A DNA stretch of 64,000 nucleotides. Origin: Escherichia coli. GTDB lineage: Bacteria > Pseudomonadota > Gammaproteobacteria > Enterobacterales > Enterobacteriaceae. Position numbers and translations under genes: made by a program. How positions within the stretch are numbered: position 1 is the first letter of the stretch; each line of letters starts with the position of its first letter. Positions 1 through 64,000 of the stretch are shown here, piece by piece. The stretch is from assembly GCF_044324785.1 (NCBI RefSeq), contig NZ_CP172127.1; one strand, 5' to 3'. The notes under the pieces were generated by a model. That model did no database searches and was not told the origin of the DNA. It saw only the letters and a list, made by a program, of their open reading frames with translations.

Positions 1-261
1 ACCGGTTTGCGTTGCGCGCAGACACTGCTGATAATCCAGTACGCGTACACTTTCCTGATCGGCAAACTGCTGATGTTGTTTCTCTTTCTTCAGCACGTTT
101 AACACGCTCTGGCAGGCTTCAATTTTTTCTGGCGAACCTTGTGCGGTGTTGATACAGGCGCTGTATGCCTCTTTCAGACGACTGTCTTCCTGTGGCGCGG
201 TTGATTGCGCACAAGCTACCAGCCCCGATGCCATTATGGCGATGAGAATCAGTTTTTTCAT
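1..261 (-). CDS. chiQ: ChiQ (YbfN) lipoprotein, partial: N-terminal 87 codons, C-terminus lies beyond window start
   Basis: Reverse strand ATG at 259-261; translation MKKLILIAIMASGLVAC... with lipobox LVAC; immediately downstream of chiP. Confidence 0.8.
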   Translation of the reverse strand, partial: MKKLILIAIMASGLVACAQSTAPQEDSRLKEAYSACINTAQGSPEKIEACQSVLNVLKKEKQHQQFADQESVRVLDYQQCLRATQTG

Positions 262-310
262 AGCAAATTCCTCAAACGTGCGGCAGGCACAAAACCTGCC
301 GCGTCGGGCA

Positions 311-1717
311 TCAGAAGATGGTGAATGGTGCGATTACCATAAATTTCACGTCACGCTCATCCTGGAAGATGTTGCCGTAACCGCCGCCCCAGCTTGGGAT
401 GTCGGAGTGGTTGTCGTATTCGGTGAAGTGCAGTTTGAACATCGTGCCTTTGGCGCGACCGTCCTGAATGGTGTACACCGCATCCAGGCTGTAGGCAGAC
501 TCTTCAATAGTCCGGTTTTTGTCGTAGTACGCATCCGGATTGCTCTGCCAGGTAGCGGGTTTAGCATCCCATGCGTAAACGTAGGAAGCGCCGATGGCGA
601 AGCCTGGAAGATTCCAGTTTTTCAGGTCATACATCGCACCGAAGAAGACCGCTTTTTCGCCGTTGGCGTTGAAGTCAGAACGGTTATCCCACCAGATATC
701 CAGGCGGCCGTTCGAGGAAGCGTAGGTTGGGGTCATACGTTGCAGGAAGTATCCCTGCTGACCGTCGGCTTTAACCCAGGTGCCTTCCAGACGCAAATCC
801 ACTACGTCAGCCGCCCGGTAACCAAAGGTCAACGCTTGCAGCCAGGCGGTGCCGTCGTAAAGATCGTTGACACTGCGATCGTCAACTTTATCGCGCGTAC
901 CGTAGAACTGATAGCTGGTGGTTAGCGGGCTACCGGCGATATCAAATTTGTAGCTGGCTTTGGCAAAATATTGATCGATATACCCTTCAGCCTGACCAAA
1001 TGCCGCTTCCAGTACGAAGTTATTTTTGAAGTCGTACTTCGCCCCGAGGGAGTGTAAATAGTCAACCTTGGTGGTTTTATCGTTCTGATAAAACTCATCC
1101 ATTTCCAGATGCCACGGTGCTTTGTATTCGTTGGTCCACATGTAGGAGAAACTCAACGCACCCGCATCGCCGTAATCAAAATTCGCCCCGGCTTCCGCAC
1201 CCTGATAAGTACCCGGCATAAAGCTCCAGTGCGGCGCTAACAGCGTCTGACCGGTTGGCTGAATATAACCTGCCCTCGCCCACACCGGACCGTATTTAAA
1301 TTTGGCCGCTGCTTTATACAGGCTTATACCGCTTTTATCGCCGGACCAGTCTTCGTCATAGGCTTTATTGCTTTTTGAAAACGCGATTTCGTTCGGGTGA
1401 GAGCTGTCACCGTTTTCCGCCATTTCAATCGCCGTAAACGCAGCAATATCAAGGCCGAACATATCAGCAGCATAACCGGACTGAAAATCGAGGTTGGCAT
1501 TCCAGGTGGAGTGAGAAAGGTTGGTTTTGTATTTGTCGCCGTCGGTAACATCTTTACGGTCGCGTTCACGCTGCCAGTAATAGATACCGCCGGTTAAGGT
1601 TGAATCGTCGATGAATCCTTCGGCGCGAGCCTCCGGCATTGCCATAAAGCCCGACATTGCTGTAACACCGGCGATAGCCAGCGCCAGCGTACTACGTTTG
1701 CCACTAAACGTACGCAT
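311..1717 (-). CDS. chiP: Chitoporin ChiP (YbfM), outer membrane porin for chito-oligosaccharides
   Basis: 468-aa ORF with signal peptide and C-terminal beta-barrel motif ending ...FTIF; length and sequence match E. coli ChiP. Confidence 0.93.
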
Positions 1718-1800
1718 GGGTTAATCCTCTTTGACGTATAAATTGCTGCACCAAAGGTGAACAGCGAAAAAAATAAAAATTAAAAAAGTAGCGTTGAGAA
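1718..1800 (-). promoter_or_regulatory. chiP 5' leader with Shine-Dalgarno (AGAGGA); expected target region of ChiX sRNA
   Basis: Position directly upstream of chiP start; ChiX regulation is established knowledge, exact pairing not verified here. Confidence 0.4.
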
Positions 1801-2157
1801 AAGTCTCGCTGACTACAGGAACAGACTATTTTTCGCGACGCGAATTATCAATCTCTTTCTGTAACCAGAATGTAAGAACATGAGCAACCGCACATATTTT
1901 GATGATTTTTGTTACAAGGCTTAAGTTGTAGTTGAAAGGTGTGTTGAAGAAAAAATGCGTGAATTTCCAGCAAGATGAAAGCGGTTACATTTTATTTAAT
2001 TATGATTTGTAATTTTAAATTTGCTTTATGAATAAATTACGAAGCAGAATTAATTCGCGAAGAAAAGCAGAAAAAAACGCCGCGGAGCGCGGCGTTTGGG
2101 ATTGTTTGCATATTTCTTGCCGGATTCGGCGTAAACGCTCTATCCGACAACGTAAAA

Positions 2158-3822
2158 TTACTCGCCTACTTTCGCCCAGGTATCACGCAGCCCAACGGTG
2201 CGGTTAAATACCGGTTTTTCCGCCGTAGAATGGCGGCTGTCGAGGCAGAAATAACCTTCACGCTCAAACTGGAATGCTTTACCCGCTACCGCGTCTTTCA
2301 GAGACGGTTCAGCAAAGCCCTGTTTGATCACCAGCGATTCCGGGTTAATCACCGACAGGAAATCATCCGCAGCACCTGGGTTCGGCACGCTGAACAGACG
2401 ATCGTACAGGCGGATTTCAACCGGCAGCGCATGTGCCGAGCTCACCCAGTGAATAACGCCTTTCACTTTACGACCATCTGCCGGATCTTTGCTTAAGGTG
2501 TCGGCGTCATAAGTACAGAAGATGGTGGTGATATTGCCTTCGGCATCTTTCTCCACGCGTTCTGCCTTAATGACGTAAGCATTACGCAGACGCACTTCTT
2601 TACCGAGCACCAGACGTTTGTACTGCTTGTTAGCTTCTTCGCGGAAATCGGCGCGATCGATCCAAATCTCACCGCTAAACGGCACCTGACGGCTACCCAT
2701 TTCCGGTTTGTTCGGATGGTTCGGCATGGTGACCATTTCGCCTTCGCCCTGATAGTTTTCGATAACCAGTTTCACCGGATCGATAACCGCCATTGCGCGC
2801 GGGGCATTTTCGTTGAGATCTTCACGGATGCAGGATTCCAGCGACGCCATCTCAATGGTGTTGTCCTGCTTGGTCACGCCGATGCGTTTGCAGAACTCAC
2901 GAATAGAAGCCGCAGTGTAACCTCGACGACGCAGACCGGAAATGGTCGGCATACGCGGGTCATCCCAGCCTTCAACGTGCTTGTCGGTCACCAGCAGGTT
3001 CAGCTTACGCTTGGACATCACGGTGTATTCCAGATTCAGGCGCGAGAATTCGTACTGGCGCGGGTGAACAGGAATGGTGATGTTGTCCAGCACCCAGTCG
3101 TACAGGCGACGGTTGTCCTGGAACTCAAGCGTACACAGAGAGTGCGTAATACCTTCCAGCGCATCGCTGATGCAATGGGTGAAGTCGTACATCGGGTAGA
3201 TGCACCACTTGTTGCCAGTCTGGTGGTGTTCAGCAAATTTAATGCGGTACAGCACCGGATCGCGCATTACGATAAATGGCGACGCCATGTCGATTTTCGC
3301 ACGAAGGCAGGCTTTACCTTCTTCAAAACCACCGGCACGCATTTTTTCGAACAGCGCCAGGTTCTCTTCAACGCTGCGGTCGCGGTACGGGCTGTTTTTA
3401 CCCGGTTGCGTCAGGGTACCGCGGTATTCGCGGATCTGTTCCGGCGTCAGTTCATCAACGTACGCCAGGCCTTTATTGATCAGTTCGATCGCATAGGCGT
3501 GGAGCTGATCAAAATAATCAGAGGAGTAACGGACGTTACCAGACCAGTGAAAACCTAACCACTCTACGTCGTTTTTGATCGAATCGACATACTCGATATC
3601 TTCTTTTACCGGGTTAGTGTCGTCGAAACGCAGGTTGCACTGGCCTTTATAGTCCTGGGCGATCCCGAAGTTCAGGCAGATAGATTTCGCATGGCCAATA
3701 TGCAGATAGCCATTCGGCTCCGGCGGGAAACGGGTGTGTACTGTGGTGTGCTTACCACTGGCCAGATCTTCATCGATGATCTGACGGATAAAGTTAGTCG
3801 GGCGGGCTTCTGCCTCACTCAT
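2158..3822 (-). CDS. glnS: Glutaminyl-tRNA synthetase
   Basis: 554-aa ORF; class I aaRS HIGH motif (YLHIGHAKS) and KMSKS-like VMSKR; matches E. coli GlnRS. Confidence 0.97.
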
Positions 3823-3983
3823 CGTGGATTCCTCAAAGCGTAAACAACGTATAACGGCGTATGATCTTATAAGCGGGACAGGCTGACAACTGTTAGTTAG
3901 TGAAAATCGAAAATCTCACTGAGATTATGGGGATGATTGATGAAAAAAAAAGCGGCAGAGAAGATCTCCACCGCTTGTCATTG

Positions 3984-4013
3984 TTGGATGCGACGCTCAA
4001 GCGTCGCATCAGG
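3984..4013 (-). terminator. REP-like palindromic hairpin downstream of nagE (likely nagE terminator)
   Basis: Palindrome GGATGCGACGCTCAAGCGTCGCATCAGGC just 3' of nagE stop. Confidence 0.45.
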
Positions 4014-4024
4014 CATAAAGCAGA

Positions 4025-5971
4025 TTACTTTTTGATTTCATACAGCGGTGTTTGACCCGCCACAACATGGCCCTGAGCTTTAATGATCAAGCCACTGAAA
4101 TCGTCGATATTGCTGCAAACCACCGGGCTAATCATCGAGCGGGCGTTAGCGTTCAGGTAATCCAGATCCATTTCCAGAATCGGTTGTCCTGCGCTTACTT
4201 GCGCGCCCTCTTCCACCAGACGTTTAAAGCCTTTACCTTCCAGCGCTACGGTGTCGATACCCATATGGACGACGATCTCCGCGCCTTTTTCGGTTTCCAG
4301 ACAGAACGCGTGGTTGGTGTTGAAGATTTTCACGATTGTCCCTGCGGCTGGTGATACGACGATTTTATCTGTCGGTTTCACCGCCACACCGTCACCCACC
4401 GCTTTGCTGGCGAATGCTTCGTCAGGAACCTGATCCAGTGCCACAACATCACCGGTAATCGGCGATACCAGCTCCGCGATAGACACCGCGTTTGGTACAG
4501 CCTGCGGTTTTGCTACAGAAGCGGCAGTTGCCGGAGTTGCTTCAGCTGACGCAGCGGCTACCGGACCACGGGCAACAACTTTCTTCATTGCATCGCCAAT
4601 GGATTCCGCTTTCGCGCCAACAATCACCTGAATAGTCTGTTTGTTCAGTTTCACTACCCCAGAAGCACCCAGACGTTTACACATCGCATCGTTGACGCGA
4701 GCTGAGTCAACCACGGTCAGGCGCAGACGAGTAATACAGGCGTCAATTGCTTTCAGGTTGTCAGTACCGCCCACCGCAGCAATATAGTTGGTCGCCAGTT
4801 GAGTCAGACCTTCTTCCGTGTTGCTGTTGGCTTCTTCAGTAACGATCTCGTCTTCTTTATCTTCACGGCCCGGCGTTTTCAGGTTGAACATACGGATAAC
4901 CAAACTGAACACCACGAAGTAGATAGCGAAGAAGACAACACCCATCACCAGCAGCATCCAGACGTTCTGGCTGGCGGCCGGCAGGTTATACATCAACGCG
5001 TAGTCGATAGCCCCCGCAGAGAAGGAGAAGCCCGCGTGGATACCCAGCAGCGTTGCCACAAACAGGCTGATACCGGTCAGCAGTGCGTGCAGGAGGTACA
5101 GCAGCGGCGCAAGGAACATGAACAGGAATTCCAGCGGCTCAGTCACACCGGTCAGGAACGCAGTAACAGCAACAGAAAGCAGCATACCGCCAACCATCGG
5201 ACGACGCTCTTTCGGTGCTGCAAAGTACATCGCCAGCGCCGCACCCGGCAGACCGAACATCATGATCGGGAAGAAGCCGGACATGAACATCCCCGCGGTG
5301 CCGTCACCAGCGTAGAAACGGTTGATGTCGCCGTGGAAAACCGTACCCGCCGCGTTGGTGAATTCACCAATCTGGAACCAGGCGATGGTGTTCAGCACCT
5401 GATGCAGACCGGTTGGGATCAGCAGACGGTTGATGAAACCAAAGATACCGGAACCCAGCGCGCCCGCAGAAACGATCCACTCGCCGCCTGCATGGATAGC
5501 GTGCTGTACTGGCGGCCAGACGTAACCAAAAATGGCTGCCAGCACCAGGCAGAAGAAGCCGGTGGCAATCGGCACAAAGCGTTTGCCGCCGAAGAAACTC
5601 AGGAAGTCCGGCAGTTTAATATCGGACCAACGGTTATAGGCTGCACCACCGACCAGACCGGTAATGATACCCGCCAGTACACCCATGTTAATTTCCGGGT
5701 TGATGGTCACCATCGCTTTGGTTAACACAAAGTAACCTACCGCACCCGCCAGCGCCGCCGCACCTGCGCTGTCTTTCGACCAGCTGGATGCCACACCGAT
5801 GGCGAAGATTAATGCGAGGTTATCAAAAATCGCACCGCCCGCCTGGGCAATAAACGCAACGTTAAGTAAATCTGGCTGACCGAATCGCAGCAACAGCGCC
5901 GCCACAGGCAGCACCGCGATAGGGAGCTGTAACGCCCTACCGAGTCGCTGGAAAAAACCTAAAATATTCAT
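4025..5971 (-). CDS. nagE: PTS N-acetylglucosamine-specific EIICBA component
   Basis: 648-aa ORF, polytopic N-terminal domain plus C-terminal EIIB/EIIA; divergent from nagB as in the nag regulon. Confidence 0.96.
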   Translation of the reverse strand: MNILGFFQRLGRALQLPIAVLPVAALLLRFGQPDLLNVAFIAQAGGAIFDNLALIFAIGVASSWSKDSAGAAALAGAVGYFVLTKAMVTINPEINMGVLAGIITGLVGGAAYNRWSDIKLPDFLSFFGGKRFVPIATGFFCLVLAAIFGYVWPPVQHAIHAGGEWIVSAGALGSGIFGFINRLLIPTGLHQVLNTIAWFQIGEFTNAAGTVFHGDINRFYAGDGTAGMFMSGFFPIMMFGLPGAALAMYFAAPKERRPMVGGMLLSVAVTAFLTGVTEPLEFLFMFLAPLLYLLHALLTGISLFVATLLGIHAGFSFSAGAIDYALMYNLPAASQNVWMLLVMGVVFFAIYFVVFSLVIRMFNLKTPGREDKEDEIVTEEANSNTEEGLTQLATNYIAAVGGTDNLKAIDACITRLRLTVVDSARVNDAMCKRLGASGVVKLNKQTIQVIVGAKAESIGDAMKKVVARGPVAAASAEATPATAASVAKPQAVPNAVSIAELVSPITGDVVALDQVPDEAFASKAVGDGVAVKPTDKIVVSPAAGTIVKIFNTNHAFCLETEKGAEIVVHMGIDTVALEGKGFKRLVEEGAQVSAGQPILEMDLDYLNANARSMISPVVCSNIDDFSGLIIKAQGHVVAGQTPLYEIKK

Positions 5972-6094
5972 CTTATTCCCCCTACGAGAACCCTATTTGG
6001 CTCGTTTAAAGCCGTATTTTTATTTTGCTGCAAATTGTACTGCCGATGTTCTGTAATCAGATTGTTAGATCATCTGCTACAGAGTGTGTGAAAA

Positions 6095-6117
6095 TTTAAT
6101 TCGTATCGCAAATTAAA
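6095..6117. promoter_or_regulatory. NagC operator (nagE-proximal), 23-bp palindrome TTTAATTCGTATCGCAAATTAAA
   Basis: Near-perfect inverted repeat TTTAATT...AATTAAA in nagE-nagB divergent region; matches known NagC operator architecture. Confidence 0.65.
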
Positions 6118-6126
6118 CGCGTGTCT

Positions 6127-6148
6127 TTTGTGAGTTTTGTCACCAAAT
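6127..6148. promoter_or_regulatory. CRP binding site TGTGA-N6-TCACC between the two NagC operators
   Basis: TTTGTGAGTTTTGTCACCAAAT matches CRP consensus TGTGA-N6-TCACA. Confidence 0.7.
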
Positions 6149-6187
6149 ATCGTTATCATCACTCCCTTTTACTGGCTAAACCAGAAA

Positions 6188-6214
6188 ACTTATTTTATCA
6201 TTCAAAAAATCAGG
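6188..6214. promoter_or_regulatory. Putative nagB-proximal NagC operator
   Basis: AT-rich imperfect palindrome CTTATTTTATCATTCAAAAAATCAGG about 100 bp upstream of nagB; placement fits the two-operator loop model. Confidence 0.4.
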
Positions 6215-6303
6215 TCGGATTGACGCCTGTCTGCGCAAATCCAGGTTACGCTTAAAGATGCCTAATCCGCCAACGGCTTACATTTTACTTATTGAGGTGA
6301 ATA

Positions 6304-8312
<2,009 letters not shown>

Positions 8313-8320
8313 GAGAAAGT

Positions 8321-9541
8321 ATGACACCAGGCGGACAAGCTCAGATAGGTAATGTTGATCTCGTAAAACAGCTTAACAGCGCGGCGGTTTATCGCCTGAT
8401 TGACCAGTATGGGCCAATCTCGCGGATTCAGATTGCCGAGCAAAGCCAGCTTGCCCCCGCCAGCGTAACCAAAATTACGCGTCAGCTTATCGAACGCGGG
8501 CTGATCAAAGAAGTTGATCAGCAGGCCTCCACCGGGGGCCGCCGCGCTATCTCTATCGTCACCGAAACCCGCAATTTCCACGCAATCGGTGTACGGCTTG
8601 GTCGTCACGACGCCACCATTACTCTGTTCGATCTCAGTAGCAAAGTGCTGGCAGAAGAACATTACCCGCTGCCGGAACGTACCCAGCAGACGCTGGAACA
8701 TGCCCTGCTGAATGCCATTGCTCAGTTTATTGATAGCTACCAGCGCAAGCTGCGCGAGCTGATTGCCATTTCCGTGATCCTGCCAGGGCTTGTTGACCCG
8801 GACAGCGGCAAAATTCATTACATGCCGCATATTCAGGTAGAAAACTGGGGGCTGGTAGAAGCACTGGAAGAGCGTTTTAAAGTGACCTGTTTTGTCGGCC
8901 ACGATATCCGTAGTCTGGCGCTGGCAGAGCACTACTTCGGTGCAAGTCAGGATTGCGAAGACTCCATTTTAGTGCGTGTCCATCGCGGGACCGGGGCAGG
9001 GATTATCTCTAACGGGCGCATTTTTATTGGCCGCAACGGCAACGTCGGTGAAATTGGCCATATTCAGGTCGAACCGCTGGGTGAACGCTGCCATTGCGGC
9101 AACTTTGGCTGCCTGGAAACTATCGCCGCTAACGCTGCCATTGAACAACGGGTATTGAATTTATTAAAGCAGGGCTACCAGAGCCGTGTGCCACTGGACG
9201 ACTGCACCATCAAAACTATCTGCAAAGCCGCGAACAAAGGCGATAGCCTGGCCTCGGAAGTGATTGAGTATGTCGGTCGTCATCTGGGTAAAACCATCGC
9301 CATTGCTATCAACTTATTTAATCCGCAAAAAATTGTCATTGCCGGTGAAATCACCGAAGCCGATAAAGTGCTACTCCCTGCTATCGAAAGCTGCATTAAT
9401 ACTCAGGCACTGAAGGCGTTTCGTACTAATCTACCGGTGGTACGTTCTGAGTTGGATCACCGCTCGGCAATCGGCGCTTTTGCGCTGGTAAAACGCGCCA
9501 TGCTCAACGGTATTTTGCTCCAGCATTTGCTGGAAAATTAA
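8321..9541 (+). CDS. nagC: NagC transcriptional repressor/activator (ROK family)
   Basis: 406-aa ORF, N-terminal HTH, ROK sugar-kinase-like domain with Zn-binding CHCGNFGC. Confidence 0.97.
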   Translation: MTPGGQAQIGNVDLVKQLNSAAVYRLIDQYGPISRIQIAEQSQLAPASVTKITRQLIERGLIKEVDQQASTGGRRAISIVTETRNFHAIGVRLGRHDATITLFDLSSKVLAEEHYPLPERTQQTLEHALLNAIAQFIDSYQRKLRELIAISVILPGLVDPDSGKIHYMPHIQVENWGLVEALEERFKVTCFVGHDIRSLALAEHYFGASQDCEDSILVRVHRGTGAGIISNGRIFIGRNGNVGEIGHIQVEPLGERCHCGNFGCLETIAANAAIEQRVLNLLKQGYQSRVPLDDCTIKTICKAANKGDSLASEVIEYVGRHLGKTIAIAINLFNPQKIVIAGEITEADKVLLPAIESCINTQALKAFRTNLPVVRSELDHRSAIGAFALVKRAMLNGILLQHLLEN

Positions 9542-9588
9542 TGTGCTTTTATAGTGGCGCTTATTGTTGTCAATATTCTGGGTAGTCC

Positions 9589-10341
9589 ATGACCATTAAA
9601 AATGTAATTTGCGATATCGACGGCGTGCTGATGCACGATAACGTCGCCGTACCGGGTGCAGCGGAATTTTTGCACGGGATTATGGATAAAGGCCTGCCGC
9701 TGGTGTTGCTGACCAACTATCCTTCGCAGACCGGGCAAGATCTGGCGAATCGCTTTGCCACTGCCGGTGTCGATGTACCGGATAGCGTGTTTTATACCTC
9801 CGCGATGGCGACCGCCGATTTCCTGCGTCGCCAGGAAGGCAAGAAAGCGTATGTGGTGGGCGAAGGCGCACTGATTCATGAACTGTACAAAGCCGGTTTC
9901 ACTATTACCGATGTGAACCCTGATTTTGTGATTGTTGGCGAAACGCGTTCCTACAACTGGGACATGATGCATAAAGCAGCCTATTTCGTCGCTAACGGTG
10001 CACGCTTTATCGCCACCAACCCGGACACCCACGGGCGCGGTTTTTATCCCGCCTGTGGCGCGTTGTGTGCAGGGATCGAGAAAATCTCCGGGCGCAAACC
10101 GTTCTATGTTGGAAAGCCGAGTCCGTGGATCATCCGCGCGGCATTAAACAAAATGCAGGCGCATTCGGAAGAAACGGTGATTGTCGGCGATAACTTGCGT
10201 ACCGATATTCTGGCGGGCTTCCAGGCCGGTCTGGAGACGATTCTGGTGCTTTCTGGTGTTTCGTCACTCGACGATATCGACAGTATGCCGTTCCGCCCAA
10301 GTTGGATTTACCCATCGGTCGCTGAAATCGACGTTATCTGA
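9589..10341 (+). CDS. nagD: UMP phosphatase NagD/UmpH (HAD superfamily)
   Basis: 250-aa ORF with HAD motif I CDIDGVL; last gene of nagBACD. Confidence 0.95.
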   Translation: MTIKNVICDIDGVLMHDNVAVPGAAEFLHGIMDKGLPLVLLTNYPSQTGQDLANRFATAGVDVPDSVFYTSAMATADFLRRQEGKKAYVVGEGALIHELYKAGFTITDVNPDFVIVGETRSYNWDMMHKAAYFVANGARFIATNPDTHGRGFYPACGALCAGIEKISGRKPFYVGKPSPWIIRAALNKMQAHSEETVIVGDNLRTDILAGFQAGLETILVLSGVSSLDDIDSMPFRPSWIYPSVAEIDVI

Positions 10342-10597
10342 ATAGCAACCACGCCTCAGGGCGTGGTTTCTTATTTTTACCCATCATTAAAATCACCCTA
10401 TTCAATAAAACCCGTCAAAAATTATCGATCCATCAATAAATACGCCACCACACCCTATCCTTTTTCACAAATCAGCAATCGCCATTACGTTTTTTATTTT
10501 TCCACCGCCAAATCGCTTGCGCACAGTGCTGCTTTGCGGCATTTTTTTAAACAAGCAAACACAACAAGCAACAAATACCAGGTTAACGGAGAAGGTT

Positions 10598-12262
10598 ATG
10601 TGTTCAATTTTTGGCGTATTCGATATCAAAACAGACGCAGTTGAGCTGCGTAAGAAAGCACTCGAGCTGTCACGCCTGATGCGTCATCGTGGCCCGGACT
10701 GGTCCGGTATTTATGCCAGCGATAACGCCATTCTCGCCCACGAACGTCTGTCAATTGTTGACGTTAACGCGGGGGCGCAACCTCTCTACAACCAACAAAA
10801 AACTCATGTGCTGGCAGTAAACGGTGAAATCTACAACCACCAGGCATTGCGCGCTGAATATGGCGATCGTTACCAGTTCCAGACCGGGTCTGACTGTGAA
10901 GTGATCCTCGCGCTGTATCAGGAAAAAGGGCCGGAATTTCTCGACGACTTGCAGGGCATGTTTGCCTTTGCCCTGTACGACAGCGAAAAAGATGCATATC
11001 TGATTGGTCGCGACCATCTGGGGATCATCCCACTGTATATGGGCTATGACGAACACGGTCAGCTGTATGTGGCCTCAGAAATGAAAGCCCTCGTGCCAGT
11101 TTGCCGCACGATTAAAGAGTTTCCGGCGGGGAGCTATTTGTGGAGTCAGGACGGCGAAATCCGTTCTTATTATCATCGCGACTGGTTCGACTACGATGCG
11201 GTGAAAGATAACGTGACCGACAAAAACGAGCTGCGTCAGGCACTGGAAGATTCCGTTAAAAGCCATCTGATGTCTGATGTGCCTTACGGTGTGTTGCTTT
11301 CTGGTGGTCTGGATTCCTCAATTATTTCCGCTATCACCAAGAAATACGCCGCCCGTCGCGTGGAAGATCAGGAACGCTCTGAAGCCTGGTGGCCGCAGTT
11401 GCACTCCTTTGCTGTAGGTCTGCCGGGCTCACCGGATCTGAAAGCAGCCCAGGAAGTGGCAAACCATCTGGGCACGGTGCATCACGAAATTCACTTCACT
11501 GTACAGGAAGGTCTGGATGCCATCCGCGACGTGATTTACCACATCGAAACTTATGATGTGACCACTATTCGCGCTTCAACACCGATGTATTTAATGTCGC
11601 GTAAGATCAAGGCGATGGGCATTAAAATGGTGCTGTCCGGTGAAGGTTCTGACGAAGTGTTTGGCGGTTATCTATACTTCCACAAAGCGCCGAACGCTAA
11701 AGAGTTGCATGAAGAGACGGTGCGTAAACTGCTGGCCCTGCATATGTATGACTGCGCGCGTGCCAACAAAGCGATGTCAGCCTGGGGCGTGGAAGCACGC
11801 GTTCCGTTCCTCGACAAAAAATTCCTTGATGTGGCGATGCGCATTAACCCACAGGATAAAATGTGCGGTAACGGCAAAATGGAAAAACACATCCTGCGTG
11901 AATGTTTTGAAGCGTATCTGCCTGCAAGCGTGGCCTGGCGGCAAAAAGAGCAGTTCTCCGATGGCGTCGGTTACAGTTGGATCGACACCCTGAAAGAAGT
12001 GGCAGCACAGCAGGTTTCTGATCAACAGCTGGAAACTGCCCGCTTCCGCTTCCCGTACAACACGCCGACCTCAAAAGAAGCGTATCTGTACCGGGAGATC
12101 TTTGAAGAATTGTTCCCGCTTCCGAGCGCCGCTGAGTGCGTGCCGGGCGGTCCTTCCGTCGCTTGTTCTTCCGCTAAAGCGATTGAGTGGGATGAAGCGT
12201 TCAAGAAAATGGACGATCCGTCTGGTCGCGCGGTTGGCGTTCACCAGTCGGCATATAAATAA
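10598..12262 (+). CDS. asnB: Asparagine synthetase B (glutamine-hydrolysing)
   Basis: 554 aa from internal ATG; N-terminal MCSIFGVF with catalytic Cys2 of class II amidotransferases; track ORF extends 27 codons further upstream. Confidence 0.95.
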   Translation: MCSIFGVFDIKTDAVELRKKALELSRLMRHRGPDWSGIYASDNAILAHERLSIVDVNAGAQPLYNQQKTHVLAVNGEIYNHQALRAEYGDRYQFQTGSDCEVILALYQEKGPEFLDDLQGMFAFALYDSEKDAYLIGRDHLGIIPLYMGYDEHGQLYVASEMKALVPVCRTIKEFPAGSYLWSQDGEIRSYYHRDWFDYDAVKDNVTDKNELRQALEDSVKSHLMSDVPYGVLLSGGLDSSIISAITKKYAARRVEDQERSEAWWPQLHSFAVGLPGSPDLKAAQEVANHLGTVHHEIHFTVQEGLDAIRDVIYHIETYDVTTIRASTPMYLMSRKIKAMGIKMVLSGEGSDEVFGGYLYFHKAPNAKELHEETVRKLLALHMYDCARANKAMSAWGVEARVPFLDKKFLDVAMRINPQDKMCGNGKMEKHILRECFEAYLPASVAWRQKEQFSDGVGYSWIDTLKEVAAQQVSDQQLETARFRFPYNTPTSKEAYLYREIFEELFPLPSAAECVPGGPSVACSSAKAIEWDEAFKKMDDPSGRAVGVHQSAYK

Positions 12263-12641
12263 GACGTGTATTATTGCCCCGGAGAAATCCGGGGCAATTT
12301 CAGTTACTGGGGCGCTTGTTGATTCTGATATGCAGTAAGGAAATGTTCCGGGTTTGCCACATCACTGTTTGACAACTCATCACTGTAGGCCAGTACTTCA
12401 TAGATTAATTTCCCACCACTATTGTTGAATTCCGAATTTCATCCTGTATGACAAAAGAATGGCTGTAGGGTGGGGAAAAAACACAAAGTAAACAATAATT
12501 GACGAATATAGCGCCACGCTGTTCGCAACCTAACCAAACAGTCACTTTCGAGCAATTTTCCTTGAAAAAGAGGTTGACGCTGCAAGGCTCTATACGCATA
12601 ATGCGCCCCGCAACGCCGATAAGGTATCGCGAAAAAAAGAT

Positions 12642-12718
12642 GGCTACGTAGCTCAGTTGGTTAGAGCACATCACTCATAATGATGGGGTCACAGGTTCGA
12701 ATCCCGTCGTAGCCACCA
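12642..12718 (+). tRNA. metT: tRNA-Met (elongator, anticodon CAT)
   Basis: 77 nt GGCTACGTAGCTCAGTTGGTTAGAGCACATCACTCATAATGATGG...CGTAGCCACCA; cloverleaf with CAT anticodon and encoded CCA. Confidence 0.95.
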
Positions 12719-12726
12719 TCTTTTTT

Positions 12727-12811
12727 GCGGGAGTGGCGAAATTGGTAGACGCACCAGATTTAGGTTCTGGCGCCGCAAGGTGTGCGAGTTCAAGTCTCGC
12801 CTCCCGCACCA
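12727..12811 (+). tRNA. leuW: tRNA-Leu (anticodon TAG), long variable arm
   Basis: 85 nt GCGGGAGTGGCGAAATTGGTAGACGCACCAGATTTAGGTTCTGG...CTCCCGCACCA. Confidence 0.95.
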
Positions 12812-12834
12812 TTCACCAGAAAGCGTTGTACGGA

Positions 12835-12909
12835 TGGGGTATCGCCAAGCGGTAAGGCACCGGTTTTTGATACCGGCATTCCCTGGTTCGAATCCAGGTA
12901 CCCCAGCCA
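12835..12909 (+). tRNA. glnU: tRNA-Gln (anticodon TTG)
   Basis: 75 nt TGGGGTATCGCCAAGCGGTAAGGCACCGGTTTTTGATACCGG...CCCCAGCCA; paralog name (glnU vs glnW) ambiguous. Confidence 0.95.
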
Positions 12910-12924
12910 TCGAAGAAACAATCT

Positions 12925-13001
12925 GGCTACGTAGCTCAGTTGGTTAGAGCACATCACTCATAATGATGGGGTCACAGGTTCGAATCCCGTCGTAGCCACC
13001 A
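12925..13001 (+). tRNA. metU: tRNA-Met (elongator, anticodon CAT), identical second copy
   Basis: 77 nt identical to the copy at 12642-12718. Confidence 0.95.
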
Positions 13002-13049
13002 AATTCTGAATGTGTCGAATAAGTTCGGCAAATTCACAAACCAATTTGT

Positions 13050-13124
13050 TGGGGTATCGCCAAGCGGTAAGGCACCGGATTCTGATTCCGGCATTCCGAG
13101 GTTCGAATCCTCGTACCCCAGCCA
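13050..13124 (+). tRNA. glnV: tRNA-Gln (anticodon CTG)
   Basis: 75 nt TGGGGTATCGCCAAGCGGTAAGGCACCGGATTCTGATTCCGG...CCCCAGCCA; paralog name (glnV vs glnX) ambiguous. Confidence 0.95.
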
Positions 13125-13128
13125 CATT

Positions 13129-13160
13129 AAAAAAGCTCGCTTCGGCGAGCTTTTTGCTTT
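13129..13160 (+). terminator. Rho-independent terminator of the tRNA operon
   Basis: AAAAAGCTCGC-TTCG-GCGAGCTTTTTGCTTTT: GC stem, tetraloop, T-run. Confidence 0.8.
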
Positions 13161-13211
13161 TCTGCGTATATTCAATGTCGAATGCGATGTTGACACGTCT
13201 TATCCTTCAAA

Positions 13212-13248
13212 GTCGGATGCGACGCTGACGCGTCTTATCCGACCTACG
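13212..13248. repeat. REP (repetitive extragenic palindrome) element
   Basis: GTCGGATGCGACGCTGACGCGTCTTATCCGACCTACG resembles the E. coli REP consensus; a partial second copy lies just upstream (about 13185-13205). Confidence 0.6.
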
Positions 13249-13277
13249 GTTGGCATGCATCCGGCAATGTTGTAAGG

Positions 13278-14453
13278 CTACAACCCTAACGCATATTTCA
13301 GCGCCTGACGTTTCAACACGCCAGCACGCTCCGCCGCCATCAAACCAAGATTACGCACAAAACGCAGTGGTGGCAGATTATTGCTGAATCCGGCATAAAA
13401 CAGATCCATACCGCTCTGCATAATGAAGTTATCCGCCATGCGCCGCATCTGGTAACGCTTGAGGATCGGATAACTGGCCCACGCTTCGCCATGGCTGCGA
13501 GCGTTGACCAGAACGTCAATCAGGGCATCGACATCACGATAACCAAGATTCACCCCCTGCCCCGCCAGCGGATGAATGGTGTGCGCCGCATCGCCCACCA
13601 GCGCAAGCCCCGGCTGCACATACTGCAACGCATGGCGGCGCGTCAGCGGAAAAGCGCCAGCGGCAAGCGGTGTTACATACCCAAGACGCGACGGGAAATG
13701 CTTCGCGATTTCCGCCTGTAACTGCGCCATATTCATATTCTGCAACTGGCGAATGCGTGCCGGAGAGTCATACCACACCAGCGATGCCCAGTTATCAAAC
13801 AACGGCAGAAACGCACGAGGTCCATCCGGGGTAAATTGCTGCCAGGTGCTGTCGCCGGGATCGTTCTCACACTGTACGCTAATCAACATACACGACTGTG
13901 CATACTGCCAGGCATGAACGCCAATTCCCGCCATCTGCCGCACCTGCGAATTTGCGCCGTCGGCACCAATCACCAGCTTCGCGCGGATCGTTTCACCGCC
14001 CTTCAGTTCCAGCTCCTGAAGATCATTATGGCGATGCAGCGCAATCAGCGAGCCTGGCACACGTAACGTTACTTTCGGATGCGCTTCCAGCGCCTGCCAC
14101 AGCGCCTGTTGCAGGACAGTGTTTTCCACCATGTAGCCAAGCAACGGTAGCTTAAGTTCAGCGGCGTCAAACACCACATGCGCCGTTTCCCACTCCCACG
14201 TTTCCAGTCTGCGGTAGGGATGGCAACGCATAGCCTGTACCGCGTCCCAGACGCCTAAACCTTTAAGCAATGATACCGAAGCCGCGCTGATCGCCGAGAT
14301 CCGCACGTCCGGCTGGCTGTCAGCGACAAACGGTGCAGGTTGGGCATGTTCGATAACCATTACCGAAAATCCGTGCTGAGCCAGTCCCAGCGCCAGTGCG
14401 CCGCCGACCATTCCTCCGCCGACAATGGCAATTTCCGTTGGTTGATTTGTCAT
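13278..14453 (-). CDS. ubiF: Ubiquinone biosynthesis hydroxylase UbiF (FAD-dependent monooxygenase)
   Basis: 391 aa from MTNQPTEIAIVGGGMVGGALA (FAD-binding GxGxxG); track ORF begins 2 codons upstream. Confidence 0.9.
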   Translation of the reverse strand: MTNQPTEIAIVGGGMVGGALALGLAQHGFSVMVIEHAQPAPFVADSQPDVRISAISAASVSLLKGLGVWDAVQAMRCHPYRRLETWEWETAHVVFDAAELKLPLLGYMVENTVLQQALWQALEAHPKVTLRVPGSLIALHRHNDLQELELKGGETIRAKLVIGADGANSQVRQMAGIGVHAWQYAQSCMLISVQCENDPGDSTWQQFTPDGPRAFLPLFDNWASLVWYDSPARIRQLQNMNMAQLQAEIAKHFPSRLGYVTPLAAGAFPLTRRHALQYVQPGLALVGDAAHTIHPLAGQGVNLGYRDVDALIDVLVNARSHGEAWASYPILKRYQMRRMADNFIMQSGMDLFYAGFSNNLPPLRFVRNLGLMAAERAGVLKRQALKYALGL

Positions 14454-14598
14454 GGTCAATCATCCTGTTAGCAATATGCTTTAAGTTTACAGGATTTTTA
14501 CCCCCAAGGGCTGATAACGCTCATACTGGTCACAACGGCAGCAAAGCATTACACTATGCGCCCTGCATTCCTGGCTACTATTTCGCAAGAGCAAGTCG

Positions 14599-16023
14599 AT
14601 GACCAAAAAACTCCATATTAAAACCTGGGGCTGTCAGATGAACGAGTACGATTCATCGAAGATGGCCGATCTGCTGGATGCCACCCACGGCTATCAACTG
14701 ACCGACGTGGCGGAAGAAGCGGATGTGCTGCTGCTGAACACCTGCTCAATCCGCGAGAAGGCTCAGGAAAAAGTCTTCCATCAGTTGGGTCGCTGGAAAC
14801 TGTTAAAAGAGAAGAATCCAGACCTGATTATCGGTGTCGGCGGCTGCGTGGCATCGCAAGAAGGCGAGCACATTCGCCAGCGCGCCCACTATGTCGATAT
14901 TATTTTTGGGCCGCAAACGCTGCACCGTCTGCCGGAGATGATCAACTCCGTGCGCGGCGACCGCAGCCCGGTTGTAGATATCAGCTTCCCGGAAATCGAG
15001 AAGTTTGACCGTCTACCGGAACCGCGCGCCGAAGGGCCGACCGCGTTTGTCTCCATCATGGAAGGCTGCAATAAATATTGTACCTACTGCGTGGTGCCTT
15101 ACACCCGTGGTGAAGAGGTAAGCCGTCCGTCTGACGATATTCTGTTTGAGATTGCCCAGCTTGCGGCTCAGGGCGTGCGTGAAGTCAACCTGCTCGGTCA
15201 GAACGTGAACGCCTGGCGTGGTGAAAACTACGACGGCACCACCGGAACGTTTGCCGATCTGCTGCGTCTGGTTGCGGCGATCGACGGGATCGATCGTATT
15301 CGCTTTACCACCAGCCATCCGATCGAATTCACCGACGATATCATCGAAGTGTACCGCGACACGCCGGAGCTGGTGAGTTTCCTGCATCTGCCGGTACAGA
15401 GCGGTTCCGATCGCATTCTGAACCTGATGGGACGTACCCATACAGCGCTGGAGTACAAAGCGATCATCCGTAAACTGCGTGCGGCGCGTCCGGATATTCA
15501 GATCAGTTCTGACTTCATCGTTGGCTTCCCTGGCGAAACCACCGAAGACTTCGAGAAAACGATGAAGCTGATTGCCGACGTCAATTTCGACATGAGCTAC
15601 AGCTTTATCTTCTCTGCACGTCCGGGTACGCCAGCCGCCGATATGGTTGATGATGTTCCGGAAGAAGAGAAGAAGCAGCGTCTGTATATTCTGCAAGAAC
15701 GTATTAATCAGCAAGCGATGGCATGGAGCCGCCGGATGCTCGGCACCACCCAGCGTATTCTGGTAGAAGGTACATCGCGTAAGAGCATCATGGAGCTTTC
15801 CGGTCGCACTGAAAATAACCGCGTGGTCAACTTTGAAGGCACGCCAGATATGATCGGTAAATTCGTCGATGTAGAAATTACCGACGTCTACCCGAACTCT
15901 CTGCGCGGTAAAGTGGTGCGTACTGAAGATGAAATGGGTCTGCGCGTGGCAGAAACACCCGAATCGGTGATTGCCCGTACCCGCAAAGAAAACGACCTTG
16001 GCGTGGGTTATTATCAGCCGTAA
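14599..16023 (+). CDS. miaB: tRNA i6A37 methylthiotransferase MiaB (radical SAM)
   Basis: 474-aa ORF; radical-SAM CNKYCTYC motif, N-terminal MTTase domain, C-terminal TRAM. Confidence 0.96.
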
Positions 16024-16175
16024 TTCTCAGGCCTGCCGTTCCGGTGGGCCTTGTTTTTTCTCTCTTTATCCCCATCTTTATCGCAATGCTTGCGCCTTTT
16101 TCCTGTGGCGTGAATAATTTCCTTATAGGCCGGTGAATGTTCAGCTTCCGGCGGCATACAGATAAGAGGAACGGT

Positions 16176-17216
16176 TTGAACATAGACACTCGCGAAATCA
16201 CTCTGGAGCCAGCAGACAACGCACGTCTGTTGAGCCTGTGCGGCCCGTTTGATGACAACATCAAACAACTCGAACGCCGTCTCGGCATCGAGATCAATCG
16301 CCGCGATAACCACTTTAAACTGACCGGCCGTCCGATTTGCGTCACCGCTGCGGCAGACATTCTGCGTAGCCTGTATGTCGATACTGCCCCGATGCGCGGT
16401 CAGATTCAGGATATTGAACCGGAACAGATCCACCTTGCGATTAAAGAAGCGCGAGTACTGGAGCAAAGCGCGGAGAGCGTGCCGGAGTACGGCAAAGCGG
16501 TCAATATCAAAACCAAACGCGGCGTAATCAAGCCGCGCACGCCAAACCAGGCGCAGTACATTGCCAATATTCTCGACCATGACATCACCTTCGGCGTTGG
16601 CCCGGCGGGTACGGGTAAAACCTACCTGGCAGTGGCTGCGGCAGTTGATGCCCTGGAGCGTCAGGAAATTCGCCGTATTCTGCTGACTCGTCCGGCGGTC
16701 GAAGCCGGTGAGAAACTGGGCTTCCTGCCTGGCGATTTAAGCCAGAAAGTAGACCCGTATCTGCGCCCACTGTACGACGCGCTGTTTGAAATGCTGGGCT
16801 TTGAGAAAGTCGAGAAACTGATTGAGCGCAACGTTATTGAAGTCGCGCCGCTGGCCTATATGCGTGGTCGTACGCTGAACGACGCGTTTATCATTCTCGA
16901 TGAGAGCCAGAACACCACCATCGAACAGATGAAGATGTTCCTGACCCGTATCGGTTTTAACTCAAAAGCGGTTATCACCGGCGACGTCACACAGATCGAC
17001 CTGCCGCGTAATACCAAGTCAGGCTTGCGTCACGCCATCGAAGTGCTGGCCGATGTTGAAGAGATCAGCTTTAACTTCTTCCACAGCGAAGACGTGGTTC
17101 GTCACCCGGTGGTGGCGCGTATCGTTAACGCTTATGAAGCCTGGGAAGAAGCAGAACAAAAACGTAAAGCGGCGCTGGCAGCAGAACGCAAGCGCGAAGA
17201 ACAGGAACAAAAATGA
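16176..17216 (+). CDS. ybeZ: PhoH-like ATPase YbeZ
   Basis: 346 aa from TTG start ([11 protein letters not shown]...); Walker A GPAGTGKT; 4-nt overlap with ybeY. Confidence 0.88.
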
Positions 17217-17680
17217 GTCAGGTGATCCTCGATTTACAACTGGCATGTGAAGATAATTCCGGGTTACCGGAAGAGAGCCAGTTTCAAACATGGCTGAATG
17301 CGGTGATCCCGCAGTTTCAGGAGGAATCGGAAGTGACGATTCGCGTGGTCGATACCGCCGAAAGCCACAGTCTGAATCTGACCTATCGCGGTAAGGATAA
17401 GCCGACCAACGTGCTCTCCTTCCCGTTTGAAGTGCCGCCTGGAATGGAGATGTCGCTACTGGGCGATCTGGTTATCTGCCGTCAGGTGGTTGAGAAGGAA
17501 GCACAGGAGCAAGGCAAACCACTGGAGGCGCACTGGGCGCATATGGTGGTGCACGGCAGTCTGCATTTGTTAGGTTACGATCACATCGAAGATGACGAAG
17601 CAGAAGAAATGGAAGCCCTCGAAACAGAGATTATGCTTGCTCTGGGCTATGAGGATCCGTACATTGCCGAGAAAGAATAA
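17213..17680 (+). CDS. ybeY: Endoribonuclease YbeY (16S rRNA maturation)
   Basis: 155-aa ORF with metal-binding [11 protein letters not shown] motif. Confidence 0.95.
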
Positions 17681-17769
17681 TTTGCCAGGCATTTGACTGG
17701 CAGATGTCCCCGCCGTTGGTGATTAACGACGGCGTTTTGATTAACTAACATGAGAACCCATACGACGCC

Positions 17770-18648
17770 ATGAGCGACGACAATTCACACAGTAGTGACA
17801 CGATAAGCAACAAGAAGGGATTTTTCTCCCTGTTACTCAGCCAACTTTTCCACGGTGAACCGAAAAACCGTGACGAACTGCTGGCGCTGATCCGTGATTC
17901 CGGGCAGAACGACCTTATCGACGAAGATACGCGCGATATGCTCGAAGGGGTGATGGACATCGCAGACCAACGCGTCCGCGACATCATGATCCCCCGCTCC
18001 CAGATGATTACCCTGAAACGCAACCAGACGCTGGACGAATGCCTTGATGTCATCATCGAGTCCGCCCACTCACGTTTCCCGGTGATTAGCGAAGACAAAG
18101 ATCACATTGAAGGGATTCTGATGGCGAAAGACTTGCTGCCGTTTATGCGCAGCGATGCTGAAGCCTTCAGCATGGACAAAGTGTTACGTCAGGCGGTTGT
18201 CGTTCCTGAAAGTAAGCGCGTAGACCGGATGCTGAAAGAGTTTCGCTCTCAGCGTTACCACATGGCGATCGTCATTGACGAATTCGGTGGGGTTTCCGGT
18301 CTGGTGACCATTGAAGACATCCTGGAACTGATTGTTGGTGAGATTGAAGACGAGTATGACGAAGAAGATGATATCGACTTCCGTCAGCTGAGTCGTCATA
18401 CCTGGACCGTGCGCGCACTGGCTTCCATTGAAGACTTCAACGAAGCCTTCGGCACCCACTTTAGCGATGAAGAGGTTGACACTATCGGTGGTCTGGTGAT
18501 GCAGGCATTTGGGCATCTTCCGGCGCGTGGCGAAACTATCGACATCGACGGTTACCAGTTCAAAGTGGCGATGGCCGACAGTCGGCGTATTATTCAGGTT
18601 CATGTCAAAATCCCGGATGACTCACCCCAGCCGAAGCTGGATGAATAA
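17770..18648 (+). CDS. corC: CorC/YbeX, CBS-domain Mg/Co efflux-associated protein
   Basis: 292-aa ORF with tandem CBS domains and C-terminal CorC/HlyC domain. Confidence 0.93.
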
Positions 18649-18672
18649 AACCGAAACTGGATAGATAACTAC

Positions 18673-20211
18673 ATGGCTTTTGCCTCATTAATTGAACGCC
18701 AGCGCATTCGCCTGCTGCTGGCGTTATTATTCGGTGCCTGCGGAACGCTGGCCTTCTCTCCTTACGACGTCTGGCCTGCGGCGATTATTTCGCTGATGGG
18801 GCTTCAGGCGCTGACCTTTAACCGCCGTCCACTCCAGTCTGCCGCTATTGGCTTTTGCTGGGGATTTGGCCTCTTTGGCAGCGGTATTAACTGGGTCTAT
18901 GTCAGCATCGCGACTTTTGGTGGAATGCCTGGCCCGGTTAACATCTTCTTGGTGGTGCTGCTGGCGGCGTATTTGTCGCTGTATACCGGACTGTTTGCTG
19001 GCGTGCTGTCGCGTCTGTGGCCGAAAACCACCTGGCTGCGCGTGGCGATTGCCGCCCCTGCTCTCTGGCAAGTGACCGAGTTTCTGCGCGGTTGGGTGCT
19101 GACTGGTTTCCCGTGGTTACAGTTCGGCTATAGCCAGATTGATGGCCCGTTAAAAGGGCTGGCACCGATAATGGGCGTGGAAGCCATTAACTTCCTGCTA
19201 ATGATGGTTAGCGGCCTGCTGGCACTGGCGTTGGTCAAACGCAACTGGCGTCCGATGGTGGTGGCCGTCGTGCTGTTCGCCCTTCCCTTCCCGCTGCGTT
19301 ACATCCAGTGGTTTACCCCGCAACCGGAGAAAACCATTCAGGTTTCGATGGTTCAGGGCGATATTCCGCAATCGCTGAAGTGGGACGAAAGCCAGCTTCT
19401 TAATACGCTGAAAATTTATTACAACGCGACGGCACCGCTGATGGGCAAATCGTCGCTGATTATCTGGCCGGAGTCGGCGATAACCGATCTGGAAATTAAT
19501 CAGCAACCGTTCCTCAAAGCACTGGACGGTGAGTTGCGCGATAAAGGTAGCTCGCTGGTAACCGGGATTGTCGACGCGCGTCTCAATAAGCAGAACCGCT
19601 ACGATACCTACAACACCATCATCACGCTGGGTAAAGGTGCACCGTACAGCTACGAATCAGCCGATCGCTATAACAAAAACCATCTGGTGCCGTTTGGCGA
19701 GTTTGTCCCGCTGGAGTCGATTCTGCGTCCGTTAGCGCCGTTCTTTGATCTGCCGATGTCGTCGTTCAGCCGTGGGCCATATATCCAGCCGCCGCTGTCG
19801 GTAAATGGTATTGAGCTTACTGCGGCTATTTGCTACGAGATCATTCTCGGCGAGCAAGTGCGCGATAACTTCCGCCCGGATACCGACTATCTGCTGACTA
19901 TCTCCAACGATGCGTGGTTTGGTAAGTCTATTGGTCCATGGCAGCACTTCCAGATGGCGCGAATGCGTGCGCTGGAGCTGGCGCGCCCATTGCTGCGTAG
20001 CACCAACAACGGTATTACGGCGGTGATTGGCCCGCAGGGTGAGATTCAGGCAATGATCCCGCAGTTCACCCGCGAAGTGTTGACCACTAACGTGACTCCG
20101 ACCACCGGACTTACACCGTACGCACGTACCGGCAACTGGCCTCTGTGGGTGCTGACGGCACTGTTTGGTTTTGCTGCTGTGCTGATGAGCCTGCGTCAAC
20201 GACGTAAATAA
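18673..20211 (+). CDS. lnt: Apolipoprotein N-acyltransferase
   Basis: 512-aa ORF, N-terminal TM segments plus C-N hydrolase domain (catalytic Cys in ICYEIIL). Confidence 0.95.
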
Positions 20212-20222
20212 TCCCTTCTTAT

Positions 20223-20290
20223 CGTGCCGGAATACATCCCGTATTTCGGCACGCTCACCGGATGCGGCATCAGTGCGTTATCCGGATAAC
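20223..20290. repeat. Hairpin followed by REP-like element downstream of lnt
   Basis: CGTGCCGGAATACATCCCGTATTTCGGCACG stem-loop, then CACCGGATGCGGCATCAGTGCGTTATCCGGATAAC (REP-like). Confidence 0.5.
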
Positions 20291-20607
20291 AAAATTCCCC
20301 TATCCAACTTTGGCACATCTATTGCTTTGTTATACAAGGCAAAGCTTGAACCAGCATCAGTACAACCCGATTGCACCACAGCAATCCACGGGTAGCACCA
20401 AAAGAGTGCATTTTAAGAATTTTGCTTCGGAATGGTGCGGCGCATCTCGCAAAAACAAACAATAAAACATCAATATCTTTACATTTAGCCAAACTAAATG
20501 TTACCTAACAAGCACAACACTGCACAATAAAGTTGCAGATGATAACAACACAAACACTCACAACGGGTATCCATGCGTTCTTAACGCAGAAGATAAAGGA
20601 GTTGGAT

Positions 20608-21516
20608 ATGCAATTACGTAAACCTGCCACAGCAATCCTGGCCCTGGCGCTTTCCGCAGGACTGGCACAGGCAGATGACGCCGCCCCGGCAGCGGGCAGT
20701 ACTCTGGACAAAATCGCCAAAAACGGTGTGATTGTCGTCGGTCACCGTGAATCTTCAGTGCCTTTCTCTTATTACGACAATCAGCAAAAAGTGGTGGGTT
20801 ACTCGCAGGATTACTCCAACGCCATTGTTGAAGCAGTGAAAAAGAAACTCAACAAACCGGACTTGCAGGTAAAACTGATTCCGATTACCTCACAAAACCG
20901 TATTCCGCTGCTGCAAAACGGCACTTTTGATTTTGAATGTGGCTCTACCACCAACAACGTCGAACGCCAAAAACAGGCGGCTTTCTCTGACACTATTTTC
21001 GTGGTCGGTACGCGCCTGCTGACCAAAAAGGGCGGCGATATCAAAGATTTTGCCGACCTGAAAGGCAAAGCCGTAGTCGTCACTTCCGGCACTACCTCTG
21101 AAGTTTTGCTCAACAAATTGAATGAAGAGCAAAAAATGAATATGCGCATCATCAGCGCCAAAGATCACGGTGACTCTTTCCGCACCCTGGAAAGCGGTCG
21201 TGCTGTTGCCTTTATGATGGATGACGCTCTGCTGGCCGGTGAACGTGCGAAAGCGAAGAAACCAGACAACTGGGATATCGTCGGCAAGCCGCAGTCTCAG
21301 GAAGCCTACGGTTGCATGTTGCGTAAAGATGATCCGCAGTTCAAAAAGCTGATGGATGACACCATCGCGCAGGTGCAGACCTCCGGTGAAGCGGAAAAAT
21401 GGTTTGATAAGTGGTTTAAAAATCCCATTCCGCCGAAAAACCTGAACATGAATTTCGAGCTGTCAGACGAAATGAAAGCACTGTTCAAAGAACCGAATGA
21501 TAAGGCACTGAACTAA
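20608..21516 (+). CDS. gltI: Glutamate/aspartate periplasmic binding protein
   Basis: 302 aa from MQLRKPATAILALALSAGLAQA (signal peptide); track ORF extends 25 codons upstream. Confidence 0.93.
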   Translation: MQLRKPATAILALALSAGLAQADDAAPAAGSTLDKIAKNGVIVVGHRESSVPFSYYDNQQKVVGYSQDYSNAIVEAVKKKLNKPDLQVKLIPITSQNRIPLLQNGTFDFECGSTTNNVERQKQAAFSDTIFVVGTRLLTKKGGDIKDFADLKGKAVVVTSGTTSEVLLNKLNEEQKMNMRIISAKDHGDSFRTLESGRAVAFMMDDALLAGERAKAKKPDNWDIVGKPQSQEAYGCMLRKDDPQFKKLMDDTIAQVQTSGEAEKWFDKWFKNPIPPKNLNMNFELSDEMKALFKEPNDKALN

Positions 21517-21674
21517 TTACAAGAACCAGGGGCGGAAATTCCAGCCCTCTCGATTGTTACGTAGCACGGACAGACTATACGCCTGATGGTCGTTCCCCAT
21601 CGGGCCTGAAAACCGCAATACGCTGGGTAACAATCTTCGAGGGTAGCAGTTAACGCTGCTACCCTCTTTTTTCT
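21512..21674 (+). ncRNA. sroC: SroC sRNA region (processed from the gltI 3' end/gltI-gltJ spacer) including intrinsic terminator
   Basis: Conserved spacer ending in GAGGGTAGCAG-TTAAC-GCTGCTACCCTC+TTTTTT hairpin at 21640-21674; location matches the known SroC locus. Confidence 0.6.
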
Positions 21675-21685
21675 GGAGTAGATTT

Positions 21686-22426
21686 ATGTCTATAGACTGG
21701 AACTGGGGTATTTTTTTACAACAAGCCCCGTTCGGCAACACCACCTATCTTGGTTGGATCTGGAGTGGTTTTCAGGTGACGATCGCTTTGTCGATCTGCG
21801 CCTGGATTATCGCTTTCCTCGTCGGTTCATTTTTCGGCATTTTACGTACCGTTCCAAACCGTTTTCTCTCCGGTCTGGGTACGTTGTATGTCGAACTGTT
21901 CCGCAACGTGCCGTTGATTGTGCAATTCTTTACCTGGTATCTGGTGATCCCGGAGTTGCTGCCAGAGAAAATCGGCATGTGGTTTAAGGCCGAACTGGAT
22001 CCCAATATTCAGTTTTTCCTTTCATCCATGCTCTGCCTGGGGCTGTTTACCGCCGCCCGTGTTTGCGAACAGCTACGCGCCGCGATTCAGTCGTTGCCGC
22101 GTGGGCAGAAGAATGCCGCGCTGGCGATGGGTCTGACGCTACCGCAGGCTTACCGCTACGTACTGCTGCCTAATGCTTATCGCGTTATCGTCCCGCCGAT
22201 GACCTCAGAGATGATGAACCTGGTGAAAAACTCCGCCATCGCCTCGACCATCGGTCTGGTAGATATGGCAGCGCAGGCCGGTAAATTGCTTGATTACTCA
22301 GCCCACGCCTGGGAGTCGTTTACCGCCATTACGCTTGCGTATGTGTTGATTAACGCTTTTATCATGCTGGTGATGACGCTGGTTGAACGTAAAGTTCGCC
22401 TGCCTGGCAACATGGGGGGCAAATAA
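21686..22426 (+). CDS. gltJ: Glutamate/aspartate ABC transporter permease
   Basis: 246-aa polytopic ORF; 1-nt stop/start overlap with gltK. Confidence 0.94.
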
Positions 22427-23100
22427 TGTACGAGTTTGACTGGAGTTCCATTGTCCCTTCCCTGCCATATCTGCTGGATGGGCTGGTGATCACCCTGAAA
22501 ATCACCGTCACGGCAGTCGTGATTGGTATTTTGTGGGGCACCATGCTGGCGGTGATGCGCTTGTCCAGCTTTGCGCCTGTTGCGTGGTTTGCCAAAGCCT
22601 ACGTTAACGTATTCCGCTCGATTCCTTTAGTCATGGTTTTGCTGTGGTTTTACCTGATTGTGCCGGGTTTTCTGCAAAACGTGCTGGGATTATCGCCAAA
22701 AAATGATATCCGTTTAATTTCGGCGATGGTGGCGTTTTCGATGTTTGAAGCGGCCTACTATTCAGAGATTATCCGCGCCGGTATTCAAAGTATTTCCCGT
22801 GGTCAGTCGAGCGCCGCGCTGGCGTTGGGGATGACTCACTGGCAGTCGATGAAACTGATTATTCTGCCGCAGGCTTTCCGCGCGATGGTGCCGCTGCTGC
22901 TCACTCAGGGCATCGTACTGTTTCAGGATACCTCACTGGTGTATGTGTTATCTCTGGCCGATTTCTTCCGTACCGCCTCAACCATTGGTGAGCGTGATGG
23001 TACGCAGGTTGAGATGATCCTGTTTGCCGGATTTGTTTATTTCGTTATTAGCCTTAGCGCGTCGTTGTTGGTCAGCTACTTGAAAAGAAGGACAGCATAA
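22426..23100 (+). CDS. gltK: Glutamate/aspartate ABC transporter permease
   Basis: 224-aa polytopic ORF; 1-nt stop/start overlap with gltL. Confidence 0.94.
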
Positions 23101-23825
23101 TGATTACCCTGAAAAATGTTTCAAAATGGTATGGTCACTTTCAGGTGCTGACCGACTGCTCAACCGAAGTGAAAAAAGGCGAAGTGGTGGTGGTTTGCGG
23201 CCCGTCTGGTTCCGGCAAATCAACGCTGATTAAAACCGTCAACGGCCTCGAACCGGTGCAGCAAGGTGAAATTACCGTCGATGGCATCGTGGTTAACGAT
23301 AAGAAAACCGATCTGGCAAAGCTGCGTTCCCGCGTCGGGATGGTGTTCCAGCATTTCGAGTTGTTCCCCCATTTGTCGATTATTGAAAACCTGACCCTGG
23401 CGCAGGTGAAAGTGCTTAAACGCGATAAAGCACCCGCTCGTGAAAAAGCATTGAAATTGCTGGAGCGCGTCGGGCTTTCCGCACATGCCAATAAATTTCC
23501 GGCGCAGCTTTCCGGCGGTCAGCAGCAGCGTGTGGCGATCGCTCGCGCATTGTGTATGGATCCTATTGCCATGCTGTTCGACGAACCGACATCGGCGCTG
23601 GATCCGGAGATGATCAACGAAGTGCTGGACGTGATGGTGGAACTGGCGAACGAAGGAATGACCATGATGGTGGTGACCCACGAAATGGGCTTTGCCCGTA
23701 AAGTGGCGAATCGGGTGATCTTTATGGATGAGGGTAAAATTGTCGAAGACTCGCCGAAAGATGCGTTCTTCGATGATCCGAAATCGGACCGCGCAAAAGA
23801 CTTCCTCGCGAAAATTCTGCATTAA
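23100..23825 (+). CDS. gltL: Glutamate/aspartate ABC transporter ATP-binding protein
   Basis: 241-aa ORF; Walker [13 protein letters not shown] signature LSGGQQQR, Walker B. Confidence 0.96.
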
Positions 23826-23942
23826 TCACTCTGGCGCGCATACCCAAGTGCGCGCCATCTCACGCTTTATCGTTTCGCTCCTCGTATCTGTTACATCCTG
23901 GCGTTACCCTTGTCGCAAAGAAGCACACAACAAGGAGCAACA

Positions 23943-24878
23943 ATGGCACTGCCAATTCTGTTAGATTGCGACCCAGGTCATGATGACGCTATCGCAATAG
24001 TTCTCGCCCTCGCCTCACCAGAGCTTGATGTCAAAGCAATTACGTCTTCCGCCGGAAACCAGACACCAGAAAAAACCTTACGCAATGTTCTGCGTATGCT
24101 GACCTTGCTTAATCGCACCGATATTCCGGTGGCAGGCGGCGCGGTAAAACCGTTAATGCGTGAGTTGATTATCGCGGACAATGTGCACGGCGAAAGCGGT
24201 CTCGACGGCCCGGCATTACCGGAACCGACGTTTGCACCGCAAAAGTGTACGGCGGTGGAGCTGATGGCGAAAACGCTACGTGAAAGTGCGGAACCTGTCA
24301 CGATTGTGTCTACCGGACCGCAAACTAACGTTGCCTTGCTGCTCAATAGCCATCCGGAACTGCATAGCAAAATTGCTCGTATCGTGATTATGGGTGGCGC
24401 AATGGGGCTTGGTAACTGGACGCCTGCGGCTGAATTTAATATTTACGTTGACCCGGAAGCGGCAGAAATTGTTTTCCAGTCAGGGATCCCGGTGGTGATG
24501 GCCGGTCTGGATGTTACTCACAAAGCACAAATTCACGTTGAGGACACCGAGCGTTTCCGCGCCATTGGCAACCCTGTTTCAACCATTGTTGCCGAACTGC
24601 TGGATTTCTTCCTCGAATATCATAAAGACGAAAAATGGGGCTTTGTCGGCGCACCGCTGCATGACCCATGCACCATCGCCTGGCTGTTAAAACCGGAGTT
24701 GTTTACCACTGTTGAGCGCTGGGTTGGCGTGGAAACACAAGGGAAATATACCCAGGGTATGACGGTTGTTGATTATTATTATCTGACCGGCAATAAACCG
24801 AATGCTACTGTAATGGTCGATGTTGATCGTCAGGGCTTTGTTGATTTACTGGCTGATCGTCTGAAATTTTACGCTTAA
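23943..24878 (+). CDS. rihA: Pyrimidine-specific ribonucleoside hydrolase RihA
   Basis: 311 aa from [16 protein letters not shown] (nucleoside hydrolase DxDxxxDD motif); track ORF begins 11 codons upstream. Confidence 0.93.
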
Positions 24879-24961
24879 CACACGTCATTGATTAAGATCA
24901 CCACGCGTTACCCGGGTGGTCTTAATCTGTTTATCTCTTTTTCTTTCAAGATATAAATGCA

Positions 24962-26632
24962 ATGGATAATGCAGAACTCGCCATTGGTATCGATCTCGGC
25001 ACTACCAATAGTTTAATTGCCGTCTGGAAAGACGGTGCCGCGCAATTAATTCCAAATAAGTTCGGTGAATATTTAACACCATCCATAATTAGCATGGATG
25101 AAAATAATCATATTTTAGTCGGAAAACCCGCTGTATCACGGCGCACTTCGCATCCGGATAAAACGGCAGCGTTATTTAAACGTGCAATGGGCAGTAATAC
25201 CAACTGGCGGTTAGGCAGCGACACATTTAACGCGCCAGAACTGTCCTCTTTGGTATTACGCTCATTAAAAGAAGATGCCGAAGAATTTCTGCAACGTCCG
25301 ATTAAAGATGTGGTGATCTCCGTTCCGGCTTATTTCAGCGATGAACAACGCAAGCATACCCGTTTAGCAGCGGAGTTAGCCGGGTTAAATGCGGTACGCT
25401 TAATTAATGAACCCACAGCAGCTGCGATGGCATATGGCCTGCATACGCAACAAAATACCCGCTCACTGGTTTTTGATCTCGGTGGCGGCACGTTTGACGT
25501 CACGGTGCTCGAATACGCCACGCCGGTGATTGAAGTTCACGCCTCCGCTGGCGACAACTTTCTTGGCGGCGAAGATTTTACTCATATGCTGGTGGATGAA
25601 GTTTTAAAACGCGCCGCAGTGGCTAAAAACATGCTCAACGAAAGTGAGCTGGCAGCCCTGTACACCAGCGTGGAAGCGGCAAAATGCGGCAATCAATTAC
25701 CGCTGCAAATTAGCTGGCAGTATCAGGAAGAAACGCGTGAGTGCGAATTTTACGAGAACGAACTGGAAGATTTGTGGTTGCCGCTGCTCAATCGCTTGCG
25801 AGTGCCGATTGAACAGGCGTTGCGCGATGCACGTCTGAAGCCAAGTCAAATCGACAGTCTGGTGCTGGTTGGCGGCGCATCACAAATGCCGCTGGTGCAG
25901 CGAATCGCCGTACGTCTGTTTGGCAAATTACCATATCAAAGTTACGACCCGAGCACCATTGTCGCGCTGGGCGCAGCAATCCAGGCCGCCTGCCGCTTAC
26001 GCAGTGAAGATATTGAAGAGGTGATCCTCACTGATATTTGCCCTTACTCGTTGGGTGTTGAAGTTAACCGCCAGGGCGTTTCCGGCATTTTCTCGCCGAT
26101 TATTGAACGAAACACCACTGTACCGGTGTCGCGTGTAGAAACTTACTCGACCATGCACCCGGAACAGGATTCAATTACGGTTAACGTCTATCAGGGAGAA
26201 AATCACAAAGTTAAAAATAACATTCTGGTGGAATCCTTCGATGTGCCGTTGAAGAAAACCGGGGCTTATCAGTCGATTGATATTCGCTTTAGTTATGATA
26301 TCAACGGGTTGCTTGAAGTTGACGTGCTTCTGGAAGACGGCAGCGTTAAGTCCAGAGTCATTAATCACAGTCCTGTAACATTGAGCGCACAGCAGATTGA
26401 AGAGAGTCGGACGCGGTTATCCGCATTGAAAATTTATCCGCGCGATATGCTCATCAACCGTACCTTTAAAGCCAAACTGGAAGAGTTGTGGGCGCGGGCG
26501 CTGGGTGACGAGCGAGAAGAGATCGGCCAGGTGATCACCGATTTTGATGCGGCGTTGCAGTCAAACGATATGGCCCGCGTCGATGAAGTTCGGCGACGGG
26601 CGAGCGATTATTTGGCAATTGAGATCCCTTAA
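24962..26632 (+). CDS. hscC: HscC (Hsc62), atypical Hsp70-family chaperone
   Basis: 556-aa ORF; Hsp70 N-terminal ATPase signature IDLGTTNS, DLGGGTFD; shorter than DnaK. Confidence 0.95.
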   Translation: MDNAELAIGIDLGTTNSLIAVWKDGAAQLIPNKFGEYLTPSIISMDENNHILVGKPAVSRRTSHPDKTAALFKRAMGSNTNWRLGSDTFNAPELSSLVLRSLKEDAEEFLQRPIKDVVISVPAYFSDEQRKHTRLAAELAGLNAVRLINEPTAAAMAYGLHTQQNTRSLVFDLGGGTFDVTVLEYATPVIEVHASAGDNFLGGEDFTHMLVDEVLKRAAVAKNMLNESELAALYTSVEAAKCGNQLPLQISWQYQEETRECEFYENELEDLWLPLLNRLRVPIEQALRDARLKPSQIDSLVLVGGASQMPLVQRIAVRLFGKLPYQSYDPSTIVALGAAIQAACRLRSEDIEEVILTDICPYSLGVEVNRQGVSGIFSPIIERNTTVPVSRVETYSTMHPEQDSITVNVYQGENHKVKNNILVESFDVPLKKTGAYQSIDIRFSYDINGLLEVDVLLEDGSVKSRVINHSPVTLSAQQIEESRTRLSALKIYPRDMLINRTFKAKLEELWARALGDEREEIGQVITDFDAALQSNDMARVDEVRRRASDYLAIEIP

Positions 26633-26640
26633 ACACGGCT

Positions 26641-26673
26641 GCCGGATGCGGCATAAACGCTGCATCCGGCATC
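26641..26673. repeat. REP-like palindrome between convergent hscC and djlC
   Basis: GCCGGATGCGGCATAAACGCTGCATCCGGCATC. Confidence 0.5.
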
Positions 26674-26691
26674 GGCGCAAAAAACACTTCC

Positions 26692-28143
26692 TCAGCTAAA
26701 CAACATCGCGATTTTTCCGAGAGCATAACCTATCACCAGCACCGTTAAGCTGATTTTGATAATGCTGGTAATGCTCTGTGGTTTTTCATCCTCATCATTT
26801 TTTTCTTCGTGGTTTTCAGGTGTTGGCTCATCGACATCTTCATCCTCCGGCTCGAGTTTCACTTTCGTCAACAGCATCCGGGTGATAATGGCCTCTAATG
26901 GATGAGCATCTCCACCTTCCAGCCTTGTATTAAGACGGGCCAGCATCTCTTGTTTCGGGAACGCTTCCAGCACAACCTGTTCCGCTACCCGATACAAATC
27001 CAGTAACGGTGAATCTTGTTCTGTCTCGCTACCGACTCTCGATTTCCACCACGCCCATGCTTTGCGCTTGAAGAATAACGACTCAATAAACGATTGACCT
27101 AACGGCGATAATTTTCCGCTATGTAAAATTTCCGCCCATAACAGCCGCGTCCGGGCGCTCTCACCAGGAACATATTTCAACGGTTGACCTTGCGCATCAA
27201 CCATGCTCTGCGCTTCGATAACCATCACTAACAGCGCGAAATAATCCGGGCAATGACGCTTGCTCCACTGCAACAACAAATTATCGGCTTGTGTAGATGG
27301 GTAACTCTCCCGGTATGCGCAGAGATCGGCAAGCAGGCTTTCCCCCTCGCCACAGTACAACCGTTGCGCACACTGGTAATAACGGGCATCTTCGCTTTCT
27401 GGTTCTTCTGCTTGCCACTGTTGGGCAACAGGAATGAGTTCCGCCATACCTGTTTTCACCGAGCTGTACCAGCGCAACAGTTTGCGATGTAACTTGACAT
27501 CATCAGGAATGAACCACGGACCTTCCATTGCCATAAACGCAGTGACATAGTCGGGATGGTAACGGCAGCAGCGTTCCAGCGCGAAGTAATACTCAACAGT
27601 CTGGTTCTGCAACGCGACGGGATATTCCAGAAGGCTAAGGAAACCGAAACAATCACCAGCCTGAATGGCCTCAAGAAAAGCCTCCCTTTCTTCCTCATCC
27701 ATTCCTTCGCTGTCATTAAACGAATGCCAGTTCAAACGCTCTGCCAGCAAAGAAGCACAATTTAATGAAAGATATCGCGCTTCTATAGCGATTGCACACA
27801 GCGGCCAGCGTAATTGATCGACATCCTCCATGTTCCAGGTATTTAATTGCTGAATAAATTTCTGCCAGGCGGAGGGCTGAAAACGATCACTTTCTGAATC
27901 CAGTAATGTCCTGAATGCACGTAGTATTTCATGTTCAGCGGCGGCATCTTTACCTTCATTATCTGCTTCCTCGACAGGATTTACCGCCAGTCGCAGCGCC
28001 TCTTCATAGGCCTGGCGTAATGCTTTAAACCCCTGCGGATCGGTTTCGGGATGACACAACGGTAAGCGAGCAAGATAAGCCTGGCGGATAATGTCTATTT
28101 GCGTCGTGCTTTCAATTTCGAGGATTTGCCAACATGTTTTCAT
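26692..28143 (-). CDS. djlC: DjlC (YbeV/Hsc56), membrane-anchored J-domain co-chaperone of HscC
   Basis: 483-aa ORF; N-terminal J-like domain with HPE in place of HPD; C-terminal hydrophobic anchor; 4-nt overlap with upstream ybeU. Confidence 0.9.
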
Positions 28144-28847
28144 AGGTCGCTCACATCCTTAAGCGTTACCGGGCATTCAGGCTGGGCAGTCAATGGCTGC
28201 CAGGGAAGCGTGGCATAGAAACGATCGCTTCCCGCTGCCAGCTCTTCGAACATCCGACTCCCGGCGCTATCGTATTTGTACAGGGTTAGCGCCTCGCGTA
28301 GCGAAGCGTTGTCTTCGCACTGAGAAGATTGCCAGTAGAGACGCCCTAACGAATAGGCGGAAAAATAGTGCATCCAGCTGTGATAGTAATGGTGTGCTCG
28401 TATATAGACGCGCGATTGCAGCCATAAACTCTCGTCTTCCGTCAGCCACTTGTTGAGCACACCAACCCGTGATAAAAAACCCATCCGCACATAATCCCAG
28501 GCTTTGATTCCCCCTTCCCCACAACACATAGCGGTTTGGGCAACGAATTGGGTATAAATCAACCCTCTCTCCGAGCCGCCAGCAATTAATGCTTTCCACT
28601 CTTCAGGGGAAGAGCGATGCCATGTCAGATATAAGCCAGCTAAATCATTGGCATGACCATCATCGGTCATCTGATAAATAGTCTGAATTAAATCATCACG
28701 ATTATTTATTCCCCAGGATGATGAGAGATCGAATTCTTTTATCCCGGTATACATTTTTGGCGAGTCATGCGCAGGCTTGCAACCCTGATTAAGTATTTCC
28801 ATGGGCGTAGAAAGCGCAAAAAGAAGATATTGTTCTTCCTTATTCAT
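28140..28847 (-). CDS. ybeU: YbeU, DUF1266 family protein
   Basis: 235-aa ORF; clear paralog of YbeR (shared [30 protein letters not shown]). Confidence 0.88.
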
Positions 28848-28948
28848 TTGTTAATAATCCCTTAAGTGCATTAACTGACTACTTTTTTATTATTGATGAG
28901 TATAAACTTGACGCTTTCAAAATAAAAAGAAAATCGAAGCATTCACAC

Positions 28949-29503
28949 ATGAATAAAAAATTAATGTATATATTCGCAATATTTATAGTTGCAGCAATAA
29001 CCTGTATTAGCCAACCCAAGAAAACGACGTTGCGTGATAAAGCCATGGCGAATTATGCCTTTGATTATTTAAGCTCACCGGGCAGTCTTCCATTCACCAC
29101 GGCAGCCACGGAGCTTTCCGCGATTCATGGTCACTCAACGTCGCAATATCGCCTTGGAGAATTTTATCTTCATGGTAGCGACGGTAAACCACTGGATTAT
29201 ACACAGGCGAGATACTGGTATGAGCAATCAGCGGAACAGGAAAATCCACGCGCGCAAAGTAAACTGGGGTGGATCTACCTCAAAGGTCTGGGGGTCAAAC
29301 CCGATACCCGTAAAGCAATTCTCTGGTATAAGGAAGCAGCTGAACAAGGGTATGCTCATGCTCAATATACTTTAGGTTTGATCTACAGAAACGGCTCAGG
29401 TATTAATGTTAACCATTATGAATCTCAAAAATGGTTAAAACTGGCCGCCAAACAACATTACAAAAATGCGGAAAGATTACTTGCCGGGCTTCCCGCACAT
29501 TAA
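28949..29503 (+). CDS. ybeT: YbeT, Sel1-repeat (TPR-like) protein with N-terminal hydrophobic segment
   Basis: 184-aa ORF; Sel1 repeats (e.g. [32 protein letters not shown]); divergent from ybeU. Confidence 0.88.
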
Positions 29504-29512
29504 CGTCGACTG

Positions 29513-30940
29513 TCACCCGAACAGATGGAGTATTTTCCCTATCAAACCGGCAAAGATAAAAATGTAGAAAATAATTTTGATGACGCCCAGACAGCCCGGC
29601 CCACCATCGTCAACGGGCATTGGCTGCGGTTGCGGCTCCGGTTCGACGGTTTGCTTCTCGGTAAAATTTGCCGCCTGAATTAATAATCGACGAATCATTA
29701 ATGCTTCCAGTGGACAACGATCTTCTGCATCAAGGCGGCTCACAATCGGCATTAATGATTCTTCTGTCGGTTGGCTGGCCTGAACTAATTGTTTAGCAAC
29801 TAAATATAATGGCCATAAGGGATGTTCTGTATCACGCGTGAGTGAGATTCGCGGCTTACGTCCTTTGTGCAAAACCATCTCGACCAGAGAACGCCCCAGC
29901 GCAGAGAGTTTTTCATCACTGAGTATTTCGTATAAATGAAAACGCGTACGAGCGCTGTCACCAGGGACATAAAGTAGCGGTTTTCCCTGATCGTTAACCA
30001 GATCACGCGCTTCAATCATCATCACCACTAATGGGTAATAATCGACCCGATGCTGACGGCACCATTGCAACATTAAAGCATCCGCCTGAGTGGAGGGATA
30101 CTCGCGCCAGTAGTCACAAAGTTCTGCCAGCAGGCTTTCGCCTTCTCCACAATAGACGCGTTGCGCGTATTCATAATAACGCGCATCTTCATTATCAGGT
30201 TCAGCTTCCCGCCACGACCGGGCGTAATCCAGAAGTTCGGGGATATCCAGACGGCTTGTGCTATACCAGCGGAGTAAATTTCTGTGCAAATTTGCATCAT
30301 CGGGGATGATCACTGCGCGATGTTGCGCTAAATACAATGTCAGCCATTCTGGATGCGATGACCAAATCCGAGCGAACATTTGGTAAAAATCGATGGTGTC
30401 ATTTTGCACGGCAACGGGCAGATGCAGAATGGTCTGGAAGTTAAAAACATTCCCCTTCGCAATGGCATATAAAAAGGATTCCAGTTCTTCTTCGTCTATT
30501 TCCCCGACGTTTTCCTCCTGCAACCACCGCAATCTTTCTGCTAATAACACCACGCACTCGAAGGATAAATGGGCAGTGTTCATGGCGATTGTGCACAGCG
30601 ACCAGCGTAATTCATCAATCTCTTCCATCGAGCAATAATTTAATTGCTGAATGAATCGCTGCCAGGCGGAGGGCAGAAAACGTTCGATATCAGAGGCAAG
30701 TAACGCGCGAAAGGCGAGCAGAATTTCATGTTCTGCTACCTCATATTCTTCTGGTTGCCAAACAGATTTAGCAGGCGACTGCGCAATCCGTAGCGCATCC
30801 TCATACGCCTGACGAAGTTGTTTAAAACCCTGCGGATCGGTTTCTGGATGAAAGGACGGTAACAGCGCCAGATAAGCGCGGCGGATAATATCGACGTCAG
30901 TCGTTTGAGATATATCGAGGATCTGCCAGCAATTTTTCAT
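29513..30940 (-). CDS. djlB: DjlB (YbeS), membrane-anchored J-domain protein, paralog of DjlC
   Basis: 475-aa ORF; N-terminal J-like domain (HPE), C-terminal hydrophobic anchor; 4-nt overlap with upstream ybeR. Confidence 0.9.
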
Positions 30941-31644
30941 AGGTCGCTCATATCCTTAAGCGTTTCCGGGCATGCAGAATAGTAAGCCAATGGTTGCCAG
31001 GACAAGGTAGGGTAATACGCATCATCACTGGCAAATAATTGATAAAACATATCATTGCCGGAATCGTCGTATTCTTTACGCGCTAAGAATTCACGTAATA
31101 ACTGAAGATTATCATCTTCGGGAGACTGCCAATATTGCCGACCAAAGGTATAACCGGCAAAGTATTGCCGCCAGTTACTATAATAACGTAGAGCCCGTAG
31201 ATGAATACGCGACTGGATCCATAGACTTTCTTCTTCACTCAACCAGTTATTAAGTACGCCCATTCGGCTTAAAAAACCCATCCGGACATAATCCCAGGCT
31301 TTAATTCCTCCCTCACCACAGCATTCGGCGGTGCTGGCGACAAATTGCGCATAAGCCTGACCTTGCTCATTTAATTCAGCAAGATAGTCACGCCATTCAC
31401 ATGGCGAATAACGAAACCAGCAGTGATAAAACCCTGCCAACCGCGCGGCATGACCGTTATCAATCATTCGGTGAATTGTGCGCAGCAGGTCATCACGGTT
31501 ATCAATTCCCCAGGAGGAAGAAAGGTCAAAAAAGCGTGTACCTAAATACATTTTGGGGGATGAATGCGAAGGTAAACAGCATTCATTGCGTATTTCCATC
31601 GGAGTGGAAAGTGCAAACAATATTTTTTGCGACTCCATGTCCAT
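30937..31644 (-). CDS. ybeR: YbeR, DUF1266 family protein, paralog of YbeU
   Basis: 235 aa from [18 protein letters not shown]; track ORF has 9 extra N-terminal codons. Confidence 0.85.
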
Positions 31645-31807
31645 ATAATTTATCCTTAAATATTCATTCAATGAATATTAACCACGTTGCGAGGCTCATT
31701 TATTTATACTTTTCTGACGCAACATAATACGCATAAAATAAGGTTTACGCAAAAATGGAACACATAAAAATATAATATGCTTTATATGCAACCATAAGGA
31801 AATGATA

Positions 31808-32785
31808 ATGATTTTTACGTCAAGTTGCTGCGATAATTTATCAATAGATGAGATTATCGAACGTGCTGAAAAAGGCGATTGCGAGGCTCAATATATTATT
31901 GGGTTTTATTATAATCGCGATAGCGCAATTGACTCTCCGGACGACGAAAAGGCTTTTTACTGGCTGAAGCTGGCCGCTGAGCAAGGTCATTGTGAAGCAC
32001 AATATTCCTTAGGGCAAAAGTATACCGAGGATAAAAGCCGTCATAAAGATAATGGGCAAGCCATCTTTTGGCTGAAAAAAGCTGCCCTACAAGGCCATAC
32101 TTTCGCTTCCAACGCCCTTGGCTGGATACTGGATCGTGGAGAAGACCCCAACTATAAAGAAGCGGTTGCCTGGTATCAGATAGCCGCGGAGAGCGGAATG
32201 TCTTATGCGCATAATAATCTTGGGTGGATGTACAGAAATGGCAACGGAGTCGCACAAGACTATACGCTGGCATTTTTCTGGTACAAACAAGCTGCATTAC
32301 AAGGCCATAGTGACGCGCAAAACAATCTGGCCGATCTTTATGAAGACGGAAAAGGCGTTGCTCAAAACGAGACACTCGCCGCATTCTGGTATTTGAAAAG
32401 CGCACAGCAGGGTAATCGGCATGCCCAGTTTCAAATTGCATGGGATTATAACGCTGGCGAAGGGGTGGACCAGGACTATAAGCAAGCCATGTACTGGTAT
32501 CTGAAGGCTGCCGCTCAGGAAAGCGTCGGCGCTTACGTCAACATCGGTTATATGTATAAACATGGACAAGGCGTTGAGAAAGATTATCAGACCGCCTTTG
32601 AATGGTTTATGAAAGCCGCTGAATGCAATGACGCCACTGCCTGGTATAACCTGGCCATTATGTATCACTACGGAGAAGGAAGACCTGTCGATCTCCGACA
32701 GGCTCTCGACCTGTATCGTAAAGTTCAGGCATCCGGTACCAGGGATGTCAGTCAAGAAATCCGTGAGATTGAAGATTTACTGTAA
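31808..32785 (+). CDS. ybeQ: YbeQ, Sel1-repeat protein
   Basis: 325 aa from MIFTSS; at least seven Sel1 repeats of the form A..LG.(M/I)Y..G.GV..D; divergent from ybeR. Confidence 0.88.
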   Translation: MIFTSSCCDNLSIDEIIERAEKGDCEAQYIIGFYYNRDSAIDSPDDEKAFYWLKLAAEQGHCEAQYSLGQKYTEDKSRHKDNGQAIFWLKKAALQGHTFASNALGWILDRGEDPNYKEAVAWYQIAAESGMSYAHNNLGWMYRNGNGVAQDYTLAFFWYKQAALQGHSDAQNNLADLYEDGKGVAQNETLAAFWYLKSAQQGNRHAQFQIAWDYNAGEGVDQDYKQAMYWYLKAAAQESVGAYVNIGYMYKHGQGVEKDYQTAFEWFMKAAECNDATAWYNLAIMYHYGEGRPVDLRQALDLYRKVQASGTRDVSQEIREIEDLL

Positions 32786-32795
32786 GAGATAAAAA

Positions 32796-32825
32796 CAAGG
32801 GCCGGGGAATTTTATTCGGCCCATA
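32796..32825. terminator. Probable bidirectional terminator between convergent ybeQ and ybeL
   Basis: GGGCCG...CGGCCC hairpin flanked by A-run upstream and T-rich sequence downstream. Confidence 0.5.
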
Positions 32826-32855
32826 TTCTCTTTATTGCTGTGCGAAATCAAACCA

Positions 32856-33338
32856 TTAAGGCTCGAACGGGCGTCTCTGGAACTGGTCATGACCACATTT
32901 CGGGCATAGCGTCAGCACTTCCGGTGTATAGATCGGGAGATGGAAATGACATTTCTCGCAGACCAGATTACCCAGCCCGACCACTTCTCCGCTGTGATAA
33001 ACCCCGTGATGATTGAGGTCCTGGAAAACTTCGCGCCATTCAAGCTGCGTTTTATCGGTGATGTCTGCCAGTTCCTGCCACAAGCTTTCTTTAATCACCC
33101 GCATAAAGACGCTGTCAGACTCTTCTTTCAGGCTCTCTTCATAGCTCATGGCGAACTCTTCCAGGTCACGTCTGACAGCTCGCGTCAGCTCATCGACCTC
33201 GGTTCGCGTTAACTCCCCTGTTTTTATTACGCGCTCGCGCGCCTGCTCCACCAGTGCGTCGATATCACGTTCGCCATTGCGCAGACGTTCGCTCAGTGAC
33301 GCGACCAGTTCACGGTAATATTGAGCAACCTTGTTCAT
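32856..33338 (-). CDS. ybeL: YbeL (DUF1451), zinc-ribbon protein
   Basis: 160-aa ORF with C-terminal CxxC...CxxC (CEKCHFH...CPKCGHD). Confidence 0.9.
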   Translation of the reverse strand: MNKVAQYYRELVASLSERLRNGERDIDALVEQARERVIKTGELTRTEVDELTRAVRRDLEEFAMSYEESLKEESDSVFMRVIKESLWQELADITDKTQLEWREVFQDLNHHGVYHSGEVVGLGNLVCEKCHFHLPIYTPEVLTLCPKCGHDQFQRRPFEP

Positions 33339-33572
33339 CGTTTCATCTCCCGGGTCGTTAACTGACTATAATAATAGACGTTCTTTGTTCCTTGCTTTGC
33401 TAATACGCCCACAAACTCTGTAAATTAATGTATGAATAATCCGGGCATCATTTCAACGTCGAGTGCGCGAAAGGCTGTTTTGACGCGGACGTTTGGGCTA
33501 TGCTATGCGGATCTGAAAAACCACCTCAACGCTACATTTGTAGCCGTATTGAAAACAGGACCACTGGCTGCC

Positions 33573-36155
33573 ATGCAAGAGCAATACCGCCCGGAAGAGA
33601 TAGAATCCAAAGTACAGCTTCATTGGGATGAGAAGCGCACATTTGAAGTAACCGAAGACGAGAGCAAAGAGAAGTATTACTGCCTGTCTATGCTTCCCTA
33701 TCCTTCTGGTCGACTACACATGGGCCACGTACGTAACTACACCATTGGTGACGTGATCGCCCGCTACCAGCGTATGCTGGGCAAAAACGTCCTGCAGCCG
33801 ATCGGCTGGGACGCGTTTGGTCTGCCTGCGGAAGGCGCGGCGGTGAAAAACAACACCGCACCGGCACCGTGGACGTACGACAACATCGCGTACATGAAAA
33901 ACCAGCTCAAAATGCTGGGCTTTGGTTATGACTGGAGCCGCGAGCTGGCAACCTGTACACCGGAATACTACCGTTGGGAACAGAAATTCTTCACCGAGCT
34001 GTATAAAAAAGGCCTGGTATATAAGAAGACTTCTGCAGTCAACTGGTGCCCGAACGACCAGACCGTACTGGCGAACGAACAAGTTATCGACGGCTGCTGC
34101 TGGCGCTGCGATACCAAAGTTGAGCGTAAAGAGATCCCGCAATGGTTTATCAAAATCACTGCTTACGCTGACGAGCTGCTCAACGATCTGGATAAACTGG
34201 ATCACTGGCCAGACACCGTTAAAACCATGCAGCGTAACTGGATCGGTCGTTCCGAAGGCGTGGAAATCACCTTCAACGTTAACGACTATGACAACACGCT
34301 GACCGTTTACACTACCCGTCCGGACACCTTTATGGGTTGTACCTACCTGGCGGTAGCGGCGGGTCATCCGCTGGCGCAGAAAGCGGCGGAAAATAATCCT
34401 GAACTGGCGGCCTTTATTGACGAATGCCGTAACACCAAAGTTGCCGAAGCTGAAATGGCAACGATGGAGAAAAAAGGCGTCGATACTGGCTTTAAAGCGG
34501 TTCACCCATTAACGGGCGAAGAAATTCCCGTTTGGGCAGCAAACTTCGTATTGATGGAGTACGGCACGGGCGCAGTTATGGCGGTTCCGGGTCACGACCA
34601 GCGCGACTACGAGTTTGCCTCTAAATACGGCCTGAACATCAAACCGGTTATCCTGGCAGCTGACGGCTCTGAGCCAGATCTTTCTCAGCAAGCCCTGACT
34701 GAAAAAGGCGTTCTGTTCAACTCTGGCGAGTTCAACGGTCTTGACCATGAAGCGGCCTTCAACGCTATCGCCGATAAACTGACTGCGATGGGCGTTGGCG
34801 AGCGTAAAGTGAACTACCGCCTGCGCGACTGGGGTGTTTCCCGTCAACGTTACTGGGGCGCGCCGATTCCGATGGTGACGCTGGAAGACGGTACCGTAAT
34901 GCCGACCCCGGACGACCAGCTGCCGGTGATCCTGCCGGAAGATGTGGTGATGGACGGCATTACCAGCCCGATTAAAGCAGATCCGGAGTGGGCAAAAACT
35001 ACCGTTAACGGTATGCCAGCGCTGCGTGAAACCGACACTTTCGACACCTTTATGGAGTCCTCCTGGTACTATGCGCGCTACACTTGCCCGGAGTACAAAG
35101 AAGGTATGCTGGATTCCAAAGCGGCTAACTACTGGCTGCCGGTGGATATCTACATTGGTGGTATCGAACACGCCATTATGCACCTGCTCTACTTCCGCTT
35201 CTTCCACAAACTGATGCGTGATGCAGGCATGGTGAACTCTGACGAACCAGCGAAACAATTGCTGTGTCAGGGTATGGTGCTGGCAGATGCCTTCTACTAT
35301 GTTGGCGAAAACGGCGAACGTAACTGGGTTTCCCCGGTTGATGCTATCGTTGAACGTGACGAGAAAGGCCGTATCGTGAAAGCGAAAGATGCGGCAGGCC
35401 ATGAACTGGTTTATACCGGCATGAGCAAAATGTCCAAGTCGAAGAACAACGGTATCGACCCGCAGGTGATGGTTGAACGTTACGGCGCGGACACCGTTCG
35501 TCTGTTTATGATGTTTGCTTCTCCGGCTGATATGACTCTCGAATGGCAGGAATCCGGCGTGGAAGGGGCTAACCGCTTCCTGAAACGTGTCTGGAAACTG
35601 GTTTACGAGCACACAGCGAAAGGTGGTGTTGCGGCACTGAACGTCGATGCACTGACTGAAGATCAGAAAGCGCTGCGTCGCGATGTGCATAAAACGATCG
35701 CTAAAGTGACCGATGATATCGGCCGTCGTCAGACCTTCAACACCGCAATTGCAGCGATTATGGAGCTGATGAACAAACTGGCGAAAGCAACGACCGATGG
35801 CGAGCAGGATCGCGCCCTGATGCAGGAAGCGCTGCTGGCGGTAGTCCGTATGCTTAACCCGTTCACCCCGCACATCTGCTTCACGCTGTGGCAGGAACTG
35901 AAAGGCGAAGGCGATATCGACAACGCGCCGTGGCCGGTTGCTGACGAAAAAGCGATGGTGGAAGACTCCACGCTGGTCGTGGTGCAGGTTAACGGTAAAG
36001 TCCGTGCCAAAATCACCGTTCCGGTGGACGCAACGGAAGAACAGGTTCGCGAACGTGCTGGCCAGGAACATCTGGTAGCAAAATATCTTGATGGCGTTAC
36101 TGTACGTAAAGTGATTTACGTACCCGGTAAACTCCTCAATCTGGTCGTTGGCTAA
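33573..36155 (+). CDS. leuS: Leucyl-tRNA synthetase
   Basis: 860 aa from [12 protein letters not shown]; HMGH and KMSKS class I motifs; track ORF extends 47 codons upstream. Confidence 0.96.
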
Positions 36156-36169
36156 GCGCGGGAGGAAGC

Positions 36170-36751
36170 GTGCGATATCTGGCAACATTGTTGTTATCTC
36201 TGGCGGTGTTAATCACCGCCGGGTGTGGCTGGCATCTGCGTGATACCACGCAGGTTCCTTCCACTATGAAGGTCATGATCCTGGACTCAGGCGATCCGAA
36301 CGGGCCATTAAGCCGTGCGGTGCGTAACCAGTTACGTCTGAATGGTGTCGAGTTGCTTGATAAAGAAACCACGCGTAAGGACGTTCCATCCCTGCGTTTG
36401 GGTAAAGTGAGCATCGCGAAAGATACCGCATCGGTATTCCGTAACGGTCAAACAGCAGAGTATCAGATGATCATGACGGTCAATGCGACCGTGTTGATCC
36501 CCGGCCGTGACATCTACCCGATTAGCGCCAAAGTCTTCCGTTCGTTCTTCGATAACCCGCAAATGGCGTTAGCGAAAGATAACGAACAAGACATGATCGT
36601 AAAAGAGATGTACGACCGTGCTGCCGAACAGCTGATTCGTAAGCTGCCAAGCATCCGTGCTGCGGATATTCGTTCCGACGAAGAACAGACGTCGACCACA
36701 ACGGATACTCCGGCAACGCCTGCACGCGTCTCTACCACGCTGGGTAACTGA
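36170..36751 (+). CDS. lptE: LPS assembly lipoprotein LptE (RlpB)
   Basis: 193-aa ORF, GTG start, lipobox ITAGC; 1-nt overlap with holA. Confidence 0.93.
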
Positions 36752-37782
36752 TGATTCGGTTGTACCCGGAACAACTTCGCGCGCAGCTCAATGAAGGGCT
36801 GCGCGCGGCGTATCTTTTACTTGGTAACGATCCTCTGTTATTGCAGGAAAGCCAGGACGCTATTCGTCAGGTAGCTGCGGTACAAGGATTCGAAGAACAC
36901 CACACTTTTTCCATTGATCCCAACACTGACTGGAATGCGATCTTTTCGTTATGCCAGGCCATGAGTCTGTTTGCCAGTCGACAAACGCTATTGCTGTTGT
37001 TACCAGAAAACGGACCGAATGCGGCGATCAATGAACAACTTCTCACACTCACCGGACTTCTGCATGACGACCTGCTGTTGATCGTCCGCGGTAATAAATT
37101 AAGCAAAGCGCAAGAAAATGCTGCCTGGTTTACTGCTCTTGCGAATCGCAGCGTGCAGGTGACCTGTCAGACGCCGGAGCAGGCTCAGCTTCCCCGCTGG
37201 GTTGCTGCGCGTGCAAAACAGCTCAACTTAGAACTGGATGACGCGGCAAACCAAGTGCTCTGCTACTGTTATGAAGGTAACCTGCTGGCGCTGGCCCAGG
37301 CACTGGAGCGTTTATCGCTACTCTGGCCAGACGGCAAACTGACATTACCTCGCGTTGAACAGGCGGTGAATGATGCCGCGCATTTCACCCCTTTTCATTG
37401 GGTTGATGCTTTGTTGATGGGAAAAAGTAAGCGCGCGTTGCATATTCTTCAGCAACTGCGTCTGGAAGGCAGCGAACCGGTTATTTTGTTGCGCACATTA
37501 CAACGTGAACTGTTGTTACTGGTTAACCTGAAACGCCAGTCTGCCCATACGCCACTGCGTGCGTTGTTTGATAAGCATCGGGTATGGCAGAACCGCCGGG
37601 GCATGATGGGCGAGGCGTTAAATCGCTTAAGCCAGCCGCAGTTACGTCAGGCCGTGCAACTCCTGACACGAACGGAACTCACCCTCAAACAAGATTACGG
37701 TCAGTCAGTGTGGGCAGAGCTGGAAGGGTTATCTCTTCTGTTGTGCCATAAACCCCTGGCGGACGTATTTATCGACGGTTGA
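36751..37782 (+). CDS. holA: DNA polymerase III delta subunit
   Basis: 343-aa [20 protein letters not shown]...; matches HolA. Confidence 0.95.
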
Positions 37783-37783
37783 T

Positions 37784-38425
37784 ATGAAATCTTTACAGGC
37801 TCTGTTTGGTGGCACCTTTGATCCGGTGCACTATGGTCATCTTAAACCTGTGGAAACGCTGGCGAATTTGATTGGTCTGACGCGGGTCACAATCATCCCT
37901 AATAATGTTCCTCCGCATCGTCCCCAGCCGGAAGCGAACAGCGTACAGCGTAAACACATGCTTGAACTGGCGATTGCCGACAAGCCATTATTTACTCTTG
38001 ATGAACGCGAGCTAAAGCGCAATGCCCCCTCTTACACTGCGCAAACACTGAAAGAGTGGCGGCAGGAACAAGGGTCGGACGTGCCGCTGGCGTTTATTAT
38101 TGGTCAGGATTCACTGCTGACCTTTCCGACCTGGTACGAATACGAAACGATACTCGACAATGCACATTTGATCGTCTGTCGGCGTCCAGGTTACCCACTT
38201 GAAATGGCGCAACCGCAATACCAGCAATGGCTGGAAGATCATTTGACACATAACCCAGAAGATCTTCACCTTCAGCCTGCCGGTAAAATTTATCTGGCTG
38301 AAACGCCGTGGTTTAACATCTCGGCGACCATCATCCGCGAACGTTTGCAAAACGGTGAATCGTGTGAGGATTTATTGCCGGAACCGGTACTGACTTACAT
38401 TAACCAACAAGGCTTGTATCGCTGA
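37784..38425 (+). CDS. nadD: Nicotinate-nucleotide adenylyltransferase
   Basis: 213-aa ORF with [11 protein letters not shown] nucleotidyltransferase motif. Confidence 0.96.
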
Positions 38426-38448
38426 TACCTGTCGTTACGGAGGGCATG

Positions 38449-39060
38449 ATGCGACTGTGGTTAATTCGTCATGGTGAAACGCTAGCGAATATCGATGGTC
38501 TGTACAGCGGTCATGCTCCCACACCCCTGACTGCGCGCGGTATTGAGCAAGCGCAAAATCTGCATACGCTGCTACATGGTGTTTCCTTTGACCTGGTTTT
38601 ATGCAGTGAACTGGAACGGGCACAGCATACCGCGCGACTGGTTCTCAGTGATCGCCAGCTCCCCGTGCAAATAATCCCTGAACTCAACGAAATGTTTTTT
38701 GGCGACTGGGAGATGCGACATCATCGCGACCTCATGCAAGAAGATGCCGAAAACTATAGCGCGTGGTGCAATGACTGGCAGCATGCAATCCCCACGAACG
38801 GTGAAGGATTTCAGGCATTTTCGCAACGTGTGGAACGCTTTATCGCAAGGCTTAGTGAATTTCAGCACTATCAGAATATTTTAGTCGTCAGCCATCAGGG
38901 TGTACTGAGTCTGTTAATCGCCCGTTTAATTGGCATGCCTGCCGAGGCTATGTGGCATTTTCGCGTTGACCAGGGGTGTTGGAGCGCCATTGATATCAAC
39001 CAAAAATTCGCGACGCTACGCGTCCTCAATAGCCGTGCCATCGGGGTCGAGAATGCATGA
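38449..39060 (+). CDS. cobC: Adenosylcobalamin/alpha-ribazole phosphatase CobC (histidine phosphatase family)
   Basis: 203 aa from MRLWLIRHGET (RHG catalytic motif). Confidence 0.9.
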   Translation: MRLWLIRHGETLANIDGLYSGHAPTPLTARGIEQAQNLHTLLHGVSFDLVLCSELERAQHTARLVLSDRQLPVQIIPELNEMFFGDWEMRHHRDLMQEDAENYSAWCNDWQHAIPTNGEGFQAFSQRVERFIARLSEFQHYQNILVVSHQGVLSLLIARLIGMPAEAMWHFRVDQGCWSAIDINQKFATLRVLNSRAIGVENA

Positions 39061-39301
39061 CTTTTCTGTTTTTTTACGGGTAAGCCGCAACGACCATTGA
39101 CAGCCCCGGGCAGGCTGATATTCTCCGCAGCCAGACTTTTTTCGCCAGACACGACTTTGTAGAAATTGTTTTACAAAAATGGCGATGCAATCTGCGGCGC
39201 GGGGTGGGATGATAGCCCACTTTCGAAAGCCGATTCGGCGACAATTGTCCCGAAATCGCCTCTGGTTCAGGTATACTGACAGACCATTTTTATCTATTTG
39301 A

Positions 39302-39637
<336 letters not shown>

Positions 39638-39640
39638 TGC

Positions 39641-40108
39641 GTGAAGCTGCAACTTGTCGCCGTGGGAACGAAAATGCCGGACTGGGTACAAACCGGTTTT
39701 ACCGAGTACCTGCGTCGTTTTCCGAAAGATATGCCCTTCGAGCTGATTGAAATTCCGGCCGGAAAACGCGGCAAGAATGCGGACATCAAGCGCATACTCG
39801 ACAAAGAGGGTGAGCAGATGTTGGCGGCCGCAGGCAAAAACCGCATTGTCACCCTCGATATTCCAGGCAAGCCCTGGGATACGCCGCAGTTAGCCGCTGA
39901 GCTGGAACGCTGGAAGCTGGATGGTCGCGACGTCAGTCTACTGATTGGCGGGCCTGAAGGGTTGTCGCCTGCCTGTAAAGCGGCGGCGGAGCAGAGCTGG
40001 TCGCTGTCGGCGCTTACCCTTCCCCATCCGCTGGTTCGCGTGCTGGTCGCAGAGAGTCTGTACCGGGCGTGGAGCATCACCACCAACCATCCTTATCACC
40101 GTGAGTGA
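39641..40108 (+). CDS. rlmH: 23S rRNA (pseudouridine1915-N3)-methyltransferase RlmH (YbeA)
   Basis: 155-aa ORF with GTG start, SPOUT fold. Confidence 0.93.
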
Positions 40109-40138
40109 TAAGGGAGCTTTGAGTAGAAAACGCAGCGG

Positions 40139-42040
40139 ATGAAACTACAGAACTCTTTTCGCGACTATACGGCAGAGTCCGCGCTGTTTGTGCGCCGGGC
40201 GCTGGTCGCCTTTTTGGGGATTTTGCTGCTGACCGGCGTGCTTATCGCCAACCTGTATAATCTGCAAATTGTTCGCTTTACCGATTACCAGACCCGCTCT
40301 AATGAAAACCGCATTAAGCTGGTGCCTATCGCGCCCAGCCGCGGCATTATCTACGACCGTAACGGTATCCCTCTGGCCCTCAACCGCACTATCTACCAGA
40401 TAGAAATGATGCCGGAGAAAGTCGATAACGTGCAGCAAACGCTGGACGCTCTGCGCAGCGTGGTTGATCTGACCGATGACGATATTGCTGCATTCCGAAA
40501 AGAGCGTGCACGCTCACACCGTTTCACCTCCATTCCGGTGAAAACTAACCTGACCGAAGTACAAGTGGCGCGCTTTGCCGTCAATCAGTACCGTTTTCCG
40601 GGTGTCGAAGTTAAAGGCTATAAACGTCGTTACTATCCTTACGGTTCGGCGTTGACCCACGTCATCGGCTATGTGTCGAAAATCAACGATAAAGACGTCG
40701 AACGCCTGAATAATGACGGCAAACTGGCCAACTATGCAGCAACGCATGATATCGGTAAGCTGGGCATTGAGCGTTACTATGAAGATGTGCTGCACGGTCA
40801 GACCGGTTATGAAGAGGTTGAAGTTAACAACCGTGGGCGTGTTATTCGCCAGTTAAAAGAAGTACCACCGCAAGCCGGACACGATATTTACCTGACGCTG
40901 GATCTCAAACTCCAGCAATATATTGAAACGCTGCTGGCGGGTAGCCGCGCAGCGGTGGTAGTCACCGATCCGCGTACAGGTGGGGTGCTGGCGCTGGTTT
41001 CCACGCCTAGTTATGACCCAAACCTGTTTGTTGACGGTATCTCCAGCAAAGATTATTCCGCCTTGCTGAACGACCCGAATACACCGCTGGTGAACCGCGC
41101 CACACAGGGGGTTTATCCTCCCGCGTCTACAGTTAAACCCTATGTGGCGGTTTCGGCATTGAGCGCCGGAGTGATCACGCGCAATACGACGCTGTTTGAC
41201 CCAGGCTGGTGGCAACTGCCAGGTTCGGAAAAACGTTATCGTGACTGGAAAAAATGGGGCCACGGGCGTCTGAATGTCACAAGATCGCTGGAAGAATCTG
41301 CGGATACCTTCTTCTATCAGGTGGCCTACGATATGGGGATCGATCGCCTCTCCGAATGGATGGGTAAATTCGGTTATGGTCATTACACCGGTATCGACCT
41401 GGCGGAAGAACGTTCCGGCAACATGCCTACCCGCGAATGGAAACAGAAACGCTTTAAAAAACCGTGGTATCAGGGTGACACCATTCCGGTTGGTATCGGT
41501 CAGGGTTACTGGACAGCGACCCCAATCCAGATGAGTAAGGCACTGATGATCCTGATTAATGACGGTATCGTGAAGGTTCCGCATTTGCTGATGAGCACCG
41601 CCGAAGACGGCAAACAGGTGCCATGGGTACAGCCGCATGAACCGCCCGTCGGCGATATTCATTCCGGTTACTGGGAGCTGGCGAAAGACGGTATGTACGG
41701 TGTTGCTAACCGCCCTAACGGTACAGCGCATAAATACTTTGCCAGCGCACCGTACAAAATTGCGGCGAAATCTGGTACCGCTCAGGTCTTCGGTCTGAAA
41801 GCGAACGAAACCTATAATGCGCACAAAATTGCCGAGCGTTTACGTGACCACAAACTGATGACTGCCTTTGCGCCATACAACAATCCGCAAGTGGCTGTCG
41901 CCATGATTCTGGAGAACGGTGGCGCGGGTCCAGCGGTTGGTACGCTGATGCGCCAGATCCTCGACCACATTATGCTGGGTGATAACAACACCGATCTGCC
42001 TGCGGAAAATCCAGCGGTTGCCGCAGCGGAGGACCATTAA
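40139..42040 (+). CDS. mrdA: Penicillin-binding protein 2 (elongasome transpeptidase)
   Basis: 633-aa ORF; transpeptidase motifs STVK, SGT, KSGTA. Confidence 0.97.
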
Positions 42041-42042
42041 TC

Positions 42043-43155
42043 ATGACGGATAATCCGAATAAAAAAACATTCTGGGATAAAGTCCATCTCGATCCCACAA
42101 TGCTGCTGATCTTACTGGCATTGCTGGTTTACAGCGCCCTGGTTATCTGGAGCGCCAGCGGTCAGGATATTGGCATGATGGAGCGTAAAATCGGCCAAAT
42201 CGCGATGGGTCTGGTCATCATGGTGGTGATGGCGCAAATTCCTCCACGCGTTTATGAAGGCTGGGCCCCCTATCTCTATATCATCTGTATTATTTTGCTG
42301 GTGGCGGTAGATGCTTTTGGTGCCATCTCTAAAGGCGCTCAACGCTGGCTGGATCTCGGTATCGTTCGTTTTCAGCCGTCGGAAATTGCCAAAATAGCCG
42401 TACCACTGATGGTAGCGCGCTTTATCAACCGCGACGTTTGCCCGCCGTCGTTGAAGAACACAGGCATCGCGCTGGTACTGATATTTATGCCCACGCTGCT
42501 GGTGGCTGCGCAGCCTGACCTGGGGACATCAATCCTCGTTGCGCTTTCCGGTCTGTTTGTACTGTTCCTCTCTGGCCTTAGCTGGCGTCTGATTGGCGTC
42601 GCAGTAGTGCTGGTGGCGGCGTTCATTCCTATTCTGTGGTTCTTCCTGATGCATGATTACCAGCGCCAGCGCGTAATGATGCTCCTGGACCCGGAATCAG
42701 ACCCACTCGGCGCGGGCTATCATATTATTCAGTCTAAAATTGCTATTGGCTCCGGTGGATTACGCGGCAAAGGCTGGCTGCACGGTACTCAGTCACAGCT
42801 TGAATTTCTCCCCGAACGCCATACCGACTTTATCTTCGCGGTACTGGCGGAAGAGCTGGGATTAGTGGGCATTTTGATTCTGCTCGCTCTCTACATTCTG
42901 CTGATCATGCGCGGGCTGTGGATAGCCGCCAGAGCGCAAACCACCTTTGGTCGCGTCATGGCTGGCGGCTTAATGCTGATATTATTCGTTTATGTCTTCG
43001 TAAATATTGGTATGGTAAGCGGTATTCTGCCGGTTGTAGGGGTTCCGCTCCCACTGGTCAGTTATGGAGGATCGGCGCTAATTGTGCTGATGGCTGGGTT
43101 CGGGATTGTAATGTCAATCCACACCCACAGGAAAATGTTGTCGAAAAGCGTGTAA
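42043..43155 (+). CDS. mrdB: RodA, SEDS-family peptidoglycan glycosyltransferase
   Basis: 370-aa polytopic ORF immediately after mrdA. Confidence 0.96.
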
Positions 43156-43165
43156 GAGGTGCGCA

Positions 43166-44254
43166 ATGCGTAAGCAGTGGCTCGGGATCTGCATCGCGGC
43201 AGGAATGCTCGCGGCATGTACAAGCGATGATGGTCAGCAACAGACGGTAAGTGTACCGCAGCCTGCGGTATGTAACGGCCCCATAGTTGAAATTAGCGGG
43301 GCGGACCCGCGTTTCGAACCACTGAACGCGACGGCAAATCAGGATTACCAGCGCGACGGTAAAAGCTACAAAATCGTGCAGGATCCGTCTCGATTTAGCC
43401 AGGCGGGACTGGCGGCAATCTATGATGCCGAACCCGGCAGTAACCTGACGGCCTCTGGCGAAGCATTCGATCCGACACAGCTGACAGCGGCCCATCCAAC
43501 GCTTCCGATCCCCAGCTACGCCAGAATCACTAACCTGGCTAACGGACGAATGATCGTGGTGCGCATTAATGATCGCGGTCCTTACGGCAACGACCGCGTT
43601 ATTTCGCTTTCTCGCGCGGCAGCTGACCGTCTTAACACGTCAAACAACACCAAAGTTCGTATCGATCCGATTATTGTCGCCCAGGATGGTTCGCTTTCTG
43701 GTCCTGGTATGGCCTGTACCACAGTTGCCAAACAGACTTACGCCCTGCCTGCACCTCCCGATTTAAGCGGTGGCGCGGGAACAAGTTCAGTGTCTGGCCC
43801 GCAGGGTGACATTCTTCCGGTCAGTAATTCGACGCTAAAAAGCGAAGATCCGACCGGCGCGCCGGTAACCAGCAGCGGTTTCCTCGGTGCACCAACGACG
43901 TTAGCGCCTGGTGTGCTGGAAGGCAGCGAACCAACACCTGCGCCACAGCCCGTTGTTACAGCCCCCTCGACAACGCCTGCAACCTCGCCTGCAATGGTGA
44001 CACCGCAAGCCGCCTCACAAAGCGCCAGCGGCAACTTTATGGTGCAAGTCGGGGCCGTTAGCGATCAGGCTCGTGCGCAACAGTACCAACAGCAACTGGG
44101 ACAGAAGTTCGGCGTCCCCGGTCGCGTAACTCAAAATGGCGCAGTCTGGCGGATCCAGCTTGGCCCATTCGCCAGCAAAGCCGAAGCCAGTACCTTGCAG
44201 CAACGTTTGCAAACCGAAGCCCAATTACAGTCATTTATTACCACCGCGCAGTAG
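43166..44254 (+). CDS. rlpA: Septal ring lytic transglycosylase RlpA (rare lipoprotein A)
   Basis: 362-aa ORF, lipobox LAAC, DPBB domain, C-terminal SPOR domain. Confidence 0.95.
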   Translation: MRKQWLGICIAAGMLAACTSDDGQQQTVSVPQPAVCNGPIVEISGADPRFEPLNATANQDYQRDGKSYKIVQDPSRFSQAGLAAIYDAEPGSNLTASGEAFDPTQLTAAHPTLPIPSYARITNLANGRMIVVRINDRGPYGNDRVISLSRAAADRLNTSNNTKVRIDPIIVAQDGSLSGPGMACTTVAKQTYALPAPPDLSGGAGTSSVSGPQGDILPVSNSTLKSEDPTGAPVTSSGFLGAPTTLAPGVLEGSEPTPAPQPVVTAPSTTPATSPAMVTPQAASQSASGNFMVQVGAVSDQARAQQYQQQLGQKFGVPGRVTQNGAVWRIQLGPFASKAEASTLQQRLQTEAQLQSFITTAQ

Positions 44255-44393
44255 CGTAAAGCAGGCATCTGATGTGTCAATTTCTGTAAATGACGTTAAC
44301 AAAGTCACGCGGAAAGTCAGATGCCTGCCGGTAGTGCATTTGCTATAGTAGGGCACTTTTTTTAATTCCATCACGGATGTCGTAGTTCAGACC

Positions 44394-45605
44394 ATGAATA
44401 CCATTTTTTCCGCTCGTATCATGAAGCGCCTGGCGCTCACCACGGCTCTTTGCACAGCCTTTATCTCTGCTGCACATGCCGATGACCTGAATATCAAAAC
44501 TATGATCCCGGGTGTACCGCAGATCGATGCGGAGTCCTACATCCTGATTGACTATAACTCCGGCAAAGTGCTCGCCGAACAGAACGCAGATGTCCGCCGC
44601 GATCCTGCCAGCCTGACCAAAATGATGACCAGTTACGTTATCGGCCAGGCAATGAAAGCCGGTAAATTTAAAGAAACTGATTTAGTCACCATCGGCAACG
44701 ACGCATGGGCCACCGGTAATCCGGTATTTAAAGGTTCTTCGCTGATGTTCCTCAAACCGGGCATGCAGGTTCCGGTTTCTCAGCTGATCCGCGGTATTAA
44801 CCTGCAATCGGGTAACGATGCTTGCGTCGCCATGGCCGATTTTGCCGCTGGTAGCCAGGACGCTTTTGTTGGCTTGATGAACAGCTACGTTAACGCCCTG
44901 GGCCTGAAAAATACCCACTTCCAGACGGTACATGGTCTGGATGCTGATGGTCAGTACAGCTCCGCGCGAGATATGGCGCTGATCGGCCAGGCGTTGATCC
45001 GTGACGTACCGAATGAATACTCGATCTATAAAGAAAAAGAATTTACGTTTAACGGTATTCGCCAGCTGAACCGTAACGGTCTGTTATGGGATAACAGCCT
45101 GAATGTCGACGGCATCAAAACCGGACACACTGACAAAGCAGGTTACAACCTTGTTGCTTCTGCGACTGAAGGCCAGATGCGCTTGATCTCTGCGGTGATG
45201 GGCGGACGTACTTTTAAAGGCCGTGAAGCCGAAAGTAAAAAACTGCTGACCTGGGGCTTCCGTTTCTTCGAAACCGTTAACCCACTGAAAGTAGGTAAAG
45301 AGTTCGCCTCTGAACCGGTTTGGTTTGGTGATTCTGATCGCGCTTCGTTAGGTGTTGATAAAGACGTGTATCTGACCATTCCGCGTGGCCGCATGAAAGA
45401 TCTGAAAGCCAGCTATGTGCTGAACAGCAGTGAATTGCATGCGCCGCTGCAAAAGAATCAGGTCGTCGGTACTATCAACTTCCAGCTTGATGGCAAAACG
45501 ATCGAACAACGCCCGCTGGTTGTGCTGCAAGAAATCCCGGAAGGCAACTTCTTCGGCAAAATCATTGATTACATTAAATTAATGTTCCATCACTGGTTTG
45601 GTTAA
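44394..45605 (+). CDS. dacA: D-alanyl-D-alanine carboxypeptidase DacA (PBP5)
   Basis: 403-aa ORF with signal peptide and SxxK (SLTK), SGN, KTG motifs. Confidence 0.97.
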
Positions 45606-45654
45606 AAATCGAACACTTGAAAGTGTAATTTCCGTCCCCATATACTAAGCATCA

Positions 45655-45690
45655 GTAAAAAACTCCCGCCTTCTGGCGGGAGTTGCTATT
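45655..45690 (+). terminator. Rho-independent terminator after dacA
   Basis: AAAAAACTCCCGCC-TTCT-GGCGGGAGTT followed by GCTATTT. Confidence 0.7.
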
Positions 45691-45714
45691 TAATTACGTT
45701 ACGCCGGAGCTGAC

Positions 45715-45978
45715 ATGAAAACCAAACTTAACGAACTGCTTGAATTCCCTACTCCTTTTACTTACAAAGTTATGGGGCAGGCGTTACCTGAGCTGGTTGA
45801 TCAGGTGGTTGAAGTGGTACAGCGCCATGCGCCAGGTGACTACACCCCAACGGTAAAACCAAGCAGCAAAGGCAACTACCACTCGGTATCTATCACTATC
45901 AACGCCACTCATATCGAGCAGGTTGAAACACTGTATGAAGAACTGGGTAAAATCGATATTGTCCGCATGGTTCTGTAA
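45715..45978 (+). CDS. ybeD: YbeD (UPF0250/DUF493)
   Basis: 87-aa [24 protein letters not shown]... Confidence 0.92.
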
Positions 45979-46080
45979 CTCGCTTCTCCGTTACCCGGCT
46001 CCTGGTCGGGTAACTCCCCTCTCCTCGCTGTGATATACTTTTCCCCCCCACTTTTACTCATTCTCCACGGAGATGCCGTT

Positions 46081-46722
46081 TTGTATCAGGATAAAATTCT
46101 TGTCCGCCAGCTCGGTCTTCAGCCTTACGAGCCAATTTCCCAGGCTATGCATGAATTCACCGATACCCGCGATGATAGTACCCTTGATGAAATCTGGCTG
46201 GTCGAGCACTATCCGGTATTCACCCAAGGGCAGGCAGGAAAAGCGGAGCACATTTTAATGCCGGGTGATATTCCGGTGATTCAGAGCGATCGCGGTGGGC
46301 AGGTGACTTATCACGGGCCGGGGCAACAGGTGATGTATGTGTTGCTTAACCTGAAACGCCGTAAACTCGGTGTGCGTGAACTGGTGACCTTGCTTGAGCA
46401 AACAGTGGTGAATACCCTGGCTGAACTGGGTATAGAAGCGCATCCTCGGGCTGACGCGCCTGGTGTCTATGTCGGGGAAAAGAAAATTTGCTCACTGGGT
46501 TTACGTATTCGACGCGGTTGTTCATTCCACGGTCTGGCATTAAACGTCAATATGGATCTTTCACCATTTTTACGTATTAATCCTTGTGGGTATGCCGGAA
46601 TGGAAATGGCTAAAATATCACAATGGAAACCCGAAGCGACGACTAATAATATTGCACCACGTTTACTGGAAAATATTTTAGCGCTACTAAACAATCCTGA
46701 CTTCGAATATATTACCGCTTAA
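46081..46722 (+). CDS. lipB: Octanoyltransferase LipB
   Basis: 213 aa from TTG start ([12 protein letters not shown]...); catalytic Cys in PCGYAGMEM; track ORF extends 17 codons upstream. Confidence 0.9.
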
Positions 46723-46981
46723 TTCCATACATCAATGGCCCAATTTACACTGGGTCATTACTCATAATACCTGCTAATGCTTTACATCTCCTTCGCGTTT
46801 GTATATTTTCTTTATCACTTGCAGAAATGCGATGCTACGCCTTGCTCCGTAACTCACCCCATTGATTAACTTATTGAAATAGTTGATTATGGTGAGCAAA
46901 AGCGTTCCGTTCCAATTAGACATAAGATTATTGTAATTTTTTTAAATATTATTTTTCCATGAATAAAATTGGAGTAAGTGC

Positions 46982-47935
46982 GTGGATAGTAATAATCAAA
47001 TTGAAACCTGTTTAAGCAGAAAGTCGTCAGAAGGTAAACCACAAATATTTACAACCTTACGAAATATTGATCTTAACCTTCTGACTATTTTTGAAGCTGT
47101 ATATGTACATAAAGGGATCGTTAATGCAGCGAAAGTGCTTAATCTGACACCCTCGGCAATCAGTCAGTCTATTCAGAAACTGCGCGTTATATTCCCTGAC
47201 CCATTGTTTATTCGCAAAGGCCAGGGTGTCACTCCTACCGCATTTGCGATGCATCTACATGAGTATATCAGTCAGGGCCTTGAGTCCATTCTTGGCGCGC
47301 TGGATATCGAAGGAAGCTATGATAAGCAACGAACGATAACTATTGCGACCACCCCCTCGGTCGGAGCCCTGGTCCTTCCTGTCATCTATCGGGCGATTAA
47401 AACTCACTATCCGCAGCTTTTACTGCGCAATCCGCCCATCAGCGACGCGGAAAACCAACTCAGTCAGTTTCAAACCGATCTCATCATCGATAACATGTTT
47501 TGCACCAATCGTACGGTGCAACATCATGTTCTGTTCACCGACAATATGGTGTTAATTTGCCGTGAGGGAAATCCACTACTCTCTTTAGAAGATGACAGGG
47601 AGACTATCGACAACGCTGCGCATATACTCCTGTTACCGGAAGGGCAAAATTTCAGCGGTCTGCGGCAGAGAGTTCAAGAGATGTTTCCGGACCGGCAAAT
47701 CAGTTTCACCAGCTACAACATTTTGACAATCGCTGCACTGGTTGCCAACAGTGACATGTTAGCGATTATTCCCAGCCGTTTTTATAACCTGTTTAGCCGT
47801 TGTTGGCCGCTAGAAAAACTGCCTTTTCCGTCCTTAAATGAGGAGCAAATAGATTTCTCTATCCACTACAACAAATTCAGCCTGCGTGATCCCATCCTGC
47901 ACGGGGTAATAGATGTTATCCGTAATGCATTTTGA
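46982..47935 (+). CDS. ybeF: LysR-type transcriptional regulator YbeF
   Basis: 317-aa ORF with GTG start; N-terminal HTH (LNLTPSAISQSIQKLR). Confidence 0.88.
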   Translation: MDSNNQIETCLSRKSSEGKPQIFTTLRNIDLNLLTIFEAVYVHKGIVNAAKVLNLTPSAISQSIQKLRVIFPDPLFIRKGQGVTPTAFAMHLHEYISQGLESILGALDIEGSYDKQRTITIATTPSVGALVLPVIYRAIKTHYPQLLLRNPPISDAENQLSQFQTDLIIDNMFCTNRTVQHHVLFTDNMVLICREGNPLLSLEDDRETIDNAAHILLLPEGQNFSGLRQRVQEMFPDRQISFTSYNILTIAALVANSDMLAIIPSRFYNLFSRCWPLEKLPFPSLNEEQIDFSIHYNKFSLRDPILHGVIDVIRNAF

Positions 47936-48143
47936 AAAAGTATTGTTACAGCCAGATCACAGCGAAGAGCGAAAAAATGGCACAATCCAACAACAATTTT
48001 ACATTTTCGCGACCGCTTTGGCTGCTTTCAGGTCCGTTTCAATGATATACTGCCAGTCGTTAATTCAAAAATAGTTGATAATTACAACAATCTATTGAAT
48101 TGAAACGCTTTCCTTCGTAATTCGCAACTGGAACACGCACGCT

Positions 48144-49109
48144 ATGAGTAAACCCATTGTGATGGAACGCGGTGTTAAATACCGCGATGCCGATAAGATG
48201 GCCCTTATCCCGGTTAAAAACGTGGCAACAGAGCGCGAAGCCCTGCTGCGCAAGCCGGAATGGATGAAAATCAAGCTTCCAGCGGACTCTACACGTATCC
48301 AGGGCATCAAAGCCGCAATGCGCAAAAATGGCCTGCATTCTGTCTGCGAGGAAGCCTCCTGCCCTAACCTGGCGGAATGCTTCAACCACGGCACAGCAAC
48401 GTTTATGATCCTCGGCGCTATTTGTACCCGCCGTTGTCCGTTCTGTGACGTTGCCCACGGTCGCCCGGTAGCTCCGGATGCCAATGAACCAGTGAAACTG
48501 GCGCAGACCATTGCCGATATGGCGTTGCGTTATGTGGTTATCACCTCCGTTGACCGTGATGACCTGCGCGATGGCGGTGCCCAGCACTTTGCGGATTGCA
48601 TTACTGCCATTCGGGAAAAAAGCCCGCAAATCAAAATTGAAACTCTGGTGCCGGATTTCCGCGGTCGTATGGATCGTGCTCTGGATATTCTGACCGCCAC
48701 ACCACCAGATGTGTTCAACCATAACCTGGAAAACGTACCGCGTATTTACCGTCAGGTACGGCCTGGTGCAGATTACAACTGGTCGCTGAAGCTGCTGGAA
48801 CGCTTTAAAGAAGCGCATCCGGAAATCCCGACCAAGTCTGGTCTGATGGTGGGTCTGGGTGAAACCAATGAAGAAATTATTGAGGTAATGCGCGACCTGC
48901 GCCGTCATGGTGTGACGATGCTAACGCTGGGGCAATATTTGCAGCCAAGCCGCCATCACCTGCCGGTTCAACGTTACGTTAGCCCGGATGAGTTCGACGA
49001 AATGAAAGCCGAAGCGCTGGCGATGGGCTTTACCCATGCTGCATGCGGTCCGTTTGTCCGCTCGTCTTACCACGCCGATTTGCAGGCGAAAGGGATGGAA
49101 GTTAAGTAA
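48144..49109 (+). CDS. lipA: Lipoyl synthase (radical SAM)
   Basis: 321-aa ORF; cysteine motifs [12 protein letters not shown] and CTRRCPFC. Confidence 0.97.
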
Positions 49110-49140
49110 TCCTGTAATAATTACTTACATCTGTCTGATA

Positions 49141-49170
49141 AAAAACCCGCTTTTTGAAGCGGGTTTTTTG
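49141..49170. terminator. Bidirectional rho-independent terminator between lipA and tatE
   Basis: AAAAACCCGCTT-TTTG-AAGCGGGTTTTTTG, symmetric A/T runs. Confidence 0.8.
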
Positions 49171-49209
49171 TATCGAACAAGATATTGAGGGAGCGTCCTG
49201 CTCGCCACG

Positions 49210-49413
49210 TCACTCTTTATGAGAGAGCTTTTCAGCCTGAAGATCAACGTCTGCGCCTTTTTTCGCCGCAGCATCGTCATCATTCATCGCCTTCTTGAAC
49301 CCTTTAATGGCCGCTCCAAGGTCTCCGCCCAGCGTACGTAACTTCTTAGTCCCAAACAGCAGAACGACCAGCGCCGCAACTACCAGCAGTTTGGTAATAC
49401 TAATCTCACCCAT
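49210..49413 (-). CDS. tatE: Twin-arginine translocase subunit TatE
   Basis: 67-aa [36 protein letters not shown]... Confidence 0.95.
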
Positions 49414-49541
49414 AGATACCTTCTTGACATATAACCGGCAACAGAACGCGCCTTAAAAACCAGAGAATATTAACGGTCATTCGACGCGCGCACACAATAG
49501 CAATCTGTAACAAGGTGAATCAAGCGCCGAGTAAAAAAACA

Positions 49542-50336
49542 TCATAATAATTGCGGCGGCGCAAAGCGACGGTTGTTTAAGACGGGCAGTTGCGCGCGCA
49601 CCTGACGCACACGTTCAGGCGTCACTTCCGCCATAATGAGTGCAGGCATTTCTGACGCTGCCGCAATGGTGACGCCAAAGGGATCTATAATTCGGCTTTG
49701 CCCGATATTTTTGTTCCCGCACTCCCCCGCCGCCACCATATAACAGGTGGTATCCAGCGCACGAGCGGCAAGCAACGTTGACCAGTGATGCTCTTTGAGC
49801 GGCCCACGAACCCAGGCGGCAGGAAGTACCAGGATTTCAGCTCCCTGTAATGCCTGTGCCAGCGCCAGCTCTGGAAAGCGTAAGTCATAACAGGTCATCA
49901 GACCGACCTTCATCCCTTCCACCTCCAGTAACGGAGCTATTTCATTACCAGCATCAACATGGCGTGATTCCTGAATGGCAAATGCATCATAGAGATGCAG
50001 TTTGGCATAACGGGCGACGATGTTTCCTGCCTGTAGCGCCACCAGCATATTCCATGCGCGCCCCGGCGTTGAAGGAACATGAATCGTCAGAATTGTCGTC
50101 ATCATGTTACGTTTACTTTCTCGCCGTAAACGTCCGAGGAATTCGCCTTCCAGCAGCTGTGCTGATTTAACCGATAGATCTGCATCATGATCATCACGCG
50201 CCAACAATGCTTCCGGCAGGACAAACAGCGAAACGTCGTTTTCCGCCGCCTGCGCCATCAACGAGGCACAAATCTCAGCGTTCTTTTCCCACACAGATGT
50301 AACAGCAAACTGTCCTGCGGCAACCAGCATTGCCAC
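49542..50336 (-). CDS. ybeM: YbeM, C-N hydrolase (nitrilase superfamily) protein, apparently intact
   Basis: 264-aa uninterrupted ORF with E...K...C triad context ([10 protein letters not shown]); true start may be the third codon. Confidence 0.8.
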
Positions 50337-50425
50337 CTCCTCCTGTCAGAGTCGTAAAATTCGCCAACGGCGATTATTCGGCGTTACACTTATCACTCAT
50401 ACAAATCAAATAGCAGGATTTTGCA

Positions 50426-50809
50426 GTGTTACAACTTCTTTTAGCAGTTTTTATTGGCGGTGGTACGGGAAGCGTGGCGAGATGGCTGTTAAGTATGCGA
50501 TTTAACCCGCTGCATCAAGCGATTCCGCTGGGGACGCTGGCTGCAAACCTGATTGGGGCATTCATCATAGGAATGGGATTCGCCTGGTTTAGCAGGATGA
50601 CGAACATTGATCCAGTGTGGAAAGTATTAATCACCACCGGATTTTGTGGCGGTCTAACAACCTTCTCAACATTTTCGGCAGAAGTGGTGTTTTTGTTACA
50701 AGAGGGCCGCTTTGGCTGGGCGTTACTGAACGTTTTCGTCAACCTTTTGGGGTCTTTTGCCATGACCGCACTGGCTTTCTGGCTGTTTTCCGCCTCAACC
50801 GCACACTAA
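50426..50809 (+). CDS. crcB: Fluoride channel CrcB/FluC
   Basis: 127-aa four-TM ORF with GTG/TTG-type start; conserved [11 protein letters not shown]. Confidence 0.94.
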
Positions 50810-50813
50810 AGAC

Positions 50814-50844
50814 CAAAAAAACCCGCTGATTAAGCGGGTTTTGA
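50814..50844. terminator. Bidirectional terminator between crcB and cspE
   Basis: AAAAAAACCCGCT-GATTA-AGCGGGTTTTG. Confidence 0.8.
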
Positions 50845-50861
50845 ATTCTTGCTGACGTATC

Positions 50862-51071
50862 TTACAGAGCGATTACGTTTGCAGCAGAAGGGCCTTTGGC
50901 ACCGTTAGTGATTTCGAACTCTACGCGCTGACCTTCAGCAAGAGTTTTAAAACCATTAGTCTGGATTGCAGAGAAGTGTACGAACACGTCTTTGCTGCCG
51001 TCTTCCGGAGTAATGAAACCGAATCCTTTGGACTCATTAAACCACTTAACGTTACCTTTAATCTTAGACAT
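50862..51071 (-). CDS. cspE: Cold-shock-like protein CspE
   Basis: 69 aa [20 protein letters not shown]... (RNP1 motif); track ORF extends upstream to an alternative start. Confidence 0.95.
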
Positions 51072-51245
51072 CAAAATTACCTTTACATGAAAAATAGACA
51101 CAAATGCTGTGTCGGTTACCAGTACACCAATTGTGGTACGCTTTGTCCAGTGCAACTTTACTAAAAAGTGATAAAAGTCGCGTTATTTTTGATGTTACTT
51201 ATTTTAGTTATTGATTTTAAAGAAGTTACTAAAACTTCATTTGTC

Positions 51246-51806
51246 TCAAAACTGAAAGCGCATCCAGGCAAAGTACACATTGCCATTGTTGTAGGTACCC
51301 GGAATGTAGGTCATCTGAAAAGTCACTGGACCATAACCCACAGAGGCCAATGGCAGTAGAACCGGGAGAGGGATGTAATTCCAGTTATCGCGTGCCGTTA
51401 CGCCAGCGGTGAATCCCAGACCTAAATGAAAATTTTCATCCGCCAGCGGTCGCCAGGTACTTTCCCATCCGTATCCGGCAATCGGTTCCCATTTGTTCCA
51501 CGAGTCCTTAAATGCCATGGCATACAGGCCATGCCAGTTTCCTTTTTCATCCCAACGCGACAGGCCAAAACCGCCACCCCACGGTCGCTCGTTATAGCGA
51601 TCGGTTTTTTCTTTGTCGTAAGCGAAACGTGCATGCCAGGTGATGGCAGGAATATATAAATCATAATGTTCAGGCTGTTGCCAGGTTTGTGCAATATTTT
51701 CTCTAAACGTTGTCATCCACTCATCTGCGTTAGCAAAAACTTTACCAACGCTGATTAACTGAATAAAAACAAAGGAAAAGATAGCGACATATTTACTCAC
51801 GTTCAT
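51246..51806 (-). CDS. pagP: Lipid A palmitoyltransferase PagP (CrcA)
   Basis: 186 aa from [25 protein letters not shown] (signal peptide); outer-membrane beta-barrel ending ...RFQF. Confidence 0.93.
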
Positions 51807-52394
51807 TTGTGACCATAAAACATTTATCAAAAATCTACTACCAGCATAGCAAAGCTACAATTAACATAACCTTAATAGCCCCAACATAAAGAATAATCTG
51901 AATAGCTGCTCTATTTATTTCCGCTTGTTTAAGTTAAATATTTCCGCGCATCGATTAAAGATGATGCGTCGTTTTCTGCGATGGGAATAGTCAAAAAAGA
52001 AAAACCAAGTCTTTTTTGATGACAAAATGCAATCAAGGAAAAATTATTTTATTTTTTAACGAGATACAACAATCATCTTAACGAAGTATATAATATATAT
52101 CGTCAACCCATGCTCATGATAGATTATTTTATGAGCACGCAACCGCAGCTAACACCATTGCAATTAACAAATTTGCATCAATCCTCCATCAATTTACACA
52201 CATTATTATGTGATAATTGCCAACCGCTAAATATGCGTTTTGTTATCTATGTATAAAAACAGCAACTTCAATGTCTTAATGGCAGTTTTTCTTGATTTTA
52301 ATCAGCATTCATCGCCAATTTATTGGGCATATTTTTTCCTTAAGCTTTAGGAATTTTTTATTATTTACTTTGGGGCCTGGAGACAGGAAAAATT

Positions 52395-53780
52395 ATGCTG
52401 ACATTCATTGAACTCCTTATTGGGGTTGTGGTTATTGTGGGTGTAGCTCGCTACATCATTAAAGGGTATTCCGCCACTGGCGTGTTATTTGTCGGTGGCC
52501 TGTTATTGCTGATTATCAGTGCCATTATGGGGCACAAAGTGTTACCGTCCAGCCAGGCTTCAACAGGCTACAGCGCCACGGATATCGTTGAATACGTTAA
52601 AATATTGCTAATGAGCCGCGGCGGCGACCTCGGCATGATGATTATGATGCTGTGTGGCTTTGCCGCTTACATGACCCATATCGGCGCGAATGATATGGTG
52701 GTCAAGCTGGCGTCAAAACCATTGCAGTATATTAACTCCCCTTACCTGCTGATGATTGCCGCCTATTTTGTCGCCTGTCTGATGTCTCTGGCCGTCTCTT
52801 CCGCGACCGGTCTGGGTGTTTTGCTGATGGCAACCCTGTTTCCGGTGATGGTAAACGTTGGTATCAGCCGTGGTGCAGCTGCTGCTATTTGTGCCTCCCC
52901 GGCGGCGATTATTCTCGCACCGACTTCAGGGGATGTGGTGCTGGCGGCGCAGGCTTCCGAAATGTCGCTGATTGACTTCGCCTTCAAAACGACGCTGCCT
53001 ATCTCAATTGCTGCAATTATCGGCATGGCGATCGCCCACTTCTTCTGGCAACGTTATCTGGATAAAAAAGAGCACATCTCTCATGAAATGTTAGATGTCA
53101 GTGAAATCACCACCACTGCTCCTGCGTTTTATGCCATTTTGCCGTTCACGCCGATCATCGGAGTGCTGATTTTTGACGGCAAATGGGGTCCGCAATTACA
53201 CATCATCACTATTCTGGTGATTTGTATGCTGATTGCCTCCATTCTGGAGTTCATCCGCAGCTTTAATACCCAGAAAGTTTTCTCTGGTCTGGAAGTGGCT
53301 TATCGCGGGATGGCAGATGCATTTGCAAACGTGGTGATGCTGCTGGTTGCCGCTGGGGTATTCGCTCAGGGGCTTAGCACCATCGGCTTTATTCAAAGTC
53401 TGATTTCTATCGCTACCTCGTTTGGTTCGGCGAGCATCATCCTGATGCTGGTATTGGTGATCCTGACAATGCTGGCGGCAGTCACGACCGGTTCAGGCAA
53501 TGCGCCGTTTTATGCGTTTGTTGAGATGATCCCGAAACTGGCGCACTCTTCCGGCATTAACCCGGCGTATTTGACTATCCCAATGCTGCAGGCGTCAAAC
53601 CTCGGCCGTACCCTGTCACCCGTTTCTGGCGTAGTCGTTGCGGTTGCCGGGATGGCGAAAATCTCACCATTTGAAGTCGTAAAACGCACCTCGGTGCCGG
53701 TGCTTGTTGGGCTGGTGATTGTTATCGTTGCTACAGAGCTGATGGTGCCAGGAACGGCAGCCGCGGTCACAGGCAAGTAA
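52395..53780 (+). CDS. dcuC: Anaerobic C4-dicarboxylate transporter DcuC
   Basis: 461-aa polytopic ORF preceded by a long AT-rich leader. Confidence 0.94.
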   Translation: MLTFIELLIGVVVIVGVARYIIKGYSATGVLFVGGLLLLIISAIMGHKVLPSSQASTGYSATDIVEYVKILLMSRGGDLGMMIMMLCGFAAYMTHIGANDMVVKLASKPLQYINSPYLLMIAAYFVACLMSLAVSSATGLGVLLMATLFPVMVNVGISRGAAAAICASPAAIILAPTSGDVVLAAQASEMSLIDFAFKTTLPISIAAIIGMAIAHFFWQRYLDKKEHISHEMLDVSEITTTAPAFYAILPFTPIIGVLIFDGKWGPQLHIITILVICMLIASILEFIRSFNTQKVFSGLEVAYRGMADAFANVVMLLVAAGVFAQGLSTIGFIQSLISIATSFGSASIILMLVLVILTMLAAVTTGSGNAPFYAFVEMIPKLAHSSGINPAYLTIPMLQASNLGRTLSPVSGVVVAVAGMAKISPFEVVKRTSVPVLVGLVIVIVATELMVPGTAAAVTGK

Positions 53781-53820
53781 ATAGTCATGCCGGAGGCAAG
53801 TTTCCTCCGGCTTTATCATG

Positions 53821-54501
53821 TCACCCACTGTGGTATATGCGTTGCGGTCTGCCAACTTTGCCGTGAACAATTTCAGCAATAATCAGATGGCGGCTGGCGC
53901 AATATTCAAGATAACGTCTGGCAGTGGTGCGGCTGATAGTCAGTGCCTGCGCCACCGTTTCTGCCGTATGTTGCACACCAGGCTCTTTAAACAGTTTTCG
54001 CACTGCGTTTAGCGTCAAGGGGTCAATGCCGGTCGGCAGTTCGTCTTTGGGTTCACCGCGAGCATAGGCATTAAACATCTCATCAATTTGCTTCTGGCTG
54101 GCGCTATCAATACTTTCCAGCATATGTTTACGCTGGCGGAAGCGGGTTAGCGTTTGCCCCAGCCGTTCATAGGCAATTGGCTTAATGAGATAATCAAATA
54201 CACCACAACGTACGGCTTCAGACACCGTTTCCATATCACTGGCTGCAGTGGTAAACACCACGTCGCCGGGATAATGCGCCTGCACCAGTTCATGCAGTAA
54301 ATTAATCCCTCTACCGTCAGGAAGATAGTTATCAAGCAAGATTAGCCCCGGCTTAAAACGCTCGATCATCATTCGGGCCTGCGCCAGGTTTCCCGCCAGT
54401 AATATCTGACTGAATCCGGGAATGTGACGAATATATTCCGCATGCATCTCTGCCAGCGGCGTTTCGTCCTCAACGATCAATAGGGTTAATGGAGCTGTCA
54501 T
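53821..54501 (-). CDS. dpiA: Response regulator DpiA (CitB)
   Basis: 226-aa ORF, receiver domain with phospho-acceptor Asp context (LILLDNYLPDG) and C-terminal HTH. Confidence 0.94.
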   Translation of the reverse strand: MTAPLTLLIVEDETPLAEMHAEYIRHIPGFSQILLAGNLAQARMMIERFKPGLILLDNYLPDGRGINLLHELVQAHYPGDVVFTTAASDMETVSEAVRCGVFDYLIKPIAYERLGQTLTRFRQRKHMLESIDSASQKQIDEMFNAYARGEPKDELPTGIDPLTLNAVRKLFKEPGVQHTAETVAQALTISRTTARRYLEYCASRHLIIAEIVHGKVGRPQRIYHSG

Positions 54502-56128
54502 TAGGTTTCACTTTCGGAATATAGATTGAAAATAAGGTACCGCAGGGATCATTATCTTCGAGAGTGATAACACCACCGCAGCGCGTTACGTAGCTGGCAA
54601 TCAAGTACAACCCAATGCCATGTTCGCCGGGCTCGTCAGCACGCGTACTGACACCCTGCTCAAATATTTTGTCTCGTAGAGACTCTGGAACGCCGCAGCC
54701 CTGATCGGCGACTTCAATCACCACATCATCGCCTTCATCGCTGAGGAATAATTCAACGATCTTGTTTCCTTCATCGCTACGTAGGCTGGCTTCGAAGGCG
54801 TTATCAAGTAAATTGCCAACAATGGCTGCAAACTCGGTGCTGTCCAGTCCTGGCGGCAGTTGCGAAAGCTGACTTCCGGGGACGATGACCATTTTTAGCC
54901 CCAGTTCGCGGGCGCGCTGCACTTTACCAAAAAGCAGCCCCGCCACCTGGCGATCGGCAAACGCCTCGCGCAGGCTATCAATAAGCTGTTGCTGGGCCTG
55001 AGACTCCCCCTGCACCATCGCCAACACGCGATCATACTCTTTCATCTGCAACAGACCATTGAGCGTCGACATCCAATTGAGATGCTCGTGTCGCAATGTG
55101 CGCAGGCTCTCGACGTATTGTTTAATTTGCGTCAGTTGCGCATTGAGGGTGGATATTTCGTCTTTACTACGAAAGCTGATAATGGCCCCCAGCAAATCAT
55201 CACCTGAACGAATAGCTTCCCGGTTGGCAATAACGCTCAGACCGTTAAAGTTCGCCACCACATCCTGACGTTTTTCATCAATCTGTTCGGTAAAGAAATC
55301 GGCGGGCCTGACCACTTCAGCAATGGGTTTACCCAACCATTGCCGTCCGGGGGAACTCAGACCCAGCATCTTTCTTGCGTTACGATTGATGGCGGTAATG
55401 TAACCATGCGGATCCACCGCAATGAGCCCTTCATAAACCGAACTAAACAGCGCCTCTTGCTGACGGACCACGCGTGCGATTTGCTTTGGCTCCATGCCCA
55501 TCATCTGCCGACGGATATGCGCGGCCAGGAACCACGATAGCAACATCAGAATCCCTAACAGCACGACAAACACGCCAGCCATCGGTAATAAAAACTCAGC
55601 CCGCCAGCTATCAATTTTACTCACCAGGTAGCCAATCGACACCACGCCGATGACTTTTCCATCGTCATCAAAGATTGGCGTTTTGGCACGCATCGCCATG
55701 CCAATTGACCCTTTCCCGGTGATGAAGTAGCTCTCTCCTTTCTCCAGCGCGCCCGGTTTGGTGAACTGCATAGGATAACCAATTTTCTCCGGATTAGGAT
55801 GGTAAAGACGAATCGAGTGCCGATCGCCAATCACCACATAATCAAAATCGGTATCTCTTTGTAATTTGTTAGCGATGGTCGCCAGCCTCTTGTAGTCACG
55901 CGTTTTCACTGCGCTGATGATACTGTCATTAGAAGCAATAATTTTTGCCTGATTCATTGCCATGTCGCGCACATGAAGCGTTAAATAGTCCTCAAAACTG
56001 GCCGTAAAATATTGCGCCAGGGCTGCAATGACAAATATTGAGAACACCAGAATCAGCAAAAAGATACGCAGCGGAAATGCCAGTCTTTGGAAAAATGCAA
56101 ACTGTTTATTCTCGTTAAGCTGCAACAT
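54470..56128 (-). CDS. dpiB: Sensor histidine kinase DpiB (CitA)
   Basis: 552 aa from MLQLNENKQF; two TM segments, periplasmic domain, PAS, H-box and ATPase domain; 32-nt overlap with dpiA. Confidence 0.93.
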   Translation of the reverse strand: MLQLNENKQFAFFQRLAFPLRIFLLILVFSIFVIAALAQYFTASFEDYLTLHVRDMAMNQAKIIASNDSIISAVKTRDYKRLATIANKLQRDTDFDYVVIGDRHSIRLYHPNPEKIGYPMQFTKPGALEKGESYFITGKGSIGMAMRAKTPIFDDDGKVIGVVSIGYLVSKIDSWRAEFLLPMAGVFVVLLGILMLLSWFLAAHIRRQMMGMEPKQIARVVRQQEALFSSVYEGLIAVDPHGYITAINRNARKMLGLSSPGRQWLGKPIAEVVRPADFFTEQIDEKRQDVVANFNGLSVIANREAIRSGDDLLGAIISFRSKDEISTLNAQLTQIKQYVESLRTLRHEHLNWMSTLNGLLQMKEYDRVLAMVQGESQAQQQLIDSLREAFADRQVAGLLFGKVQRARELGLKMVIVPGSQLSQLPPGLDSTEFAAIVGNLLDNAFEASLRSDEGNKIVELFLSDEGDDVVIEVADQGCGVPESLRDKIFEQGVSTRADEPGEHGIGLYLIASYVTRCGGVITLEDNDPCGTLFSIYIPKVKPNDSSINPIDR

Positions 56129-56188
56129 TGTTTTCCTTGCGGGTTGTCCCGAGCCTCTTTGACGAATGTAATTAAAATGTTGAATCAA

Positions 56189-56507
56189 AATACATAGATA
56201 TTAAATATAATCGTGGCAAATTTTATTCATTAAATCAATTAAATCACTTAAACCTGCGGGTCATTTCGTAATTACATTAATTAAAAAACTTAAAACCATT
56301 AAATAAATAAAAAACCACTAACTCTATGTGAAATAAATCAAAATTTCACGCTGCAATACTCCTTAGGATGTATAGCGAAAGGAGAAAAAGATATACCTCG
56401 ATCGCCCCCCTTTCTCCCAAGTGAAAATAAAAGGTTATCAGTTTGCAACATCGAACAACATTCGTTGCAAATCGATAACAACATGCACCTTCAGGATACT
56501 ATTTATT
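56189..56507. promoter_or_regulatory. Divergent dpiB / citC control region, AT-rich with short direct repeats
   Basis: About 320 bp intergenic with repeated CATTAAAT / TTAAATCA motifs (for example near 56239-56265). Confidence 0.5.
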
Positions 56508-57566
56508 ATGTTCGGCAATGATATTTTCACCCGTGTAAAACGTTCAGAAAATAAAAAAATGGCGGAAATCGCCCAATTCCTGCATGAAAATGATTTGAGC
56601 GTTGACACCACAGTCGAAGTATTTATTACCGTAACCCGCGATGAAAAGCTTATCGCGTGCGGTGGAATTGCCGGAAATATTATTAAATGCGTTGCTATCA
56701 GTGAATCCGTTCGCGGTGAAGGACTGGCGCTGACATTAGCCACCGAGCTAATTAACCTCGCCTATGAGCGGCACAGCACGCATCTGTTTATTTATACCAA
56801 AACCGAATACGAGGCGCTGTTCCGCCAGTGCGGTTTTTCCACGCTGACCAGTGTACCCGGCGTGATGGTGCTGATGGAAAACAGCGCCACGCGACTGAAA
56901 CGCTATGCCGAATCGCTGAAAAAATTTCGTCATCCAGGGAACAAGATTGGCTGCATTGTGATGAACGCCAATCCCTTTACGAATGGTCACCGTTATCTGA
57001 TTCAACAGGCTGCAGCACAGTGCGACTGGCTGCATCTGTTTTTAGTTAAAGAAGATTCTTCACGCTTTCCCTATGAAGACCGGCTGGATCTGGTGTTAAA
57101 AGGCACCGCCGATATTCCACGCCTGACTGTGCATCGCGGCTCCGAATACATCATCTCCCGCGCTACGTTCCCTTGCTACTTCATTAAAGAACAGAGCGTC
57201 ATTAACCATTGTTACACCGAAATTGATCTGAAGATTTTCCGTCAGTACCTCGCTCCCGCGCTGGGTGTAACTCACCGCTTTGTCGGTACTGAACCCTTTT
57301 GTCGCGTTACCGCCCAGTACAACCAGGATATGCGCTACTGGCTGGAAACGCCGACTATCTCCGCACCGCCCATCGAACTGGTTGAAATTGAGCGGCTGCG
57401 TTACCAGGAGATGCCGATATCCGCTTCCCGGGTACGTCAACTGCTGGCGAAAAACGATCTCACGGCTATCGCGCCGCTGGTCCCTGCAGTCACGCTGCAT
57501 TATTTGCAGAACCTGCTTGAGCACTCCCGCCAGGACGCGGCAGCTCGTCAAAAGACCCCCGCATGA
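56508..57566 (+). CDS. citC: [Citrate lyase] ligase CitC
   Basis: 352 aa from MFGNDIFTRVK; track ORF extends 29 codons upstream from a GTG. Confidence 0.92.
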   Translation: MFGNDIFTRVKRSENKKMAEIAQFLHENDLSVDTTVEVFITVTRDEKLIACGGIAGNIIKCVAISESVRGEGLALTLATELINLAYERHSTHLFIYTKTEYEALFRQCGFSTLTSVPGVMVLMENSATRLKRYAESLKKFRHPGNKIGCIVMNANPFTNGHRYLIQQAAAQCDWLHLFLVKEDSSRFPYEDRLDLVLKGTADIPRLTVHRGSEYIISRATFPCYFIKEQSVINHCYTEIDLKIFRQYLAPALGVTHRFVGTEPFCRVTAQYNQDMRYWLETPTISAPPIELVEIERLRYQEMPISASRVRQLLAKNDLTAIAPLVPAVTLHYLQNLLEHSRQDAAARQKTPA

Positions 57567-57580
57567 GAAACAGGTGAAAA

Positions 57581-57877
57581 ATGAAAATAAACCAGCCCGC
57601 CGTTGCAGGCACCCTTGAGTCTGGGGATGTGATGATACGCATCGCCCCACTCGATACGCAGGATATCGACCTGCAAATCAACAGCAGCGTTGAAAAACAG
57701 TTTGGTGATGCCATTCGCACCACCATTCTGGACGTTCTCGCCCGCTACAACGTGCGCGGCGTACAGCTGAATGTCGATGACAAAGGCGCACTGGACTGCA
57801 TTTTACGTGCACGACTGGAAGCCCTGCTGGCACGCGCCAGCGGTATCCCGGCTCTGCCATGGGAGGATTGCCAATGA
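57581..57877 (+). CDS. citD: Citrate lyase acyl carrier protein (gamma subunit)
   Basis: 98-aa [24 protein letters not shown]... Confidence 0.95.
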
Positions 57878-58782
57878 TTTCCGCTTCGCTGCAACAACGT
57901 AAAACTCGCACCCGCCGCAGCATGTTGTTTGTGCCTGGTGCCAATGCCGCGATGGTCAGTAACTCATTCATCTACCCGGCTGATGCCCTGATGTTTGACC
58001 TCGAAGACTCCGTGGCATTGCGTGAAAAAGACACAGCCCGCCGCATGGTTTACCACGCGCTGCAACATCCGCTGTATCGCGATATTGAAACCATTGTGCG
58101 TGTCAACGCGCTGGATTCCGAATGGGGTGTCAACGACCTGGAAGCCGTCGTTCGCGGTGGTGCGGACGTTGTGCGTCTGCCGAAAACCGATACCGCTCAG
58201 GATGTTCTGGATATCGAAAAAGAGATCCTGCGTATCGAAAAAGCCTGTGGTCGTGAACCCGGCAGCACCGGCCTGCTGGCGGCGATTGAATCTCCGCTGG
58301 GCATTACCCGCGCAGTGGAAATCGCTCACGCTTCCGAGCGTTTGATCGGTATCGCCCTCGGTGCAGAAGACTATGTGCGCAACCTGCGTACAGAACGCTC
58401 CCCGGAAGGAACTGAACTGCTGTTCGCACGCTGTTCCATTTTGCAGGCCGCGCGCTCTGCGGGTATTCAGGCGTTCGATACCGTCTATTCCGACGCTAAT
58501 AACGAAGCCGGATTCCTGCAAGAAGCCGCCCACATCAAACAGCTGGGCTTTGACGGCAAATCGCTGATCAACCCGCGTCAGATTGATCTGCTGCACAACC
58601 TCTACGCACCGACCCAGAAAGAAGTGGATCACGCCCGCCGCGTCGTAGAAGCCGCTGAAGCCGCCGCTCGCGAAGGCCTCGGCGTGGTTTCCCTGAACGG
58701 CAAGATGGTGGACGGTCCGGTTATCGATCGCGCCCGTCTGGTGCTCTCCCGCGCAGAACTTTCCGGCATCCGCGAAGAATAA
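57874..58782 (+). CDS. citE: Citrate lyase beta subunit (citryl-CoA lyase)
   Basis: 302 aa from [10 protein letters not shown]; 4-nt overlap with citD. Confidence 0.94.
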
Positions 58783-58792
58783 GGCAATCAAA

Positions 58793-60325
58793 ATGACGCA
58801 GAAAATTGAACAATCTCAACGACAAGAACGGGTAGCGGCCTGGAATCGTCGCGCTGAATGCGATCTTGCCGCTTTCCAGAACTCGCCAAAGCAAACCTAC
58901 CAGGCTGAAAAAGCGCGCGATCGCAAACTGTGCGCCAACCTGGAAGAAGCGATTCGTCGCTCTGGTTTACAGGACGGCATGACTGTTTCCTTCCACCACG
59001 CTTTCCGTGGCGGTGACCTGACCGTCAATATGGTGATGGACGTCATCGCGAAGATGGGCTTTAAAAACCTGACTCTGGCCTCCAGCTCCCTGAGTGATTG
59101 CCATGCGCCGCTGGTAGAACACATTCGCCAGGGCGTGGTTACCCGCATTTATACCTCTGGCCTGCGCGGTCCACTGGCGGAAGAAATCTCCCGTGGTCTG
59201 CTGGCGGAACCGGTGCAAATCCACTCTCACGGCGGACGTGTGCATCTGGTACAGAGCGGCGAACTGGATATCGACGTGGCTTTCCTCGGCGTCCCGTCCT
59301 GTGATGAATTCGGTAATGCCAACGGCTACACCGGTAAAGCCTGCTGCGGCTCCCTCGGCTATGCAATGGTTGATGCCGACAACGCAAAACAGGTTGTGAT
59401 GCTCACTGAAGAACTGCTGCCTTATCCGCATAATCCGGCAAGCATTGAGCAAGATCAGGTTGATCTGATCGTCAAAGTTGATCGCGTTGGCGATGCCGCG
59501 AAAATCGGCGCTGGCGCGACCCGTATGACCACTAACCCGCGCGAACTGCTTATTGCCCGTAGCGCTGCAGATGTGATTGTCAACTCTGGCTACTTCAAAG
59601 AAGGTTTCTCCATGCAAACCGGCACCGGTGGCGCATCGCTGGCGGTAACCCGTTTCCTGGAAGACAAAATGCGTAGCCGCGATATTCGCGCCGACTTCGC
59701 CCTTGGCGGTATTACCGCAACGATGGTTGACCTGCACGAAAAAGGTCTGATCCGCAAACTGCTGGATGTACAGAGCTTTGACAGCCACGCGGCACAATCG
59801 CTGGCCCGTAACCCCAATCACATCGAAATCAGCGCCAACCAGTACGCTAACTGGGGTTCAAAAGGCGCATCGGTTGATCGTCTCGACGTGGTGGTACTGA
59901 GCGCGCTGGAAATTGACACCCAGTTCAACGTTAACGTGCTGACCGGCTCTGACGGCGTACTGCGTGGTGCTTCCGGTGGTCACTGCGATACCGCGATTGC
60001 CTCTGCACTTTCCATCATCGTCGCACCGCTGGTACGCGGTCGTATTCCGACTCTGGTGGATAACGTGCTGACCTGCATCACCCCGGGCTCCAGTGTCGAT
60101 ATTCTGGTCACAGACCACGGTATCGCAGTTAACCCGGCACGTCCGGAACTGGCAGAACGTCTGCAGGAAGCGGGGATCAAGGTGGTTTCTATTGAGTGGC
60201 TGCGTGAACGTGCGCGTCTGCTGACCGGTGAACCACAGCCGATTGAATTCACCGACCGCGTCGTTGCCGTTGTGCGTTACCGCGATGGCTCGGTGATCGA
60301 TGTTGTGCATCAGGTGAAGGAATAA
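58793..60325 (+). CDS. citF: Citrate lyase alpha subunit (citrate CoA-transferase)
   Basis: 510-aa ORF MTQKIEQSQRQERVAAWNRR... Confidence 0.96.
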   Translation: MTQKIEQSQRQERVAAWNRRAECDLAAFQNSPKQTYQAEKARDRKLCANLEEAIRRSGLQDGMTVSFHHAFRGGDLTVNMVMDVIAKMGFKNLTLASSSLSDCHAPLVEHIRQGVVTRIYTSGLRGPLAEEISRGLLAEPVQIHSHGGRVHLVQSGELDIDVAFLGVPSCDEFGNANGYTGKACCGSLGYAMVDADNAKQVVMLTEELLPYPHNPASIEQDQVDLIVKVDRVGDAAKIGAGATRMTTNPRELLIARSAADVIVNSGYFKEGFSMQTGTGGASLAVTRFLEDKMRSRDIRADFALGGITATMVDLHEKGLIRKLLDVQSFDSHAAQSLARNPNHIEISANQYANWGSKGASVDRLDVVVLSALEIDTQFNVNVLTGSDGVLRGASGGHCDTAIASALSIIVAPLVRGRIPTLVDNVLTCITPGSSVDILVTDHGIAVNPARPELAERLQEAGIKVVSIEWLRERARLLTGEPQPIEFTDRVVAVVRYRDGSVIDVVHQVKE

Positions 60326-60328
60326 GCC

Positions 60329-61733
<1,405 letters not shown>

Positions 61734-61783
61734 TTATTTAAGCACTTGATAAATTTGGAAATATTAATTTTCGGAGAACTCGT

Positions 61784-63247
61784 ATGTCTTTAGCAAAAGA
61801 TAATATATGGAAACTATTGGCCCCACTGGTGGTGATGGGTGTCATGTTTCTTATCCCTGTCCCCGACGGTATGCCGCCGCAGGCATGGCATTACTTCGCT
61901 GTGTTTGTGGCAATGATTGTCGGCATGATCCTCGAGCCAATTCCGGCAACAGCGATCAGTTTTATTGCGGTTACTATTTGCGTTATTGGCAGTAATTACC
62001 TGCTCTTTGATGCCAAAGAATTAGCTGCCCCAGCGTTTAATGCGCAAAAACAGGCGCTGAAATGGGGCCTGGCTGGTTTTTCCAGCACCACGGTATGGCT
62101 GGTATTTGGCGCATTTATTTTTGCATTAGGGTATGAAGTTTCCGGGTTAGGTCGTCGCATTGCCCTTTTCCTGGTGAAATTCATGGGCAAACGCACGCTG
62201 ACGTTGGGTTATGCGATTGTCATTATCGACATTCTGCTGGCACCGTTTACACCGTCCAACACCGCGCGTACTGGCGGGACCGTTTTTCCGGTCATTAAAA
62301 ACCTGCCGCCGTTGTTTAAATCATTCCCGAACGATCCGTCCGCGCGTCGTATTGGCGGCTATTTGATGTGGATGATGGTCATTAGTACCAGTCTGAGTTC
62401 GTCCATGTTTGTCACCGGTGCGGCACCAAACGTGCTGGGTCTGGAGTTCGTCAGCAAAATTGCCGGTATCCAGATTAGCTGGTTGCAGTGGTTCCTCTGC
62501 TTCCTGCCGGTTGGCGTTATCTTACTTATCATTGCGCCGTGGCTTTCCTACGTGCTTTACAAACCGGAAATCACACACAGTGAAGAAGTAGCAACCTGGG
62601 CGGGTGATGAACTAAAAACCATGGGTGCGCTGACACGCAGAGAGTGGACGCTGATTGGCCTTGTATTGCTCAGCTTAGGTTTGTGGGTATTTGGCAGTGA
62701 AGTCATTAATGCTACTGCGGTAGGTCTGCTGGCAGTTTCACTAATGCTGGCCCTGCACGTTGTGCCGTGGAAAGACATTACCCGCTATAACAGCGCATGG
62801 AACACGCTGGTCAACCTGGCAACTCTGGTTGTGATGGCTAACGGCCTGACTCGTTCTGGTTTTATTGACTGGTTCGCCGGTACCATGAGTACGCACCTGG
62901 AAGGATTCTCACCAAACGCAACGGTGATTGTACTGGTTCTGGTGTTCTACTTTGCACACTACCTGTTTGCCAGCCTGTCTGCGCACACCGCAACCATGCT
63001 GCCGGTTATTCTGGCCGTCGGTAAAGGTATTCCGGGCGTACCAATGGAACAACTGTGTATCCTGCTGGTGCTGTCTATCGGTATCATGGGCTGTCTGACG
63101 CCGTATGCAACCGGTCCTGGGGTGATTATTTACGGCTGTGGCTATGTGAAATCAAAAGATTACTGGCGTCTTGGCGCAATCTTCGGGGTGATTTACATCT
63201 CTATGTTGCTGTTGGTTGGCTGGCCGATTCTCGCCATGTGGAACTAA
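61784..63247 (+). CDS. citT: Citrate:succinate antiporter CitT (DASS family)
   Basis: 487-aa polytopic ORF. Confidence 0.95.
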   Translation: MSLAKDNIWKLLAPLVVMGVMFLIPVPDGMPPQAWHYFAVFVAMIVGMILEPIPATAISFIAVTICVIGSNYLLFDAKELAAPAFNAQKQALKWGLAGFSSTTVWLVFGAFIFALGYEVSGLGRRIALFLVKFMGKRTLTLGYAIVIIDILLAPFTPSNTARTGGTVFPVIKNLPPLFKSFPNDPSARRIGGYLMWMMVISTSLSSSMFVTGAAPNVLGLEFVSKIAGIQISWLQWFLCFLPVGVILLIIAPWLSYVLYKPEITHSEEVATWAGDELKTMGALTRREWTLIGLVLLSLGLWVFGSEVINATAVGLLAVSLMLALHVVPWKDITRYNSAWNTLVNLATLVVMANGLTRSGFIDWFAGTMSTHLEGFSPNATVIVLVLVFYFAHYLFASLSAHTATMLPVILAVGKGIPGVPMEQLCILLVLSIGIMGCLTPYATGPGVIIYGCGYVKSKDYWRLGAIFGVIYISMLLLVGWPILAMWN

Positions 63248-63278
63248 TACGTTCGCCAAACGCTGAATAAATCATCAC

Positions 63279-63312
63279 GCCCGCCAGGTAAGCCCACCTG
63301 GCGGGCTTTTTT
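63279..63312 (+). terminator. Rho-independent terminator after citT
   Basis: GCCCGCCAGG-TAAGCCCAC-CCTGGCGGGC followed by TTTTTT. Confidence 0.8.
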
Positions 63313-63360
63313 ATGATTTAATAGATAGTATTCAGTGTATGTATGAGTTCCACACCCATT

Positions 63361-64000
63361 ATGAAAGCATTCTGGCGTAACGCCGCGTTGCTCGCGGTTT
63401 CTCTGCTTCCCTTCTCTTCTGCCAACGCCGTAGCGTTGCAGGCAAAACAGTATGGCGATTTTGATCGCTATGTCCTGGCCCTCTCCTGGCAAACCGGATT
63501 TTGCCAGAGTCAACACGATCGAAATCGTAACGAACGAGATGAATGTCGCCTGCAAACCGAAACGACCAACAAAGCTGATTTTCTGACCGTACATGGTCTG
63601 TGGCCAGGATTGCCTAAATCGGTTGCTGCCCGTGGTGTTGATGAACGCCGCTGGATGCGCTTCGGTTGCGCTACTCGCCCAATCCCGAATCTACCAGAAG
63701 CGCGCGCCAGCCGAATGTGTTCATCGCCGGAAACCGGGTTATCGCTGGAAACGGCCGCTAAACTAAGTAAAGTCATGCCAGGAGCTGGCGGACGTTCCTG
63801 CCTGGAACGCTACGAATATGCCAAACACGGTGCCTGCTTTGGTTTTGATCCAGACGCATACTTCGGCACGATGGTACGCCTGAATCAAGAAATTAAAGAG
63901 AGCGAAGCCGGAAAATTCCTTGCGGATAACTACGGTAAGACAGTGAGCCGCCGTGACTTTGACGCCGCCTTTGCCAAAAGCTGGGGAAAAGAGAACGTGA
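63361..64000 (+). CDS. rna: Ribonuclease I (RNase T2 family), 5' partial: continues past window end
   Basis: ATG at 63361; translation MKAFWRNAALLAVSLLPFSSANA (signal peptide) ...FLTVHGLWPG (T2 RNase CAS I motif); no stop before window end. Confidence 0.9.
   Translation, partial: MKAFWRNAALLAVSLLPFSSANAVALQAKQYGDFDRYVLALSWQTGFCQSQHDRNRNERDECRLQTETTNKADFLTVHGLWPGLPKSVAARGVDERRWMRFGCATRPIPNLPEARASRMCSSPETGLSLETAAKLSKVMPGAGGRSCLERYEYAKHGACFGFDPDAYFGTMVRLNQEIKESEAGKFLADNYGKTVSRRDFDAAFAKSWGKENV

Follow-up and report, generated by a model that had tools for sequence, protein, structure and literature searches.

The REP hairpins between malE and malF, reportedly described by Newbury et al. in 1987, are said to act as intercistronic stabilisers. 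Another kind of hairpin is the stable stem-loop that lacks a U-tract; such stem-loops set the steady-state 3' ends of E. coli transcripts and protect them against PNPase and RNase II (Dar & Sorek 2018, PMC6061677). The hairpin analysed here lies between rlpA and dacA in a 64,000-nt window of E. coli DNA, at an operon boundary that is leaky. It is probably a stem-loop of the 3' UTR that lacks a U-tract and serves to set the 3' end of the mrdAB-rlpA mRNA and to protect it. No earlier description of an element in the rlpA-dacA spacer was found in the literature searched.

The rlpA gene (nt 43166–44254, + strand) is the last gene of the rsfS-rlmH-mrdA-mrdB-rlpA operon, and is followed by dacA (nt 44394–45605, + strand), which specifies PBP5. 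Both coding sequences were placed from the list of open reading frames and from RefSeq annotation (for rlpA, that of the same DNA in E. coli genomes), and in the window they are separated by a spacer of 139 nt, with dacA starting at nt 44394. The junction is found at an identity of at least 95% in 5424 of 5426 complete E. coli genomes. A preliminary description of this DNA had pointed to a perfect 12-bp inverted repeat with an AT-rich spacer of 44 nt just after the rlpA stop codon, and this proved to be exact. The arms, GCAGGCATCTGA (nt 44261–44272) and TCAGATGCCTGC (nt 44317–44328), are 12 nt long, 100% complementary and separated by 44 nt with an A+T content of 61%, and the left arm begins 6 nt past the TAG stop codon of rlpA (nt 44252–44254).

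By itself, the inverted repeat is only mildly improbable. The window contains three perfect inverted repeats with arms of 12 bp or more and a spacer of 3–100 nt, against 0.37 ± 0.63 (largest value 3) in 100 dinucleotide-preserving shuffles of the window, and the repeat is judged to be real because of its folding and conservation and not because of this count. The 12-mer had no match elsewhere in the window when one mismatch was allowed. The 86-nt element that contains the repeat is a single-copy sequence, which 5424 of 5426 complete E. coli genomes carry, in 5267 of them at an identity of at least 99%. A REP/BIME, a MITE or some other repeated or mobile element could be ruled out, the element occupying a median of one place per E. 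coli genome and the 12-mer being unique in the window. RefSeq annotation of E. coli genomes has no feature under the 86-nt element, and an Rfam 15 search of nt 43800–44800 (E up to 10) returned matches at chance level only, the best being MIR477 with 16.4 bits against a gathering score of 65 (E 2.5).

Two perfect 13-bp inverted repeats were also seen in other parts of the window. The first, GAATCATTAATGC (nt 29692–29704 and 29749–29761), likewise has a 44-nt spacer and is located inside an ORF of 475 aa (nt 29513–30940, − strand). The second (nt 49140–49152 and 49157–49169) has a loop of 4 nt, is preceded by an A-run and followed by a T-run, and has the appearance of a canonical terminator. 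By approximate coordinate arithmetic it corresponds to MG1655 659187–659216, and it matches the end of a lipA transcript at 659188 in SMRT-Cappable-seq data.

RNA folding of nt 44250–44340 gave a stable, long hairpin on the + strand, in agreement with the long-stem structure first proposed, with a minimum free energy (MFE) of −33.8 kcal/mol and a z-score of −4.65, and no shuffled sequence folded as well. The − strand of the same region gave −25.8 kcal/mol (z −3.73). In the RNA, the 12-bp stem is lengthened by a 13th pair, U44273·G44316, and the basal stem consists of nt 44261–44273 (the left or 5' arm, GCAGGCAUCUGA plus U44273) paired with nt 44316–44328 (the right or 3' arm, G plus UCAGAUGCCUGC). 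Each of the 13 basal pairs has a probability of at least 0.97 in a context of 251 nt. The hairpin interior (nt 44274–44315) begins with a one-sided internal loop of 7 nt, which lies between the basal stem and a second helix of 7 bp (nt 44281–44287 with 44309–44315) that includes two U·G pairs, and it ends in a small apical helix (nt 44291–44294 with 44304–44307). These parts, all on the + strand, were delimited from the fold together with covariation (left arm) or with the alignment described below (right arm and interior). In E. coli, the last codons of rlpA, UAUUACC (nt 44236–44242), can in addition pair with GGUAGUG (nt 44330–44336); this predicted 7-bp extension would end 2–3 nt from the mapped RNA 3' ends, involves translated codons and is specific to E. 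coli.

Conservation was assessed in a scan of one genome per species with DacA, which provided 80 Enterobacterales loci, of which 48 Enterobacteriaceae loci plus the window were aligned (alignment A1, 49 sequences). The rlpA-dacA spacer of the 48 loci is 135–150 nt long, mostly 137–143 nt. In all 49 Enterobacteriaceae spacers the MFE fold pairs three to six of the six bases of the dacA −35 hexamer, and the partner is found 3–17 nt past the rlpA stop codon; z is below −2 in 47 of the 49 species, with a median of −4.1. The concern that the repeat would not be conserved in related genomes therefore does not hold, as the hairpin is kept in 49 of 49 spacers. Across the 12-bp stem, 83.2% of the cells in A1 are paired, compared with 28.6–38.1% when the partner is slid by 1–3 columns. 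Because A1 was aligned by sequence and displaces a few left arms, the former value is an underestimate for the species concerned. The score for covariation is 0.271 (0.048–0.097 with the partner slid), changes on both sides are seen in 49 cells, and the observed values were reached by none of 500 shuffles. The clearest covarying pair (36–97) is UA in 23 sequences, CG in 21, UG in three and AU in one.

The two arms differ in their conservation, mean column identity being 0.69 for the left arm and 0.87 for the right arm, and the less conserved left arm tracks the changes of the right. The sequence GATGCC (nt 44320–44325) in the right arm is invariant or nearly so in A1; the same holds for TGCTATAGT, the extended −10 element, and for a large part of the dacA leader. 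Between species, the conserved core of the stem amounts to nine pairs, GGCATCTGA with TCAGATGCC; perfect pairing over 12 bp is the state found in E. coli. The second helix is also kept (78% of cells paired), with a GC/CG flip (11/10) and U·G pairs in 36–41 sequences; the apical helix, with 49% of cells paired, is not kept. In the dacA promoter, positions −59 to −38 correspond to the 3' half of the interior, TTAACAAAGTCAYGCGNAAAGTC, the sequence of which is conserved. A somewhat larger segment, nt 44285–44319 (−70 to −36 of that promoter), is conserved without covariation and contains TGTAA-N7-TAACA (nt 44285–44301) and a direct repeat, AAAGTCA (nt 44301–44307 and 44313–44319). This segment may be an UP element or the site of an as yet unknown factor. 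Sites for CRP, TyrR and CpxR in the conserved interior were considered and rejected, the spacings being unsuitable in a check by eye.

The preliminary description had placed the repeat in the promoter region of dacA, and the right arm does hold the −35 hexamer of a dacA promoter with a mapped transcription start. In a published study (PMC9338883), the −35 and −10 hexamers of dacA were given as ATGCCT and TATAGT, respectively, and a fragment beginning GCCGGTAG drives GFP. The −35 hexamer is located at nt 44321–44326 (+ strand), in invariant columns of the alignment, and the T, G and C of ATGCCT that match TTGACA are invariant in 49 species. The extended −10 element, TGcTATAGT (nt 44341–44349, + strand), was placed from the sequence, the alignment and the same study (PMC9338883), and is invariant or nearly so across Enterobacterales. 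Transcription of dacA starts at nt 44355 on the + strand (MG1655 664001, minus strand) according to SMRT-Cappable-seq (PMC6131387, supplementary files 3 and 4). The spacing between ATGCCT and TATAGT is 17 bp, within the 16–18 bp of a sigma-70 −35 element that precedes a −10 element with a mapped start, and the start lies 6 nt past the −10 hexamer. A simple promoter scan returned no match, which the weakness of the −35 box explains, and the promoter was recovered through the alignment, the published study and the mapped start. Since both arms are upstream of the dacA start, the hairpin forms only in RNA that arrives from rlpA.

Two features of the dacA leader were also observed. A T-run (nt 44357–44363) starts 2 nt past the dacA start and consists of seven T in the window and six in MG1655, its length being variable in other species. 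At pyrBI, codBA and upp, reiterative transcription takes place at T-runs in the initially transcribed region. Further downstream, the leader sequence CAUCACGGAUGUCG (nt 44369–44382) is near-invariant in 49 Enterobacteriaceae and recognisable out to Serratia and Erwinia. The GGA it contains is 17 nt from the AUG, which is too far for a Shine-Dalgarno sequence, and dacA is without an obvious one. The same sequence resembles the SELEX consensus of CsrA, RUACARGGAUGU; a literature search for CsrA found no paper that also mentions dacA.

Whether the repeat acts as RNA or as DNA can be judged from the pairs that depart from Watson-Crick geometry. At the nine inner pairs of the stem, 34 G·U cells pair only in the + strand RNA and six only on the − strand, and in 37 of 49 species it is the + strand that gives the better fold (Wilcoxon p 0.004). 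As the sequences are related and hence not independent, these counts overstate the number of events, but the direction is consistent across clades. A G·U bias of 34:6 is meaningless for double-stranded DNA and so counts against the dimeric protein-binding site that had been suggested as one role of the repeat, and the same asymmetry, together with the unequal conservation of the arms, argues against a symmetric DNA site. It is extremely improbable that the repeat acts as double-stranded DNA, be it as half-sites for one or more regulators of dacA (e.g. BolA) or as a cruciform. The right arm does overlap the −35 box, and BolA has been reported to bind the dacA promoter region, with the ChIP motif YYGCCAGH, from which E. 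coli ATGCCTGC departs by two mismatches and Cedecea/Buttiauxella ATGCCAGT by one. That motif carries very low information, however, and matches with one or two mismatches were discounted as evidence. The arms are also 56 bp apart from start to start, where a palindromic site for a dimer would show a short, fixed spacing, two conserved half-sites and symmetry at the DNA level, and the left arm is far less conserved than the right. Finally, the paired segment slides along the −35 region between lineages with complementarity being kept, which fits RNA pairing and not a fixed protein site. Taken together, the hairpin itself, its assignment to the + strand and its link to an RNA 3' end can be regarded with high confidence.

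RNA 3' ends have been mapped in strain MG1655, where dacA (662752–663963) and rlpA (664102–665190) are on the minus strand; up to nt 44356 of the window, the MG1655 coordinate equals 708356 minus the window coordinate. The sole difference between the two spacers is one extra T in the run after GGCAC. Strong sense-strand 3' ends at nt 44338 and 44339 (MG1655 664018 and 664017; scores 91306 and 41794) are found in two of the three growth-condition tables of the Term-seq study of Adams et al. 2021 (PMC7815308, supplementary file 1). These scores are similar to those of the primary ends of cspE and ybeD in the same table. The further concern that no transcript end would map to the repeat does not hold either. 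The ends sit 10–11 nt past the basal stem and fall within the spacer of the dacA promoter, 16–17 nt upstream of the dacA start. Adams et al. (PMC7815308) classed them as 'orphan' and tabulated them 54 nt upstream of the dacA ORF. Because the dacA start (nt 44355) is downstream of them, premature termination in the dacA 5' UTR is ruled out, and the orphan end is explained as the end of the message of rlpA, i.e. of the elongasome operon, and not as an attenuator in the dacA leader. A collision with polymerase bound at the promoter could be ruled out by geometry, since the established footprint sizes of polymerase would place the stall near nt 44282 and not at 44338.

A weak antisense RNA 3' end is found at nt 44255 on the − strand (MG1655 664101, plus strand; Term-seq scores 1166–1788), its coordinate occurring three times in the Term-seq file. 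On the − strand, it follows the hairpin (…UCAGAUGCCUGC-UUUACG) at a distance of 6 nt, and it implies an antisense transcript that crosses the dacA promoter region. The positions of the sense ends bear on RNase III, which requires a helix of about 20 bp or more and makes staggered cuts within the stem. The 13-bp and 7-bp helices, with a one-sided internal loop between them, approach this length, and cleavage of some 20 stacked base pairs would part the rlpA and dacA portions of a read-through RNA. The mapped 3' ends are, however, outside the helix, on RNA with an intact hairpin, and the Term-seq tables list no end inside the stem; cleavage at this site is considered highly improbable.

Term-seq does not distinguish termination from processing. 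No Rho termination region is listed near 6636xx–6641xx in supplementary file 2 of Adams et al. (PMC7815308), a table known to under-call, and the end as mapped in LB at OD 0.4 is absent from the table of PMC7815308 that carries Rho scores. Among the transcript variants listed in the SMRT-Cappable-seq study of Yan et al. 2018 (PMC6131387), the only one to contain rlpA is rlpA-dacA-ybeD, with its start at 665332. No transcript end at 66401x is present among the entries listed in that study (PMC6131387), but the method selects long capped molecules and the operon is weakly expressed, so the missing rlpA-only transcript is weak evidence. As capped full-length reads run into dacA, termination at the hairpin is at most partial. 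The start at 665332 (window nt ~43024) is inside the end of mrdB, and the rlpA-dacA-ybeD variant is absent from the standard annotation.

The stem is followed by CGGUAGUGCAUU, which has no U-tract and contains 4 U in 12 nt, and a terminator scan gave no match at the hairpin. Efficient termination is unlikely because of this sequence, the negative scan, the capped read-through transcript and the presence of about 65 nt of untranslated RNA before dacA. The preliminary description had envisaged a long-stem RNA that serves as a processing or partial termination site. The RNA stem is borne out by covariation, by the G·U pairs of the + strand and by 3' ends 10–11 nt downstream, and the termination part stands only in so far as it is partial.

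For a protective stem-loop, the events at this boundary would be as follows. Polymerase coming from rlpA would transcribe nt 44261–44328, and the RNA would fold into the 13-bp basal stem, internal loop and 7-bp helix. With no U-tract after the stem, much or most transcription would continue through the dacA promoter into dacA-ybeD. The downstream RNA would then be removed, either by 3'→5' exonucleases (PNPase, RNase II) that chew back to the structure or, alternatively, after cleavage of the RNase E type within GCA|U|UUG, a single-stranded stretch shortly past the stem on its 3' side; the comparison of this motif relies on the published RN|WUU preference of RNase E. The hairpin would block further decay and leave a precise and stable 3' end of the upstream mRNA at nt 44338/44339. 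At the level of sequence evolution, the right arm would be fixed by its function in the dacA promoter and the left arm would evolve to stay complementary. The 3' end is probably made by such trimming or processing rather than by termination, and the benefit of the hairpin would presumably be the protection of the mRNA and a defined operon boundary. The position of the 3' end, which is 10–11 nt from the conserved stem and not at its base, speaks against a barrier of this kind. A further point against it is that a simple exonuclease barrier would require neither a conserved second helix nor a hairpin of this length, related genera making do with a compact one.

A different origin of the same 3' ends would be a weak terminator, either non-canonical intrinsic or factor-assisted, at which some polymerases stop at nt 44338/44339, before the −10 element, limiting read-through into the dacA promoter (promoter insulation). 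The 3' end is sharp and strong, close to a very stable hairpin, present in two of three growth conditions and just before UUU (nt 44339–44341), and the 3' end of the other strand, 6 nt past the hairpin with UUUA at that place, is what a bidirectional terminator would give. At the same position, the hairpin of related genera is compact and GC-rich and ends in a U-rich tail, and elements of this type can switch by a change in U content (Dar & Sorek 2018, PMC6061677). Such a terminator is nevertheless possible rather than likely at the E. coli site, where the arms are 44 nt apart instead of 3–8, no U-tract follows and the terminator scan is negative. In addition, the 3' end is 10–11 nt from the conserved stem and not 7–9 nt into a U-run, and among the capped variants listed the sole one with rlpA reads through to ybeD and has no end at the site.

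The comparison with other Enterobacterales loci indicates how the boundary differs between genera. Pairing between the −35 region and the sequence after the rlpA stop codon is kept in several loci of Erwinia, Pantoea, Mixta, Serratia, Brenneria and Yersinia (L049, L052, L054, L056, L057, L059, L060, L063, L066, L068, L071, L076 and L077). In Rahnella, Hafnia and Edwardsiella, the place of the long-range hairpin is taken by one that is compact and GC-rich, has a U-rich tail and directly follows rlpA, and the Yersinia locus L059 carries this structure as well (compact-hairpin loci L067, L069, L072, L073, L075, L078, L080, L048 and L059, at about nt 2260–2400 in each). The −35 box ATGNCN is kept in genera without the long-range hairpin, and must therefore be conserved for DNA-level reasons that are independent of the hairpin. 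Judging from these sequences, the mRNA-end element at the rlpA-dacA boundary has changed its type between lineages, a turnover at one operon boundary between a compact, terminator-like form and a long-range hairpin without U-tract in neighbouring genera. One Enterobacterales MAG (L058, nt 2152–2500) has a spacer of 348 nt with a compact hairpin at nt 2165–2194 and about 220 nt inserted between its −35 region (GGATGCCTAC…TTTGTTATA) and a second copy of TATAGT-GGCAC.

The fragment that ends in the hairpin could be an sRNA derived from the rlpA 3' UTR, acting as a regulator, a sponge or a ligand of ProQ/Hfq, with the interior UUAACAAAGUCA… as its active surface. In favour of this are a Term-seq score that is high given the weak expression of the operon, a second helix conserved to a degree that a barrier would not require, and the invariant U.ACA bases of the alignment, which the E. 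coli fold places in its apical loop. On the other hand, such a fragment has no known 5' end, the Rfam search gave no match, no mention of it was found in the literature searched, and it is without the poly-U tail for Hfq. The interior also takes up positions −38 to −70 of the dacA promoter, and its conservation is explained equally well by a constraint at the DNA level (an UP element or a factor site). Such an sRNA is very unlikely. Taken more broadly, it is distinctly unlikely that the locus represents either a stable regulatory RNA of the rlpA 3' UTR that is conserved across Enterobacteriaceae or a functional coupling through the −35/post-stop pairing, for example with polymerases of the elongasome operon halting in the spacer of the dacA promoter and thereby tuning PBP5.

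The 139-nt spacer combines, as overlapping signals, an mRNA-end structure at the RNA level and a promoter at the DNA level, one arm being frozen by promoter function and the other evolving to match it. There is a practical consequence for the engineering of the dacA promoter, which has been carried out in strains for protein secretion: changes of this kind will alter the mrdAB-rlpA mRNA at its 3' end as well.

Compared with known systems, the DNA role of the right arm is that of the extended −10 sigma-70 promoters with a weak −35 box, given TGcTATAGT, ATGCCT 17 bp upstream and the arm as −35 region. This class covers only that role and leaves the complementarity of the left arm unexplained. 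Intrinsic terminators, including bidirectional ones, likewise have a stable hairpin at the end of an operon and can show 3' ends on both strands, and a canonical-looking version is found in related genera at the same position. The rlpA hairpin differs from them in its 44-nt interior, the missing U-tract, the negative scan and the documented read-through; it has neither the GC-rich stem with a loop of 3–8 nt nor the run of about 7–8 U, directly after the stem, that holds the 3' end. The REP hairpins of malE-malF are similar in being placed between co-transcribed genes, and like them the rlpA hairpin would keep 3'→5' decay away from the upstream part of the RNA and make the levels of neighbouring cistrons independent of each other. 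Unlike the REP hairpins, however, it is single copy without similarity elsewhere in the window, and dacA has a strong promoter of its own.

The closest class is that of Dar and Sorek (PMC6061677), with which the rlpA hairpin shares a stable stem-loop, no U-rich tail, a sharp Term-seq end immediately downstream and transcription that evidently continues past it. The members of that class have stems and loops of terminator size, whereas the rlpA hairpin has a much longer interior and an architecture of two helices, its 3' end is 10–11 nt from the conserved stem, and its 3' arm doubles as a −35 box. Rho dependence (read-through that rises with bicyclomycin) and a downstream rut site are at most putative at the rlpA site, which has only about 65 nt of untranslated RNA before dacA. 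The hairpin is a new, unannotated instance of a known mRNA-end element, in which the two-helix architecture and the use of the 3' arm as the −35 element of the next promoter are the less common features.

Follow-up and report, generated by a model that had tools for sequence, protein, structure and literature searches.

An intact ybeM allele of Escherichia coli, its assignment to the Nit1-type deaminated glutathione amidases, and the distribution of the K-12 frameshift

Deaminated glutathione (dGSH) amidase (EC 3.5.1.128) has a described representative in E. coli, namely the YbeM protein of strain O157:H7 (UniProt entry P58054). According to that UniProt record, dGSH amidase activity was reportedly measured for O157:H7 YbeM by Peracchi et al. 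in 2017 (PNAS). On the strength of this record and of an NCBIfam "exception" model, E. coli YbeM itself has presumably been assayed. A passage in PMC8788347, which cites work in the line of Peracchi et al. 2017, equates YbeM with NIT1/dGSH amidase, and the second E. coli protein of this kind, YafV, has been equated with NIT2/omega-amidase (PMC8788347; PMC8711792). Mammalian Nit1 and its yeast orthologue are stated to hydrolyze dGSH in a passage of PMC5714238 that cites Peracchi et al. 2017. Public annotation already covers ybeM, the family it belongs to, its substrate assignment, and the pseudogene status of the K-12 copy. Here, the ybeM locus of a window of 64,000 nucleotides, that is, the whole stretch of E. 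coli DNA that was analyzed, was compared with these systems and with the ybeM alleles of other E. coli genomes.

Reading frame, start, and surroundings of ybeM

The ORF listing and direct reading of the sequence showed a stop-free ORF on the minus strand at 49542..50336, with no frameshift and with 264 amino acids when counted from a GTG codon. The uninterrupted frame was as described in the original prediction, which had taken it for a 264-codon gene, but the GTG start did not hold: the start of ybeM is likely the ATG at 50330, which gives a product of 262 amino acids (CDS at 49542..50330, minus strand, 262 codons plus stop). The ATG was preferred because it lies 5 nt past the run AGGAGGAGG and is the RefSeq start, in a 789-bp CDS, for the identical protein. 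This run, at 50336..50344 on the minus strand and 5 nt upstream of the ATG, is the Shine-Dalgarno sequence of ybeM, and the GTG (50336..50334) shares the last base of the run (50344..50336). The GTG at 50336 was ruled out as the start, since it shares a base with the Shine-Dalgarno run and the RefSeq gene begins at the ATG. The ORF is not a chance ORF, because the CN_hydrolase profile matched it from end to end; a frame of some 262 codons would in itself stay open by chance with a probability of approximately (61/64)^262 = 3e-6 per start.

In the upstream regions of five strains, AGGAGGAGG was common to the window and strain GMF054, and AGGAGG was present in K-12, O157:H7, and ECCHD184. Alignment with K-12 showed that the ribosome-binding site in the window has one AGG unit more, as a 3-bp indel. 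Match lengths of 1301 bp versus 1298 bp across E. coli genomes suggested that the extra AGG unit is confined to a minority lineage.

As had been proposed, ybeM lies between tatE and crcB. The tatE gene (49210..49413, minus strand) is its downstream neighbor on the same strand with a gap of 128 bp, and crcB, encoding a fluoride channel (50426..50809, plus strand), is its divergent upstream neighbor across 95 bp of intergenic sequence; both were assigned from the ORFs and syntenic annotation. The ORF listing further placed lipA at 48144..49109 on the plus strand, and cspE and pagP were also among the neighbors in the window. The gene order crcB-ybeM-tatE-lipA was that of K-12, in opposite orientation, and was likewise found in the GMF054 and O157:H7 regions. 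When positions 40000-64000 of the window were compared with the 5426 complete RefSeq E. coli genomes, the best match was 99.3% (strain N3) with the gene order fully kept, and the lineage of the window is not closely represented among these genomes.

Some other features of the window were recorded. The Rfam search detected no family in or adjoining ybeM; the nearest match was a cspA-type thermoregulator element over cspE and its leader (50814-51256, minus strand, 123.6 bits), and the sRNA sroC was matched at 21512-21674 on the plus strand (174.8 bits), both being expected for their regions. A tRNA cluster of five genes, Met-Leu-Gln(UUG)-Met-Gln(CUG), was located at 12642-13124 on the plus strand. 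The corresponding K-12 cluster, metT-leuW-glnUW-metU-glnVX, has seven tRNA genes; by comparison, the window strain would have single, not duplicated, Gln tRNA genes. Inside ybeM, an out-of-frame ORF of 47 amino acids was found at 49937-50080 on the minus strand. A 29-bp ybeM fragment of strain UTI89, encoding the same peptide as the beginning of this ORF, caused filamentation when expressed from pBAD24, and this effect was considered by its authors to be an overexpression artefact and not an evolved function (PMC6206680).

A simple scan of the crcB-ybeM intergenic region found no sigma-70 consensus promoter, and simple scanning for a ybeM promoter or terminator gave no convincing candidate, the matches being at chance level. 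A pattern search within the coding sequence detected ATGATGCATTT at 49980..49990 on the minus strand (CDS nt 341-351), which has one mismatch to the NsrR half-site AANATGCATTT. In strain CFT073, an NsrR ChIP peak has been located at +345 from the ybeM start, as was seen earlier in K-12 too, and ybeM was transcribed with a 0.30-fold change under a nitrate/NO condition (PMC5320621). The half-site pattern was not enriched in the window, with 7 matches versus 8.3 expected, and ATGATGCATTT is a candidate NsrR site within ybeM solely by its positional coincidence with the ChIP peak.

Family assignment and predicted function of YbeM

The ybeM protein matched the Pfam profile CN_hydrolase (PF00795) with 141.4 bits (E=4.2e-41; cutoff, 23.2) over profile positions 2-255 of 256, so that the domain search put forward in the original prediction returned a full-length match. 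The glutamate, lysine, and MTCYD cysteine contexts pointed out there were also all present. The codon of Glu40, in an LPE motif, is at 50211..50213 and aligned with Glu54 of the NitFhit structure 1EMS; that of Lys110, in an AKLHL motif, is at 50001..50003 and aligned with Lys127 of 1EMS and the equivalent lysine of yeast Nit2 (4H5U); and that of the nucleophile Cys147, in the MTCYD context, is at 49890..49892, with Cys169 in 1EMS and the yeast Nit2 CYD motif as its aligned counterparts, all three codons being on the minus strand. The Glu40/Lys110/Cys147 triad was therefore complete in the window protein by alignment to 1EMS and 4H5U. Both the full-length profile match and the Glu-Lys-Cys triad place the protein in the nitrilase/C-N hydrolase superfamily.

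Within the superfamily, the NCBIfam model NF033621 (de_GSH_amidase) was matched with 451.5 bits (E=7.6e-136; curated cutoff, 355) over model positions 2-260 of 260. Public protein records list the exact 262-residue sequence for at least 1000 contigs, with the name deaminated glutathione amidase. Strain GMF054 has an identical protein, WP_001305561.1, under the same RefSeq name. The original prediction had proposed an amidase/nitrilase-like enzyme of unknown substrate; the superfamily was correct, but the NF033621 score, the RefSeq name, and the assignment in PMC8788347 supply a substrate. We consider it very probable that ybeM in the window is an intact and common allele, orthologous to Nit1 and encoding a dGSH amidase.

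We infer the enzymatic activity and the physiological role of YbeM from this assignment as follows. Transaminases would now and then remove the amino group from the glutamyl moiety of glutathione, and the product, N-(4-oxoglutaryl)-Cys-Gly, is dGSH. In YbeM, Cys147 would attack the carbonyl of the amide between the 2-oxoglutaryl moiety and Cys-Gly, Cys-Gly would leave, and the resulting thioester acyl-enzyme would be hydrolyzed by water to yield 2-oxoglutarate; by analogy with the family, Glu40 would activate Cys147 and Lys110 would stabilize the tetrahedral intermediate. The role of YbeM would accordingly be metabolite repair and not nitrile or amide catabolism, which fits a locus without transport or catabolic partner genes.

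A main role as an omega-amidase of the Nit2/YafV kind, acting on 2-oxoglutaramate and 2-oxosuccinamate from glutamine and asparagine transamination with dGSH as a side substrate, appears improbable. Such a role would be in keeping with the Nit branch that YbeM and the omega-amidases have in common, and Nit2-type structures were indeed still matched by the protein, mouse Nit2 (2W1V) with 82 bits and yeast Nit3 (1F89) with 75 bits. An activity of YbeM on 2-oxoglutaramate that is lower but measurable has reportedly been found, and this would count in its favor. However, the best solved relatives were of the Nit1 type, namely the Nit domain of NitFhit (1EMS, 106 bits) and yeast Nit2 (4H5U, 97 bits), and their higher scores suggest that the protein is nearer to Nit1-type than to Nit2-type relatives, by a moderate margin among solved structures. 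Moreover, the YafV omega-amidase model NF007757 gave 61.5 bits against a cutoff of 249, with residues 88-252 alone matched, whereas NF033621 was passed, and E. coli already has a separate omega-amidase gene, yafV (PMC8711792; PMC8788347).

Even less probable is that YbeM works as a genuine nitrilase or aliphatic amidase, with exogenous nitriles or amides as substrates. Nitrilases and aliphatic amidases do share its C-N hydrolase fold and Glu-Lys-Cys triad, but the scores of the corresponding models, nitrilase NF040852 (61.5 versus 500), aliphatic amidase NF009802 (23.7 versus 427), and formamidase NF009803 (46.8 versus 406), were all far under their cutoffs, and the adjoining genes, tatE, crcB, and lipA, include no catabolic or transport partners. 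The models of N-carbamoylputrescine amidase, NAD synthase, and Lnt were likewise matched far under their cutoffs.

The K-12 frameshift and its distribution in E. coli

The statement of the original prediction that ybeM of K-12 MG1655 is a frameshifted pseudogene agreed with its annotation (b4581) and with pairwise alignment, which placed a 1-bp deletion in codon 67. The deleted base is the G of this codon (CGT, Arg67), at 50131 on the minus strand of the window, and the deletion was the sole indel inside the gene in the alignment with K-12. Translation of the K-12 sequence showed that the shifted frame meets a stop codon when 75 residues have been read, so that Lys110 and Cys147 are not reached.

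Of 5426 complete E. coli genomes, 5424 had the ybeM locus. The deletion allele was detected in 860 of them, about one sixth, by an exact 61-mer across the deletion site of K-12, and the exact 62-mer of the window allele was present in 3622, the remaining genomes differing from both k-mers by SNPs; the k-mer counts are lower bounds for ybeM inactivation, as the codon-67 deletion was the one lesion surveyed. The suggestion that the intact copy is a peculiarity of this strain was therefore not borne out, given a locus in nearly all genomes and the deletion in just 860 of them. Intact ybeM is the common and evidently the ancestral state in E. coli, the disrupted gene of K-12 being exceptional. In O166:H15 strain JNE21-003 (NZ_AP041809.1, 755633-756600), the 1301-bp query matched two places, the best of which spanned query positions 334-1301 alone, so that ybeM of this strain may carry an insertion or rearrangement some 90 bp before its stop codon, near window position 49633.

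An exact 61-mer carrying both K-12 substitutions (V33A and V37A) occurred in 365 genomes, nearly all of them K-12 derivatives in 30 sampled rows. The deletion carriers accordingly comprise about 365 genomes of the K-12 lineage and about 495 outside it, the latter being approximately 10% of the non-K-12 complete genomes. In an evenly spaced sample of ten carriers, eight had been isolated from human, pig, or environmental sources. The ybeM sequences of five natural carriers (from chicken stool, an environmental sample in Switzerland, a pig in Japan, human faeces in Ecuador, and urine in Egypt), all annotated as "frameshifted," were mutually identical, and this shared null haplotype showed two differences, the deletion and one SNP, from the intact allele of pig strain NT1N31. 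The deleted G lies outside any homopolymer. Because of this position and of the haplotype common to the carriers, the simplest reading of the sequences is that the codon-67 deletion had a single origin. Recurrent frameshifting was rejected on the same two grounds, no homopolymer at the deleted G and the identity of the five sampled natural carriers.

The V33A and V37A changes are private to K-12. Both are nonsynonymous T-to-C changes, 12 bp apart (window equivalents 50233 and 50221), and they were absent from the other 11 alleles sampled, including the five natural frameshift carriers and all intact ones; they would fit a relaxed constraint after inactivation. Intact alleles differed from the window by 2-13 nucleotides and 0-2 amino acids, with a His124 variant common to the window, GMF054, and Nissle 1917. 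Because the divergence among intact alleles is mostly synonymous, it indicates purifying selection on intact ybeM, as far as can be read from the alleles compared. Since hundreds of natural isolates have kept the frameshift, YbeM is dispensable in at least some lineages.

We give practically no weight to the view that ybeM is intact but silent or decaying and without function in the window lineage, the frameshift allele being the first sign of a species-wide loss: the deletion in 860 of 5424 genomes, the normal growth of K-12 without ybeM and the use of its locus by K-12 workers as a neutral "pseudo gene" insertion site (PMC7242477), and the lack of a consensus promoter in the simple scan would agree with it, but the mostly synonymous differences among intact alleles, the retention of all catalytic residues, the transcription and condition-responsiveness of ybeM in CFT073 (PMC5320621), and the one haplotype in all sampled frameshift carriers, which points to a single event and not to repeated decay, argue against it.

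We lean, with some reservation, toward regarding the frameshift as a natural single-haplotype null, present in about 495 non-K-12 genomes from humans, pigs, chickens, and the environment, so that dGSH repair would be segregating in the species, possibly in connection with NsrR-linked nitrosative stress. The only small addition made here to what is known is this probable nature of the "K-12" frameshift as a natural null on one haplotype in about a tenth of the complete genomes outside K-12. As K-12 is a natural null for YbeM, its metabolomics and fitness data are not representative of most E. coli in this respect, and the labels "pseudogene" and "unknown function" carried over from K-12 mislead for other strains. 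A null allele segregating on one haplotype would also offer ready-made, isogenic-like contrasts for the fitness value of bacterial dGSH repair.

Comparison with known systems

YbeM of O157:H7 (WP_000959109.1) is encoded at the same crcB-tatE locus and has the same length of 262 amino acids; it was identical to the window protein at 261 of 262 residues, and both proteins passed NF033621. The sole residue difference is Arg124 in O157:H7 versus His124 in the window (H124R), and the ribosome-binding site of the window has one AGG unit more. The annotated pseudogene of K-12 MG1655 (b4581) shares the locus and the gene order, with a DNA identity of about 98% over the gene and flanks of about 100 bp. 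It lacks the G of codon 67 and carries V33A and V37A, whereas the window has neither change.

The eukaryotic Nit1 family, comprising mammalian Nit1, yeast Nit2 (4H5U/4HGD), and C. elegans NitFhit (1EMS), has the C-N hydrolase fold and the Glu-Lys-Cys triad in common with YbeM. The alignments were nearly full-length (E=1e-27 to 1e-29), although the sequence relationship is distant, and YbeM is shorter, being without the Fhit fusion, the mitochondrial targeting sequence, and the insertions of yeast Nit2. The omega-amidases E. coli YafV and mammalian Nit2 share the superfamily branch and the catalytic chemistry with YbeM, and both kinds of enzyme are regarded as metabolite-repair amidases. However, omega-amidases prefer 2-oxoglutaramate and not dGSH, and YbeM fails the YafV model.

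Follow-up and report, generated by a model that had tools for sequence, protein, structure and literature searches.

The long AT-rich intergenic region between pagP and dcuC of Escherichia coli as a probable divergent regulatory region bounded by two compact promoters

Promoters that are silenced by H-NS and countersilenced by PhoP and SlyA, such as E. coli pagP as well as pagC and ugtL of Salmonella, are alike in their AT-rich H-NS occupancy extending over more than 1 kb, in their derepression in hns mutants, in the placement of a PhoP box beside the −10 element, and in their dependence on SlyA. For pagP of E. coli, loss of hns was reported to derepress a pagP(-lacZ) fusion 18-fold, and SlyA, RcsB-GadE, PhoPQ, and EvgAS have been described as activators (Chalabaev et al. 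2014; Szczesny et al. 2018), while the promoter architecture of Salmonella pagP was described by Zwir et al. 2012. The neighboring dcuC gene, in turn, is classed as directly activated by FNR (Myers et al. 2013, PMC3688515) and is induced approximately 20-fold under anaerobic conditions according to published K-12 data. It can be compared with class II FNR promoters of the dmsA and yfiD type, with which it shares a TTGAT-N4-ATCAG box as well as FNR binding in vivo, and relative to the start implied by the −10 element this box would be centered at −41.5. Two further systems offer themselves for comparison. The 750-bp control region of gadE is likewise a long, AT-rich, and H-NS-bound stretch of DNA that is addressed by several regulators, and pagP, too, responds to RcsB-GadE. 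Genes for Hfq-type intergenic small RNAs (sRNAs), on the other hand, resemble the pagP–dcuC region only in their location within a long divergent gap and in the presence of one terminator-like hairpin.

The window analyzed here is a stretch of 64,000 nucleotides of the E. coli chromosome, in which pagP (51246..51806, minus strand), encoding the lipid A palmitoyltransferase, and dcuC (52395..53780, plus strand), coding for an anaerobic C4-dicarboxylate transporter, form a divergent pair. The start codon of pagP ends at 51806 on the minus strand and the ATG of dcuC begins at 52395, so that the entire intergenic region spans 588 bp (51807..52394) with a GC content of 0.315; its K-12 equivalent is NC_000913.3 655969..656556. 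The GC content remains between 0.31 and 0.33 along the whole length, as compared to about 0.50 in the flanks. Gap lengths were ranked in the annotated strain N3, which is 99.8 % identical to the window, and there the region (GC of 0.315 versus a local value of 0.506) proved to be the longest among 40 intergenic gaps within 50 kb, with a median of 97.5 bp and runners-up of 396 and 379 bp. The first-pass annotation, which had singled out an unusually long, AT-rich gap of about 590 bp between the divergent genes, was thus accurate in this respect, and its statement that the gap lacks any open reading frame (ORF) of at least 60 aa holds as well, the longest one comprising 48 aa. Among 5,426 complete genomes of E. 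coli, an 801-bp query spanning the interval matched 5,419, with pagP and dcuC on either side of the match in every case, and the central 390 bp were found as a single-copy sequence in 5,375 of the 5,426. Neither the K-12 MG1655 RefSeq record nor six other whole E. coli records carry an annotated feature inside the gap, and no feature lies beneath the match to the central 390 bp among the matches listed (25 E. coli records).

Most likely, this is a divergent regulatory region in which an AT-rich, H-NS-coated spacer separates two compact promoters, one at either end. Each gene would be served by a promoter lying no more than about 100 bp from its start codon, pagP by a promoter with the extended −10 element TGCTATGCT and a PhoP box one helical turn upstream thereof, and dcuC by a class II FNR-dependent promoter with an FNR box centered approximately 41.5 bp upstream of the presumed start. 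The remaining spacer of roughly 400 bp is coated by H-NS, as are pagP and the 5′ portion of dcuC, and pagP stays silenced by H-NS until PhoP, SlyA, or RcsB-GadE counteract. Probably, the −10-like hexamers that abound in the spacer are kept in check by H-NS as well, and the half of the spacer adjacent to dcuC (52146–52291) may carry further conserved protein-binding sequence.

At the pagP end, the extended −10 element TGCTATGCT (51843..51851, minus strand; hexamer TATGCT at 51848..51843) is the sole TGnTAnnnT match on the minus strand of the gap and would place the transcription start site (TSS) at about 51836, approximately 30 nt upstream of the ATG. Published K-12 positions were converted by subtracting the U00096.2 coordinate from 707,586 to obtain the window position, a relation that was validated on the FNR site (see below). 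On this scale, a sigma70 ChIP-seq peak at v2 655,742 falls onto window position 51844 and goes up under anaerobic conditions, from 37 to 366 (Myers et al. 2013, PMC3688515). The ATAGCA block, which belongs to the extended −10 element when read on the pagP strand, is conserved across genera. Located 12 nt upstream of the −10 element is a PhoP-box-like direct repeat, TATTAA-GGTTA-TGTTAA (51861..51877, minus strand). The corresponding sequence TATTAAGGTTATGTTAA at 51861–51877 (minus strand) deviates from the PhoP consensus (T/G)GTTTA-N5-(T/G)GTTTA by three mismatches, a stringency at which the window holds 183 matches, and a match of this quality was dismissed as stand-alone evidence for being too common. 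The reading as a PhoP box is instead supported by its conservation across genera, where the TGTTAA half (read as CTTAAC/T at the pagP end, with CTTAAC as the reverse-strand form) is kept, and by its published position, rather than by the motif itself. The distance between the PhoP site and the TSS was given as 32 bp for crcA (pagP) of E. coli and 44 bp for Salmonella (Harari et al. 2010, PMC2908699); compared with Salmonella pagP, the E. coli box is thus shifted toward the start by one helical turn, and this very shift is visible in the cross-genus alignment. Just upstream of the PhoP box follows the block TAAAGAATAATCTGAATA (51887..51904), the core of which, AATC(A/T)GA, is common to Escherichia, Citrobacter, and Salmonella and which, judging from the sequence, might represent an additional regulatory block.

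At the opposite end, the FNR box TTGATTTTAATCAG (52292..52305, plus strand; center at 52298.5) agrees with the consensus TTGAT-N4-ATCAA at 9 of 10 positions, i. e., with a single mismatch, and its core is almost invariant in 48 Enterobacteriaceae sequences. The motif by itself is not rare, with 6 matches in 64 kb versus 3 expected. The box is identical to the published site CTGATTAAAATCAA at v2 655,281, which was both predicted and found by ChIP to be bound by FNR in K-12, with an FNR ChIP-seq peak at 655,298 that corresponds to window position 52288 (Myers et al. 2013, PMC3688515). The first-pass annotation had omitted this FNR box from its list of sequence elements. At a fixed spacing downstream of the box follows the conserved stretch TTTATTsGGCAyATT, which contains the −10-like hexamer CATATT (52328..52333, plus strand; CACATT in other genera) 30–35 nt downstream of the center of the FNR box. 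From this arrangement we infer a dcuC TSS at about 52340, which would place the FNR box at −41.5 and in class II geometry. In K-12, a sigma70 ChIP-seq peak at v2 655,235 maps onto window position 52351 (Myers et al. 2013, PMC3688515), and the Shine-Dalgarno region GGAGACAGGAA (52379..52389, plus strand) is conserved across genera.

What sets dcuC apart from the class II FNR promoters mentioned above is an additional conserved element, ATTAACA (52164..52170), approximately 130 bp further upstream of the FNR box, at which the majority base occurs in 60–90 % or more of 48 Enterobacteriaceae sequences (at least 90 % at five of the seven positions). It is part of the upstream segment 52146..52291 on the dcuC side, which is constrained within E. 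coli, as expected of regulatory DNA, given a diversity of 0.022 versus 0.046 at third codon positions of dcuC. This constraint could conceivably reflect a second, upstream dcuC promoter, for example, at TGTGATAAT (52209–52217, plus strand), in which case the transcript would possess a leader of approximately 170 nt and part of the spacer would be 5′ untranslated region. Indeed, TGTGATAAT lies within the constrained segment 52146–52291 and fits the extended −10 pattern, and in several genera TGTGAT is found again on the upstream side of dcuC. Moreover, dcuC was flagged with "TSS not in peak region" for FNR (Myers et al. 2013, PMC3688515), meaning that the catalogued start may lie elsewhere in the gap, outside the FNR peak region. 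Against this, no separate sigma70 peak was reported at TGTGATAAT, the element is weakened to GATATT in B2 strains, and its distance to the FNR box varies between genera (48, 67, and 82 nt). We consider a second promoter of this kind decidedly unlikely and favor the single FNR-dependent one.

Published occupancy data for K-12 support the division of the gap into two promoters and a spacer. Only two sigma70 ChIP-seq peaks are found in the gap, at 51844 and 52351, and these coincide with the two inferred promoters. H-NS regions at v2 654,590–655,558 and 655,584–656,283 (Myers et al. 2013, PMC3688515) translate into window positions 52996–52028 and 52002–51303 and, at the low resolution of ChIP-chip and for the anaerobic entries, cover nearly the whole gap, pagP except for approximately 60 bp, and the first 600 bp or so of dcuC. 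As a point against the coating by H-NS, the FNR site was marked as being free of overlap with nucleoid proteins (Table S6 of Myers et al. 2013, PMC3688515), and no IHF regions fall within the gap in the K-12 tables of the same study. Furthermore, an ArcA site was predicted in the pagP–dcuC gap (Park et al. 2013), and an in vitro SELEX peak of RpoN/NtrC was reported at the gap (Shimada et al. 2021). Scanning the gap for the SlyA consensus with up to three mismatches returned no match, and the high-affinity motif of H-NS yielded two-mismatch matches only, which are not above background. The gap contains 18 near-consensus −10 hexamers, and the spacer may well serve in the nucleation or spreading of H-NS. 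The multiple regulator sites that the first-pass annotation had expected are therefore supported, in the form of a PhoP-type promoter of pagP and an FNR-type promoter of dcuC that are conserved across genera, and this expectation also agrees with the published data for PhoP, FNR, sigma70, and H-NS.

How much of the region is shared beyond E. coli was assessed by a PagP-based scan with one genome per species, which delivered 80 Enterobacteriaceae loci, in 47 of which dcuC lies divergently beside pagP. Gap lengths amount to 284–300 bp in Klebsiella and Raoultella, 403 bp in Salmonella arizonae, about 410–465 bp in most Citrobacter species, 558–574 bp in other Escherichia species, and up to 1015 bp in genera with unrelated insertions. 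Alignments of 15 and subsequently 48 syntenic sequences revealed conservation at the two ends only, in addition to ATTAACA. Between genera, the roughly 400 bp in the middle defy alignment, and Klebsiella, with a gap of about 290 bp, lacks them. The conservation analysis across Enterobacteriaceae proposed alongside the initial description thus gave a divided answer, with both ends and ATTAACA being conserved and the middle 400 bp or so being unalignable.

The stepwise increase in length, from approximately 285 bp in Klebsiella and Raoultella over 403–465 bp in Salmonella and Citrobacter to 558–588 bp in Escherichia, raises the question of whether Escherichia owes its extra length to a former insertion, be it of a gene or of mobile DNA, that has since decayed and persists only as spacer. 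At the same position, unrelated insertions occur in other genera, with gaps of up to 1015 bp, and the extra DNA is AT-rich and bound by H-NS, as is usual for foreign DNA. Yet the segment shows no similarity to phage records, its matches in the plasmid set are chromosome-sized or chromosome-derived E. coli records, it is single-copy in E. coli, no ORF remnant with a family match was found, and terminal repeats were not noticed. Where other genera have longer gaps, these were also checked for gene remnants, and their insertions are unrelated and have no gene in common. An insertion origin hence appears rather unlikely, and it would in any case concern solely where the DNA came from and be compatible with the preferred reading as an H-NS-coated spacer between two promoters.

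Within E. coli, the spacer is by no means uniform. Pairwise diversity among seven strains, with third codon positions of flanking genes serving as a neutral proxy (0.038–0.062 for dcuC, pagP, and crcB), was 0.042 on the pagP side (51807–51954), 0.118 in a core of 190 bp (51955–52145), 0.022 on the dcuC side (52146–52291), and 0.018 in the dcuC promoter (52292–52394). The core (51955..52145) therefore changes as fast as the local neutral proxy or faster. It is characterized by small indels and two haplotype classes, does not align to sister Escherichia species, and has no counterpart in Klebsiella and Raoultella. At approximately 61 % identity to Escherichia sp. E1V33 and E. whittamii, the central region can practically not be aligned, as opposed to pagP with 84 % and dcuC with 88 %. 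The core is also mosaic relative to its flanks, as two strains with near-identical pagP and dcuC promoters differ by 11–17 % in their cores, a pattern that fits deep alleles reshuffled through recombination. The best explanation for the 190-bp core is that of unconstrained filler that drifts and recombines freely. That the core haplotypes instead tune basal pagP expression between phylogroups, via the strength of H-NS silencing or cryptic promoters, or that the spacer gives rise to a lineage- and condition-specific transcript of the Ssr31 type (see below), strikes us as improbable.

The palindromes highlighted by the first-pass annotation belong to this variable section. Both of them exist, namely TGCTCAT-N13-ATGAGCA at 52111–52137 and the pair of TTGAT (52016–52020) and ATCAA (52032–52036), which are separated by an 11-nt spacer. 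They do not, however, stand for an excess of such structures: five perfect stems of at least 7 nt were counted in the gap as compared to a mean of 2.6 in dinucleotide shuffles, 16 % of which reach five as well, with the counter entering one hairpin several times in real and shuffled sequences alike. The palindrome at 52111..52137 is, moreover, peculiar to the allele of this strain, with substitutions in both arms already in K-12. As a candidate FNR box, the TTGAT/ATCAA pair at 52016–52036 was rejected, since its spacer comprises 11 nt instead of the N4 of the consensus and since it is situated inside the hypervariable core.

According to the first-pass annotation, the length of the gap would leave room for an unannotated sRNA. 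Such an sRNA might be encoded on the pagP strand, similar to Ssr31, or on the plus strand with its end at a hairpin at 51946–51969. Ssr31 was picked up between pagP and dcuC of Shigella flexneri in a promoter/terminator screen as a 295-nt RNA on the pagP strand and was positive in RT-PCR. This method, however, cannot separate an sRNA from a pagP leader, from read-through, or from DNA, and neither Northern blot nor RACE was reported in the Shigella screen. The plus-strand hairpin, GCGCATCGATTAAAGATGATGCGT followed by CGTTTTCT (51946..51969), does exist and resembles a terminator with a short, interrupted T run, but in four of six further E. coli strains its stem is disrupted without compensating changes, and sister species lack it. 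Sliding-window folding of both strands likewise produced two 100-nt windows in the gap of this strain that beat their shuffles, with z-scores down to −4.5, and values below −3 are confined to the surroundings of two hairpins. In other lineages of E. coli, both of these hairpins and structured windows nonetheless lose stability with no compensatory substitutions to offset this, and in sister species the stability is gone.

Transcription signals point in the same direction. While −10-like hexamers abound across the gap, a consensus promoter scan retrieved just one weak promoter-like site (52019–52047, plus strand), which lies inside the hypervariable core and is not conserved. With only two sigma70 peaks in the gap, both of them at the gene promoters, there is no third that could be assigned to an sRNA, and diversity in the candidate sRNA region equals or exceeds the neutral proxy. 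Searching Rfam at a permissive E-value left the gap empty, with the cspE leader being the only match, and six relatives searched at the gathering threshold have no match there, too. Cappable-seq data (Ettwiller et al. 2016) contain no pagP-strand start between v2 653,077 and 656,393, and none of the Term-seq 3′ ends recorded under three conditions (Adams et al. 2021) was assigned to pagP or dcuC. For K-12, the comparison with start-site and RNA data, another check proposed for the interval, yielded sigma70 peaks at the two promoters only and neither a pagP-strand Cappable-seq TSS nor a Term-seq 3′ end assigned to either gene, but it has a limited reach: these genome-scale occupancy and transcript data stem from K-12 under a few conditions, and since both genes are poorly expressed under aerobic conditions, transcripts of the spacer that are weak or condition-specific would escape them. 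Unlike genes for Hfq-type sRNAs, the gap offers no promoter signal of its own for such an RNA, lacks a conserved terminator as well as a seed or structure that would be conserved, and matches no Rfam family. With no Rfam match, no conserved structure, and no third sigma70 peak, an sRNA gene in the gap is not supported and must be regarded as very unlikely.

Even less probable, to the point of being nearly negligible, is a small protein encoded in the spacer, for which the length of the gap had also been thought to leave room. ORFs of 20–48 codons occur on both strands of the gap, and the longest of them, the 48-aa ORF at 52110..52256 (plus strand), is intact in K-12 and two other strains. It is, however, devoid of a Shine-Dalgarno sequence, has no start left in an O157-like strain, and is disrupted by frameshifts in ST131, in A13, and in both sister Escherichia species. 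A survey of 23 ORFs of at least 10 codons that scored Shine-Dalgarno sequences along with intactness left none that combines the two across lineages, barring one 10-codon ORF (52330..52298, minus strand). The latter was rejected as a gene, as it lies within the block of fixed spacing formed by the FNR box and the −10 element and as its middle residues vary between genera. NCBIfam and Pfam searches with eight ORF translations reached 13.6 bits at best, compared to a cut-off of 50, and no annotation exists at the gap in the K-12 RefSeq record or among the matched E. coli records listed. A small-protein gene in the gap is consequently not supported.

The pagP–dcuC gap thus compares most closely to the H-NS-silenced, PhoP-responsive promoters on one side and to the class II FNR promoters on the other. 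It differs from the gadE control region in that it shows no sign of multiple promoters or long leaders, and in that most of its length is unconstrained and dispensable in related genera. The functional elements found here are already contained in the K-12 literature, and the gap is in this sense a known regulatory region: the control of pagP and thereby of lipid A palmitoylation, as well as that of dcuC and thereby of anaerobic succinate and C4-dicarboxylate transport, has already been described, and the present analysis places the respective elements on the sequence. Its useful outcome is a negative one, namely that the gap need not be pursued as a candidate for an sRNA or a small protein. 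For specialists, two points may be of interest beyond that, i. e., the mosaic core that is more diverse than neutral-proxy sites and the conserved ATTAACA element upstream of dcuC.

The core (51955-52145) of the AT-rich, 588 bp gap (51807-52394) between the divergent pagP and dcuC is a mosaic relative to its flanks. Its diversity among E. coli strains (0.118) exceeds that measured at third codon positions in the genes on either side, and strains FDAARGOS_1371 and PNUSAE008406 are near-identical in the flanks while their cores lie 11-17% apart. Across 5,381 E. coli genomes, the central 390 bp of the gap are at least 99% identical to the window in one genome only, that of the annotated and near-identical strain N3. 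The core also carries a perfect A/T inverted repeat of 10 bp, TCAAAAAAGA-N9-TCTTTTTTGA (51991-52019), at which other E. coli strains show substitutions or a 3-bp deletion.

On the dcuC side of the core, the heptamer ATTAACA (52164-52170), which precedes the FNR box of dcuC (52292-52305) by about 130 bp, is largely conserved in a cross-genus alignment of 48 Enterobacteriaceae sequences of the gap, with the majority base found in 60-90% or more of the sequences at each of the seven positions and in at least 90% at five of them. Read on the opposite strand (TGTTAAT), its sequence resembles an ArcA or PhoP half-site. Further downstream, an extended -10-like element, TGTGATAAT (52209-52217, + strand), lies within a segment conserved in E. 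coli. Since the ChIP study of Myers 2013 places the catalogued dcuC transcription start outside the FNR peak region, this element could be a candidate upstream dcuC promoter. Another promoter-like site, TGGACG-16-CATAAT (52524-52551, - strand), is antisense in the 5' part of dcuC and falls inside the H-NS-bound zone.

On the other side of the gap, third-position divergence of pagP (51246-51806, - strand) reaches up to 9.6% within E. coli. When compared with E. whittamii and Escherichia sp. E1V33 (loci L004 and L005 of our PagP-based scan), PagP retains 87-88% amino-acid identity, DcuC about 98%, and cspE differs by a single nucleotide; between Escherichia species, PagP hence changes far quicker than these neighbours. 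Together with its 5' leader, cspE (50814-51256, - strand) matches the Rfam cspA thermoregulator family RF01766 with 123.6 bits (gathering score 78). One edge of this match lies no more than a few bases from the pagP stop codon, and in six other Enterobacteriaceae it likewise adjoins pagP. Beyond cspE, ybeM (deaminated glutathione amidase; 49542-50336, - strand) is an intact ORF of 264 codons, open in the window and in most E. coli strains, whereas the K-12 copy is a frameshifted pseudogene.

Elsewhere in the family, the dcuC-pagP gap extends to 650-1015 bp at scan loci L055 (Kosakonia oryziphila), L010, L023, L030, L052, L053, and L060. In several other genera, the inserts in such long gaps are unrelated to each other and higher in GC, and the one in K. 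oryziphila includes fragmentary ORFs that resemble parts of an RND-type transporter. The dcuC-pagP gap thus seems to be a site that tolerates insertions. Within E. coli, a study on genome rearrangements in de novo antibiotic resistance (PMC6307192) mentions both pagP and dcuC, each 8-9 times, alongside the term "intergenic", and may possibly report an IS insertion or amplification junction in this gap.

Follow-up and report, generated by a model that had tools for sequence, protein, structure and literature searches.

Tandem same-orientation ATTAAA units between dpiB and citC as the probable operator of the citrate-responsive regulator DpiA in Escherichia coli and related bacteria

At the mae promoter of Lactobacillus casei, MaeR protects three tandem 8-bp repeats, 5'-TTATT(A/T)AA-3', and MaeKR belongs, together with E. 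coli DcuSR, to the citrate family of two-component systems (PMC5457438). The first and second of these repeats are separated by 1 bp and therefore have a 9-bp period, the same as that of the ATTAAA units that we describe here between dpiB and citC of E. coli. The two sites are also alike in being built of AT-rich tandem direct repeats, in having three units per site, and in occupying a promoter region from which sensor/regulator genes and catabolic genes diverge, whereas they differ in the unit itself (TTATTwAA for MaeR and ATTAAAnn in E. coli), in their blocks (a single block of three units for MaeR and two blocks, of three and five units, between dpiB and citC), in the phylum of the host, and in the effector, which is malate for MaeR. 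What we found in E. coli is in keeping with a citrate-family (CitB/DcuR/MaeR) operator, in that DpiA consists of a receiver and an HTH_64 domain and its presumed target holds at least three AT-rich direct repeats with a 9-bp period.

A regulator of orthologous type is CitB of Klebsiella pneumoniae, whose targets are reported (Meyer, Dimroth and Bott 1997; Meyer et al. 2001) to be A+T-rich, to lie between divergent citrate-fermentation operons, and to involve CRP as a co-activator. The K. pneumoniae locus is of the citS-oadGAB-citAB type, while that of E. coli has dpiBA. The DpiA (CitB) region of E. coli K-12 (Yamamoto et al. 2008/2009; Scheu et al. 2012) is the same locus as the one analyzed here, with nothing substantive different. 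The literature already covers the dpiB-citC region with its DpiA site, and both are curated in EcoCyc/RegulonDB, so that they represent no new biology, and the possible increment is confined to a description at the level of single units and to the parallel with MaeR. No paper came up in a full-text literature search with the sequence of the operator, and we put forward only tentatively that this operator may so far have gone undescribed at the level of its units, that is, as a unidirectional 9-bp array of three plus five ATTAAA units that occurs Enterobacterales-wide and reflects a binding mode common to the family.

The region lies in a window, by which we mean the whole stretch of 64 kb of E. 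coli DNA that was analyzed. A 441-bp query around the control region had matches in 5419 of 5426 complete E. coli genomes, and strain 18KM2445, which is 100% identical over the stretch, has dpiB and citC annotated on both flanks. By the RefSeq annotation of this identical strain, the dpiB (citA) start codon is at 56126 to 56128 on the minus strand, and translation from the ATG at 56128 gives a protein of 552 amino acids with MLQLNENKQF at its N terminus. On the other side, the annotated citC start codon is at 56508 to 56510 on the plus strand, where the translation opens with MFGNDIF, and is preceded by a ribosome-binding site, CAGGA (56490 to 56494, plus strand), that is conserved in the alignments. 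The divergent intergenic control region thus spans 56129 to 56507, or 379 bp, with its left boundary set by the dpiB ATG at 56128 and not by position 56188, where a mechanically called open reading frame (54470 to 56188, minus strand) begins with a TTG codon and runs 20 codons longer than the conserved and annotated gene. The boundary at 56189 in an earlier note on this DNA derives from this TTG-initiated reading frame; it falls within the actual intergenic region, 60 bp from its dpiB end.

That the region is a control region between the divergent dpiB and citC genes, as the earlier note had proposed, is borne out by how the genes are annotated in both the identical strain and K-12. It had further been described as about 320 bp long with more than 70% A+T; the AT-richness is real, but the length was too short, and the composition was slightly overstated, as A+T amounts to 69.6% for 56189 to 56507 and 68.1% for 56129 to 56507, against a window mean of 49.4%. 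Higher values are reached in the core, with 76.7% for 56189 to 56360 and 79.4% for 56219 to 56320. The K-12 counterpart (L088) occupies 651,857 to 652,234 of the K-12 genome, is 378 bp long, and shows 10 differences from the 379 bp of the window, including a 1-bp indel at 56404.

Within this core, the earlier note had pointed to three 8-mer repeats. Two of them recur in the region, CATTAAAT at 56228 and 56297 and TTAAATCA at 56230 and 56239, while CTTAAAAC is present as a single copy (56289) and the shorter CTTAAA in two copies; the real repeated element proved to be the core TTAAA. This pentamer occurs eight times on the plus (citC-sense) strand, at 56172, 56201, 56230, 56239, 56248, 56281, 56290, and 56299, and not once on the minus strand. 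Dinucleotide-preserving shuffles gave a mean of 2.7 copies (P = 0.0014) and never reproduced the 8:0 strand asymmetry, and the four pairs of TTAAA at exactly +9 bp compare with 0.013 expected (0 of 5000 shuffles). The cluster between dpiB and citC is the densest of its kind in the 64-kb window.

Seen at this resolution, the region holds head-to-tail units of the form ATTAAAnnn (consensus ATTAAAnmm) that share one orientation and a 9-bp phase and are grouped into two arrays on the plus strand. Array T1 (56229 to 56255) consists of three tandem 9-bp units, ATTAAATCA, ATTAAATCA, and CTTAAACCT, and array T2 (56271 to 56315) consists of five, namely, ATTACATTA, which is degenerate, ATTAAAAAA, CTTAAAACC, ATTAAATAA, and ATAAAAAAC, which is again degenerate. 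The third T2 unit (56289 to 56297) reads CTTAAAACC in the window strain and CTTAAAATC in K-12. Between the arrays lies a spacer of 15 bp (56256 to 56270) that is G+C-richer, variable, and poorly conserved. Together, T1 and T2 comprise eight units of the same orientation over 87 bp, at about 652,049 to 652,136 in K-12; from the start of T1 to the start of T2 there are 42 bp, and one repeat family (D1) accordingly shows a 42-bp offset followed by 9-bp steps. When the 64-kb window was scanned with a position weight matrix derived from these units, triple 9-bp arrays were found only at T1 and T2. The earlier suggestion that the repeats are half-sites therefore holds as far as the repeats are concerned, but they are not the halves of a dyad; they are tandem direct-repeat units of 9 bp in a single orientation.

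The arrays are conserved well beyond E. coli. A scan of our genome collection for CitC gave 80 loci, 51 of them with a divergent dpiB homologue, and 52 intergenic regions including that of the window were compared. At least one forward triple array was present in 40 of the 52 dpiB-linked regions and a reverse triple array in none; the 12 regions in which the strict triple array was absent came mostly from distant genera (Edwardsiella, Limnobaculum, Pragia, Leminorella, and Erwinia/Pantoea). Measured from the citC ATG, the arrays lie at about -280/-271/-262 and -230/-221/-212 in Escherichia, Citrobacter, Salmonella, Intestinirhabdus, Hafnia, Buttiauxella, and Atlantibacter, and Providencia keeps them at the same distance even though its DpiB is only 60% identical. 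Among 23 representative intergenic regions, pairs of TWAAA numbered 71 at a lag of 9 bp, 41 at 18 bp, and 19 at 27 bp, while the complementary word or strand gave about 0 pairs at the same lags.

Base by base, T1 and T2 are the best-conserved noncoding blocks over more than 14 genera. In the tier 1 alignment (Escherichia, Citrobacter, and Salmonella), the majority-base fraction is 0.89 for T1 and 0.93 for T2, against 0.61 for the intervening spacer and about 0.6 for other variable stretches, and in tier 2 it is 0.86 for T1 and 0.55 for the spacer. A part of T2, AATTAAAAAACTTAAAACCAT, does not vary among 15 sequences from Escherichia, Citrobacter, and Salmonella, and the first T2 unit, degenerate in the window, is a full TTAAA unit in Citrobacter. 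Two intergenic regions are enlarged, that of Intestinirhabdus alba (L020) to 556 bp and that of a Citrobacter metagenome-assembled genome (L018) to 514 bp; when L020 was aligned, the extra DNA was found on the dpiB-proximal side, and since the arrays of both regions keep their distance from the citC ATG, the geometry of the arrays appears to be constrained relative to citC and not to dpiB. Conservation that is specific for base, strand, and phase points to a sequence-specific protein, as generic AT-richness would not give such a pattern.

The obvious candidate for this protein is DpiA, and we consider it highly probable that the repeats are the operator of this citrate-responsive regulator (CitB), shared by the dpiBA and citCDEFXGT operons. 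DpiA is encoded in the window at 53821 to 54501 on the minus strand and has Pfam matches to Response_reg (1.5e-19) and to HTH_64, the 'DpiA-like' helix-turn-helix (1.6e-48). A secondary account (PMC10610042, after Scheu et al. 2012) places the DpiA binding site 190 to 280 bp upstream of the ATG of citC; in the window this interval corresponds to about 56228 to 56318, and T1 and T2 (56229 to 56315) fill it. The same publication reports an amoxicillin-selected 1-bp deletion at -193 (PMC10610042); its position corresponds to the A-run in the final unit of T2. In a study of the Citrobacter rodentium citC promoter, to which DpiA operator sites taken from EcoCyc were aligned, the whole intergenic region without dpiAB was still citrate responsive in an E. 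coli host, and a truncated PcitC made with primer DTR305, which anneals at CATCTAACTCTTTGTGAAATAAATCAAA, gave no citrate response (PMC12405535). The DTR305 primer sequence corresponds to about 56316 to 56343 of the window, immediately after T2. The earlier proposal that the repeats are DpiA recognition elements is thus supported by the published interval, by the C. rodentium truncation, and by conservation over more than 14 genera.

The same note had suggested searching for the motif at other DpiA targets, and here the arrays did not reappear. In K-12, no double or triple phased arrays were present upstream of appY, mdh, or exuT or in oriC, and none was present in the pSC101 origin region; all of these have been reported as DpiA targets or binding regions. 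Either DpiA binds these regions differently, or the minimal element that it recognizes is something other than the array.

Other conserved elements surround the arrays. Just downstream of T2 is a CRP/FNR-family-like box, TGTGAAATAAATCAAA, at 56327 to 56342 (center, 56334.5), all 16 columns of which are invariant in the 15 tier 1 sequences. As TGAAAnAnnTCAA, it persists as far as Providencia and Moellerella, and the Moellerella sequence reads TTGA-N6-TCAA. The box is a hybrid whose left half (GTGA) resembles a CRP site and whose right half (ATCAA) resembles an FNR site, and it lies 29.5 bp upstream of a -10-like hexamer. It differs from TGTGA-N6-TCACA by 1 mismatch, and such matches occur at chance number within the 64 kb. 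The hexamer, TAGGAT (56364 to 56369), belongs to a conserved block, TACTCCTTAGGATGTA (56357 to 56372, plus strand), and in distant genera takes the forms TACGAT, TACTAT, TATTAT, and TAATAT. From this TAnnAT hexamer, citC transcription is predicted to start near 56376, which would center the CRP/FNR-type box at -41.5, where the site of a class II CRP/FNR-dependent promoter would be looked for, and place T2 at about -105 to -61. A strict scan for sigma-70 promoters and terminators from 56050 to 56600 found nothing; as no strict sigma-70 match is to be expected for activator-dependent promoters, the promoter positions given here were assigned from conservation only.

The block TACTCCTTAGGATGTA also differs by 2 mismatches from the NarL/NarP 7-2-7 pattern (TACYYMT-NN-AKRRGTA), and matches of this quality are again found at chance number within the 64 kb. 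Nitrate inhibition and cross-regulation of citC by NarL have been reported, and a NarL/NarP-like site at this position would fit the reported nitrate inhibition. Since neither the CRP-like nor the NarL-like match exceeds chance by itself, both draw their support from conservation and from the literature, according to which cAMP-CRP, FNR, and NarL act on citC.

On the dpiB side, two further blocks are conserved. Block B1, TGTAATwAAAATGTT (56167 to 56181), contains a solitary unit, ATTAAAATG (56171 to 56179, plus strand), and may overlap or contain the dpiB -10 element (TTTAAT on the minus strand); an ArcA-like reading of B1 was rejected, as the pattern match is at chance frequency. Block B1b, GATCGTkrCAgATT (56209 to 56222), lies between T1 and this dpiB-proximal block. 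A second solitary unit, ATTAAATAT (56200 to 56208, plus strand), is restricted to Escherichia, with no conservation in other genera.

These elements lead us to suggest a mechanism in which phosphorylated DpiA (REC plus HTH_64) would bind as an oligomer, head to tail along the units. T2, just upstream of the CRP/FNR-type box at 56327 to 56342 and of the presumed activator-dependent -10 element, would activate citC, probably in cooperation with this box, and T1, which faces the dpiB promoter, might serve autoregulation. Which protein sits on which unit and in what stoichiometry, where transcription starts, and how T1 and T2 divide the labor between them are what we infer from the arrangement.

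This division of labor could also be drawn differently, with phosphorylated DcuR on T1 (or on the solitary units and B1b) acting on dpiBA and phosphorylated DpiA on T2 acting on citC, as in a cascade from DcuSR through CitAB to the cit genes. A DcuR binding site reportedly precedes citAB, and citC expression is said to be reduced in dcuS/dcuR mutants, so that the arrays, T1 most plausibly, may be partly DcuR's or shared. The nonconserved spacer, which puts T1 and T2 out of 9-bp register (42-bp offset), would suit two occupants, as would the position of T1 nearer dpiB and of T2 nearer the citC core promoter. However, the units of T1 and T2 have one common consensus, and between dcuB and dcuR, where a DcuR site is to be expected, a scan with the unit matrix gave no similar array. 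The DpiA interval (-190 to -280), as given in the secondary account, also covers both arrays. We regard such a split between the two regulators as unlikely, and T1 as a DcuR site would be compatible with DpiA as the main regulator of the operator.

It is much less probable that the region mainly serves as a nucleoid-protein scaffold, in which AT-rich and possibly curved DNA would attract H-NS, IHF, or Fis and the repeats would be a by-product. The local A+T content of 77 to 79%, compared with a window mean of 49%, speaks in favor of such a role, as does a reported RpoS holoenzyme gSELEX peak in the dpiB-citC spacer, which shows that the AT-rich DNA at this place attracts proteins in vitro. Against it, the IHF consensus WATCAANNNNTTR has 6 matches in the window and none within 56129 to 56507, and our literature search found no paper with H-NS or IHF data naming the dpiB-citC locus. 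Moreover, the arrays are conserved over more than 14 genera with an exact 9-bp phase and with base and strand specificity, while neighboring AT-rich stretches drift, and a 9-bp phase would be unlike the phase of about 10.5 bp of planar A-tract curvature. The idea of a nucleoid-protein target, also raised in the earlier note, thus found no support, and conservation of this kind fits a sequence-specific regulator instead. Finally, short AT-rich words recur readily and several of the two-copy repeat families are probably due to chance, but functionless low-complexity repetition as an explanation of the arrays is effectively refuted by shuffles that never give four +9 pairs or an 8:0 strand asymmetry, by the 9-bp lag signal, and by an array position and orientation that are deeply conserved across genera.

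Downstream of the predicted start, the presumed citC leader contains the conserved block TGAAAAyAAAAsGTTATCA (56421 to 56441, plus strand) and two further conserved blocks, CAACA (56456 to 56460) and AACAA (56476 to 56481). It also contains an imperfect inverted repeat, GTTATCAGTTTGCAAC / GTTGCAAATCGATAAC (56434 to 56479, plus strand), just upstream of the citC ribosome-binding site, with 16 nt of 88% complementarity and 14 nt between the arms, and the E. coli sequence folds as a hairpin. This hairpin is Escherichia-specific and is not maintained in Citrobacter or Salmonella. RNAalifold found no consensus pairs in 18 sequences, so the leader blocks are conserved without conserved RNA pairing, and the sole match in an Rfam scan (E <= 1) was a spurious one to a eukaryotic scaRNA, far below threshold. 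A structured leader or riboswitch was rejected, as the hairpin is confined to Escherichia, shows no covariation, and has a fold z-score of -1.5, which is not unusual.

If the reading at unit resolution is true, head-to-tail oligomers would spiral round the DNA, each unit being rotated by about 50 degrees with respect to the helix, and one asymmetric operator would serve two divergent promoters. The region drives dpiBA as well, and DpiA, a product of this operon, has been linked to beta-lactam-induced SOS responses. The map of units and of the other conserved blocks could be of use for point mutagenesis or for the design of citrate biosensors.

The link between the arrays and the dpi genes can also be followed in citC loci of other kinds. 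Among the citC loci obtained, none was of the K. pneumoniae citS-citC type, and one (L068) had a co-directional transporter gene upstream of citC. Of the citC loci, 27 had no detectable dpiB, and only one of these had the arrays, that of Enterobacteriaceae bacterium RIT693 (L045; 1729 to 3000), where a dpiA homologue (71% identity) is directly divergent from citC. This locus retains both arrays, the CRP/FNR-like box, and the -10 element, and may be a case of an orphan regulator. Separately, the scan returned a 484-bp contig labeled Terrisporobacter mayombei (L079), whose citC fragment is 99% identical at the protein level to CitC of the window, and a contig labeled Chryseobacterium sp. 18061 (L032) with an enterobacterial-type citC (77%); both look like contamination or mislabeling in public assemblies.
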